From assembly GCF_964213995.1 (NCBI RefSeq), contig NC_135816.1:64356001-64420000 (forward strand): a stretch of 64,000 bases of DNA, in the 5' to 3' direction. This DNA comes from Mustelus asterias (lineage: Eukaryota). A program made the translations under genes and the position numbers. Position 1 is the first letter of the stretch; every line of letters starts with the position of its first letter. The notes under the pieces are model-generated. The model did not search any database. It was not told the origin of the DNA and saw nothing but the letters and a program-made list of their open reading frames with translations. Below are positions 1-64,000 of this stretch, piece by piece.

Positions 1-1115
1 TTAATTGACTTGCAATAGTTCGATGACTGTTTGACGGAGTCCTTTGGTCTGATGGATTTCTTTGCAGAACAGCTTGCTGTTTTAAAAACAGGCAATAAAC
101 ATGGCTCTCTGACCATGTGATCTGTTACAAGTCCAAAGTAGTTTTCTGGGTGGACACGTCGATTATATATTCTGCTTGATGGGTTTCACACTTATGAAAC
201 TTTGAGGCAGTGAGTGTCTTTATATCTGAATGACCCATTTAATTTGAAACTATCCTTTTGAATTAATTTCGGGGAAAAGGCACTTGAGTCAACATCAGTC
301 TGGAAAGTTCCTTTTGTTTTTTCTTGATGGGAGGGTTTCAATCAACAAGAGAAGTCAGATAACCTTTGGATGCCATATCTTGTAGTATTTTGTGTTTTTT
401 TAAAGTATAACTGAAAGTCCATAATATACTGAACTTGGTTTGGAACGACAATTGGTTAACAAATCTATCCCTCGTGGTTTGTGAATGGAGTTAAGGAAAT
501 TGAATCCTATTTTGATTTCCTCCTTCATGCTACATATCTTCAAGATCTTTTGTTGTGAAATGGTTTGGTGTGAAATTTGATCTCCAGAACATTGGAAAGA
601 GTCTTGTGCTCCCACATCATTTAAAACAATTTGACTTACTCAGTGGGCTTAATAGAACTGTCGTTTTGCCAAAGTCTAGGTAAAAATTTGTGAAATCAGA
701 TCCAATCAGAGTAGAATTTAGGCTATTCGGTCAATTCTAGTTCTGTTTGGCAAGCAGCAATGGTTGCCTGCAATCACCTTATAAAAGTGTGGATAACTGA
801 ATTTCTGGAGGTCTTGACATTTCCTGTAATTTATCAATGAAATAATTAGTTTGTCTTTATTCATTGACGATATGGAGAGAATATTTAAGCTGTGAGGAAT
901 ATGGTTCAAGATGAATTTGCCTTTCTCCTAATGGTGAAATATAATGCAAATACTTTTTGAAATCTATGCTTCTATAGTTTTACTTTATTATCACACAATA
1001 CTATTAGCGCTGGGGAGCCATCAAGCTTGTGAATTACTTCTTCATGTTGGTATTGCAAATTGTTATTTTAAGTTCTGTTGATATGTTTCTCAATGTTCTT
1101 TTTCTTCCTTTATAG

Positions 1116-1177
1116 GAATGGAACCAGCACAAAAATAGTACAACACACATACGGCTTTGTGACCTCCTTGTGGAAAT
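1116..1177 (+). CDS. MATR3: Matrin-3-like exon, C-terminal half of zinc finger 1 (EWNQHKNSTTHIRLCDLLVE)
   Basis: tttatag acceptor, gtatgg donor; 62 nt, phase 0 to 2; matches MATR3 [20 protein letters not shown]. Confidence 0.9.
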
Positions 1178-1544
1178 GTATGGAGCATTTTGTTTGCTAA
1201 TGATGTTTTACAGCATAGTTTTACTAACTTAAGCACATTAATCAACCACATTATTGTTGTATTATGTGGTTAGTTAATTATACTTGGTTACTTATAGAAA
1301 TATAAAATAAGGGTTTGTTGGAAACCGTTAGTGGTAAACATTTTCCATTGGGGTGGAAAACCTTTTATTTTATCAAAGGCCACTCAGATGTAGGCAAAAG
1401 CAGTTGCAGGCCCCACAAACGCATGAAAACCAACTTAATGTATTTTAGATAGAAAAGTGTTACAACTCGCCCACTGCTTTAATGTGATGGTTGTTTGCTT
1501 TTCCTTGATGAGTAGCAACTGAATTCTGAATTTCAACTCTATCC

Positions 1545-1640
1545 TTTGCTTTTTTCCTTTTCCATTCTCTCTCTCTCTGTCTATCTCTCTTCTTTCCCAT
1601 CTGATCTGTTTGTCTCCTCTCTGTCTGTCGTCTCCCTCCT
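1545..1640. repeat. CT-rich microsatellite / polypyrimidine stretch
   Basis: Imperfect (CT)n/(CTGT)n. Confidence 0.7.
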
Positions 1641-2251
1641 CGGCCATTTTGCAATCTCACTCCCAACTAGGGCAGACTCAACCCAAGGCTTTAGCCAACT
1701 TCCAGTCTGAGGCTGCCCCTGAACTTGGAGCCTGGGACTCTACCTCAATTTTCAGGGGTTGAGCCCCGATCTTTGGGCATCAGTGGATCTGGGGTGGGTG
1801 GAGAGGGATATTGTCTGGGTTACTCGCTCTTGCCCACCAAGCTTCCTGTTCCCTGTTCCTGGATCTCAGACTTTGCTCTTTCCCCTGAACCTCGGCCTCA
1901 GATCACTGCAGCCAAGGTTCAGATATCAGAACATGGCAGTAGCTGGCCCAGAGTGTAGCATTTGGGGTGGAACCAGATTTTGAAATCTCCCTGCAGGCCG
2001 GATAAAAAGTGTAATGGGCCAGATTGGTCCCTGGGCCAGTAGTCTCCCTCATGATGATTCAAGACATTATCCTATGGTCATGATGTATTCTTCTGCAGCT
2101 GAATGACTCTTTGAAGATGTAAATTTGAGATGTATGCCAAATATACTTGTATTTGCAGTAGCCAGCTGTTCATTTCTGATAAAATTGTTTGTGATTACTA
2201 TCAATGAAATAAAGGGGACTTTGTTGTGATTTAAAATGTCTTCATTTCTAG

Positions 2252-2290
2252 ATATCCAGAATGGAACCCAGATGCCTTCCCACCCCAAAT
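2252..2290 (+). CDS. MATR3: Matrin-3-like exon (IYPEWNPDAFPPQM)
   Basis: ttctag / gtaagt; 39 nt, phase 2 to 2; YPEWNPD motif. Confidence 0.9.
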
Positions 2291-3792
2291 GTAAGTGTCC
2301 ACGCCATGCATAGACAAATGTTGTTTAAATATTTGTTTTAGTAACTTTGTTTTCTTGAAGGTACTGTGGGAAAGGTGCTTTTTGACTTTCCTAGGTCCTG
2401 TGTTTATATATTGTAAGCCTTCATCGTCTTTAAGGTATAACTAAATAAATTAATGCACTATAATTGGGCTCAAGGATATTTATTTCCAGTTAGCATTGAG
2501 AGAATTTCTAAGGCTCAATATTATCAAGCCATGCCATCAATACAAAGTATGATAGTTGGGATGACGTCTCATGCAGTGTTGGTGATGGCATTTTTTCTGA
2601 GCATTAGAGAGTAATTGTTTGATGTTTCATGGTTTAAGTGGGGTGTGAAGTATAAGTATTGCATTATCTGTATATTCTGAGTGCAACAGCGTCATTAGCC
2701 CTATTTCACATTTTGATCCCTTGCATATCCTATAATTGCTGCTCGATAAATTACACTGGACCAACGTCCAAGGAACCTACTGTGTTGCTTTTCTGTCTAT
2801 CATTTGTATTCAACAGGGACCATTGTGAGGAAAATTGCAGTGTTCTGTTTATGTTCTGTTTTATTTCTGCAATGTAAACTAAAACTGTTTGGAGAAAGCC
2901 TCTCATCAAGTAATATTTATCAAAGCAATAAAATTAATCATAATCGAATAATTTGAAGCTAGCGTCAATGAACAAATGTTTTGGTTTGCAATAGGGCTAT
3001 AAACTCCTTGACAGGACAGAGCTCAACAATGAAACAAAGTCTACTAAGGAAAATACATCTCCTTTTGCACATGTACTCATGACTTCATGGACTAATATGT
3101 AAAAGGTTATTTCAGAAATGACATATAAACCACTATATTAAGCAGGTTTAATTATTTGGTGTGACTAACATTTATTATGAACAGTTCCTTTTGCACAATT
3201 TAAAAGAATGGGAATGTTAGATTGCATACTGCAATATGGTCTTTTAACAGCAGTAACCAAAAGTAGTTTAACCTATTAAAGTTTGCACTTATTTGCACAT
3301 TTATGTGTATCATATTTTCTGTGTAAATTCGGAATTGAGTACACTTTGCCTATCAACACTTGAGTGCTTCATAAAACTACTTTTAATTCTGTTTGGAGAA
3401 TTTTCAAGGAGTAGGTTCCTGTCAAAGCTTAGACAAGGCACTATTTCCAAAATTTTCAAAATCTATCGACCTTAATAATAGCATTTGAGTCCATAATTTT
3501 TGCTACCTGAAATCAGTGGTTCCTGGTCCTTTTATTTTGCACAAGAAGACAGCTGAATTGTTTTATGACACCTTCCTTAATCATCCTTTTGAGCCACTGT
3601 CATCGCTCCACCTTGTTTCAATATAACCAATTAAAAAACTCATATATTGCATATAAGTAACAGATATGCAACACTTTTAGTTTCAATCAATTATTTTTGC
3701 CTTTGAATTAATGTTATGAAACCATTTTGCTTATCCATCATAATTTCTGGTGTGTGTCTGAAGTTTGCTTGAAGTTTCTTCCTTGCTTCCAG

Positions 3793-3902
3793 GGCCGATC
3801 CGCTGGTTTTACAGTCAACCAACCTGGCTCCAGGTATCCTGGGTCCTCCACCATCTGGATCCTTTCTTGCATCCGGCAACAGAGGAATGGAATCCCATGG
3901 GG
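3793..3902 (+). CDS. MATR3: Matrin-3-like exon (ADPLVLQSTNLAPGILGPPPSGSFLASGNRGMESHG)
   Basis: cttccag / gtaatg; 110 nt, phase 2 to 1; contains GILGPPP, the PTB-interacting motif of matrin-3. Confidence 0.9.
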
Positions 3903-4435
3903 GTAATGATCATCCATCAATCGTTTTATTACATTTTAAAGTTAATGGGGAGAGTGTAATTTTCAGCATTGTGCTCAGTGCTGAAAACTAATGTATTTTG
4001 CGGTCTCTAAGTAATTAATCTGTGGCTGGAATCTTAATTTGCATTGCAGTCGGCAGTGGGACTGTGTAAGTAAACAAATGCAATTGTTAAATGCTGTTAG
4101 GATTACTTATTTTGATTAAAATTGTGCTTTGTGTTCAGATTTAAAATGTGCCGAATCATACGTAAAGTACAAATATCAGACCATTGATACAACACACAGG
4201 TATTGTAATAATAATTGGACAGAAAGCAAATGTTGAATACAATCCAATATATTAGGAATTCATAAAACAGAAAAATAAAGAAAATAAAATTAAGGGTAAA
4301 GTTGCATATGACAAATCTCCATGACTACCTCTTTAGGATGTTTGAAGGGAGAACATGTCAGGGCATTAATACTGCCATTTCCTCAGCAGTGGAAGATGAT
4401 CTTTGGCAATCATAAACTTTCACACCCTTGCATGA

Positions 4436-4640
4436 GGGCGGCAGAGTGGTTAGCACTGCTGCCTCACGGCACCAGGGACCCGGGTTCGACCCTGGCCTTA
4501 GGTGACTGTGGAGTTTGCATGTTCTCCCCAGTATCTGTGTGGGGTTTCCTCTGGGTGCTCTGGTTTCCTCCCACAGTCCAAAGATGTCCAAGTTCGGTGG
4601 ATTGGCCTTGCTAAATTGTCTGTTAGTGTTCAAAGATTTG
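4436..4640 (+). mobile_element. tRNA-derived V-SINE (HE1-like), 3'-truncated
   Basis: GGGCGGC..GTGGTTAGCACTG A box, GGTTCGA B box, V-domain TGTGGAGTTTGCATGTTCTCCC. Confidence 0.85.
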
Positions 4641-7114
4641 TCCATCTAAGTGGATTATCTGTGCCTCTACCCCCCACCCCTTCCAACAGTCAGTGCTGGC
4701 ACCCACTTCCCCTCTAAAAATCTGGCCCTTTTTCCCCCCATCCACACAGCCATCACTGGCATTCCCAGCTCCCATGTCTACTCCCACCCACCACCACATG
4801 TAAATAATTCACCCCCTCCCCATCCCACCCATGAGGCTCCCACTGGGGTCCACCCATGGCATTTCCCCCAGCGCAGGTTGGCACTGGCATGGTGCAAACT
4901 GCCACGCCAGCGCAGTTTGAGAATCAGGACCCAGATTAGTCATCTAAAACATCTGGAAGATCTCTGCATTAACTTCAACACAAGGATAAGGTTGAGTTGC
5001 ATGAACACAGGTGAGCGAGTTTTAATTTGCAGAGTACAATATTGTCATATTGTTGCTATTTCTTGACATGTTGCTTGCAGAAGCAGGTAAGCAGCAACAC
5101 ATATATATGTATATATTCCCCGTCTTTGATTTTCTAAATCACGATGCATCAACCTCTATGCCTGTTCAGTCTTGACTGGATGAGGTAACCAATCTCCAAT
5201 TATGATCCAACCTCAGGCTTAAATGGCAAGTAGCAAAGATGCCATACTGGACATTGTAGATGCATCTGCCAGCTAGTTGACAGTAGCTTGCTCAATAATA
5301 TCCATGTATATCTGATTAGAGTCTCGTGAAAGGGGTGAAACAGGCCCACTGCATAAGAAGCTAAACTTGCAGAAATACTCGAGATTTTCAAAATTTGTTA
5401 GCAAGCACTGTAGGTTAATTTTGTTCACAAACCATTAATCCAGATTTGAGGATTTGTAGAATTGTCTAATGATCCTCCTCCTCTTGGCTATGTTTTGAGT
5501 TGTTCCCTCGGAAACTCAATGAAAGATTGTTGGGATGCAGGACTTGGGTTGTTAATCTAGAACAATAATCTCTCCTCAGATTCGGGCCTGAGTGGCTTTT
5601 AAACATACAAAGTTTTAATATACATTGATTATTGACAATATTGATTTTCTGTAACTATTCTACAGTTTATATTGAATGGGAAGCAATTAATACCTGCTTA
5701 TCTTTCCACAAAGTCTAGTCCTACTTTCTCAGACTTGTTATCTTTCATAGATGACTTCCAGTTACCCCAACAGTGCTCTATCCTTCAAGAAAAATGAGTC
5801 CTGTTGTTCTTCTACTTTGCTACTTACGGCATCTGTACACAACACGTGTGTAGGTGCAAGATTGCGAAGGCTATGTTTAATTGTTTACCAGCTTCTCATA
5901 TTTTGACCTTCATCTTTTGTTCTAGAGGTTTTTTTTAAGTTGTTGGAATGAGTAAGCCAAGTGGCTTTGCAGTTTTTTCATATGTGATATCTTCGCAACT
6001 GCCCCTTTATTTAAGCAGGGCCTGCCTCCTGAACTAGGTATAAATCATTCTTTGTCTTTGAGTTTCTAAGCTGCCTTTGTTCATGCATTTTCCCATTCCT
6101 CCGCATTTCTTTTCTAGCTAAAATGTTACTGATAAGCTGGGATACTTTGATCAATTGAAATCATTTTAAGATATCCTAACAGGGAGTATGTCAAGGCAAT
6201 GCTGAAGAGTTTTAAGAGACAGTCAACTGATGATCCTGTGGATGGGGTTAATATTAGCTATTAGCTAAATAAGCTATTAAAATTCATATCAATGAAAAAA
6301 AAGTCATTTGAAGCAAACCTAAATTAAGCCAAATGAGCAAGGATCTGCTCCAATCTTTATCCATATCCAGAAATTGAGAACGCTATTGGTTGACTTCAGT
6401 TGGCATAAAAGTTCACATTTAGTTCAGAGAAGTCCCACAGAGATTGTCTCAAGTTAGTATGTGAACTTGCAATGGAACATACTGTTACTTAATCTGATCT
6501 CAGTGCTGAAGGCCTTCATTAAAAATCAAACTGTGCTGTCGCCTTTCTGCGACTCAGCAGCACAGACAACTGATAAGGTTACCCTCAATACATGAAATAG
6601 GGGAGAACTTTATAATCTGTTGGGTTTGGCGGGGGTGGTGGGTACCCTATAGAAAATCTGTCCTTCCTGTGAAGTGAGGGTGGGGGAGGTGGCTGCTCCT
6701 TATTTTGAACCAAAAAGGCAAACTTACTGCAATTAAGTGTTTGAGAATGCCCTGTGAATCCGCCAGGAGATAACGTGAAGGGTGTGGCCGTCCTAGTTTC
6801 ATCAGGTTCATAGTGCTTCTTCATGTTTATGTAGCTATTTTTGTTGAGTTCTTTGTTATAATGTATTGTGGACTCTTGATAAGTTTAGCGCCTCTGAGGT
6901 CAACTTTATATAACAGTTCAAAGCTTTGATAAATTAATCTAATTTTTGATTGTCCATAATTTTCAGCCAAGCTGGTGATATTGCGCCGCAATGTTTAATA
7001 AAAACATTCGTTGGGAAGTGAAAATAAAAGAAGACAAAGGGAAAAAAGAAATGCAAAATACTTGAATTTGAAATCTTTTGGGAGTGACGTTGTTTAATTC
7101 TTTCTCTATTTTAG

Positions 7115-7188
7115 CATCAAGTCGCAAAGGTCCTATGGATAACCAGCAAGGGAACAATGTTCAGAGGCTAAAGAAGCCACTTAGAATG
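7115..7188 (+). CDS. MATR3: Matrin-3-like linker exon (ASSRKGPMDNQQGNNVQRLKKPLRM)
   Basis: ttctctattttag / gttagt; 74 nt, phase 1 to 0, which bridges the phases of the flanking exons; low sequence conservation. Confidence 0.72.
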
Positions 7189-8110
7189 GTTAGTGTTTCA
7201 TTCTCTTGTAAGATTCTTAAATGAAAGTTACGAATTGCCCTGAATAGAATCTAGTTTCCGAGAAGCTAGTTAATGATTTGATGAGGGATTTGGCTGTATT
7301 TTCAGTACCATTAGTTAATCTGCGTAGTGAGGTGGGTGTGGGGGCCACTGCAGTGGTGTTGGATATAATCAACACACTTGAATATCAGTAGTTATCCATG
7401 TGATCAGCACCCTACCTTGAAATATGTTTGTGGTTGAAATCCTCAGCATGTGTATGAGATGAAGAAAGATCAAGCAGTGAGTCACAAGTACTCTCCTGTA
7501 CCTGTTTGAGCATAAATATAGAACATATATAAATATAGAGATCTATGCAGCTTTCTGATACTCTTATCGCCACAAACTTGTGCCTGCAATATGAAGGATC
7601 CTGGAATGGTGGCGTGCCAGTTAGTGTCCACTCAAATTAACTTTTGCATGCATCAAAGAATACTTCTTAATTTAGTATCATAATTTTACAGTGATCATTC
7701 TTTATACTTTGTGAAAAATGTGGAAATTATGATTAGACTTCTGTGAACAAATATCTGTTTTGGACAAGTTAATGTATAACTGTGTAACTAGGTAGCTACA
7801 ATCAATACTGCTATACCTGCTGTTCAGCGTTTTGATATATTTATAGGTGAGATTTTCCCAATTTGCATGCTTATTGAGGTCAAGGTTATATTTGCTTAAG
7901 GATTCCATTATTTTAAGTAACATCTCTGAACAACATCAGGAAGCCATTAGATAATACCAGTTTCCTTGGACTGATAACTAATATACGTTGTTCAGAGGGT
8001 TTTGGAGAAAGAAAGAGAAAATATGCCAAGAATTTATTTTTCAAGGGGGATATATTTTTAAATTTCATTTCCACGAACCATTGGACATCAGCAAAATATT
8101 AAAGAAGAAT

Positions 8111-8430
8111 GGGCGGCATGGTGGCACAGTGGTTAGCACTGCTGTCTCACGGCACCAGGGACCCGGGTTCTATTCCAGCCTCTGGTGACTGTCTTTGTGG
8201 AGTTTGCGCATTCTCCCGATGTCTGTGTGGGTTGCCTCTAGGTGCTCCGGTTTCTTCCCACGTTCTAAAGATGCGCAGGTTAGGTGGATTGGCCATGCTA
8301 AATTGCCGCTTAGTGGCAGGAGCATTAGCAAGGTAAATATGTGGGGTTATGGGGATAGAGCCTGGGTGGGATTGTTGTTGGTGCAGACACAATGGGCCGA
8401 ATAGCCTCCTGCACTGTAGGGATTCTGTGA
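8111..8430 (+). mobile_element. tRNA-derived V-SINE (HE1-like), full length
   Basis: A/B boxes, V-domain, CR1-like tail ...GCACTGTAGGGATTCT. Confidence 0.9.
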
Positions 8431-8955
8431 ACCCTTTACTCAACCACATTAAATTGATCAAAACTAGAAGAATTCTGATATCTGAGTAATGATTTTTGTT
8501 CAATATTGAATTGAAAGAGCATAAAATAGAAAATATTGGTACCATTTTATTCTTTTGCTCTTTATGATTAAAAATCTACTTCCTGTATGTCTGATATGAC
8601 AGGATGCACTTTTTACTGTAACATTGCCCAGGCATCACTGTGTGCCTGAGCAGTATGTTGCACATGAAGAATACTGTGTCGTTTAAACTTGCTTTGCATT
8701 AGGAAGCACAGTGTGATCTGAGCAGCACATTGCAGGTATGGATTTGAGTGATGGGAGCAATAATTGTCACTGTGTGACCATACCTGTAATACAGTGTACC
8801 TTGGGAGTTCTACATTGACTGAGCACACCGTTGCAACCAGAGGCCATTACCTGACCTAGTCAGTTTGGTGCATTTGGAACAGTATATAATTTAATGTTAC
8901 AATGCACTCGAGCTTAATAAATGTCTTTTGCTGCTCGTCCTTTCTTGTATCTTAG

Positions 8956-9093
8956 AACTTGAACGATGAACCTGGCCGAGTAGTTCACATTAGCGAGTTG
9001 CAGCGAGGTAAATGTATGAATCGTGACCTGATCAAGCTGGCTGAACCTTTTGGGAAGGTGACAAACTACTTGCTGATAAAGTCAAAGGGTGAG
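8956..9093 (+). CDS. MATR3: Matrin-3-like exon, RRM1 first half (NLNDEPGRVVHISELQRGK...AEPFGKVTNYLLIKSKGE)
   Basis: cttag / gtaaga; 138 nt, phase 0; RVVH/QRGK/EPFG motifs. Confidence 0.92.
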
Positions 9094-9819
9094 GTAAGAA
9101 TCAGCCATGGCTAAACTTATTCTGTTGCATTGTGTTGAAGCCTGTGGAAATTTCATAATCATTCCAGATTCCTGGATATATTTATAAGTTGTGTCATGAT
9201 GGCCAGAAAGGACAGATTCCCTTAAAGAAAGTTTGATAATTATGATAGAAAATGTTGGTGGTGAGAAAAGGCTGGTCAGCTAATTGAAGCTCAGCCTTCC
9301 AGTGTGTTCTTTTTCTTATTTAAGGGATGGGGACTTTCGCTGGCTAGGCCAGCATTTATTGCCAGTCCCTAATAGTTCTTGAGTTGCGAGTTGCATCTTG
9401 AACTGCTGCAGTCCATGTGGTGTAGGTATTGTACTATTAGGGAGGGAGTTCCAGGATTTTGACCCAGTGACAGTGAAGGAATGGTGATATATATTTCCAG
9501 CTTACCCGACCAATCACTTAAACTCTCTTGACTCCATCTTAGCTGTTGTTCTACTGGCGAGCCTAACCTTCATTTATTGTTATGCTTTCCCCTTATCTAA
9601 ACCATTTAATATTTTGCAAACTTCAGGGAGATCTTTTGTTAATTTTTCTTTATCATCGTTTTCCTGCCCCCTCATCAATATGTATATTTTCCTTTTGAAG
9701 TATGGAATGTAGTTCTCAAAAGTATGGCCTCATCAATTAACCTCTAAATTTTTCTGTACTGTTCTGATGGTTGTTCCAATATTCTGTTTTTGCTGGGGAA
9801 AAAATATTTTTTTGTTGAA

Positions 9820-11590
9820 GTTTTTTGTTTTACACTCATCTGGGCACTTGCAAGAATACCAAATGTAATGGGAACAATAACTTATACCATATGAGAAGAG
9901 TGCTATTGGTTTGCAGGTGGACTCTGATTAGTAGAGGTGTTGCCAGAGAGAATGCGCCAGTTGATAGTCACTGACAGTTAACTACCGTGCTAGAGAACCC
10001 CCTGGTAGATTTCACAACCAGTACATTAAAGAAATGGAGTTCATATGACAGCTCCATTTCCAAGGCGAAATTGTGCAGGATGGAGACTATTAAACCATCC
10101 AAGGAAATTATTACAGGCAACTGCAGATTTCAATGTAGCAGATGTATCATCCACATATCGTAAATATGCAAGGGATAGGAGTTGGGTGTCATTCCATCAA
10201 AGGCACGTTCCTCATGAAATCTAATAAAGATGTTTGCAAGAGATGGGCCTGGAGGGATCCCATGGCAACACGATCTGCATGGGCATACATTGCGTTGTTA
10301 AAACTGAACTCAACTGCGTGAGCTGCAAAGTTCATAAGTTCGATGAATACTGATTCATGTAATGATGGCGGGTCTGGATCACCATGATACAGTGCTATAG
10401 TGCAAATATTTATGTTCTTAAATAGAACATTGTTGAATAGGCTAGCAATGTTAAACAAGCATAGGGATGCATCGTTGCTATTGATCTGCAAGTCCTGTGT
10501 GGTCTTTGCAAATGTGAAGGAATTCTTCACTGTGTATGTGGGAAAACGTGCTCAAAACTGGTTGTAACAAGTCACCCAACCATTTGGACAGTTCATGTTG
10601 TGCAAAATCAGTAATTGATAAAATAGGGCATAACGGGTCATGACTCTTGTGCATCTTGGGTGGCCCATACATACGTCTACACAGTGATTCATGAGCACGC
10701 ACCCTGTCATCTATATCACACGGCAGCTTATGGCTGTTACACAAGCCCACTAAGTGGTTTTTATTAGCTTACTTACGAGCAAGGTCATGTTGAGCAGCAA
10801 GTCCAATGGATGCAAATTTAGACCATAATTAAGAATGGCATGCATTTTGTTGATATAGTCATGCTTGTTATGGATGATTATTCCCATTCTTTTGTCAAGT
10901 TTACAGCTGTGTATGTCCCGGTTGGTCTCTAGGCTGTAAGACACTTGCGTTGCATGTGAAAATCAGACAGGCCATTCAGAATCATGTAATATGCGCTATC
11001 AAACAGCTTGCCCGATACTCTGCAGGATACACACCATACCCAACCAGCATGTGCTTGCAATTATGTGAGACTGATAGCACAGTTTCCAACATGAGATGTA
11101 ATTCCGCGATTGGATAACATTTGCTACATAATCCTCAGTGTGCTCAGAATTATGGTGATAACCAATTTAAGATTGTCTGCCAGGCTTGCAGTATGGGCCA
11201 TTTGCGTGTACTGGGAGTTACGTATATGAATATGCAGGACCCCGTTCTTTGCAGACAGAAAGAACATGCATACATTGTGCCTATTTCAGCTAATCAAAAT
11301 AACTGGCAGCCATTTGCTGGTTCATTCCACAGGGCAATGCCTTGACCAATCAAAGTCAAGCTACTTGGTTTAAAATTCAAACAATGCTTAGCAGTTAACT
11401 GTCAGGCACCATCAACTGGTGGATTGGCCATGGCAATGCCACTATCAATCAGAGCACACCTGCCAACCAGTCTGTCTTCCTTCTCATATAGTATAAATTG
11501 TCATTCCCTTTACATTTGGTATTCTTCCAAATTGTCCTGATGAGTGCAAGATGAAAAACTTTGACAAAAAAGTCTCCCTTTTCAGCAATC
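9820..11590. mobile_element. Decayed Penelope-like element with inverted terminal repeats
   Basis: RT remnants on - (10189-10944; RMYGPPKMHK, VAMGS); GIY-YIG C-terminal remnant on + (about 11110-11290); 9829-9984 is an imperfect inverted copy of about 11393-11550; hammerhead-like CTGATGA..GAAA at 11537-11556. Confidence 0.75.
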
Positions 11591-11876
11591 ACAATTCTGT
11601 GCTACCAAACGAGTATTCTGTTGTTTTACAGTTGTTTCACTAAGTTGTTTCAACATTAGAACTGATGGTCTGCTGTCACATAACTGAAATTTCTCTGTGC
11701 TAGTTCCATCCCTCAGTCTGTAATTGTGTTGTTCTTCCCCCTGCCCCTTCTCCCACTGTACATCGCTTGCTTGCCATCAGGTTTGAATATCCATATTTGG
11801 AGCTGGTCATACAAAAAAAATTACAGGTGATTGTCAAGATCTATTTGCATTCAACATTTTATATTTTTAATTATAG

Positions 11877-12008
11877 GGATTTGTGGAATTGGCATATCCT
11901 GAAGCGGCTCAAGCCATGGTGAAGTTTTACCAGATGAAACCTACCTTTGTCGATGGCAATGTCATCAGAGTAGAACTCTCTCAGAAATATAAAAAATTGA
12001 CCATAAAG
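11877..12008 (+). CDS. MATR3: Matrin-3-like exon, RRM1 second half (GFVELAYPEAAQAMVKFY...ELSQKYKKLTIK)
   Basis: ttatag / gtattt; 132 nt, phase 0. Confidence 0.92.
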
Positions 12009-12030
12009 GTATTTTATTTAATGTGGGATG

Positions 12031-12219
12031 TGTTATGTTTTGGGCATTTGACCTCTTCTACAGAAGAAAAGAATAGGTAGCCACCCCTTGGATTAGTGTG
12101 TGGCTTTATAACAGTCTAAGATGGAAGAGAGAGAGAGAACCCTGAGAGTGCCTGCGGTGATATCACAGTATGTCATGTGACGAATTATACAGAGATGCAT
12201 TGCTTCACAATACATAACA
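12031..12219 (-). repeat. Putative 3' LTR of the Gypsy element (189 bp)
   Basis: TGTTATGT...ACATAACA terminal inverted repeat, immediately preceded on - by the polypurine tract AGAGGGAGAGA. Confidence 0.65.
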
Positions 12220-12402
12220 TCTCTCCCTCTTTGCTTCAGTAGTACAACGACAAGCTTTTAAACTTTAATGATTATCCACATCAGTTGCGTTACCAAGTAG
12301 TATAATCTATATAAGAACATAAGAAATAGGAGCAGGAGTAGGCCATCTAGCCCCTCGAGCCTGCCCCGCCATTCAATAAGATCATGGCTGATCTGACGTG
12401 GA

Positions 12403-15400
12403 TCAGTACCACTTACCCGCCTGATCCCCATAACCCTTAATTCCCTTACCGATCAGGAATCCATCCATCCGCGCTTTAAACATATTCAGCGAGGTAGCCT
12501 CCACCACCTCAGTGGGCAGAGAATTCCAGAGATTCACCACCCTCTGGGAGAAGGAGTTCCTCCTCAACTCTGTCTTAAACCGACCCCCCTTTATTTTGAG
12601 GCTGTGTCCTCTAGTTTTAACTTCCTTACTAAGTGGAAAGAATCTCTCCGCCTCCACCCTATCCAGCCCCCGCATTATCTTATAAGTCTCCATAAGATCC
12701 CCCCTCATCCTTCTAAACTCCAACGAGTACAAACCCAATCTCCTCAGCCTCTCCTCATAATCCAAACCCCTCATCTCCGGTATCAACCTGGTGAACCTTC
12801 TCTGCACTCCCTCCAATGCCAATATATCCTTCCTCATATAAGGGGACCAATACTGCACACAGTATTCCAGCTGCGGCCTCACCAATGCCCTGTACAGGTG
12901 CATCAAGACATCCCTGCTTTTATATTCTATCCCCATCGCAATATAGGCCAACATCCCATTTGCCTTCTTGATCACCTGTTGTACCTGCAGACTGGGCTTT
13001 TGCGTCTCATGCACAAGGACCCCCAGGTCCCTTTGCACGGTAGCATGTTTTAATTTGTTTCCATTGAGATAGTAATCCCATTTGTTATTATTTCCTCCAA
13101 AGTGTATAACCTCGCATTTCTCAACGTTATACTCCATTTGCCATATCCTCGCCCACTCACTCAGCCTGTCCAAATTTCTCTGCAGATCTTCTCCGTCCTC
13201 CACACGATTCACTTTTCCACTTATCTTTGTGTCGTCTGCAAACTTCGTTACCCTACACTCCGTCCCCTCCTCCAGATCATCTATATAAATGGTAAATAGT
13301 TGCGGCCCGAGTACCGATCCCTGCGGCACGCCACTAGTTACCTTCCTCCAACCGGAAAAACACCCATTTATTCCGACTCTTTGCTTCCTGTCGGATAGCC
13401 AGTCCCCAATCCACTTTAACACACTACCCCCAACTCCGTGTGCCCTAATCTTCTTCAGCAGCCTTTTATGGGGCACCTTATCAAACGCCTTTTGGAAATC
13501 CAAAAACACCGCATCTACCGGTTCTCCTCCATCAACCGCCCTAGTCACATCTTCATAAAAATCCAACATGTTCGTCAAGCACGACTTTCCCCTCATGAAT
13601 CCATGCTGCGTCTGATTGATCGAACCATTTCTATCCAGATGCCCTGCTATCTCCTCTTTAATAATGGATTCCAGCATTTTCCCTACTACAGACGTTAAGC
13701 TGACCGGCCTATAGTTACCCGCCTTTTGTCTCCTTCCTTTTTTAAACAGCGGCGTAACATTAGCCGTTTTCCAATCAACCGGCACTACCCCAGAATGCAA
13801 CGAGTTTTGATAAATAATCACTAACGCATCCACTATTACCTCTGACATTTCTTTCAATACCCTGGGATGCATTCCATCCGGACCTGGGGACTTATCCACC
13901 TTCAGTCCCATTAGTCTACCCAGCACTGCCTCTCTGGTAACATTAATTGTATTAAGTATTTCTCCTGCTGCCAACCCTCTATCGTTAATATTTGGCAAAC
14001 TATTTGTGTCCTCCACCGTGAAGACCGACACAAAAAACTTATTTAAAGACTCAGCCATATCCTCATTTCCCACTATTAACTCCCCCCTCTCGTCCTCCAA
14101 GGGTCCAACATTCACTCTAGCCACTCTATTCCTTTTTATATATTTATAAAAACTTTTACTATCATTTTTTATATTAGTTGCTAGCCTAGCTTCATAGTCT
14201 ATCCTTCCTTTCTTTATCGCTTTCTTAGTCTCTCTTTGTTGTTTCTTAAATTTTTCCCAATCACTTGTTTCTCCACTATTTTTGGCCACTCTGTACGCAG
14301 CTGTTTTTATTTTAATACTCTCCTTTATTTCCTTCGTTATCCACGGCTGGTTCTCCCTTTTCTTACAATCCTTGTTTTTTGCTGGAATATATTTTTGCTG
14401 AGAACTGAAAAGGATCTCCTTAAAAATCCTCCACTGTTCCTCAGCTATCCTACCTGCCAGCCTGCTCTCCCAGTCTACCTTAGCCAATTCATCCCTCATC
14501 CTATCATATTTCCCTCTGTTCAAACAGAGGACACTGGTTTGGGACCAAACTTTCTCCTCTTCCATCTGAATCAGAAATTCGACCATATTGTGGTCACTAG
14601 ACCCAAGAGGGTCCTTCACAATAAGATCCTTAATTCTACCTACCTCGTTACACAATACCAGATCCAAAATAGCTCGTTCCCTCGTCGGTTCCGTAACATG
14701 CTGTTCAAGGAAACTATCCCGACAGCATTCTAAGAACTCTTCCTCCATTCCACCCTTACCGACTTGAGTCTGCCAGTCAATGTGCATGTTGAAGTCCCCC
14801 ATGATTATTGCCGTTCCGTTTTTACACGCATCCCTTATCTGCTTGTTTATAGCCCTCCCTACCTCAACTTTATTATTTGGGGGCCTATATACCACACCTA
14901 CTAGTGTCTTTCTCCCTCTACTATTCCTCATCTCTACCCATAATGATTCCACGTTTTGTTCCTCAGAGCCTATGTCATCCCTCAGTACTACCCTGATATT
15001 ATCTCTTATTAATAGCGCGACCCCACCACCTTTTCCTTCCTGTCTATTCTTCCTAAACGCCTGATACCCCTGGATATTCATCTCCCAGTCCTGGTCACCT
15101 TTCAGCCACGTTTCTGTAATGGCCACTAGATCGTACCCACTCGTGCTGATTTGCACCATCAACTCATTTACCTTGTTCCGAATGCTTCGTGCATTCAGGC
15201 AAAGTGTCCTTATTCCAGCTTTTATCTGGACCCGCTTTGATGAGTCGCGAACACCCTCTCCCTCTACTCCCTTATCTAAATTACCGCCTTCATTCACTTG
15301 CACCCTCTCCTCTACCATTAATTTTGTAATTCCCCTTACCCCTGCATCCTCCACCCCATCAATTAGTTCCTTGATCCTAGTCAACTCTTCTAGCTCCCCT

Positions 15401-15408
15401 CCCCCCAA
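12403..15408 (-). CDS. CR1 ORF2: apurinic endonuclease plus reverse transcriptase
   Basis: APE motifs (CLNARS, ITETW, YRPP, MGDFN, SDH); RT motifs (NYRPVSLTS, QHGF, LDFQKAFDKV, GVPQGSVLGP, FADD). First in-frame ATG is at 15318. Confidence 0.97.
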   Translation of the reverse strand: MGGGELEELTRIKELIDGVEDAGVRGITKLMVEERVQVNEGGNLDKGVEGEGVRDSSKRVQIKAGIRTLCLNARSIRNKVNELMVQISTSGYDLVAITETWLKGDQDWEMNIQGYQAFRKNRQEGKGGGVALLIRDNIRVVLRDDIGSEEQNVESLWVEMRNSRGRKTLVGVVYRPPNNKVEVGRAINKQIRDACKNGTAIIMGDFNMHIDWQTQVGKGGMEEEFLECCRDSFLEQHVTEPTRERAILDLVLCNEVGRIKDLIVKDPLGSSDHNMVEFLIQMEEEKVWSQTSVLCLNRGKYDRMRDELAKVDWESRLAGRIAEEQWRIFKEILFSSQQKYIPAKNKDCKKRENQPWITKEIKESIKIKTAAYRVAKNSGETSDWEKFKKQQRETKKAIKKGRIDYEARLATNIKNDSKSFYKYIKRNRVARVNVGPLEDERGELIVGNEDMAESLNKFFVSVFTVEDTNSLPNINDRGLAAGEILNTINVTREAVLGRLMGLKVDKSPGPDGMHPRVLKEMSEVIVDALVIIYQNSLHSGVVPVDWKTANVTPLFKKGRRQKAGNYRPVSLTSVVGKMLESIIKEEIAGHLDRNGSINQTQHGFMRGKSCLTNMLDFYEDVTRAVDGGEPVDAVFLDFQKAFDKVPHKRLLKKIRAHGVGGSVLKWIGDWLSDRKQRVGINGCFSGWRKVTSGVPQGSVLGPQLFTIYIDDLEEGTECRVTKFADDTKISGKVNRVEDGEDLQRNLDRLSEWARIWQMEYNVEKCEVIHFGGNNNKWDYYLNGNKLKHATVQRDLGVLVHETQKPSLQVQQVIKKANGMLAYIAMGIEYKSRDVLMHLYRALVRPQLEYCVQYWSPYMRKDILALEGVQRRFTRLIPEMRGLDYEERLRRLGLYSLEFRRMRGDLMETYKIMRGLDRVEAERFFPLSKEVKTRGHSLKIKGGRFKTELRRNSFSQRVVNLWNSLPTEVVEATSLNMFKARMDGFLIGKGIKGYGDQAGKWY

Positions 15409-15413
15409 CCTAT

Positions 15414-16343
15414 CTAGTTTAAATTCTCCCCAGTAACCTTAGCCAACCTACCGGCCAGGATATTGGTCCCCGTGTGATTCAAGTTCCACCCGTTTTTTGT
15501 ATACAGATCACCCCTGCCCCTAAAGAGGTCCCAATGGTCCAGGAACCTGAATCCCTGCCCCCTGCACCAGTCCCTCAGCCACACATTCATCTTCCACCTC
15601 ACTCCATTCCTGCCCTCACCTTCCCGTGGCACAGGCAGTAATCCTGAGATTACTACCTTTGCTTTCCTCTTTCTCAGCTGTCTCCCTAATTCCCTGTACT
15701 CCCTTTTCATGACCCCTTCTCCCTTCCTACCCACATCAGCGGTACCAATATGTACCGCTACCTCAGGCTCCTCTCCCTCCCACCTCAGGATTTCCGGGAC
15801 GCGACTAGCGACATCCTGGATCCCGGCCCCAGGGAGGCAGACCACCATGCGAGAATCCCGCCTACCTCCGCAGAAACGCCTGTCTGTCCCCTTCACCATC
15901 GAGTCCCCGATTAATACCGCCTTCCTCCTCTTTTCCTTAGCCCTCTGAGTTACAGGGCTGGACTCCACTGCGGAGACACGGCCACTGCTGCTTCCCCCAG
16001 GCGGGCTGTCCCCCCCAGCAGTACTCAAGCAGGAGTACTTGTTGTGCAGGGGCAAATCCACTGTGGTGCTCTCAACCACCCTAGCCTTACCCTTCCTGGC
16101 CATCACCCACTTGGCCTCCTCCCGTTGCCCTGGTGTGACCACCTGATGATAGCTCTTGTCTATCACCTCCTCATTCTCCCTCATCAGCCTAAGATCCTCG
16201 AGCTGCAGTTCCAGCTCCCTAACACGGTCCCTCAGGAACTGCAGCTCGACACACCCCTCACAGATGTGGATGTCCGGGAGGCCAGATGCCTCCAGGACCT
16301 CCCACATCCTACACTGGGAACAACACACTGGTTTCACACTCAT
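15414..16343 (-). CDS. CR1 ORF1: zinc-finger/leucine-zipper plus SGNH esterase domain
   Basis: CxxC...CxxC plus coiled coil; IGDSM, CLPGA, HIGT, LN..GT esterase blocks; ATG at 16343. Confidence 0.93.
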   Translation of the reverse strand: MSVKPVCCSQCRMWEVLEASGLPDIHICEGCVELQFLRDRVRELELQLEDLRLMRENEEVIDKSYHQVVTPGQREEAKWVMARKGKARVVESTTVDLPLHNKYSCLSTAGGDSPPGGSSSGRVSAVESSPVTQRAKEKRRKAVLIGDSMVKGTDRRFCGGRRDSRMVVCLPGAGIQDVASRVPEILRWEGEEPEVAVHIGTADVGRKGEGVMKREYRELGRQLRKRKAKVVISGLLPVPREGEGRNGVRWKMNVWLRDWCRGQGFRFLDHWDLFRGRGDLYTKNGWNLNHTGTNILAGRLAKVTGENLN

Positions 16344-16673
16344 ACTGGACACTTTATGTCAAGTAAGACAGTGAAAAGTTAATAAGAGTGTAAGGAAACA
16401 AAAACTCACCCCTGCTCGTCCAAGCCCTGTGAGCCAAAGCCCTGACAGCTCACTCAACTTCCCACTCACTCTGCTGCCCGCTACGATGCTGCCCGCTGTA
16501 TACTTTGGTGCGCTTTTAAAACCTCCAAAAACTTCCCCAGGCCTCTCCTGGCCCGACTTCTGGTTTTGAAAAAAACCTCCGATTTTAAACCCAAAATTAA
16601 CTGAAAAAATAAATAATTAATTAAAGTCAGAAAACCCACTCTCTTACCCTCAGCCTGCTCCTGGGAACAAATC

Positions 16674-17253
16674 ACTGATATTAAACCCAAACAACTGAGA
16701 TTAAACCCAAACAACTGAGATTAAACGCAAACAACTGAGATTAAACCCAGAACAACTGATATTAAACCCAAACAACTGAGATTAAACCCAAAACAACTGA
16801 GATTAAACCTAAACAACTGATATTAAACCCAAACAACTGAGATTAAACCCAGAACAACTGATATTAAACCCAAACAACTGATATTAAACCCAAACAACTG
16901 AGATTAAATCCAAACAACTGATATTAAACCCAAACAACTGAGATTAAACCCAAAACAACTGAGATTAAACCTAAACAACTGATATTAAACCCAAACAACT
17001 GAGATTAAACCCAGAACAACTGATATTAAACCCAAACAACTGATATTAAACCCAAACAACTGAGATTAAATCCAAACAACTGATATTAAACCCAAACAAC
17101 TGAGATTAAACCCAAACAACTGATATTAAATCCAAACAACTGAGATTAAACCCAAACAACTGAGATTAAACCCAAACAACTGAGATTAAACCCAAACAAC
17201 TGAGATTAAACCCAAACAACTGAGATTAAACCCAAACAACTGAGATTAAACCC
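16674..17253. repeat. Tandem array of about 29 copies of a 20(-21)-bp unit AAACAACTGA(G/T)ATTAAACCC at the CR1 5' end
   Basis: Directly visible; includes a 162-bp higher-order duplication (variant 'acct' recurs at 16810 and 16972). Confidence 0.97.
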
Positions 17254-18444
17254 GATATATGTACAATTAATACGCAATCACATCACAAGTCTTTTTGGTG
17301 AATGTGATTTCGTTTTGGTAAGATACAACGTTCTGGAGTCTGATCTTTGACATCCTTGATAGCCTTTTCTTTACGAATATCAGGTATTTCATCTTATGAA
17401 GTTATTTTTTCGTTTTTAGCTTCCTGAGATGTTGGTTGTTCTACTGGAGTAGACTCTGAACTTAGGTCTGTAGTAATTCTTGGTTCAGGGATTTGGTGTC
17501 TGACATAAGCCTTTCTGATACTGTCTCTGCTCACTCACTTTTTGAAGTGGGAATTTGATCCATGTCCATCAGGTCCATTTTAGCTCGAATGGTTGCAGGT
17601 ACCCAGAGTAGCCTCTCGCTAAAACTCTTTCTCTTTGCTTAAAATGCCTCAGTTTTGATGTTTGTTAATGGCGAGTTAGTTATGCTTGTTGTTGTTGGTC
17701 TACTATTGTAGTTGTGTCAGGTGGTGTGAGTAGATCTAATTTAGTTTCCTTCTCAGGAACAACACTGCTGGTGGTATGAGCCGTGTTCCAATAGGACTTG
17801 AGAAAGTCGTTTACTCCCCCAGATAACGGACCTTCGTCTTTGGATGCTTTAATGTCATGTTTCAGTGACTGTACTAGCCTCTCCTCCAATCTGTTAGCAG
17901 ACGAATGATATGGATATGGGGTAGTCCTAATGTATACCATTGCTCTTAAGTTAACCGAAAGATTCCTGAGATGTTAACTGAGTCCCATTATCACTGACTA
18001 GTTGTTCGGGCCATCCAAATCTTGTGAGCAACTCATCCAACTCTGGTTTCTTCCGTCTTTCATTATCCTGACTTTGGGCCACTTTGCACGTCCACTTGGA
18101 CAAGAAACATGTAGCCTTCAATGGATCCTGCAAAGTCGATATGTAGCCTCTGCCAAGATTGTTTTGGCCAATCCCATGAGTGAAGTGGTTGTAGGGTGGA
18201 ATATTCTGGCACATGGCTGGTATTGTCCCACTTTTTCTTCTGTTTGTGAGTTATGTCCCGGGCACCAAAAACAGCTTTGTGTAAGCTCTTTCATTCGCAT
18301 TACCCTTGGATGATCTTTGTGCAGATGATCCAGGATTCAGCTTTGTAAACATGGATCGCCCTGATCCCTCATAGCAATCTCCATTTTGGACAGTTAATTC
18401 AAGTTCCCTCATTATGTAAAGTCTTAATTCAGGATTCTTGTTAT

Positions 18445-18783
18445 CATAGAAATCATAGAAACCCTACAGTGCAGAAGGAGGCCATTTGGCCCATCGAGTC
18501 TGCACCGACCACAATCCCACCCAGGCCCTACCCCCGCATATTTACCCGCTAATCCCGCTAACCTACGCATCTCAGGACTCTAAGGGACAATTTTTTTAAC
18601 CTGGCCAATCAACCTAACCCGCACATCTTTGGACTGTGGGAGGAAACCGGAGCACCCGGAGGAAACCCACGCAGACACGAGGAGAATGTGCAAACTCCAC
18701 ACAGACAGTGACCCGAGCCGGGAATCGAACCCGGGACCCTGGAGCTGTGAAGCAGCAGTGCTAACCACTGTGCTACCGTGCCG
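18445..18783 (-). mobile_element. Young V-SINE (HE1-like) inserted in Gypsy pol
   Basis: Full SINE on - with a TTCTATGA repeat tail; near-identical to the copy at 24727. Confidence 0.9.
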
Positions 18784-21477
18784 TTATGTTATGTTCCTCT
18801 TAAATCCATGTCTATGACCCGACCCATTACCGAGTCATTCCTTGCGTGCCTTTGTACCTGAGACAATTTTATTGGAGCATTCTCTACCTGGGAAAAGTAT
18901 ATGTTGATATTGCTGTCTTGCCTTCGGTTTTGTCTTGAAGTGATAAGCTCGATAAGGACCTGCTTTGGCATGCTGTTCTGATCTCCGAAATTGATTTCAT
19001 AATTATGCACTGATAATATCAATGCCCATGTTTTTAGATGACTTGCAGCTAATAATGGAATTCCCTGGTATGGACTAAAAATGGTTGTCAATGGCCTGTG
19101 GTTGGTCAACAAAATAACTCATCTACCATACACATACAAGTGAAATCGTTTTAATGCCAAAACTATGCAGAGCTCTTTTTTCTCAATTTCTGCATAATTT
19201 TGTTCCTGCGCTTGAGATCGTTGACGCTGTTGACCGCTCCTCCGCAGTTGCCATAATGTGAGGAGATACCACACCCACCCCATAGGGCGATGCGTCACAT
19301 GCTATTTGAATTTTCAACTCTGAGTTAAAGTGGATCAATACCTCAATTGCTTGAGCACGTCTTTAACTCCTTTGTATGCACTTTCACGCTCTTTCATCTA
19401 ATTCCATTATTGGTTAGCACACCAAGTATGATGTGGCTTTAGTAGTGTCACAAAGTTTGGGATGAACTTATTGTAATAATTGATTAGTCCTAAAAACGAT
19501 CTCAACTATGACGCATTCTGTGGTCTTGGCACATCTAGGATTGCTGTCATTTTCTTAGGTTCTTTGTGTAGGCCATCCTTGTCTATTACATGACCTAGAT
19601 AACTGATGGGAATTATTTGAAAAATTCACATTTTTTGTTCTTCATGTGGAGGTTCGACTTCTCTAGATGCTCCAGTGTTTCCTCCAAGTTTTGTAAATGT
19701 TCCTGTTCAGTTTTGATTGTGATTAGAATGTCATCCAAATAACACTGGGCATTGTTGAGGCCATATAGGATTTGGTCCATTGATTTCTGGAATATGGCCA
19801 TTGTAAGTGTTATTTTGAATGGTAATTGCTTATACAGGAACAATCCCTTGTGGATAACAATCATTAGCAGTGACTCAGTTGCCACCCTCATTTGCAGGTA
19901 TACTTGGGACAAGTCTAGCTTGTTGAACTGCTGACCACCAGATAATCCAGCGAATAGGTCTTTGATGAACGGTATAGGGTACTGGTTGACACACACTACT
20001 GGATTTATCGTCGCCTTAAAGTCCCTGCAAATTCGTACAGAACCATCAGATTTACTAATTGGGACAATTGAGGTTGCCCAATTGCTCATTGTTACAGGTT
20101 CAATCACTCCATCCTTGACTATTTTTTCTTGTTGCACTTCTATCTTCTGTCTCACTGCTTAAGGCACAATTCTTGCCTTGAAACATCTACGGTTGCTATC
20201 AGATTTGACCTTACGCTTTGCCTCCACTGCAGTCATGGATCCTAGGGAGTTCTCAACCACCTTCTCCAGAGGTTTTTGCAGCGTGTTCTTGCTGTCAACC
20301 AATTGGTTAAATGCTCCCCAGTAAAGCTTGATTTTATATGTTCTTTCAAAGAGTGCAGGAGAATTTCCCGTTACTATATGCAGAGGTAATTCTGCTGATT
20401 GACCATTAACTTCTACTTGAACCACGATATATCCCTTCAATGGAACTACCTCCTCAGTATAAATTTGCAGAATTATGTTTAAAGGTTTTAGTGATAAATG
20501 TTTAAGCTTCTGATTGTTTATACTTTCTGGGAGAAGTGGTATAGCTGCTCCTGTATCTGCTTCCATTTTTACTTCATTTCCGTCTAACTTTGGGTAAACC
20601 CAGACCTTTGCGTATCCCCTTGCATGGATAGGACACCTAGTTTCAATTCTTGGATCTTCTCCAGTCTGGTATCATCTTGGAAATTTTCATCGTCCTCAGA
20701 TACTTTGTAGACCCCTTTTGTAAATCTTGACATTTTCTTGTGTTTGCACATCTTGGAGGTTTGCAGAGTATGTTGTGTCCAACACGCCTTCATTTTGTGG
20801 CCCTTCTTGCCACAGCTTTTATGTTTATTTTCTCTGCTCTAGCATTCATGTGGCAAGTCCCCCACCTGGGCATATCTATGGCATGCTTGCATTTTAAGAG
20901 GTTTCTTTCTGTCAGTTTCCATCTTATATGGTTTGGTTCCAGCTCCAATTTGAGAAGCTCCTTTTGCGGCCAATTCCATGGATACCATGAATACAATAGC
21001 AAGTTTTAGTGTTAAAGCAGTTTCAGTGAGCAATTGTCTTTGAATTGCTTCATTTCAAAGCCCACAAAAAGCCTGTCTGACAGTCAAGCCAGCCGAGGGT
21101 CAAGCCAAACTCTCAATTTATTGCCAGCCGCCTTAATGTTGCTACAAATTGTGATATATTTTTGTCCTCTTGGCTCCATTGATAGAATCTGAAGCTCTCA
21201 GCAATTGTTAGTGGTTTAGGCTTCTTGGGATGAATAGGCTCTGAAGCAAAGCAAAGGTTTTCCACCTTACAGTGCTAAGGAAAGCGACTACTTTAAGTTC
21301 ATCCAGTATCCTATTTGCTGCAAGATAACATTCAAATCTCTCTTCTTAAGCAGTCCATTTTCCACATTTTCTCAAACACTTCCATGGCCCCGCCATTGCA
21401 GTACTGATTCTTAGGTTGTAGTACTTATTTAACCTTTTCTTCCCTTTTTTTTACTCTTAGAAATTTAACTTGTATTA

Positions 21478-21688
21478 CATAGAAAGACATACATAGAAAC
21501 CCTACAGTACAGAAAGAGGCCATTCGGCCCATCGAGTCTGCACCAACCACAATCCCACCCAGGCCCTACCCCCATATCCCTACATATTTACCCACTAATC
21601 CCTCTAACCTCTCTAACCTACACATTTCAGGACACTAAGGGCAATTTTTAGCACGGCCAATCAACCTAACCCGCACATTTTTGGACTG
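21478..21688 (-). mobile_element. 5'-truncated V-SINE (HE1-like)
   Basis: 3' half homologous to the 18445 copy. Confidence 0.85.
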
Positions 21689-21875
21689 TTGTTTCTTTAA
21701 ATTTTTGGACGATTGTTTCTTTAAATTATTTCTTGGCTGGACTGTGACTCAAAATTGGAAAAAAATCCAATTTTTTTTTTCCTTGATTATTTTTATAGCA
21801 AACACCGATCTGCCTTTAAATTCTGATTTATCTTTGTTTTTCGTTTGTGGTTTGTTGGAGCAGTTGCCTTTCCAG

Positions 21876-21950
21876 AAGCAGGGTCACCCTGAGACACAGT
21901 ATCCGACGCCGCCACGTGCGACGGAGAGCCCGAAAGGAGTCTCCAATTCA
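21876..21950 (+). CDS. Candidate in-frame inter-RRM exon (KQGHPETQYPTPPRATESPKGVSNS)
   Basis: gcctttccag acceptor, gtgagt donor, 75 nt, phase 0-0, no stop. Starts with KQG like the exon after RRM2, but lies between the Gypsy gag start and PBS-like motifs, so it may be cryptic. Confidence 0.45.
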
Positions 21951-22432
21951 GTGAGTAAAATTATTGATTTTAGATTTGTTCCCTTATTTACATAATCTGT
22001 TCGTTTTCTAGGGGGCTTTGAGCCCACCTATTTATTTAATAAATGCTATGTTCACCAACTATTACTTTTCTTGCACCTGATTCTCCTTGAGCTATCTCGA
22101 TGTTGAGTCGATTTAAAAAAAAAATGGAATGGTCAAGAGTGCTTTTATCAACTTAAAAGTTAATATTCACCTGCAGCAAGTGCTAAACAAAATCTGTTTC
22201 CACGGCTAAATTAACTGCACTTTTGATCGATGGTATGATGGTCCCCTGAAAATCGACTCTTGACTCAAAGTCCAGATGAACTGGCGATGAGACTGTTTTC
22301 TCATCGCCAGTTTTGTTTAAAATTGGCCTTTGTTGACGATCTTGCTGGAAGACACCTCATCACCAGTTTTGTTGAAAGTTAAGGTGCTGGCGGTTATGTG
22401 GTTTAAATAATGTATTTTCCATTCATGTTTAG

Positions 22433-22573
22433 GGCAACGAAATTGAGGAACGCAGCCGGGTGGTCCACATCAGCAACTTGCCTTCTGTTGGCTACACTGA
22501 TTCAGAAATTGTATGCCTTGGTATACCCTTTGGAAAAGTGACCAACTACCTACTGATGAGAGTTAAGAATCAG
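22433..22573 (+). CDS. MATR3: Matrin-3-like exon, RRM2 first half (GNEIEERSRVVHISNLPSVGYTDSE...PFGKVTNYLLMRVKNQ)
   Basis: gtttag / gtgctg; 141 nt, phase 0; matches MATR3 RVIHLSNLPHSGYSDS...NYILMRMKSQ. Confidence 0.92.
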
Positions 22574-22816
22574 GTGCTGTGGAATTCAAAATGTCAGCAA
22601 TAATGTGAAATATTTTATGACTGAGTAATAAAAGGAATTGAGTTAATTGGACCATATATTACTGTTCTGCTAGTGAGGAATGTTTTTTTAAAAATAATAG
22701 CCGCCAAATATATACTGGAGTGTGACTTGTTGGCATTTCAATGGTTGCAAGATTTTAATACTGTATGTTCCAAAGGATTCAGGACTCGCCTTGTTCAAGC
22801 TATTTAAAGAGTGTGT

Positions 22817-23132
22817 CAACCTTTTGGCTAAGATCAAGTGTGGTCTGCTAATGCTGCACTTGGTTGAGGTCATTGGGTTGCATTTAAGCTTCATTTTCAT
22901 ATGAAGCAATTTTTAAAAGCGGCATCTCGGCCTTTTGGCTAAGATGCAAATGAGATCAAGCTTTGGAGGCGGAGACGTCCTCGTACTCCAATCAGCTTGG
23001 CTCATGTAGATCAGGCCCAAGACAGGGTAAAGGGTTGCATACCCTGTCTTGTCAGCATGGATCGGAAATGTCTCAACTTGTTGAGACTCTGAATTGGACT
23101 TGATTTGATTGAATTGGAAAAGTATAGAAAAA
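22817..23132 (+). mobile_element. U2-snRNA-derived retroposed element (SINEU-like or chimeric retrocopy)
   Basis: Two U2 5'-end segments (22820-22841 and 22925-22945), A-rich tail, 11-bp TSD AAAGAGTGTGT (22806-22816 and 23133-23143). Confidence 0.8.
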
Positions 23133-24530
23133 AAAGAGTGTGTTGCAAGTTCCTTGATTTTGCTTCTTTATCCTGTTAGGATTTGACAGTTGTAATCATT
23201 CAAATAGAATTAACATTTATTTTAACTTAGCATTTGTTTGGTTATTTGGTTCTAAAACTGAGTGTGTTTTAAGGGGGGGAGAAACTTCCATTGTTTAGTG
23301 GAATTCTGACTTTTGCAATAGGGAATTCTGTCCTTTTATATTTTTCTGACTTCTGTCTCCCAACACCAGGAGGGGAGAGCTTCAGAAATCCCAGTTCACT
23401 GCAGGTCATGAAAAAAGTACGAAAATTACATGATTCCATGTCATGAATTTTCAGACCTTTTTGTCATTGGCTACTCTCATCCTTGTGGTTAGTGGAAAGA
23501 TTTTAATACATAACTTGTTTTTAGTGCAATTTGCTACAATCTTAAGTAGCACACAATTTTTTTAATTTCTGGGGAATGAGCAATGCTGGCAAGGCTGACA
23601 TTTACCATCTGTTCATTGCCTTTGAAGGTGATGATGGTCTCCTTGAACTGCCGCAGTCCATTTCATGAAGGTGCCCCACAATGCTGTTGGGTAGAAATTA
23701 TGTCTTAGTGACAATAAAGAGGCAACTAAGTATATCCAGGTCAGGATAGACATGGAGGAGATGTTGAAGGTGATCGTGATATCATGCACCAGTACTGTAA
23801 ATGGGAAGTGCTCCATCCAACCATTCCCCTCTCCTTTTACTTTTGAGTCATGGGCAGTTGATTCATTCAGCTGCACTAGCTGTTGCTTCACTGATCCAAG
23901 TTTTGAATTAATTATTGGCTACAGTAATATCTGCAAATATTAAGATAAAATATTGACATCACGACATGAGCAGAAAAATGAGATGGGTGGGAGTAAAGGT
24001 ATATATGAATAGTTAGGTAAAAATAGATGGTCAACTATGAAGATGACCTATATTGGTGCGGTTGTGACATCAGTGCTGTTCTAAAAGTGGAAACAATAAA
24101 AATAATAAGAAGGCAGAGTAACTGAGTCATGCATTTTATAATGTTGAATGATGAAACTCGTGTAAAAGCAGAAGCATTTTAAGTGAGGTGGGAATTACTT
24201 GTTTCTCACATTATAGAAGGATATTAGGGATGATGCTTTGTTAGATTTAAGGGATTATTCAGAATTGATAGTAAATATTTGAATTGTTTCTAAGGATCGT
24301 AGTATCATTAGATATATAGCAATAAACCTGCTTAATATGAAGGCTCTGAACTAACACAATGAGAGAAAGGAATGTCTGCTGCCCAAATATATATTTTCTT
24401 GGAAAGATGGTGTTAATGTTATTTTTCCTGGTAAGATTCCTGGCCATTCCTAATTATAAGTGAACTTCTTTCAAAGATTGATTATATGGCTGCGTATAGT
24501 CTATTTCTGCTGTGGTGCTGAACCTACTGG

Positions 24531-25148
24531 AGGGGTGGCACAATGGTTAGCACTGCTGCCTCACAGGGCCAGGGACCCTGGTTCGATTCCGGCCTTGGGT
24601 GACTGTGTGGAGTTTTCACATTATTCCCGTGTCTGCGTGGGTTTACTCCCACAATCCAAGGATGTGCAGGTTAGGTGGATTAGCTGTGCTCTGTGCACGG
24701 GGTTACAGGGATAGGGAGGATGAGAGGGGCGGCACGGTAGCACAGTGGTTAGCACTGCTGCTTCACAGCTCCAGGGACCTGGGTTCAATTCCTGGCTTGG
24801 GTCACTGTCTGTGTGGAGTTTGCACATTCTCCTCGTGTCTGCGTGGGTTTCCTCCGGGTGCTCCGGTTTCCTCCCACAGTCCAAAGATGTGCGGGTTAGG
24901 TTGATTGGCCATGCTAAAATTGCCCTTAGTGTCCTGAGATGCATAGGTTAGAGGGATTAGTGGGTAAATATATGGGGGTAGGGCCTGGGTGGGATTGTGG
25001 TCGGTGCAGACTCGATGGGCCGAATGACCTCTTTCTGTGCTGTAGGGATTCTAAGAAGATTCTAAGAGTGCCTTGGTAATGCCCTTTCGGATAGTCAATG
25101 CAGACTCAATGCGCCGAAAGGCCTCTTTCTGCACGGTTGGGATTGTTT
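24531..25148 (+). mobile_element. Older V-SINE (24531-24726 plus 25067-25148) with a younger V-SINE nested inside (24727-25066)
   Basis: Two SINE heads in tandem followed by two SINE tails. Confidence 0.85.
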
Positions 25149-25203
25149 GGTTGTATTCCCAGTCTTAGTTACGTTTCCTAATGATCCTTTGTTTCAACTA
25201 CAG

Positions 25204-25335
25204 GTTTTCCTGGAAATGGAAACACACCAAATAGCAATGGCCATGATTGAGAAGTTCAAGAAAATACCCCTTATGTTCCATGGCAGAGAGCTGAAAGTAT
25301 ATTTGTCTCAAAAATATAAAAATCTAGTATTGAGG
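25204..25335 (+). CDS. MATR3: Matrin-3-like exon, RRM2 second half (VFLEMETHQIAMAMIE...LSQKYKNLVLR)
   Basis: ctacag / gtaagt; 132 nt, phase 0; matches AFIEMETREDAMAMV...LSEKYKKLVLR. Confidence 0.93.
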
Positions 25336-25870
25336 GTAAGTCATATGTTAATGTTAAATTTTATTTATTAGGATTGAGGCCAGTGAGTAGCTGGATATGG
25401 TTATTGAAATGTTGACTTTGGGATTTGCAAAATCAACCTGTTTCGCTGGCACACAAAAATGCCCTTTCAACTTGCATTGCTATTGTGGCATCATTTACCT
25501 CAGCCAAAGCATACCACTGCTGCCTGAGTAGAACCAACACTGTCCCAGTAAACAATGTTGCTGAGCAGTACTGACTGGTAATTTAAATAGCTAAATAGTT
25601 GGAAGTAGATATTCACAGTGTGTACCAGAACAATTGAACTGCACATGCAGAATGACCTCATAAAAACGTGGAATTTACTGCTGGGTTTGATGCTTTAGTA
25701 ACAGAATGATGACATACTTTCTCATACCCTTAATAAGCAAATTATTTAAATTGTCTAGCATAAGAGCTCCTTCATGAAAGAGTTAGTATTGTACTTTAAG
25801 AATTCTCTGCCTACTTCAAGAATTAACTCAGGTGGCAACAAGGGAATTGATATTTTATTTCTTCTTTCAG

Positions 25871-25923
25871 AAACAAGGCAAAGGAGTTGACGAACTGTTA
25901 AGAAACAGAGAGCGAGAAAACCG
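25871..25923 (+). CDS. MATR3: Matrin-3-like exon (KQGKGVDELLRNRERENR)
   Basis: cttctttcag / gtaagc; 53 nt, phase 0 to 2; corresponds to IPNRGIDLLKKDKSR. Confidence 0.85.
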
Positions 25924-26923
25924 GTAAGCTGTGTACTTAAATGTTCTATTTATTTATGTTGGCTAAGTTTCAACAGTAACTCATTGAGAATAATTTAAAC
26001 TTATTTGAGGGACAGTTAAGCAAATGTAATTAAGCTGCATTAGATATTAATAATTTAGAAATTTCCCTTTAGAAATATCTGCAGTGTAAGTGTTTTGTAA
26101 ATGTTTTTTTTGGAGTTTGGTGCAGTTTGACATACAGGCATTAGCAATTAGGCAGATGCAACAAAGACAGCTCTGCTATACACATTTCTGCTGCTAATTT
26201 CAGAGCATCTTTGGTGAAAGCTTGTGGGTTTGGTGACAGCCATCATAGATAGATTGCAGCATGTGGAAAGGAGAGAAAAAATTAAAGACCTTAAAAAAAT
26301 TGGTATAATCTTTCCACTCGCTCACTTAACCACCAATTCTTTTCAGACTAAATAACAGATTTGTTTATAACCTTAAGAGAGCAGTGTACTCTCCTGGAGC
26401 ATCAAGGCATCTATTTACATAGCAACTAATGTTCAGACTTAATACTCTTCTAAGTAAAACAAAAATCAATAAATTAAACACAAATGAGGTGGGGTGACAG
26501 CCCCTGGTGGGGCACTAAATCTTCAGTGTTTATAGGTGCAATTACTAATTAATTCATAATCATGGACAACTTAGCTTTGAATTCAGAGTGATTTTAACCT
26601 GCCAATGTCATCATTTGATGCTCCAGTCTTAAGACGGGAGCAGAAAGCAAATGCAATCATCCGCGAGTAGATTCAAAGCCGGTATATTTTTGTTTTGTAT
26701 TTAGTCCATTTCCTAATGCTGTGAGTGATTATTAATTTTCCTATGTTGACAAATTCTTGGCATCTGTTCTTTTAACATCAACTAAAATCAGGAGCTTGTA
26801 ATCAAAGATACAAACCAACAGTGTGTTGAAACTCTGGCCTTTTTCTTAAGGAAAGCACTAATGATGGCACTTTTTGAAATGCCTAATAGTTCAATTCATG
26901 TTTTCATGGATGTTTGATTTCAG

Positions 26924-27338
26924 GAAAAGGGGTCGTTCTCACAGTCCTCCTTCTAAAAGAGCACGATCCCCCAGCAATAAGAGAAAGGCTCAAGATAAAT
27001 CCAAGAATTCGAAGGAAACAGACCATGAAAGTACAGAGATGGGCTCTCCTTCGATGGAGGAAAATAAAGATTCCAAACAGACGGAAGGAGAAAATATTGC
27101 AAAAGTAAAGTCACAGGGCAGCCCTTCGCCAGACACTGATAATGATGAAGAAGATGGAGCAGAAGACTTACTGTTGGCCTATGATGAATCAGTGAAAGCC
27201 AAGTTTGAACCTGGTGATGATATGGAAGTGGAATTGGAACCAGATATGGAAGTCGGGCACTTCAGCGAATGTGAAACTAAAGAGGAGGCTGATGATGCTG
27301 AGTCAGGTTCTCAGATCTCAGCACGATTATCTGGAAAG
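26924..27338 (+). CDS. MATR3: Matrin-3-like exon, basic/RS (NLS-like) plus acidic low-complexity region
   Basis: tttcag / gtaggc; 415 nt, phase 2 to 0; RKRGRSHSPPSKRARSP followed by a D/E-rich stretch. Confidence 0.88.
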
Positions 27339-28194
27339 GTAGGCATAGTTTGTTTAAATATACTGACAATTTAAAATGTTAAATATGTGTGATTTGGATT
27401 ACAGAAAAGGGTGAAACTTGTTTATGGATTCATGCTTTCCTAACAGTGTTCATACCCTTTTTATTCAGGTGTTATGAATGCTTTTGTATTCTTGCATTTG
27501 TCATTTTTCAGTCTGGATTCAGTTTAGTGTGTATTTGTAGTATAGTGATAATGGTTGTATGCCATATTCTATACTAGAAACAGAACAAAGGTTCAAGAAG
27601 ATAAAGTTATTATAGCAGTTATCATGCAATAGAAGGTTTTTTAACATGAGTATTTGTCTATTCTCCCCTCCCTTTTACAAGAACTATTTATCCTGCTGCA
27701 GCTGGAGTCTGAAATGAGTTGCTGTTCCTAAATTGCAACACGGCAGCACAAAACAATGGTTAAGAGCACACCCAATGCTTTTCATGTAGCCTTCACATAC
27801 AGATTGAATATTGCTATTCTCTTGGGAGGTGGCGGGGTGGACATATAAGGAGGTTGTTCTTTTTAAGAAATTCATATGAGTGTAATCTTGTAGCATGATT
27901 AACTTGGAAATCTTATATACTCGGCAAATTATTTTCACTTCCATGTGAACAATGGATGAGAATTGCTGTGACCCCCTGCATGCTATTCTTGCGCTGTTCT
28001 CTACTGTAGGATATCCCCACTTCCAAAAAACCATCATTCTCTTTTGTTCCTCTGATGTTACGTCACTAGATGGGGCAGTTCTCATTTTCTATCTGCTTCC
28101 AAGATTTTGTTCTTTCAATTTAGAAAACTGTACATGGACCTGGCCTTCAGAGAGTTTGTACTTGTACCTGGCCTTGCATTGGATAACCTTTTGA

Positions 28195-28540
28195 TTTTTT
28201 GATTTGATTTATTATTGTCACATATATACAGTGAAAAGTATTGTTTCTTGCGCGCTATACAGACAAAGCATACCGTACATAACGAGAGAGCACAGAATGT
28301 TGTGTTACAGTTATAGCTAGTGTGTAGAGAAAGGTCAACTTAATGCAAGGTAGGTCCATTCAAAAGTCTGATGGCAGCAGGGAAGAAGCTGTTCTTGAGT
28401 CGGTTGGTACGTGACCTCCGACTTCTGTATCTTTTTCTAGACGGAAGAAGGTGGGAGAGAAAATGTCTGGGGTGCGTGGGGTCCTTAATTATGCTGGCTG
28501 CTTTGCAGAGGCAGCGGGAAGTGTAGACAGTCAATGGACG
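28195..28540 (-). mobile_element. Rex1/Babar-type LINE 3' fragment
   Basis: C-terminal peptide KAASIIKDPTHP..LLPS.KRYRS..RTNRLKNSFFPAAIRLLN, then 3'UTR with AATAAA and an AATCAA repeat tail. Confidence 0.7.
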
Positions 28541-28616
28541 TCATAATTCTTGCAGCACTTGTGCTGAGAATCTTGATGACTTGTTATAGTGACTTCACTA
28601 TGTATTATGGCATATG

Positions 28617-28739
28617 ATGTGGAGATGCCGGCGTTGGACTGGGGTAAACACAGTCAGAGTTTTAACAACACCAGGTTAAAGTCCAACAGTTTGCGGTGTC
28701 GATGGTAGTCATGATTTAACCTGGTGTTGTTAAAACTCT
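28617..28739. mobile_element. Short Penelope-type hairpin insertion
   Basis: Shared terminus TGTGGAGATGCCGGCGTTGGACTGGGGTAAACACAG plus inverted arms; flanking 14-bp direct repeat TATTATGGCATATG. Confidence 0.8.
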
Positions 28740-29155
28740 TATTATGGCATATGGTCAGCAATGAGCAAAGCAGAATATCCATAGGGAAGCAGTCCCACAG
28801 CTACTGGGCTGAGACTACATTAACCATCCCTTTGCTTTCACATCAACTACACCTCAGTCACCAGGCCATTTCAGTTCACCTGATGGTTTGCTTTGATGTT
28901 GTGAATCACATCCAGCTTTATATTTGCATTAACTTTTCAAAGGTACGAATCATTTTAAAATCCAATCAACTGCTCAGTTTTCCACCATCCACTTCTCTAC
29001 ATTTGACCAAACTCAACAAATGATTGATCGCTTTGATACTGATAGTTATGCTATTTGACTTCACTGGTCTCCTCTTCAAACTAAAGTAAATGAATAAAGC
29101 TAACCAATGTTACAAAATTCTCATTTATTTGTGAAGAAAGGCAGATAGCTGCTTC

Positions 29156-29581
29156 ATAAGAACATAAGAAATAGGAGCAGGAGTAGGCCATCTAGCCCCT
29201 TAAGCCTGCTCCGTCATTCAATAAGATCATGGCTGATCTGATAGTGGGTTCAGTTCCACTTACCCGCCCGCTCCCCATAACCCTTAATTCCCTTAATGGT
29301 TAAAAATCTATCTATCTGTGACTTAAACACATTTAACGAGGTAGCCTCTACTGCTTCATTGGGCAGAGAATTCCAAAGATTCACTACCCTCTGGGAGAAG
29401 AAGTTCCTCCTCAACTCTGTTCTAAATTGACTCCCCTGTATTTTGAGGCTATGCCCCCTAGTTCTTGTTTCCATTGTAAGTGGAAATAACCTCGCTGCTT
29501 CTACCCTGTCTAGCCCCTTCATTATCTTGTATGTCTCTATAAGATCTCCCCTCAACCTTCTAAACTCCAATGAGTACAAAC
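29156..29581 (-). mobile_element. 5'-truncated CR1 related to the full-length copy
   Basis: ORF2 C-terminus (YSLEFRRLRGDLIE...NLWNSLP) and the same 3'UTR/tail. Confidence 0.9.
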
Positions 29582-30405
29582 TTCAGGTTTATACTTGGGG
29601 AAAGGAGGAAGGAAGAAACGAGAGAATGTGTAGTTAGATTTGGGGAGAAATGGTGAACATCGGAATGCATATTATTTTAAAAAGGATAGAAGAATGGTGA
29701 TGAAAATGTATGAATAATATTAATATCCAGTGAGTCAGTACTTGGAACTGTCTATCGAGAACATATTGGAGTCCATTTAAGCACAGAGGAACTCTCTGAA
29801 ATAAAATAATATTTGTAGAGCCACATTGGTTTGTATAGCCTAACAAAAGTTTTGGTGAAAAAGCCTTTGGCCATTAATCAAGTGCTGCTTGATGACGTTT
29901 CTAGTTTTGAGTGGTGGAGTATAACAGTTGCTGACTTGTCTTTGGACCGTTCATTGATTGTTGGTGGTGTCTTTAGCACTATTTAGCAGAAGCTGCCTCA
30001 GCTCCAGCATTGATCCAGCTGAATTTCAACACTAAATCCGAAAGACCTTTTATATGGTCTTTACCTGTAGAAACATCCCTTTTTACCTGCCTGTTTTCTC
30101 TGAATTCTTTTTGAGTTTTCGCCTCACTGTATGAATTTGTTTTTTACTCATTTGCTTGCTTTCAGAATGTCTGTAATTTAACTGTAAAATGAAATTATAT
30201 GCAGTGATGGTTTTGAGACAGTTGTCTCTTTACAGGACTCAAACCCAAAAAGGCCAGTTTTCTTATTCTGTTTTCTTATCCAAAAATGACATTGGAGCAA
30301 CCAAACATCTTATAAGTGAACTTCTCTGTACAGCAAAGCCGTTGAATCACATTTTGAACCTGTGACATTTTATTTGTACTATTGTAATTTTTTTTTTCAC
30401 TTCAG

Positions 30406-30742
30406 AGATCAGAAGGCATACGGTGTCCAGAATATGTAGATGAGTTTTTTGCCCTTGATGAGGTTGATGACCCGCATGGTATTCTGGCTCCGAAAATAAA
30501 ATCTGTCCAAACTGACAAAATGGATGCTGATGTTAGCAAAGGTGAACAAGATGCTGAAAGACAAAGGTTTAATCTAAGAAACAATATGGATGAAAACCCT
30601 GAAGCTGATAGAAAAACCGATGAAGAAGCAAAGGGAAACAGTTCCACAATATGTGAAGAACCATCAAGTGAACAGATCCAGGCGCTCTCTCCTCTTCCAG
30701 ATGAATACAAGCTTGGGCCATATAAACCCAACAATCCTGTAG
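30406..30742 (+). CDS. MATR3: Matrin-3-like exon (RSEG...DEFFALDEVDD...PDEYKLGPYKPNNPVG)
   Basis: Strong polypyrimidine tract with ttcag / gtaagt; 337 nt, phase 0 to 1; matches PDEYRIGPYQPNVPVG. Confidence 0.9.
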
Positions 30743-31597
30743 GTAAGTTTTCTTTAATATTCATAGGATGTAGGTGACACTGGTAAGGCCAACATTTATT
30801 CCTCATCCTTAAATGCCCTTGAGAAGAGCTACCTTCTTGTATACAACTGAGCAATTTGCTAAGCCATTTCAGAGGGAGTTAAGAGTCAACCACATTGTGA
30901 ATTATGAAGTTACATTTGGGTCAGAGCATTTCGAGATGGCAGACTTCCTTTCCTAAATGATATTAGTGAACCAGATTTTTTTAATCACAGTCCGATAGTT
31001 TTATTGTCACCATTGCTGATGCTAACCTTTTATTCTGGATTTTTTATTTAATGAATTTAATTTCCCCAGCTGCTGTGGTAGGATTTGAACTAGTTTCTGA
31101 GGATCACTAATTCAGCATTCTTAACGTTAATTACTTCATTCCTTAATTTTTTCTTTTTTTTCCCATACAACTACTGATTCTTCAAGTGATTTTTAGCAGG
31201 TGCTCACAGGCATTTGGTATCTCCCCTAAAAGCTAACTCTTCATGGGTAAGCCTACATGATATAGGAGGTTTTCAGTCTATGCAAGCATACTTCCCAGCA
31301 GGATAAGTGATAACCAATCATATGATAAACCTTGAATTATTTTCCTTTCCCTAACCTTCAGGTGCTAGTTGTAACAGCTCCTTTCCTTGGCAGGGATTAG
31401 TTAATTCAACACTGACAGTCAAATCTAGGACATTATGGTTTATTTGGCGCAGGACTGCTCGCAAAGCGCTACTCTATTTCCTTATTACTCCTGGGTTATG
31501 ATAGACTTCAAGACCCCAAAACAAAAAACTGCCAGAGTTGGCCATAATTTGATTAATCAATCTACCACATGAATCCGGGGAGGGGGGGTGGGGGGTT

Positions 31598-31893
31598 TGG
31601 GCATGGTGGCACCGTGGTTCGCACTGCTACCTCACAGCGGCAGGAACCTGGGTTCAATTGCAGCCTTTGGGTAACTGTCTGTGTTGTGTTTGCACACTCT
31701 CTCTATGTTGTGTGAGTTTCCTCCCACACTCCAAAGATGTGTGGGTTAGGTTGATTGGTCATGCTAAATTGTCACTTAGTGTCAAGGAGGTTAGCAGGGT
31801 AAATACATAGGGTTACGGGGATAGGGCTGGGTGGGATTGTTGTTGGCGCAGGCTCAATGAGCTGAATGGCCTCTCTGCACTGTAGGGATTCTA
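31598..31893 (+). mobile_element. V-SINE (HE1-like)
   Basis: Homology to the other copies. Confidence 0.85.
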
Positions 31894-32138
31894 GGGTAGC
31901 AGGTAGCATTGCTCACTTTCACACTTGCAGCTTATTTCATTTATATACACGCTTTCTCAACTCTTTTAAAATACTTATTTTTCCTTTTAAAACACCCCTG
32001 GGTCTGGCTTTCAAGTTTACAAACTACTGTTGGAAGAACAATAACCGAACAAAAAAAAAGTTCAGTCCTTTCCAGTGGCTTTCTTTTTTTTATATTTGTT
32101 CACAGGAGACTGTCTCTTGTCATCCCTTTGACTCTTGT

Positions 32139-32463
32139 TCATAGAATCATAGAATGCTACAGTGCAGAAAGAGGCCATTCGGCCCATCGAGTCTGCACCA
32201 ACCACAATCTCACCCAGGCCCTATCCACATATCCCTACATATTTACCCACTAACCCCTCTAACCTATGCATCCCGGGACACTAAGGGGCAATTTAGAATG
32301 GCCAATCAACCTAGCCTGCACATCTTTGGACTGTGGGAGGAAACCCACGCAGACACAGGGAGAATGTGCAAACTCCACACAGACAGCGACCCGAGCCGGA
32401 TTCGAACCAGGAACCTGAAGCTGTGAAGCAGCAGTGCTAACCACTGTGCTACCGTGCCGCCCA
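32139..32463 (-). mobile_element. V-SINE (HE1-like)
   Basis: Homology to the other copies; TTCTATGA tail. Confidence 0.9.
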
Positions 32464-32859
32464 TACCGTGTTGCCCTCTCCCTTCTCCTCCCTCCCTCTT
32501 GCCCCTCTCTCTGGTATCATTGATACTTTGGTATGGTTTGTATCGTGTTCCTTTATAATAAAAGTGCATCCTAGCCGTATCAGGTGGTTATTAGATTTAG
32601 TGTCCAAAAGTGAGTCCATCTGCATTCATTTTATGGTACCATACAATTCTCATTTGAAGTAGCCTAGAAACATTTCACTACAGCTGATTAAAAGTACTGT
32701 AATTTTCTGATTCTTCATGTTGTAGTGTATTTGCCAGATTGCGTTATAATGTGTACATGATTCTGTCTCACAACATTTTCCAACCATTTTCTCTTCGGCC
32801 ACCAAATTTCAAACTTTTTGTTGTCAATCATTCTCACCCCTGGTTGATGCACTGAGTAT

Positions 32860-34175
32860 GATTTTCCAAAATTTCCTAGTTCTCGAATGGTCCTAGCAAA
32901 TTAGAAGTTAGCAAATCTAATGTTACTGTTATATTCCAAGAAAGGAAGAAGAGCTAAAAACTAAAGGTCCATTAGCCTGGCATCAGTCATCAGGGAAACT
33001 CTGTAATCTACTATTAATAAAATTGTAACACTGCTGTTAGAAAAATCTGAAGTATGCCCAACGCAGCTTTGCAAAAGGGGCATAGCGTTTGACAAGCATA
33101 TTCTTTTTTGAGGATATCCAGTAGGATCGATAACAGAGACCCTGTAGAAGTAGTATGCTTGCATTTCCAAAAGACATTCAGTAATAAATATAATAAAGGT
33201 TATTATGCAAGGTAAAGGCTCACAGAGTCGGGGTAATATATTAGCATGGATGGAAGATTGGTTAAGCTTTGAGGAGTACACACCTGATTTGTACTTTGTA
33301 GATGGTGTACAGACTTTGTGGAGTCAGGAGGTGAGTTATCTGCTGCAGAATTCCTAGATTCTGACCTGCAATTGTATCCACGGTATTTATATGGCTAGTC
33401 CAGTTCAGTTTCTGGATAATAGTAACCTCTAGGATGTTGATAGTGGGGGATTCAGTGATGATAATACTACTGAATATCATGGGCAATGGTTAGATTTTCT
33501 CTTGTTAGAGATGGTCATTGCCTGGCATTTATGTGGCATGAATGTTACTTGCTGCTGCATTTGGTCATGGATTACTTCACTATCTGAGTAGTCACAATTG
33601 GTGCTTAACATTTGTGCACTCGTCAATGAACATCCCCACTTCTGACTTTATGATGGAAGGAGGATCATTGATGAAGCAGCTTAAGATGGTTGGGCCTAGG
33701 ACACTACTCTGAGGAACTCATGCAGTAATGTCCTGGAACTGAGATGATTGATCTTCAACTATCTTCCTTTGTGTTAGGTATGACTCTAAGCAGCAGATGG
33801 TTTTCCCCCTAATCTCCATTAACTTCAGCTTTGCTGGAGCTTGCTGCCACACTGGGTCAATTCAGCTTTGATGCCAAGAGAAGTCACTCTCACTTCACGA
33901 CTGGAATACAATTCTTTTGTTCCTGTTTAAATCAAGGCTGTAATGAGGTCAGGAGCTGAGTGACCCTGGCGGAACCCTAACTAAGCATCAGTGAGCAGAT
34001 GATAGCGCTGTTGATGACCCTTTCTATTGCTTCACTGATGAAGGAGAGTAGACTGGGCAAAAATTGACCAAGTTGGATTTGTCCTATTTCTTGTGCACAA
34101 GACTTACCTGGTCAATTGTCTACATTGCCAGGTAGGTGTCACTGTTCTGGCTCTACTGGCACAGTTTGGCTAGTT
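32860..34175. mobile_element. Old CR1/L2-type LINE fragments (two, opposite orientation)
   Basis: Degenerate RT-like segments on + (32860-33265) and - (33270-34175; QKLNWTSHINT). Confidence 0.6.
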
Positions 34176-35626
34176 TTAAACAGAAAACCCTGGCTCATGC
34201 ACAGCTTGTTGGAGCAGTTGCAGTGTAACTTCAGAAAGTGACATTGAGGGTAAAGCCCTTTTCTCCAGAGTGAAAATTGAACTTAAATAAAACTAATTAG
34301 CTGCCAAATTCAATGTTCGTGATTCTTGTACCAGTTGAACCTGTGTGTGTCTTGAATGGCAGTGTCACCAGGCAGGAACCGGACTACACAGTAGAAATCC
34401 TAAATTTAAGAGGACTAAACATTTTGGTCCATTGTTGCTGTTGATTTCTGTATTTTGAGTTAGCTGTAGACCTACATAACTGGCTCTCGGTATTGTTTCT
34501 CAGTCATAGATTCTTCATTGAATAGGTTAAGTAACAGATGAATTAAGAAGCAATGGCCTAATATTATGGTTGTTTTGATCCAGAAAGTGCACTTGCCCAT
34601 TCTCTCCTCCTCTCCCCCCCCTCCCTCCCCCGTGCTCTGCCCGCAAAAATATCAGCAATTCCGAATCGTGCTGCACAAACCTATGGGCGGGGCTTAATGC
34701 GCCTGGAACCCTGCAGCTCCCTTCAGCAGCTCCAACTGCACATGCACTCAAAAAAATGATAGGAATGCTGCTCCCCTGCCACATCCCTGCCTCCACCCCC
34801 TCCCCCCGATCTCAAGCAGAGAGCCATTGGATGCTCAGCACCTACCTCCTCACTAACTGAGCCTGAATCAAACTTCTATGGAGTATGTCTGTTTTGCGCC
34901 GATTCTGGATGGGTGAACGGGGTGGTGAAGGGGCAAGTGCTGGTAAAGTTGGGAGTGCAGCCCATTAAGTCAATTTAAATGCATGCAAATGCAATTAAAT
35001 TGACGTCACGCCCAATTTGGGTGTGGTCCTGATCGCGGCCATTTTAGGGCCTTGGTAAAGGGGGAACTGGCACGGAGGCGGACACAGATCACGCTACTCG
35101 CCTCATGCCCGACTTTATCAAGTTTTCGTGCCCGAAAACAGGTGCAACGTGATGATAAAATCGGGCCCATTGAGTTTTACAACACAAAAAATGCTGTCAA
35201 GCATTGAGTAACTAACAGTGCTTGATAAAAGCTCGATACTAATGTTAATACATCATCTTTCATAGTGTCAGGCATCAGAGTAGGTACTTTTAAAATATTT
35301 TGTGAACTGATGTACCACATCACCCCATGACTTGCCTTTTTAATGGAAAATGTATGCTTCTTGATTAAGCACATTGGCCCTGCTATTCTGTAGATATTAA
35401 TAAACACTCCCTGCATATTTGTAATTTCTGTAAGCTGGTATACAGCCTGTAATATCTGAACTACATTACCTTTTAACTTTTTTCCTTCCATATATTCTAT
35501 ACCAGTTTGCTTTGCATTGCTGTGCAACATATCCAGGAATAATATTTACAGTGTCTGCTTTGGCAATATTTAAGTACTTGCACTGGAATGATCAGAAAGC
35601 TAATAGAGCATTATACTCTCTTTCAG

Positions 35627-35748
35627 GGTTAGATTATGTGGTTCCAAAAACTGGCTACTATTGCAAACTCTGCTGTCTCTTCTACACAAGTGAAGAGACA
35701 GCGAAGCAGACTCACTGTGGCACTGTTGATCATTATCAGAGACTTAAG
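35627..35748 (+). CDS. MATR3: Matrin-3-like exon, matrin-type zinc finger 2 ([40 protein letters not shown])
   Basis: ctttcag / gtaagt; 122 nt, phase 1 to 0. Confidence 0.95.
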
Positions 35749-36764
35749 GTAAGTCTGAATGTTAAGGGAAGTAGATTTTTCTTTCTTTCCACATGTGTCC
35801 CTTTTTGAAGAAGTTCCTTGCTTTGAAGAAGCTTAGCTTTCAGAATAAGGAACACAAAGTTCGAATAGTTTCCAATTTCTATCTTTAGTCATGCAATCTA
35901 AGCCAGGCAATAAAAACAGGCAGTTTCAGAATGTGGAGCATTTCTTCTAGGTAGCCCAAGTGTGGAGTTCTGTATTGTCAGAAGGGGGGAGGGTCAAATA
36001 GTGCATGTAATTCATGTGAAAAATAAAGTATTTCAGACCATCTGTGTGATCCTATTAAGTGGAGGATGAAAGTTTGAAGAATGAGACAACCATTAAATTG
36101 CTGGTGCATTGTTTTTTGTAGCAACACATTTTTTGGTGAGATAGATTTTTAGAAGATGTGTTTCCACTTAGATTATCACTATTGAACTCAACAAGAGTTA
36201 AACTGAGCAGCTTAATTGAGCAATTTTTATCCTATATTGATATGGAAAAATGAGCATACGTATATATGATATCTCATCATGCACTGAAATATATATATAT
36301 ATGTGTGTGTGTCTGTTTTCGTTGCAGTAAAGCATGGGCAATTAGTTATATTTACAATTGCACGTATAGGCGAAATTGCCTAAACAATTGCTTGAAGTGT
36401 AAGTTGATAATTTGACAAGGGCAGCAGGCCATCTGGGATCTTGATTAACAATAGGCAAAATATTTCTTCTCTTTAATCAATGAGATTGAAGGATTGAGAA
36501 AGATACCGAGGAAGGGCTGAGAAAGTTAATTAGGGTGGGTGAATTCAATGTCAAGTCAGGTACATCAAGTGAGGGAAACATTGGATTGGGAAACATAAAA
36601 GAGAAAAGACAAGCTAAAATTAGACATTTTTAAATCTAAAAGTTTTCATCTTGAAGTAACTTTTAATTGTTTATTCCCTTCGCAAGTGATGTTGACTGGC
36701 AACCATTAATAATTATTACATCATTAAAAGGATCATTGCATTGTTAATTACTAGACTTAACTTT

Positions 36765-37895
36765 GTCAGAAATTGCTGGAAAATCTCCAGGTCTGACAGC
36801 ATCGGTGGCGAGAGAATAGAACTAATGTTTCAGGTCTGGATGATCCTTCGTCAGAGGCGAAGACAAAGAAAACAGGACAAGATTTATTCTGTAACGTCGG
36901 GGGGTGTAATTGACAAAGATGTCATGGACAAAAAAAAGGGAATGTAAATGGTAGTAAAGACTTGAGAATGGTGCTAATAGCAGCCCATTAAGAGATCGGA
37001 ATGTGTAAATGGCAGAAAAAAGGTGCAGAGTGTCAAAGGACCACCTGAGGCATGTGGCAGATGTCCTTGTGAGAGGGGGCAGAACACAATGGAGAAGGAG
37101 ATTTTTAAGAAGTGGACAAATGAAACGATGGAAGTAATACAAATGGATTAATAAGCTAAAAATAAATGGAGTGGAAGTGGAGGAGAGAGTTCATGCTCTG
37201 AAGTTGTTTAACTCAATGTTAATTCCAGAAGGCTGTCAAGTGCCTAATCGGAAGATGGGGTGCTGTTCCTCCAGTTGGCGTTGGACTTCACTGGAACATT
37301 GCAACAGTAAGAAGTTTAACAACTTCAAGTGGAGAGGATCTCCAAGAGGTTGTTAAACTTCTTACTGTGTTTACCCCAGTCCAACGCCGGCATCTCCACA
37401 TTGCAACAGGCCATGGACAGACATGTGGATAAGAGAACAGGATGGTGTGTTGAAATGGCAAGCGACAGGAATGTTTGGGTCCTGCTTGTGGATGGACCGA
37501 AGGTGTTCTGCAAAGCGGTCACCCAGTCTGCGTTGGTCTCTGATGTAGAGTAGATCGCATTGTGAGCAGCGAATATAAAGCAGATTAAAGGAGGTGCACG
37601 TGAAGTGCTGCTTCACCTGAAAAGGTGAGCTTCGTGGGCTGCTTTTAGCACCATTCTCAGCCTTAACTACCACCATTTACATTCCCTTTGTCTTTTTGTC
37701 TATTACATCTTTGTCAATTATACCCCCCACCCCCGTTCCGCCCTTACAGTATAAATCTCGTCCTGTTTTCTTTGTCTTCAGCTCTGACGAATGTAAGCTC
37801 TGTTTTCCACCTCCGCAGATGCTGTCAGACTTGCTGAGATTTTCCAGCAATTTCTGTTTTTGTTTCAAATTCCAGCATCCGCAGTATTTTCTTTT
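36765..37895. mobile_element. Penelope-like element remnant with inverted ends
   Basis: GIY-YIG remnant on - (FTCTSFNLLYIRCSQC...LGDRFAEHLRS); inverted terminal segments at about 36765-36950 and 37680-37855. Confidence 0.75.
37308..37397. mobile_element. Short Penelope-type hairpin insertion nested in an older Penelope
   Basis: Same terminus in reverse; 12-bp direct repeat ACATTGCAACAG. Confidence 0.8.
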
Positions 37896-38402
37896 AGACT
37901 TAACTTTGTGTTTGAGTTTTACTGGCAATTAACGTGGAAATAGAAACTCTGAAAATTATGGGACGTTAAGCTTAGTGAATTGGTACAAATCAGCCAGAAA
38001 CTGGTGGTAGTTTTCAATTTATGGGATAGCTCGTCTTTCCTACAGATTGCTGGCCTATTTATGCTTTAATAGCTACATGCTTTGTTTATATGCCTTTTTG
38101 GCAAAATCTGGTTCATTGCATTGCATTAAGGGGTTATATAAGCAAATATGATGCAATCCTCATTGCATTTTGCTGTGGATCAGGATTCCTAGGTGGCTGC
38201 GTAAATGCTCATAAGGGCATTTTCATTTTTATTACTGTAAAATTTATCATGAACATTTGTAATAAAAACAGAATTTGACTGATTGGTGCCCTATAACTCA
38301 CTGACACTGCTTGTCGTCGTCTTTCAACCAGGCACGGTGAGGGTTTTCTGTGGCAATGTCCGTGTTACTATTTTAACATATTTTTTTGCTATACTTTTAA
38401 AG

Positions 38403-38468
38403 AAAACACTGGCCAAGCAAGCAATGGACTACTGGAGAGAAAAGCAGCAGCAAATCATTCAGGAGTAA
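38403..38468 (+). CDS. MATR3: Matrin-3-like terminal coding exon (KTLAKQAMDYWREKQQQIIQE*)
   Basis: T-rich tract then ttaaag acceptor; phase 0; resembles KFLNKLAEERRQKKET*. Confidence 0.8.
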   Translation, partial: KTLAKQAMDYWREKQQQIIQE

Positions 38469-41400
38469 CTGAACAAGAACCTGGCAACCAATGAGAAGCA
38501 TAATTCCAGTATTACCCAAAACATTGAACACAAACTGACAACCCAGATGGATGTGGTCTTTTTTGCAGTTTATAAACTGAAAACATTTACTTGAGTATCG
38601 TGCTCTAATGTTGAAAAACCTAGGAGTATACAAAAGTTTGAGTTTTGAAACATTGATATGTCACAGCTTTCATGTTTGTTTTTTTTAGTTTTGAAGCTTC
38701 AGTAAGTGTAACTCCAATTGCAGCAAACCACATATCCCTCCAGCTGTGAAACCCAAGTCCCAATGCCTCAATCTTGAACACAGTATGATCTCTTGCTATG
38801 AGCTGCTTCTCACCACTACCTACATTAATGTTTTATAAAGCAGTGATTATGCCTTCAGTGCTAACAATATGAAGCTTCAAACTTTTTTTAAAAGGTTGAT
38901 TTGTTAACACCTGAATATAACAAAAACATCTAAGCAAATACATCCAACATGCAGTATTTGTCTCTGGTTAAACATCTGGAATTGGTTTGTGAAGAGATGA
39001 AGTGCTAGTTATGTTTTGTTGAGCTAATATAAATGTTAACAATGTAACTGGCAGTGTTGGAAAAAAGTAAAATACTCTTTCGATAGAAATCCATTTTGAG
39101 AAATGTAATGAGAATGATTGAAATGTTAAATGAGAGTGAATCTCATCCATCATTATTCCTTGGCTTGTTTAAATTGGAATATTGAGTTGTATTGGTTATG
39201 TTTTCAATTGTAAAACCATAAATAGGGAGTTTGTAATCTGGGTTGTGATATATTGGACCAACACTGACATCCATCCATCTCAACCCAAAATGAGCAAAGT
39301 TTTGAGGGTTTTCCTTTAACACCTATAAACAGTGGAAAAATACAGCACATTCTATTTTATTGTCTTAAAATAGTTGTTTCTACATTCATTCAGTGAATTT
39401 TCATCTGCAATTTAGGAATTATTGTCACCCTGCAATATAAATCAGCTAAAGAAATGCCATTGTCTGGGAGGTCTACATGTACAAAGTGCGACATTCTTAA
39501 GGTTGTTTCGCCTCCATCCCTCCCCATGGATTAGCAGTAATTCACATTTTTCTGTGAACTTTCATTTTTTTCAGAAAATAAGGTTATGTACAGCAAGTAC
39601 TCTACCATTTTTACTTTTGTAAGCATGCTGAAGTAGCATATTCAATGCTTGGTGTAATGTTAGGTAAACATGCAGTTATAATTTATAGCAAACTCTCAAT
39701 CTGCAATTAAGAGTGTTTTACAAATATCATTCTTGGTCATATGAATTTTGTTTATACCAGATCTTATTTAGCTCATTTTACTGATTACTGTCATGCGCAG
39801 TTTTTGTTAGGACCAATGAATCAGTTAATGTAACAGCTGTTTTTTGCGTCACACCCGTAATTGTAGAAGGTTTGGTCAGTGATTGAACAGTGAAACAGTT
39901 TTTTTTAAAGATCTCTAATGTATGATTTTAAACTGTACCTGATGTTGCAGTTTCCGGTAACTTGTCTAGTCCTAAAGTGATATGTGGCAACTTCACCGAA
40001 TCTGGATGGATCAACATTCTAAATCTGGAACGCAATAAAACAAATGTGTATTTTGGAAGTCCCCATTACTGTGTTTTGTAGACTGAAGTAGATTCTTTCA
40101 GGGCGCTATCTAGACTCTGGTGTGGGCATTCCATTTGGTTTCTTGAGACCTTTGTACTTCAGTTCATTCATACGGATTGCAGCACAATGCCTGACGTGCA
40201 TAGTGAAATCGGAGTCTTCATTCAACATGACTGCCTGAGAGAATTTAAATATTAAAATTGTACCTGTGTGAAAACCCACAAAGACAGACGTGCAATGAAA
40301 AAGTGAGGGTTATATTGCTAAATTTATTTCACAGGATTGTATGCTGCATTCAATGTATGAACTTGCGAAATGGATAATTAAGAGGCATGAACTTTGTTGG
40401 TTGTTTTCAGATGTCACATTTTCCAAAGTCTTGTGCAATTGTAACTCAGTTTTAGATACTCATGTTGCTGATGCATCAGTAGTGTCATGCATGGACTCGG
40501 AAAGGTCACTGTAAATTCTTGCATATTGTGTCGTAAGGATATTCAAAATATCTTTGCCATTAATAACAAAAATTGAAAATTCCAAGGGAACCAAAAAAAC
40601 TCAAAATAACAGTTTGACTCCATTAGACTAATTAAGCCTCAGACATTGTTTTTCTGTTGGTTGCACATTTTCTAAATACTATCTTGTTGTTTATTTAGAA
40701 AGTGTAGAAAATTTAAGCACATATTTTAAAACATTTTAACTCTATGTGGAACATACAACAGAGGTGCACTAAAAGTCTAATACCCCTCAGAATTATTGCA
40801 AAAGCTATGATTATTGTGTTTTGCTGCTGATAAGGTGTCAAAGATCAAATTTAAGAACATTGAGGTTTCTGTCACACTGTCCTAAATTTATCTGAAGTGA
40901 CTTGTTTTCAGTTTGCCTCAGAGTCTAAATCAGATCCTTATCTTCATCTGCAGTTGAACTCACATAACTTGCTTTTGCATTTCTAAGAGCAAGCTTGCTT
41001 GTCTATTCGATCTACAAGTGTATTTAGTAAACTGCTGAGAGATGGTGTTGGTATTTAAAGTATTCAGACATACAAAATCATTGCCGATTAGAACTGTGAT
41101 GTACTCTTGCTTCTTGTTTAAATCTGTGGTCTTTAGTAAAGACATTGTTTTGTATTCAAACTGTTTAAACATTTTTCCTTGATTTTGATCTGTAATGAAC
41201 CCACTGCTGTACAAAGAAGCCTTGGTAGATCATGCCGTCCAAACATATGGCCAGAATTGACCTGCTAGATTACTCTGTCCATCAGCAGTATATGCCTGGC
41301 CTGGGTAGAGGAGTATTCCCAGTTCTTGGGCAGCATGTGAAAGCCAAGTTGTTCCCCTTTGGGAGTGATATATGACTCCCAAATGATGTGTGAAATTTCT

Positions 41401-41720
41401 GAGAACAGCTAAACACAGGATACTGCAACGAGCAGTAAATTGGAGAGTAGATTAGTTATTTGAAAAATGGGGTAGTTAATGAAGTGGGCCGGTTTCCTTT
41501 TATTTCATGTTTGATTGCAGTGTTGTTTAAAAATGTTTGCTTTTAAACTTTCTTCAACCTTGATGTGTCCAGGATCAGTTGGAAAACAAGCTTTAAATGA
41601 CAAAATGTGAAATTGTTGGTTTATTTTGTTTGTTTAAAATTGTGTTGTTGAGAAGATTGGCTGGAATGGAGAACCTGTTATGCCTGAACACTACACAATA
41701 AAAATTTTATATCGTTATTG
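38469..41720 (+). promoter_or_regulatory. Probable long AU-rich 3'UTR with candidate polyA signals AATAAA at 40034-40039 and 41697-41702
   Basis: About 3.2 kb without recognisable TEs after the stop codon; AATAAA hexamers followed by GT/T-rich sequence. Confidence 0.5.
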
Positions 41721-42968
41721 GTGACAGATGGTGTTAGGAGAACCAACTCCTTAATTTGTTTTTTGCCTAGCAGATGTAAGAGTGATAAACCTTGTAGTAT
41801 TGAGACAGACAGACAAGCAAGAATTGGGAGGACAATTTAATTTGTGTACAAACAGAAAATCTCAAAACCAAAACAAAACAGACACATGATCGCTGCTTCA
41901 TATTTCAGTTCAGTTCTGTTTTCTCTCCGGTAAATAACATGTGAATTCCAGCCCCACTACAGAATTTGAGCATGTAATATGGGTTATCATTTCAATCCAG
42001 CACTGAATCTTGTGTTACACTGTTCAGAGGGGACATGACAGCACAGCTTGTCCACCTATTTATTTAGATTAATGGCATTATGCAAAAGAGCATAGTGCTC
42101 TCCACGAGTCCTAGCCAAGATTCTTTCCTTAACCAGCATTACGAAATATGGATTATCTGGTTTTTGTACCATTATTAAATGTCAGACACGGTCCCAGTTT
42201 CCACATTGAGTGGATGAAATACTTGGCTAATAAATAGTAATGCAAGTTAGAAATTATATTAAACTAGTTACAGAAAATGAAGGATAGGATGAGAGCAATA
42301 GAGAAAACATAACTATAAACTCATTCATTCATATAAAGATCTAGGCATCAACTATCTACTTAAATTTTTGAAATAATGCGGATTTAAGAGTTGCTTTGGT
42401 TGCAGTTGGCAAGCTGGGTATAAATTGTGTTAGTTTTTCGAAATGAAGTTTCCATTCAAACCCATTGCATTATTGTGAAAGTAAAATCTTCCATGAACCA
42501 GTGTATTGGCAAGAATAATAGAATGTAATTATTTTTACAGCTGAAAATGGGATTATCACAAAATCCATTTTTACTAAGTGTTTAGCCCACAACCTGTGAG
42601 TAATCTTTTTAAATTATCGCCAGTGAAGAAGTGCAAGTGAAAACTTACCATGCTCTTTTTTCCATATGTAGCCTTTCAGTGTAATGTTTTAGAACTGTTA
42701 AAGATAGCAGAAATTAGATTTATGCTCATTTTAACTTGCTTAAAATTCTGTAGTGTTTTATGCTGGTATATATTATATGTGGGGGATGTTTTAATCATAA
42801 GACCTTTGTGTCCAAATGGAGGGATCTAATTTGTAGAATTATGGGAATTCTCCTTCCCGGAACTGGTTGATATTCCATCCATGTACAGAAAAAGCTCAGG
42901 GTATGAACATTATCACAACACATCAGGCCTAGCAAATCCAGAAGAATTGATAAGAAATTCTGAAATCT

Positions 42969-43685
42969 ACATAAGAAATAGCAGGAATAGACTATGAACC
43001 AACTCTGCTATTCGGTACGATATTGGCTAAACTCACTCAGCTCTATTTTCCTACATCCCTATCCTTTGATTCCTTTTGTATCCTAATTAATTTAACCTCA
43101 GTCTTGAATATTCTAATCAACTGAACATGTACAGCACTCTGGGAGTTAGAATTTCAAAGAATCACAGCCTCTTGAGTGAAGAAATTTCTCCTCATCTCAA
43201 TCCTAAGTGGCTGATCTGATCCTGAGACCATGTCCTTCAGTTCCAGACACTCTGACCAGGGGAAACTGCTCCTCTGTATCTCCCATGTCAAACCCTCAAA
43301 GCATTCTATACATTTCAGTGAGATCACCCCTCATTCGTCTAAATTCTGGAGAATATAAGCCTATTTTACTCAGTCTCTCTTTTGTCCTCTCATCCCAGAA
43401 ATCAAGCTAGTGATGTCATTTCATTCCCAAAGGCAAATGGATCATTCCTTGGGTAAGGAGACCAAATTGAATATGGCACACCAAGTTTGATCTCTTTGTA
43501 AGAATGCCTTACTGTTATACTCCAATCCCCTTGCAAGAAAGGCTAACATACCATTTACTTTATTAATTGGACACATGAATCTCTGGATACCAACATTTAT
43601 CGGTCTCAACTTGGTTATAAAAAAAATCCTCCCTTTCTATCAAGATGGATAACTTCATGCTTCCCCACATTATACTCCATTTGTC
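42969..43685 (-). mobile_element. Old CR1 3' fragment
   Basis: Degenerate homology to the CR1 3' end (cataagaaatagcagga...). Confidence 0.7.
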
Positions 43686-43899
43686 AAGGTAAGTTGAGCT
43701 GGAGACCCCACAGTACATCAGGTGGGTGAAATGAAGTTTTGCTTTGCTAACAGTTTGTAAACTGTTCTAGGCAGTTGAAACTCCTTATCCTTTTCATTTT
43801 TTATATATTTTTCATAATTTTGTATTTATGCTCTATCAAATTTGCATCAGTTCATTTTCCGCTGGTTCTCTTTTTCACTACCACCAGTTGTTAAGTATC

Positions 43900-44288
43900 A
43901 GTGTTGACTTAGTAGCAGCATTCTTGTCTCAATGAAAAGTCCAACTTGAAGTATTTAAGCTTATAGTTGAGTGCAGCACTGTGAATGCTGCACTTGGTGG
44001 AGTGTGCCATCTTCAGATGAGATGTTAAACCCATGGTTTGAGTGCATTTTATAGGTGGGTGTAAAATATTCTACAGTGCAATTCGAAGATAAGTAGAGGA
44101 GTGCTTCTAACCAATGTTTATCTTTCAATCACCATCATTTAAATACTTTTATTGCTGTTGGTAAGCTGAATGAACAAATTGGCTGCTGCATTTACCAACA
44201 TTACAAATGTAACTACATTTTAAAAGTAATTGACAGTGAAGCACTTTGGGACACCTTGTGAGGAATGCTATATAAATTCAAGTTCTTC
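43900..44288 (+). mobile_element. Ancient Deu-domain SINE (AmnSINE1/SacSINE1-like), degenerate
   Basis: GCTGCACT..GGAG..TGCCATCTTCAGATGAGATGTTAAACC core and L2-like tail GAAGCACTTTGGGACA...GCTATATAAATTCAAGTTCTT; related remnants near 41950-42210 and 61805-61930. Confidence 0.65.
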
Positions 44289-46709
44289 ACCATATCTTTA
44301 TCTGACAAGAACTCCGTCTTGTAAATGTCCTTTTTCAGTCAGTCTCTCCCCTAATTATTGTATCTCAAGAATATGAAGTCTCATAAGTTACTATATATAT
44401 CAAACACATCATTTTAATACTCTCAGCCTATATTCACACACAAATCATTAAGTCTCATAAATGCATCATCCTTTATCTCTAAAACACACATGCTTGCCTT
44501 CCATGCATCTTTCCGAAATGTGAATGTTTCACCTTCTGGCTGCTTATTGTTAAGTTCAAATTTCATTTCGCCTCCAGATTCATTCTCTTCCATCACTAGT
44601 TTTCCAGAAACAATTTCACACTAGTAATTTTATCAAATAATGACTTGTGAATTGAATATTTCTCAAATGTTTATTCTTCATTGAGCTTTGCTAATTTTCC
44701 ATTAGCAGAAACATCTCATAGCACTATCAGTTAAAATCCCCAGTGCTCAAGCTTTGTTTAAAGTTCACATACCTGAATAGCACCAACATTGTAGTTCCCC
44801 TCTGCATCATGGCTAAGATTAGCAAAATCGTTTATCCCTATTGTCTGGATTATTTGCTAATTCAATGCTGAATGTTCAAAGATCAATTTACCATTTCAAA
44901 CTTAAACCTCCAATCAATATAAGGTAAATAGTATGTTGGACATTCATAAGGCTTTCAACTTCATCCTGCTCTATCAACTCTACACAGCATAGGGGTGACA
45001 GTGAAGTACATTTGAAGTATTTGTTTTAGTCCCAATAGTTGCGAGGCTGTGGCATAGCGGTATTGTCACTGGACAATTAACTCACTGGAGGAGGCAGCTG
45101 CAGCTCCCCAAATATCCCCATCCTTAATGGTGGGTGAGTCCTGCACATCAATGCAAATGATAAGACTGAAGCATTTGCAACAATGTTAAGTGGTGATCCA
45201 TCTTGGTCTCCTCTGGAGGTTCCCAGTATCACAAGCCAGTCTTCGGCCAATTTGATTCACTCTGTGATACCAAGAAACAGCTGAAGGCACTGGATACTGC
45301 AAAGGCTAGAAACCCTGACTATTCCAGCAATAGTACTGAAGACTTGTGCTCCAGAATTTGCTGTACCCTCCGCTAAGTTGTTCCAATACAGCTACATTCT
45401 AACCAACAATGTGGGAAATTGCCCAGTTATGTCCTGTACACGCAAGAAAGCAGGACAAATCTAACCTGGCCAATTACTGCTCCAACAGTCTACTTTTGCT
45501 CATCAATATAATGATGTGATCATCAACAGTGATGTCAACTAACCCTTGCTTAGCAATTGCATACTGACACTCAGTTTGGATTCTGCCAGGGTTACTCAGC
45601 TCCTGACCATATCACAGCCTTGGTTTGAAAAGGGACAGTACAGCTAAATTCCAGAGTTGAGATGAGAGTGACTGCCTCACTATAAGAAGGATGTGGAAGC
45701 ACTGGAAAGAGTGCAGAGGAGATTTACCAGGATGCTGCCTGGTTTGGAGGGTAGGTCTTACGAGGAAAGGTTGAGGGAGCTAGGGCTGTTCTCTCTGGAG
45801 CGGAGGAGGCTGAGGGGAGACTTAATAGAGGTTTATAAAATGATGAAGGGGATAGATAGAGTGAACGTTCAAAGACTATTTCCTCGGGTGGATGGAGCTA
45901 TTACAAGGGGGCATAACTACAGGGTTCGTGGTGGGAGATATAGGAAGGATATCAGAGGTAGGTTCTTTACGCAGAGTGGTTGAGGTGTGGAATGGACTGC
46001 CTGCAGTGATAGTGGAGTCAGACACTTTAGGAACATTTAAGCGGTTATTGGATAGGCACATGGAGCACACCAGGATGGTAGGGAGTGGGATAGCTTGATC
46101 TTGGTTTCAGATAAAGCTCGGCACAACATCGTGGGCCGAAGGGCTTGTTCTGTGCTGTACTGTTCTATGTTCTATGTCAAGGCAGCATTTGACCAAGTGT
46201 GATATCAAAACTAGAGTCAATGGAAATCCAGGGGAAAATTCTTGGTTGGAATTCTACCTACAAAGGAAAATTATTGTGGTTGGAGGTCAATCATCTCAGT
46301 TCCAGGACATCGCTGCAGGAGTTCTTCCAACTATCTCCAGCTGCTTCATCAACAACCTTCCTTTCATTGTAAGGTCAGAAGTGGGGAACTTTGCTGATGA
46401 CTGCACAATGTTCATGACCATTGTGACTCCTCGGATACTTGGGCTGATAATTGGCAAGTAACGTTTGCACACACAAGTGTCAAGTGATGATCATCTCCAA
46501 CAAGGGAGAATTTAAATATTGCTTCTGGACATTCAATGGCATCATCATTGCTAAATCTCCCACTACAAAGTATCTTGGGGGTAAACATTGACCAGACGCT
46601 AAACTTGACTAGCCATGTTAAAACCATGACTACAACGACAGGTCAGAAGCTAGGAGTCCTTGGTGTGTGATTCACCCGATTCCACAAAGCCTGCTCACTA
46701 TCTATAATG

Positions 46710-47362
46710 TGGAGATGCCGGCGTTGGACTGGGGTAAGCACAGTAAGAAGTCTCACAACACCAGGTTAAAGTCCAACAGGTTTATTTGGTAGCAAATACC
46801 ATAAGCTTTCGGAGCGTGCTGCTCCTTCGTCAGATGGAGTGGTCTCTGTTCTCCAACAGTGCACAGACACAGAAATCAAGTTACAGAATACTAATTAGAA
46901 TGCAAATCTCTACAGCCAGCCAGGTCTTAAAAGGTACAGATAATGTGGCCTTCACGACACATGACAGCGCAGAGTCGCTGAGCAGAAACTGATAGCCAAG
47001 TTCCGCACACATGAGGACGGCCTAAACCGGGATGTTGGATTTATGTCACATTATCAGTAACCCCCACAGCTTGCCCCTGGTCTTGCATAATCTCACCAGC
47101 TGTTCTGTCTGGAGACAATACACATCTCTTTAACCTGTGTTTAATGTTCCCTCCAACCACATTATCTGTACCTTTTAAGACCTGGCTGGCTGTAGAGATT
47201 TGCATTCTAATTAGTATTCTGTAACTTGATTTCTGTGTCTGCACTGTTGGAGAACAGAGACCACTCCATCTGACGAAGGAGCAGCATGCTCCGAAAGCTT
47301 ATGGTATTTGCTACCAAATAAACCTGTTGGACTTTAACCTGGTGTTGTGAGACTTCTTACTG
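46710..47362. mobile_element. Penelope-type insertion with about 200-bp inverted arms around a GIY-YIG C-terminal fragment
   Basis: QRRVAEQKLIAKFRTHEDGLNRDVGFMSHYQ* on +; hammerhead-like core at 47270-47296; 14-bp direct repeat CACTATCTATAATG. Confidence 0.85.
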
Positions 47363-48659
47363 CACTATCTATAATGCAGAAGTCAGGATGCTATCGGGAC
47401 TTGATGGTTTGAGTTATAAGGAGAAACTGGATAATCTGGGACTTTTTTCTCTGGAGCATAGGAGGCTGAGGGGTGATCTTGTGGGGGTCTATAAAATAGT
47501 GAGGGGCACAGATCAGCTAGTCAATATCTTTTCCCAAAGGTGGGGGAGTCTAAAACTGGAGGGCATAGGTTTAAGGTGAGGGGAGAGATACAAAAGTGTC
47601 CAGAGGGGCAGTTTCTTCACGCAGAGGGTGGTGAATGTCTGGAACAAGCTGCCAGACGTAGTAGTAGAGGCGGGTACAATTTTGTCTCTTAAAAAGCATT
47701 TAGATAGTTACATGGGTAAGATGTGTATAGAGGGATATGGGCCAAATGCGGGTAATTGGGATTAGCTTAGGGGTTTAAAAAAGGGTGGCATGGACAAGTT
47801 GGGCCGAAGGGCCTGTTTCCATGCTGTAAACCTTTATGACTCTGGGTGTGATGGAATATCCTCGACTAGCCTGGATGAGTGCTGCTCCAACAATACTTGA
47901 GAATCATGACAACATTCAGGACAAAGCAGCCTGCTTGATTGGCAGCCCATTCACTACCTCACCAACTGATGCACAGCATCAGCATTGTGTACCATCTACA
48001 AGATGCACTACACTAAGGCTCCTTAGGCAGGACCTTACAAACTCAGGACTGCTACCATCATTTGCCTCTGTCTTCACGGTAGAGAATAATGAAGATTTTC
48101 CAAGAAATAGTTAATGCAGAGCAACTTGCTACAACAGCCATCACTAGGGACAAGGTATTCAATAAACTAATGGGATTAAAGGCAGATAAATCTCCGAGAC
48201 CTAACGGCCTGCACCGTAGGACATTAAAGGAGGTGGCAGCAGAGATAGTGGATGCATTGGTTGTGATATTTCAAAATTCGTTGGATTCTGGTAAGGTCCC
48301 GGTGATTGGAAACAGGCTAATGTGATACCCTTATTCAAAAAGGGAAAGAGGCAAAAAGTAGGAAACTATAGGCCAGTTAGCTTGACCTCTGGTTGGGAAG
48401 TTGCTGGAATCAATCATTAAGGAGGTGATGACAGAGTATTTGGAAAGTCAAAGCTCAATTCACCATGATCAGCATGGTTTTATGAAGGGAAAGTCATGAT
48501 TGACAAACTTGCTTGATTTCTTTGAGGATATAATCAGCAAGGTGGATAGTGGGGAGCCTTTGGATGTGGTATATCTAGACTTCCAGAAGGTGTTTGACAA
48601 GATGCCGCATAAAAGACTGATCCAGGAGGTGAGATTGCAGGGGATTGGGTGTAGTGTAC

Positions 48660-49172
48660 TGTTGTGGGAAATCACCACTCAGAGTCAGACTTAAAGATTC
48701 AACATGCAGTTTATTGAACAAAGCTTTGGGAGAAGCACTGGGCACTCCTCAGTGCTCGCAGTCAACTTCTCGATTTGGTGTGGCGGCTAGCCTTTTTTTA
48801 TACACTTTAATCATACAGACACCAGCAGTTATTGCGTCAGCAGCTTTGGGCGGTTACATATATTAACCAATTGGGCTCCCCTAGCTACAATTAGTTTCCA
48901 ATCACATTCCTTCAAAAACGACCATTAACAAAAGCCCTCTTTTTCTAAGCTAAGCTGACCACATGGACCTCAAAGTCTGGTCTTTTGGCCTAACATGCAG
49001 TTTATTTATACACTAACAGGATGTAGCTCAAAGGTTAGTCCGTTGTGCAATGTCTATGCCTAAATCAGCACATTTTAATGTCTTTCCACAGAGTCCATTT
49101 TGTACCAGGTAGCCATCTTGTATCTTCTAATTTTGAAATTCCATCTGGCAGCGTCTCCCTTTTACTCCAACA
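48660..49172. mobile_element. Solo LTR (513 bp) inserted in CR1 ORF2
   Basis: TGTTG...CAACA ends; flanks TGTAC/AGTAC (5-bp TSD with one mismatch); CR1 sequence resumes across it. Confidence 0.7.
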
Positions 49173-50415
49173 AGTACTAGATTGGGTTGAGGATTGCTGA
49201 TGGAAAGCAGAGGGTCGGGAAAAATGGGTCCTTTTCTGGCTGGCGAAATGTAACTAGCGGGGTGTCGCAGGGATCAGTCCTTGGATCTCAACTATTTACA
49301 ATCTGTATAAATGACCTGCAAGCAGGGACAGAGTGTAACATAGCAAAATTTGTGGATGATACTAAAATAGGTGGGAAAGCAGGCAGTGAAGAGGATATAG
49401 ATTTTACAGACAGATATAGGTAGGCTAGGAGAATGGGCCAAAATTTGGCAGATGGAGTTAAGTGTAGATAAGTGAAGTTATCCATTTTGGCAGAAAAATT
49501 AGAAAGGCAAATTATAACAATGAAAAGCAGATTCAAATTGCATCCGGGCAGAGGGATCTAATGTCTATGTTCATGGATCGCAGAAAGTTGGTATGCAGGT
49601 GCAGCATGTAATAAAACAAAAGGACTGGAGTAAAAAAGTAGCGAAGTGTTGTTGCAATTGTATAGAATGTTGATGAGATCACATCTGGAGTATTGTGTCC
49701 AGTTTTGATCTCCTTATTTAAGGAAGGATGCGGTGGCATTGGAGGCAGTTCAGAGGAAGTTCACCAGATTGATTCCAGGAATGAAGGGGTATGAGGACAG
49801 ATTAAACATTTTGGCTTGTACTCGCTAGAGTTTAGAAGGATGAGAGCAGATCTGATCAAAGTATATAAAATTTTTAAAAGGATTGATAAAATAAATGTAA
49901 GCCAAATGTTTCCTGTTATGGGGCAATCTAGAACATGAGGTCACAGTTATAGGTTGCAACGCGGTAGATTTAAAACTAAGATGAGGAGGAACTACTTGCA
50001 GAGGATGGTGAATTTGTGGAACTCGCTGTCCCAGAACACGGTAGAGTCTGAATCGTTGAATGGTTTCAAGAGGGAGATAGACATGTATCTAATTTTAAAA
50101 ATGGAAAGAGGGATATGGGGAACAGGTGGGGAGGTGGATTTGAGACCAGCGGGAGATCAGCCATGATCTGATTGAATGACGGAACAGGCTCGAAGGGCTG
50201 AATTTACCTACTTCTGCTCCTAATTCCAATGTTCCTATCTAGAAGCAAAAGGGCAACAAACACATGGGGACACCACCATCTGGAAGTTGCCCTCCAAGCC
50301 ATTCACCATCCTGACTTGGAAATATATCACTGTTCCTTTCACTGTCACTGGGTCAAAGTCCTGGAACTCCCTCCCTAACAGCACTGAGAGTGTATCAACT
50401 GCTGTGATTCAAGAA

Positions 50416-50582
50416 AGAAGTCTCACAACACCAGGTTAAAGTCCAACAGGTTTATTTGGTAGCACAAGCCACTAGCTTTAAAGCTAGTGGCTTGTGCTAC
50501 CAAATAAACCTGTTGGACTTTGACCTGGTGTTGTGAGACTTCTTACTGTGTTTACCCCAGTCCAACGCTGGCATCTCCACAT
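50416..50582. mobile_element. Short Penelope-type palindromic insertion
   Basis: Near-perfect palindrome centred at about 50479; 13-bp direct repeat TGTGATTCAAGAA. Confidence 0.8.
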
Positions 50583-52007
50583 TGTGATTCAAGAAGGCAG
50601 CTCACCAAGGGTAATACCTGCATCCCATAAACGAAATTTAAAAAATGGGATCATTCTAATGTCAGTCGTGCAAAACACTAGTTAGAGCGAAGTGTTCTGA
50701 GGATAGCTGGGTTTTACTTGTGCGATTTCAATCTGAGTTGCTCACAGTTTCGGGAATTGCTTCATGTTTTTAATTCAGTTGTGACATTTCAAAATCAAGT
50801 CCACACCTATTGAGAAATTCCATTTTATTTAAACAATTCAGATACAAAAATATGGGATGTTGCAGGACAGCAACTATACAGATAAAACTATAAGTGATGT
50901 GATATGCAAGAGAGTCATATTTAGTTGACTAACTACAAGAATGAAGCCCAAAATAGCAATTCAGTGTTTAAATTAATATTCAAGTTGAGTATGATAATTA
51001 CAAAACTAAGTTGCCTATCTAAATTTTTTGATTTGATTGTTAATTTTCTAGTTTATTAAATTTGGATTTAAGCACTAATTCTCATTTTTTCTTAAACTAT
51101 TAGACAAGATTAATAATTAAAGTTCTACTTTCTTTAATCATAGATCCATTCTCTAGATTTGATGATCCAACATTGTTTACGTTTCCCGTCACATTCTATT
51201 GAAACTTTCCTTCCACACACCCACAGCTATGCTGAGTTTAACAGGTCTATGATGGTGTTTATACTCTACACAAGTGCACTCATTTTACTTCATCTGACCC
51301 CATTAACATTCTCCTTACCTTTCTTTCTCATGTGTTCATCTAATTCCACCTTAAATGCATATTTCTCTCACCTGTGGTAGTGAATTTTGCATTCTAACCA
51401 GTCTCTGGGTAGAGATTTCTCCTAAATTCTTTATTGGACATAATATTTTATGTCCAATAAGTGAAAGCATACCTACATTTACCTTATCAAAATACTTTCA
51501 TAATCTTAAAAAACCGTCAGTCACCCAACTTTTATCAAGGGAAAGAGAGCCTCAATCTCTTATGTGTTTCCTAATCAGTATAAGCTCTCAGTTCGGGGGT
51601 AGAATTATTTACTATGAGCCATGACTGCAGATCCTGTTTCCCTGCTGGAAACACCATCTCAGGTAAAATGACCTGCACTCAGAGTTTCATTAACTGTCTA
51701 CTGATTTTAACCATTCATGGGTTGGAATAGGCTGAAGGACTGGAAGGGATGTGTCTGTAATGTATGAATTAGTGTTTCTCACTGAAACAGGAGTGGCATT
51801 ATTCACCATCAGTGGGATTAAATCATAATTATTTAAAAAAACACTTTTTTTGAATGCATCATCCATCTCCAAAACAATCACTCAAAGTGAACTGACAACT
51901 GGATGTAGCTCAAGTATTAGCTTCAGTCCCCTATACTTAATCGCTTCTGTGCAATGAAGAAATTAAATACTAGATCAATATTCATTGTTCCATGTAAAAA
52001 AAAAAGC

Positions 52008-52013
52008 TTTATT
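52008..52013 (-). promoter_or_regulatory. Candidate polyA signal of the Ig-C1 receptor gene
   Basis: AATAAA on the - strand followed by a T run, downstream of the candidate last exon. Confidence 0.5.
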
Positions 52014-52195
52014 GTAAACCTTGCAAGCAGTGGGCAATATACTATATCCTTCAAACACAGGCTGTATTGTGCTTAATAGACTCCAGGATCTGACTGTTTC
52101 TAACAGAGAGGCTGTACAACACCAGCTTATCCCAGTCAGTTCTCAGGCCTGGCTTGTCGTTGTAAATAAAGATCCATAGCCCCTGATGAATCCTC

Positions 52196-52381
52196 TTATC
52201 TGCTAAAATCAAATCCTGGTAATAGGAACTGTTTCAATTTGCCACCCCCTGTAGTTTTCAGCAATGCACTAACCACCTCTTTGCTGAATGATGATTGTGC
52301 AGAAGCAGTCAATGAAAATTTGAAATAAACAAGGGATTCGGGAAACAAGGCAAACGGCCTCGAGTAAATATGATGAGAGTC
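52196..52381 (-). CDS. Candidate terminal cytoplasmic exon (DSHHIYSRPFALFPESLVYFKF...FDFSR*)
   Basis: Strong acceptor ttgtactctccttccatccag; phase-0 frame open to TAA; AATAAA about 190 nt downstream. An alternative short end (GNLFEV* at 54779-54759 after a 63-nt intron) cannot be excluded. Confidence 0.5.
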   Translation of the reverse strand, partial: DSHHIYSRPFALFPESLVYFKFSLTASAQSSFSKEVVSALLKTTGGGKLKQFLLPGFDFSR

Positions 52382-52936
52382 CTGGATGGAAGGAGAGTAC
52401 AAGGAATCCACACAATTACATGTAATTTTACAGTTTAGAAACGAGCTATTCGCTGATTATCTTTAATTATGTTAAAAGATTAAAAGAAATCCAAAAACAT
52501 CTAAGCAGAGGGTGAGCTAGCCAATCAATGCCTGTGTATCTATTTCACAAAGTTCGGGACAAAGATGGATATGTGGAGTTAGATCTCAGTTGAGCCAATC
52601 TGTCATTGAATAGCTCAGAAGCTAAATGGTCCACCCTTTCCTATGCATTTATGTTCCAAAACGACAGAGAAATACAGGTCATAAGAAATCATCAAATATT
52701 TCTATTCTTCCCATTGAATTGTGCAGTTAAATGCAGCTTGTATCCAAAACATAGTTCCCGGCAAAGTCACCAACCCTTGCTGATCCCTTAAGTGTATTTG
52801 ACTGAAATAAAAGAAAGATCTTTAGAAGTAAACCTAGAAAACAATAATTAACATTGCGATTTCAAAATTTCACAATACAATTCAAAAATAAACACAAAAC
52901 CGCTGGAAACACGGTGGATTGGCATTTGTAAAGAGG

Positions 52937-53150
52937 TTGGGATTTTCTGATCTTACCGCGGTGTGTTTTCTGGCAGCGGAGGCAACTCAGCATTGGCTGC
53001 CGGTGGGATTTTCCGGCAAACCCCCCCCCCCATGTCTATGGTACTTCGAGTGCGTCGCCTGTCCTACCACCAGGGAACCCATGGCACTTGGGGGTTCACC
53101 TTTGGCAGGCCAGAAGATCCTGCCGGTGGGAAGGGCTGGAAAATCCCTAC
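52937..53150. mobile_element. MITE-like non-autonomous DNA element
   Basis: Inverted ends GGGATTTTC...GAAAATCCC; GC-rich relative to flanks. Confidence 0.5.
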
Positions 53151-53288
53151 AGGGTCTGAGATCTAGGGGAGCTGACACCCAAAACATGAAGCTGTCTTCT
53201 CTTTTACATTCATCCATCATCTCACTCTTCATTTCACAACTGTTGGAAAGCATAATAATGTCATATTATATCTGATGCAACCTTTAAC

Positions 53289-53636
53289 CATAGAATTATA
53301 GAATCCCTACACTGCAGAAGGCAGCCATTTGGCCCATTGAGTCTGCACTGACTCTCTGACAGAGCATCCGATCCAGGCCCTATCCCCGTAACCCCACCTA
53401 TTTACCCTGCTAATCCCCCTAACCTATCCATCTTGGGACACTAAAGGGCAATTTAGTGTGGCCAATCGACCTAACCTGCACATCTTTGGACTGTGGGAGG
53501 AAACTGGAGCACCCAGAGGAAACCCACATAGATATGGGGAGAAAGTGCAAATTCCACACAGACAGTCACCCAAGGCTGGAATTGAACACGGGATCCTGGT
53601 GCTGTGAGGCAGCAATGCTAACCACTGTGTCACCCT
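53289..53636 (-). mobile_element. V-SINE (HE1-like)
   Basis: Homology to the other copies. Confidence 0.85.
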
Positions 53637-53787
53637 GGAACAGTGAGAGGAATCAAAGACTGGTCTTGCACTGGCTGGGAATCGCATGGCAGATGGGAAT
53701 TCTATCACTGAACCACCAATGCTGCTATAACAAAACAAAATTATTTTAAGGACTAAAGCTTAGAAAGAAGTGGACTGAAGTTAACAT

Positions 53788-54420
53788 GTGACAATACTGT
53801 ACCTTTAAGAAATGTATTTGTGTCATGTTTCTTGTGAAGGAAATGTTAAGATTCAACTCTGCCTAAACAGTGCCAATTTGTCTACAACCGGCAGCCTGCA
53901 TGCTGAAGAATAATTGCTCCTAGTTATTGGGGTATTCATTTTAATCTGAATTAATGCAGTTTTCTTTTATTTTGGGTTGTCCCCTGGGTTTCAGTGCAGA
54001 GTTTAATTAGGGTGCTTGAGAAGATGAAAGTCATGTAAACGGGTGGAGCTAGGCTTACAGAGAGACAAGCAGGCAGCTGCTGTTTGAATTTGAAAAGGAG
54101 CATCAGCTCTTTCTCCCTCTGTCTGGAAATTGAAGTCTGAGACCTGGTAGAAAATAGATATTTCTCCAGAGGTCTGCAAAAGGCAAGAAGTATCCCCCCC
54201 CCCCCCCCCCCCCCAACCCACCCCCGACATCCTCTCTCTGGAGATATACTATGTGAAGAAAGGTCTCTCTCTGGAGATCTGCTGTGTGAAGATTGGTCTT
54301 TCATTGGAGGCTGCTGTCTGAGAGTCAGAAGATAGGTATCACTCTGTATCTCAGTCCAGAGGTATTCAAAGGCTAGAAGAACACAGCAATATAATATTGC
54401 TCTGTCTTTTAGTTTAATCA
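53788..54420. mobile_element. Possible LTR remnant
   Basis: TGTGAC start and LTR-like composition; no partner LTR or TSD verified. Confidence 0.3.
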
Positions 54421-54842
54421 AACATGAAAATTACATTCAGAATCACACTGGAATAACAGAACAGCAGCATTCACAAAAGCTTAACTGCTAAGATGAACAG
54501 GCTGTGTATTTACCAGAACAGAAACCATTCAAATTACTTCTGCCATCTGTTAAAAATTCATTGCTGGTGTTTGAACAAAAGTCTGAATTATCCAGTAGAT
54601 TGAGTTAATACAACAAAGTGTGAATTTTCTGGTTAAAAATTGATCAGATATTAAGTCAGGTTGAATTATGTCTTGATATCTAAATGAAATGCATCTACTG
54701 ACAAGAGTTCACTAGATCTGTGCAAGGGTGCAATCACCGTGACTTTAACGATCATGTCTTAGACTTCAAAGAGATTTCCCTGAAACGTATGATACAGACA
54801 CACCTCCCCCATGATTCAAACAGACGACTATGGTCCAAGTAC

Positions 54843-54910
54843 CTTGTAATGGACATTTTGGTAGATGGATTCCTGTCTGGTGCCGAGGCTTAACGTCCCC
54901 CTGAAGTCAG
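54843..54910 (-). CDS. Cytoplasmic exon 1 (ADFRGTLSLGTRQESIYQNVHYK), ITIM-like SIYQNV
   Basis: ttcttaacgcag acceptor, AAG|gtactt donor; 68 nt, phase 1 to 0, open frame. Confidence 0.7.
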
Positions 54911-55139
54911 CTGCGTTAAGAAATGGAAACATAGGAAGAAACTGTCATTCGCTAAATGTTGTTACAATAATTTACAAATGTGTATTGATATAACTTTCTT
55001 TTCACAGTTAGGTTTCAAACAATGGTTTAGTGGAATCATGGAATATTACAAAAGGAGGCCACTAATTTTGTCCCTCTCCTTGGTAGCTATGAGACTGAAC
55101 TAGACAGCGTGTAACCTTGATGTCGTATTTGACTGAAAT

Positions 55140-55672
55140 ATTTTAACTTGAACTTCCCATGAAAGGGATATTTGGGACCTTGGATGGTGAGGAGGTAAAG
55201 GGAAGGTGGGGTAGGAAGAGGATGAGATGTTGGGAGTGATGGAAGAGTGGACCAGGATGTCACAGAGGGAGCAATCCCTGCGGAATGTTGACACTGGGGG
55301 ATGAGGGGAAGGCACGTGAAGTGGTGCTATCACACTGGAATTGGTGGAAATGGCAAAAGATGATCCTTTGAATGCCGAGGCTGGTGGGGTGAAAAGTGTG
55401 GACAAGGGGGACCCTGTCATGATTCTGGGAGGGAGGTGAAGGGGTGAGGGCAGAGGTGTGGGAGATGGGTCAGGCACGGTTTAATGCGTTGTCAACCATA
55501 GGGGGGTTTGGGGGGAGGGTGGGGGGGTGGGGGGGGAGGTTGTGGAGTGGGGGGAGAGACCCCTCAATTCAGGAAAAATGAAGACATGTCCATTTCAGAA
55601 GGAGCATCATTGTATCAGATGCAACAGAGGTGGAGAAATTGGGAGAATGGGATGGAGTCCTTACAGGAAGTG
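55140..55672 (-). mobile_element. Degenerate Penelope-like RT/linker fragment
   Basis: Remnant peptides (FRRDCSLCDILVHSS; SCKDSIPFSQFL) typical of Penelope ORFs. Confidence 0.55.
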
Positions 55673-55743
55673 TGGTACAACATTTGTGTTAAATTGTGCC
55701 AATGTTTCAATTGTGCATATAGGGCAATAATGAACAATCTCAC

Positions 55744-55878
55744 CTGTCTCGCCGTGGGAGGAAGATGTGGTTTTCTTGTAAATGAGAATAACAGCTGCAA
55801 TAATTAAAAGTAAGCCTCCCACGACAGCAAAACTCCACAGCGGAGCCATCATTCCCAGGTTTCCATTGGACTTCACTG
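55744..55878 (-). CDS. Transmembrane exon (AVKSNGNLGMMAPLWSFAVVGGLLLIIAAVILIYKKTTSSSHGET)
   Basis: 135 nt, phase 1-1; tandem aag/cag acceptor and G|gtgaga donor; hydrophobic stretch followed by YKK stop-transfer. Confidence 0.85.
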
Positions 55879-56360
55879 CTTTTAAGAAAAGGAGATAATA
55901 GATCTATTTTCAAACAGGGCAGCGTTGTGGTAGGAATTAAATAATTTCCTGATTGAAGAATAGGTGGTGAGGCTTTTAGGTAGAGGAATATATCAAACTG
56001 GCTTTAATTCTCCAGTTACCATAGCCTAAGAGGAAATTGGTAACCATTGACTTCCATTGGATTGGTTGTTATGCTTGACAATGTACTGCAATGGTTTGCC
56101 ATTGCCTTCTCTGGTATGGCTGAGCAGGAATCTGACCTGTGCCGCTCTTACCACCCACCATCAGGTGCATTGGCAGGACCTACAGGCTGATAGTCAACCT
56201 GTTTGACCATATTTGACATACCTTCCATGGCCATCAAGCCCTGAAGAGGGACCTGAACCCAAAGCTTTATGCTGAGAGATAGGGACACCAGCACTGCACC
56301 ACACAATCTCCTAAACTGATCTTTACAATTTAATACTCACACCATGTGTAAACCAATGTG

Positions 56361-56600
56361 ATGATGTGGAGATGCCGGCGTTGGACTGGGGTAAACACAG
56401 TAAGAAGTTTAACAATACCAGGTTAAAGTCCAACAGGTTTATTTGGTAGCAAAAGCCACACAAGCTTTCGGAGCTCTAAGCCCCTTGTGAACAGAATTCC
56501 CACTCACCTGAAGAAGGGGCTTAGAGCTCCGAAAGCTTGTGTGGCTTTTGCTACCAAATAAACCTGTTGGACTTTAACCTGGTGTTGTTAAACTTCTTAC
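56361..56600. mobile_element. Penelope-type hairpin insertion with hammerhead-like core
   Basis: Inverted arms of about 85 bp; CTGAAGA..GAAA at 56508-56534; 16-bp direct repeat TGTGTAAACCAATGTG. Confidence 0.8.
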
Positions 56601-56966
56601 TGTGTAAACCAATGTGTGCATGAAACTAACAGTTATGTACACACTTGATTAGCAGCTGCTTCCCCCTCTGCAGCTTTGGAAGTTCCTTTCCTCAAACCAC
56701 AGACTTCTACAGAAAGTACAAATGGTCCCAGAGCTATTTTCATGGGGCCCAGGTTACCAATTAACTGTTAACTCTCCCATCCCTTTTCATACATCATCCA
56801 CAAAACCACCCCTGCCCCAATTACATGCACACCGACCACACTTGCAGACCCCCATCAACTCAAACATCCTGACACTCACATTGCAAACCTCACCACTCAC
56901 ACACAGGCAACTCAACCTCCCACTCAGATACTTGTCCACACACAAGTACACAAATGTAGACCTTAC

Positions 56967-57287
56967 CCAGATCCTTACTGACTGCTCTCCGTATCGGCTG
57001 TCCCAGAGACACATGTTTCACCTCACACCAGTAAGTGCAATTACTCTCCCACTCTGCTGTTGGCACGGTGAGCTGGCTCACAGTCCGGTAGGTGCTGTTA
57101 CTGCCCAAAGCCACTGCAAACTGCATCACCCCTGTATCCACTGGGCCATTCTCATCTCTCCAAGTCACAGAGATAGCAGCAGGGTAAAAGTCTGACACCA
57201 AACAACTCATTACAACAGTTAGCCTTGCAGAGGCTGCGTCAAGAAGGGGAGAGATCAGTTGGATGACAGGCTCCTGAATAAAACCAT
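56967..57287 (-). CDS. Ig C1-set domain exon C, membrane-proximal (DGFIQEPVIQLISP...MSCLVSDFYPAAISVTW...NCTYWCEVKHVSLGQPIRRAVSKDL)
   Basis: 321 nt, phase 1-1; ctgtag / gtaagg; extra Cys; sequons NST and NCT. Confidence 0.93.
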
Positions 57288-57479
57288 CTACAGCAGAGAC
57301 AGGAACACATCATTAGGTAAGAGATTAAAGCCACAGTTACAGCTTTATCACAAAGATCAGATCAAATGCATTTAAAACATGTTAAGTGAAGGCAGAGGGC
57401 AGTGAGTATTCTGGTCACATAGAATCAATAATTTTGCAATAAAGCGGAATCAATTAGACATTCAGAACTCTAGAGCCAG

Positions 57480-58290
57480 GACGTGGTGAACAGTTAATAT
57501 TGGGGTGCATTGCAGTTACAACCTGGTGACTCTAACAGCAGGTAAAACACACAATGGCTGAGGTTTTTGTTATGAGGCAGAGGCTCTTGTAGATGAGAAT
57601 AACAGTATGTGATTGTGGATGGAAAGGCTCATGTGGGAGAACACATTGGCTTGGCCATGGATTTTGAGCCACAGCCTTTGCCAGAATTGACGGTTTCCCG
57701 TGGGTGCAGGGCATCATTGACTCCATTCATGTTTTCCATAAAGGCCCAACTCACCTTCGTGAATCGTAAGTTGTTCCACTCGATCAATGTGCAGATGGTT
57801 TGTGACCACAATGAATGTGTGCAAGTTTCCCAGGCAACTACCATGACTCCTTCACACTAAGGAATTCATAACTCCCCAATCTATTTTAGCGACCTATCCA
57901 GGTCTGGGAATGACTCCTTAAGGGACAAGAGTTACTCCCTAAGAACATAGATAACACCCCCTTTAGGAACCCATAATTGGCGGCAGAGCAAAATTACACC
58001 AGCAGCCAAGAACATCATCAAGCAGGCCATTGAGATTTGAAAGATGAGGTTCCCATGCTTCTATTAATTAGGGGGAGCTCTCCAATATTCTCCAGCAAGG
58101 GTTTCAAGAATAGTTATTGTGTGCTGCATATTGCACAACATTCGCACAGCGGAGGAGCCTTCAACGAGATGACAACGAAGCCATGGGCAGAGCTCCAACC
58201 TCTGAGGAGGAGGAAGAGGAAGCCCGTGCACATTCAAGCCATTCTTAAAGAGATGAAGATGAGTCGACAATACAAGGACACGCATCCAGG
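57480..58290 (+). mobile_element. PIF/Harbinger transposase remnant (HARBI1-like), frameshifted
   Basis: FPWVQGIIDSIH, FVNRKLFHSINVQMVCD, HDSF, IEQAI..LKMRF.C and CVLHN-like blocks. Confidence 0.75.
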
Positions 58291-58382
58291 GCTGCTTCAG
58301 TGCAGGAGGGGCTTCTTGATAGGTATTTGTTCAGAATAGATTTTGATACGGTCCTCCAAAATAACAACTGCTATCACAGTGG

Positions 58383-58715
58383 TGACGTGCTGGCACAGTG
58401 GTTAGCACTGCTGCCTCTCAGTACCAAGGACACAGGTTCAATTCTGACCTTGGGTGCTTGTCTGTCTGTTTCTCCCCATGTCTGTGTAGGTTTTCTCCCA
58501 CAGTCCAAAAATGTGCAGGTTAGGTGCATTGACCATGCCACACTGCCCCTTAGTGTCCAAAGATGTGTAGGTTAACTGGATTATCCATGGTAAATATGTA
58601 AGGTTACAGGGATAGGGTAGAGTTGTGGGCCTGGGTAAGTTGTTTTTTCGGAGACTCGATGCCGACTCGATGGGCTGAATAGCCTCCTTCTGCACTATAA
58701 GGAATCTATGATTCT
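58383..58715 (+). mobile_element. V-SINE (HE1-like)
   Basis: Homology to the other copies. Confidence 0.85.
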
Positions 58716-58901
58716 CAGAGACTGTCTCTGGTGAAATACCTCCACATAAAGATCCTTGTGCCTTGATGCCACAGTCTACCCATTCTTCACAAGGTCGGAA
58801 AACAAAATCATTGAGTTTGATTCAATCACATTGAAACTGCAGCTAACCCTCTTCATCATAAACATGGTTTCAAACACCTTGCATCCTACCTTCCTGACAG
58901 T

Positions 58902-59810
58902 CATAGAGTCATACAGCACAGAAAAGAATCTTCGGCCCATTGAGTCTGCACCGACAATAACTACCACTAAAGCTGCACTAATCCCATTTTCCAACACTTG
59001 TTCCACATCCTTGAATGTTATGATGTTTCAAGTGCTCATCCGAATACGTTTTGAAGGTTATAAGGTTTCAGGCCCCCACTACTTCTCCAGGCAGTGCGTT
59101 CCAGACTTCCACCACCCTCTGAGTGAAAATAAATTCTCAGATCCCCTCTGAATGTCCAATCCCTTACCCTAAAGCTATGCCCCCTCGAGATTGACCCCTC
59201 AACCAAGGGGAACAGCTGCTCCATATTCACCCCACCCATACCCTTCATAATTTTATGCACCCTCAGCCTTCTTTGCTCTAGAGAAATCAACCCAATTCTA
59301 TCCAGTATCTCCTTATAGTTCAAATGCTCCATCCCAGGCAACGTCCTGGTGAACCTCCTCTGTACCCCCCCCAATGCTATCACATTCTTCCTAGAGTGAG
59401 GTGACCAGAACTGCACACAGTACTCCAGCTCTGGCCTAACCAATGTACTGTACAGCTCCAATTTTACCTCCTTGTTCTTATACTCTATGCCACGACTGAT
59501 AAAAGCATGTGTCCCATATGCCTTCTTAACCATGCAATTCACCTGCTCTCCTGCCTTCAAGGATCTGTGACTAAGTACCCCAAGATCCATCTGTGCCTCT
59601 GAGCTTCCTAGTGTCCTGTCATTCATTAACTACACGCTTGTCTTGTTGCTTCTTCCAAAGTGTGTCACTTTGGGACTTATCAGGGATAAATACCATCTGC
59701 CACTGCTCTGCCCATCTGACCAACCTATCTATATCTCCCTGTCACCTATGACCTACTTCTTCATTATTAACACCCTACCAACCTTGCTGTCATCTGCAAA
59801 CTTGCTTCTC
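58902..59810 (-). mobile_element. 5'-truncated CR1 fragment
   Basis: ORF 59036-59626 (LVRPELEYCVQFWSP, VQRRFTR) plus 3' tail. Confidence 0.85.
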
Positions 59811-60519
59811 ATGATGCCATTGATCATGAATGATGCATCATGCTGCCAAATTGACCGTCTTCAAGCCATATCCACAATGCAGATAATGACACGAATGAAG
59901 ATGTAAAATCTTGTATTCGTGTAGATATGACATCTCCCGCGCCATTAAATAAGTGTGCCATAACAACTCATCGAAATAACCTTTATTGCATCAATTCCAG
60001 TCCATGGTCCTGGATCAGAACTGGGTGCTATACCATCAGTCCTGGCTTAAATATGCCTCTACAACCGGCACAAACCACATCCTGTGATACCAGAAATGAG
60101 AAATCAGCCATTGTAGCGGTGATGGCAAATGAGCTAAATTAACTGGACAACACCAAGACGAAAGTGCAGCATTGCAATGCAAGATGACTGCCAAGCACCC
60201 AGCACTCATGCTTGAGATGCACTTGCTGACCAATATCTAATCATGGAATTGGATCATTAAGCTTCCTCTGAGGCATGCTTAGATGGAAACTGAAAAATAC
60301 AAGTAGCAACTTAGTGCTTGAGCCTTTGATCTCTGGAGTATTGTGCAATACAACAGAAGACATGTCTTACACAAACTCTGAGATCCAGCCACTAATTTTC
60401 ATGATTATTTCTAATAATGTCTCCCAAACTGTAATAATGTTTCACAAACCTGAAAATCACTTCAGTTATCCTTTTGGCATCTCACCACACTTCTCTGCTC
60501 TGTCTGTCTTTACTGAACA

Positions 60520-61053
60520 CTTCTCTATTCTAATACCTTTAACCTCAGGCTTCTTGGAAACTTCTCTTCATCTCTTGAGGTTCCTTAACTAACTGAACTT
60601 TAGCTCTTTGCACTTGTTTTCTGAATTATTACTCCATGGTATGGCCTTCTTCTGGCAAAGCTCAGAGAGATATTCCCTCTCTAACCTTCTAAACCAACTG
60701 TTGCTAGCAGCACTGTGAGAGCTGCCTTCTCCTTCACTACCTATTTCCAACTGCAATATATCCAACTAAAACTAAACCCAAAAACCTTTCTAACTTAAAA
60801 GGGCCCCTGGTTGCTAAGTAACAACCTTGTTTATTTTTCATGCCATAATCTGTCTAAGCACAATAGAAGCAGTCTGAATTGAAACCAAAACCCCCACATC
60901 TACAAACACCATTGTCCAGCAGGAATCTAACTATAGATTTACTGTTCTTTACACAGAAACACTAACTTAAACCCACTTAAAACTATACCTTATTTCTAAT
61001 ATTTACTAATACAAATATCAATCCCTTAAAACTACCTTTATTTTCTTAAGACA
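60520..61053 (-). mobile_element. Possible LTR remnant
   Basis: TGTCTTAAG start on - and LTR-like composition; other end not identified. Confidence 0.3.
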
Positions 61054-61438
61054 ACAGGATAAATAGATGGGATAATGGACATGGAAATACTGTTCATTCA
61101 TCCACTGAGTCTAGTCAGCTTACTAAATGACTGCTCCTTATCTGCTTCAAGTCATGGTGGCAAAAAAATGGCATCTCCGTGGCTGTGTCTTGAGAAACTG
61201 CTCAGTGATTTGATGAGAAAGCGTCAGTAGCAATTGTCCCATAGGGAAAGGAGGATGCCATGTCTAAGTGGACTCGGACCTTTTAAAAATGAAAGCATTT
61301 TGAAGGGTTTGGTAGGAAAGAGGAATTGAAATTTTGGAAGAAACTGTGGAAGAGGCTGTGTGTAGTTTAAGGACATTTAATGTTAATTAGGATATATGGA
61401 GTAAATAGTTAAAGTCAATCAGATTGCAATGTCCTTAC

Positions 61439-64000: not shown

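Follow-up and report, generated by a model that had tools for sequence, protein, structure and literature searches.

A U2-headed family of short retroposons in a shark genome, likely driven by a Keno-type Tx1 LINE and probably launched from within U2 genes

How can a short retroposon multiply when its head is taken from U2, a gene with no internal promoter? For this very reason the transcription of snRNA-headed SINEs is an open question, left so in the passages of Kojima (2015, PMC4494074) that deal with it, and it is raised again by an insert at positions 22806..23143 of the window, by which we mean the whole 64,000-nucleotide stretch of Mustelus asterias DNA analyzed here. A first-pass annotation had read the insert as a duplication-flanked retroposon with two copies of the U2 5' end. 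Its boundaries hold: an exact 11-bp target-site duplication (TSD; 22806-22816 and 23133-23143), the 3' copy preceded by an A-rich tail. Both U2 pieces are borne out by comparison with the U2 gene of the same genome and are longer than first read, 22820-22844 corresponding to U2 nt 13-37 (24/25 identical) and 22922-22945 to nt 4-27 (23/24 identical); in a BLAST comparison of the insert with U2 just two short U2 pieces align. All four stems named in the annotation are present in the predicted fold of the insert (-122.3 kcal/mol, z -6.35), whose stability was equaled in 0 of 100 shuffles. The features are as follows.

22433..22575, + strand: host exon upstream, matrin-3-like RRM; the following exon begins near 25204
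22806..22816, + strand: 5' target-site duplication, 11 bp; single copy in the empty site of organism J
22817..22819, + strand: three extra bases at the 5' junction of the truncated copy
22820..22844, + strand: U2-derived head, U2 nt 13-37; nt 1-12 are missing here and kept in full-length copies
22854..22880, + strand: arm with predicted pairing to the U2 head, U2 nt 25-36 among the paired bases
22888..22907, + strand: small hairpin (predicted fold)
22908..22914, + strand: putative Sm-site-like A/U run lacking the GG that follows in U2; weak homology
22922..22946, + strand: second U2 piece, nt 4-27, its own stem-loop (U2 comparison and fold)
22944..22951, + strand: perfect octamer motif, as upstream of one U1 gene type in this genome
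22952..23005, + strand: hairpin with a fast-changing loop; weakly collinear with the 3' part of U2
23011..23087, + strand: 3' stems, 12 bp (23018-23029/23040-23051) and 8 bp (23070-23077/23080-23087)
23088..23132, + strand: family-conserved 3' end and A tail
23133..23143, + strand: 3' target-site duplication

The placement of the insert in sense orientation in a matrin-3-like intron, about 2.6 kb long, was also confirmed. All 12 matches of the upstream RRM exon come from sharks, rays and chimaeras, and most of these proteins carry the name matrin-3-like (one is unnamed); the best, a Mustelus matrin-3-like protein, is 100% identical over 47 amino acids, and among solved structures the exon is closest to Matrin 3. 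These matches place the insert in a shark host and in sense within the intron. The empty orthologous site that the annotation had proposed to look for was found in a relative, organism J, where one contig (depth 3.9) joins 22816 to 23149 and holds a single copy of the 11-bp target sequence. The insert belongs to a family of U2-headed SINEs and is one of its young copies.

This family is non-autonomous and multi-copy, which excludes the single chimeric copy that the annotation had named as its refuting case. A genome search gave at least 5,022 copies, a lower bound that counts exact matches to one 23-nt 3' motif, and 0 for the control. Searching with the whole element returned 1,974 first-look candidates, and the best 40 scored places are 95-100% identical. 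The copies fall into many successive subfamilies, which differ mostly in loops; 13 of 97 unbiased copies are nearest to the type of the window copy, and 15 of the 97 lie in tandem, directly behind another copy. TSDs with a median length of 15 bp were found for 45 of 131 copies and for 0 of 393 mismatched controls, these 45 being what an incomplete TSD finder recovers. The family is present in all four runs examined (organisms J, A, I and B). Two runs presumed to be RNA contain family contigs, of a kind that can reveal neither a start nor an independent transcript.

Copy 5' ends pile up at the start of U2, as 24 of the 97 unbiased copies begin at nt 1-2, and 72 begin no later than nt 20. Full-length copies begin at U2 nt 1 and carry nt 1-37/39 as their head; the window copy is thus U2-headed, as proposed, but 5'-truncated rather than full-length. 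The junction between head and body is constant within each subfamily, and the young head has a substitution of its own. Upstream flanks are unrelated among 22 copies that start at nt 1, except in tandem pairs with a common TSD. The label "dimeric" proved overstated: there is no second monomer, the other U2 piece being a 24-nt stem-loop within the element. At one locus (L177:1501-2570) three SINE copies of different subfamilies lie inside one TSD pair with no internal TSDs, which suggests template jumps within one reverse-transcription event.

Representatives of six subfamilies have fold z scores of -3.1 to -10.5, and in their predicted structures U2 nt 25-36 pair with the downstream arm at a probability of 0.76-1.0. 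The U6-pairing and branch-site region is retained, as the annotation had it, but is predicted to be paired shut by the internal arm, and this pairing may hide the U2 head from the spliceosome. An origin of the arm from the U2 head by inverted duplication was assessed in 4 copies (p 0.02-0.46), and we do not claim this as shown. Stems are conserved and loops change: 12 of 131 paired columns are variable, versus 56 of 138 unpaired ones. Changes in stems are mostly one-sided, of the G-U kind, and the proposed check for covariation came out negative, since two-sided covariation (1 of 67 pairs) was no better than in shuffles (59 of 500). All 12 shared stem changes keep pairing, versus 12 of 44 single changes, in a structure derived from the same alignment.

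As to the origin of the body, Rfam gave no RNA family above cut-off, the U2 match reaching 21 bits against a cut-off of 46. We rejected a simple U2 pseudogene, as the element is not collinear with U2 as a whole (21 bits, two short BLAST pieces), and a Pol III SINE with a tRNA, 7SL or 5S head, given the weak U2 match as the sole Rfam result and T runs inside the element. With the second U2 piece excised, parts of the body are weakly collinear with nt 40-186 of a second U2 gene type, type B (p 0.002-0.10 in 5 copies; against type A, p 0.005-0.21). Comparison of the tail with LINE 3' ends, another check proposed in the annotation, did not give a significant match (p 0.016-0.11 against one LINE end and p 0.09-0.51 over 40 ends), and the window's own LINEs as a source of the tail yielded no match in the window beyond one of 19 nt. 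Considered as an internally deleted LINE (SIDE type), the SINE has the head in common with its partner LINE described below, no match to the LINE 5' UTR and the same non-significant 3' match. Judged from sequence comparison, the body may stem from a copy of U2 that diverged and took its end from a LINE.

Among other elements in the window, a near-intact LINE at 12403-16358 (minus strand) has an esterase-type ORF1 and a 1,010-aa ORF2, and we take it to belong to the CR1/L2 group from its domain layout. Broken protease-like and RT-like frames at 19613-20671 (minus strand) resemble, by translation only, the pol of an LTR retrotransposon. A 350-bp repeat has many copies in the window, including 18435-18783, 24727-25056 and 32141-32462.

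Conserved stems with variable loops, together with the weak collinearity of the body with type-B U2 nt 40-186, would be expected if the source were a diverged paralogue of U2, a host gene for a small RNA with its own function, and the dispersed copies its retro-pseudogenes. We regard this as very improbable, given the many successive subfamilies, the Sm-like site without GG and the A tail present on every promoter-linked copy (see below) whose 3' end was read.

The annotation had attributed mobilization to an L1/Tx1-type enzyme rather than to CR1. A Tx1-clade enzyme, not CR1, is favored by the evidence and narrows to a likely Keno-type LINE; the L1-type target falls, and the L1-like TTT/AAAG site of the window copy is not the rule in the family, TT|AAAA being found at 0 of 37 non-tandem sites. 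An 8-kb U2 repeat unit on C24 holds a decayed LINE whose ORF1 has a zinc knuckle and whose ORF2 is laid out as APE-RT-zinc finger (domains: APE endonuclease, RT, zf-RVT and, in ORF1, CCHC). It has its own U2 head, with U2 nt 13-58 in front, and behind its tail comes U2 from nt 39 on. According to section 6 of PMC4640811, Utopia inserts at U2 nt 39, and Keno, which encodes an APE endonuclease, shares its 3' flank; we therefore call the LINE found here Keno-type. Its protein matches include a named TX1 protein and, among the 120 listed, no named Keno. The genome holds at least 286 3' ends of this LINE, of which 23 are at the U2 site and 15 of those in one amplified unit. One copy (L238) has an open ORF2 frame of 1,144 codons, and none with both ORFs intact was found in the 8 stretches screened for ORFs.

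The amplified unit (C24:44.81-44.94 Mb; L051, L052) is 8,035 bp long, consists of one U2 gene and the dead Keno-type LINE, and occurs about 16 times beside an ordinary 1.83-kb U2 array. In the L052 unit the LINE is interrupted by the same 350-bp repeat that is frequent in the window.

The SINE uses the site of this LINE. At five loci U2 sequence resumes at nt 39 right after a SINE tail, in six cases altogether (control 0; chance estimate approximately 0.008); out of about 5,000 copies, only these 6 are at the exact site. At 3 of 30 sampled LINE ends, and likewise at L026, a SINE is adjacent and has a common TSD with the LINE. TSD lengths are 15 bp for the SINE versus 14 bp for the LINE, one partner-LINE insertion having a TSD of 20 bp. 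Dispersed SINE sites show AGY|A in 10 of 30 cases versus a background of 5.5% (p 2.6e-6), a motif that was spotted prior to testing and that recurs at 3 of 15 sites in loci fetched later (p 0.046); LINE sites show it in 3 of 10 cases. This preference fits the U2 site. Taken together, the Keno-type Tx1 LINE likely drives the SINE family in trans. The non-significant tail match to its 3' end would agree with mobilization by another LINE, either L1 or a different Tx1 family, with the sharing of the Keno-type site as a secondary matter. This is the least probable of the readings we weighed, being at odds with the identical U2 nt 39 junctions, the stacks with a common TSD and the similar TSD lengths of the two elements, and, in the case of L1, with the complete lack of TT|AAAA among the 37 sites.

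If the enzyme is supplied in trans, the promoter is still to be accounted for. The type-B U2 genes lie in 448-bp units, and their upstream motif was found at 15 places, where it leads into a U2 head with the SINE in 7, a U2 head with the LINE in 4 and an intact U2 in 4. One SINE, internally damaged, lies behind a type-A upstream region where the main U2 array ends. At least eight SINE copies thus lie directly behind the upstream region of a U2 gene, and an A tail is present wherever the 3' end of such a copy was read. In addition, three dispersed TSD-flanked copies (L090, L092 and L177) carry 36-153 nt of U2 upstream DNA (93, 36 and 153 nt, respectively); that in L177 is of the young type, as in the window, and stands behind 153 nt of type-B spacer (30 spacer matches). 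Their TSDs, read by eye as 16, 13 and 10 bp, enclose the upstream DNA, which means that an RNA spanning both U2 upstream DNA and SINE was reverse-transcribed. This arrangement shows that array-embedded copies have been transcribed by read-through starting before +1. Initiation at U2 +1 itself we infer from the pile-up of copy 5' ends. For the window's subfamily no copy was found in an intact U2 array, L177 being itself a retrocopy.

A short motif near -48 is common to both U2 types and U1; we take it to be the PSE, in type-B genes by positional resemblance only. One U1 type has an octamer near -197, and none was found within 330 nt upstream of either U2 type. The octamer at 22944-22951 inside the SINE is nearly invariant across subfamilies, and the U2 upstream regions are without one; a role as enhancer in source copies is conceivable. 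Two further loci bear U2 upstream DNA. L175 (C7:56.56 Mb) is a TSD-flanked retrocopy in which a U2 upstream region and U2 nt 1-39 are joined to just the final 270 nt of the LINE; by its composition it is laid out as a new-born U2-headed SINE would be. L187 (C11:94.37 Mb) has an older U2 upstream allele, a head and a short pairing arm followed by unrelated sequence, and is possibly an early or broken form.

Thus, we consider it probable that the window holds a 5'-truncated young copy of a SINE that a Keno-type Tx1 LINE moves in trans from source copies inside U2 genes. The LINE enzyme would occasionally insert the SINE before U2 nt 39, giving a gene whose 5' end is now the SINE head, with the U2 promoter immediately upstream of it. 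Pol II would then make an RNA from U2 +1 through the body and the A tail. This RNA would form long stems in which the internal arm pairs with the U2 head, and would sometimes be edited from A to I; the LINE protein would prime on its A tract at U2 or at loosely U2-like sites. Dispersed copies such as the one in the window would be promoter-less dead ends. A borrowed U2 promoter and a LINE enzyme together would explain how elements without a promoter multiply.

Signs of editing come from 105 copies, in which sense-strand A>G changes number 117 versus 55 T>C, and G>A and C>T 100 each; without two hypermutated copies A>G is 89 versus 55 T>C. In each of three copies, 13-18 A>G changes extend over both the head and the body, from which it follows that the head was on the same RNA. 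The hypermutated sense-strand copies are L007:1135-1469, L061:1227-1546 and L086:936-1271. Helices show no enrichment of edited sites (p 0.30). Given the specificity of ADAR, the pattern suggests editing by this enzyme before reverse transcription as the simplest reading. A biased reverse transcriptase could explain the mild A>G excess, hardly the clusters.

The same family and LINE would also be compatible with a different supply of RNA, namely read-through from host genes, tandem stacks or upstream array units, with the U2 head renewed by template switching onto U2 snRNA and copies in U2 genes being by-products of the LINE's preference. For SINEU, such template switching is the model given in the relevant passages of Kojima (PMC4494074). 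Extra U2 pieces in front of L030, L090 and L092 (nt 8-47, 12-47 and 6-48) speak for it, the copies bearing upstream DNA would be its read-through products, and the tandem copies (15 of 97) and the sense orientation of the window copy in an intron agree with it. Renewal of the head is harder to reconcile with a junction that is constant per subfamily, a young head with its own substitution and A>G changes running through head and body of single copies; nor does read-through account well for the 22 copies that start at nt 1 with unrelated flanks, tandem pairs with a common TSD excepted. On balance we hold this alternative to be unlikely and prefer source copies inside U2 genes. Beyond that preferred cycle we offer, more tentatively, the idea that shark U2 arrays serve as a nursery and engine, in which short cDNAs are deposited behind U2 nt 38 by a LINE that targets U2, and the inserts become capped retroposons driven by the snRNA promoter, L175 being a recent example. 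The fold of the successful family would hide the branch-site region, and the Sm site would have been lost to avoid the spliceosome, at the cost of ADAR editing.

By naming candidate source loci, a promoter and an enzyme, the family makes the question of SINE transcription directly testable. It also extends the snRNA-headed kind of SINE from crocodilians to sharks, within the literature searched. Young insertions are presence/absence markers for shark phylogeny, and genomic DNA may record A-to-I editing of retroposon RNA. The literature search, which covered PMC13174262 and PMC7245038 by keyword, gave no edited SINE retrocopies and no U2-headed shark SINE, a family that Repbase, Dfam or supplements could hold.

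Other short retroposons of cartilaginous fishes, SacSINE1 and CmiSINE, differ from the shark U2 SINE in having tRNA heads and L2-type tails, and the passages describing them (PMC5499810) do not mention snRNA. The R2 and R2/R1 SIDEs of Drosophila, as portrayed in the pertinent parts of PMC3414825, offer a parallel, that of a non-autonomous element sitting in a multicopy RNA gene, relying on its transcription and using a site-specific LINE in trans. In contrast to the shark family, SIDEs are LINE deletion products that a ribozyme frees from the rRNA co-transcript, whereas here the U2 start would supply the 5' end and there are thousands of copies genome-wide. The partner LINE combines an APE endonuclease with insertion before U2 nt 39, as Keno does, and has U2 nt 39 onward as its 3' flank, like the Keno and Utopia elements of PMC4640811 (section 6). 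Those are autonomous LINEs, whereas the SINE is no clear deletion product of its partner, and most copies of the LINE here lie scattered away from U2 (23 of at least 286 3' ends are at U2). The nearest relatives in kind are SINEU-1, -2 and -3, which the corresponding passages of PMC4494074 describe with Tx1-Mar from crocodilians only, with Mariner-N4 as a preferred target. Both have a U2-derived head, an internal second snRNA piece, a length below 500 bp and an A tail; tandem insertions around one TSD and repeated 5' addition of snRNA pieces; internal oligo-T and no internal promoter; and a Tx1 partner with an snRNA head. The shark family differs from SINEU (PMC4494074) in its host, in having the U2 gene as a specific target, in its copies behind U2 upstream regions and in a body that forms a long predicted duplex with signs of editing. 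With a U2 head, a length under 500 bp, an A tail, many copies of one structure that are not a sum of chimeras, repeated 5' snRNA addition (L030, L090, L092) and a Tx1-clade partner with a common target, the family belongs to the snRNA-headed kind; we do not place it, with its shark host, among the crocodilian SINEU-1, -2 and -3.
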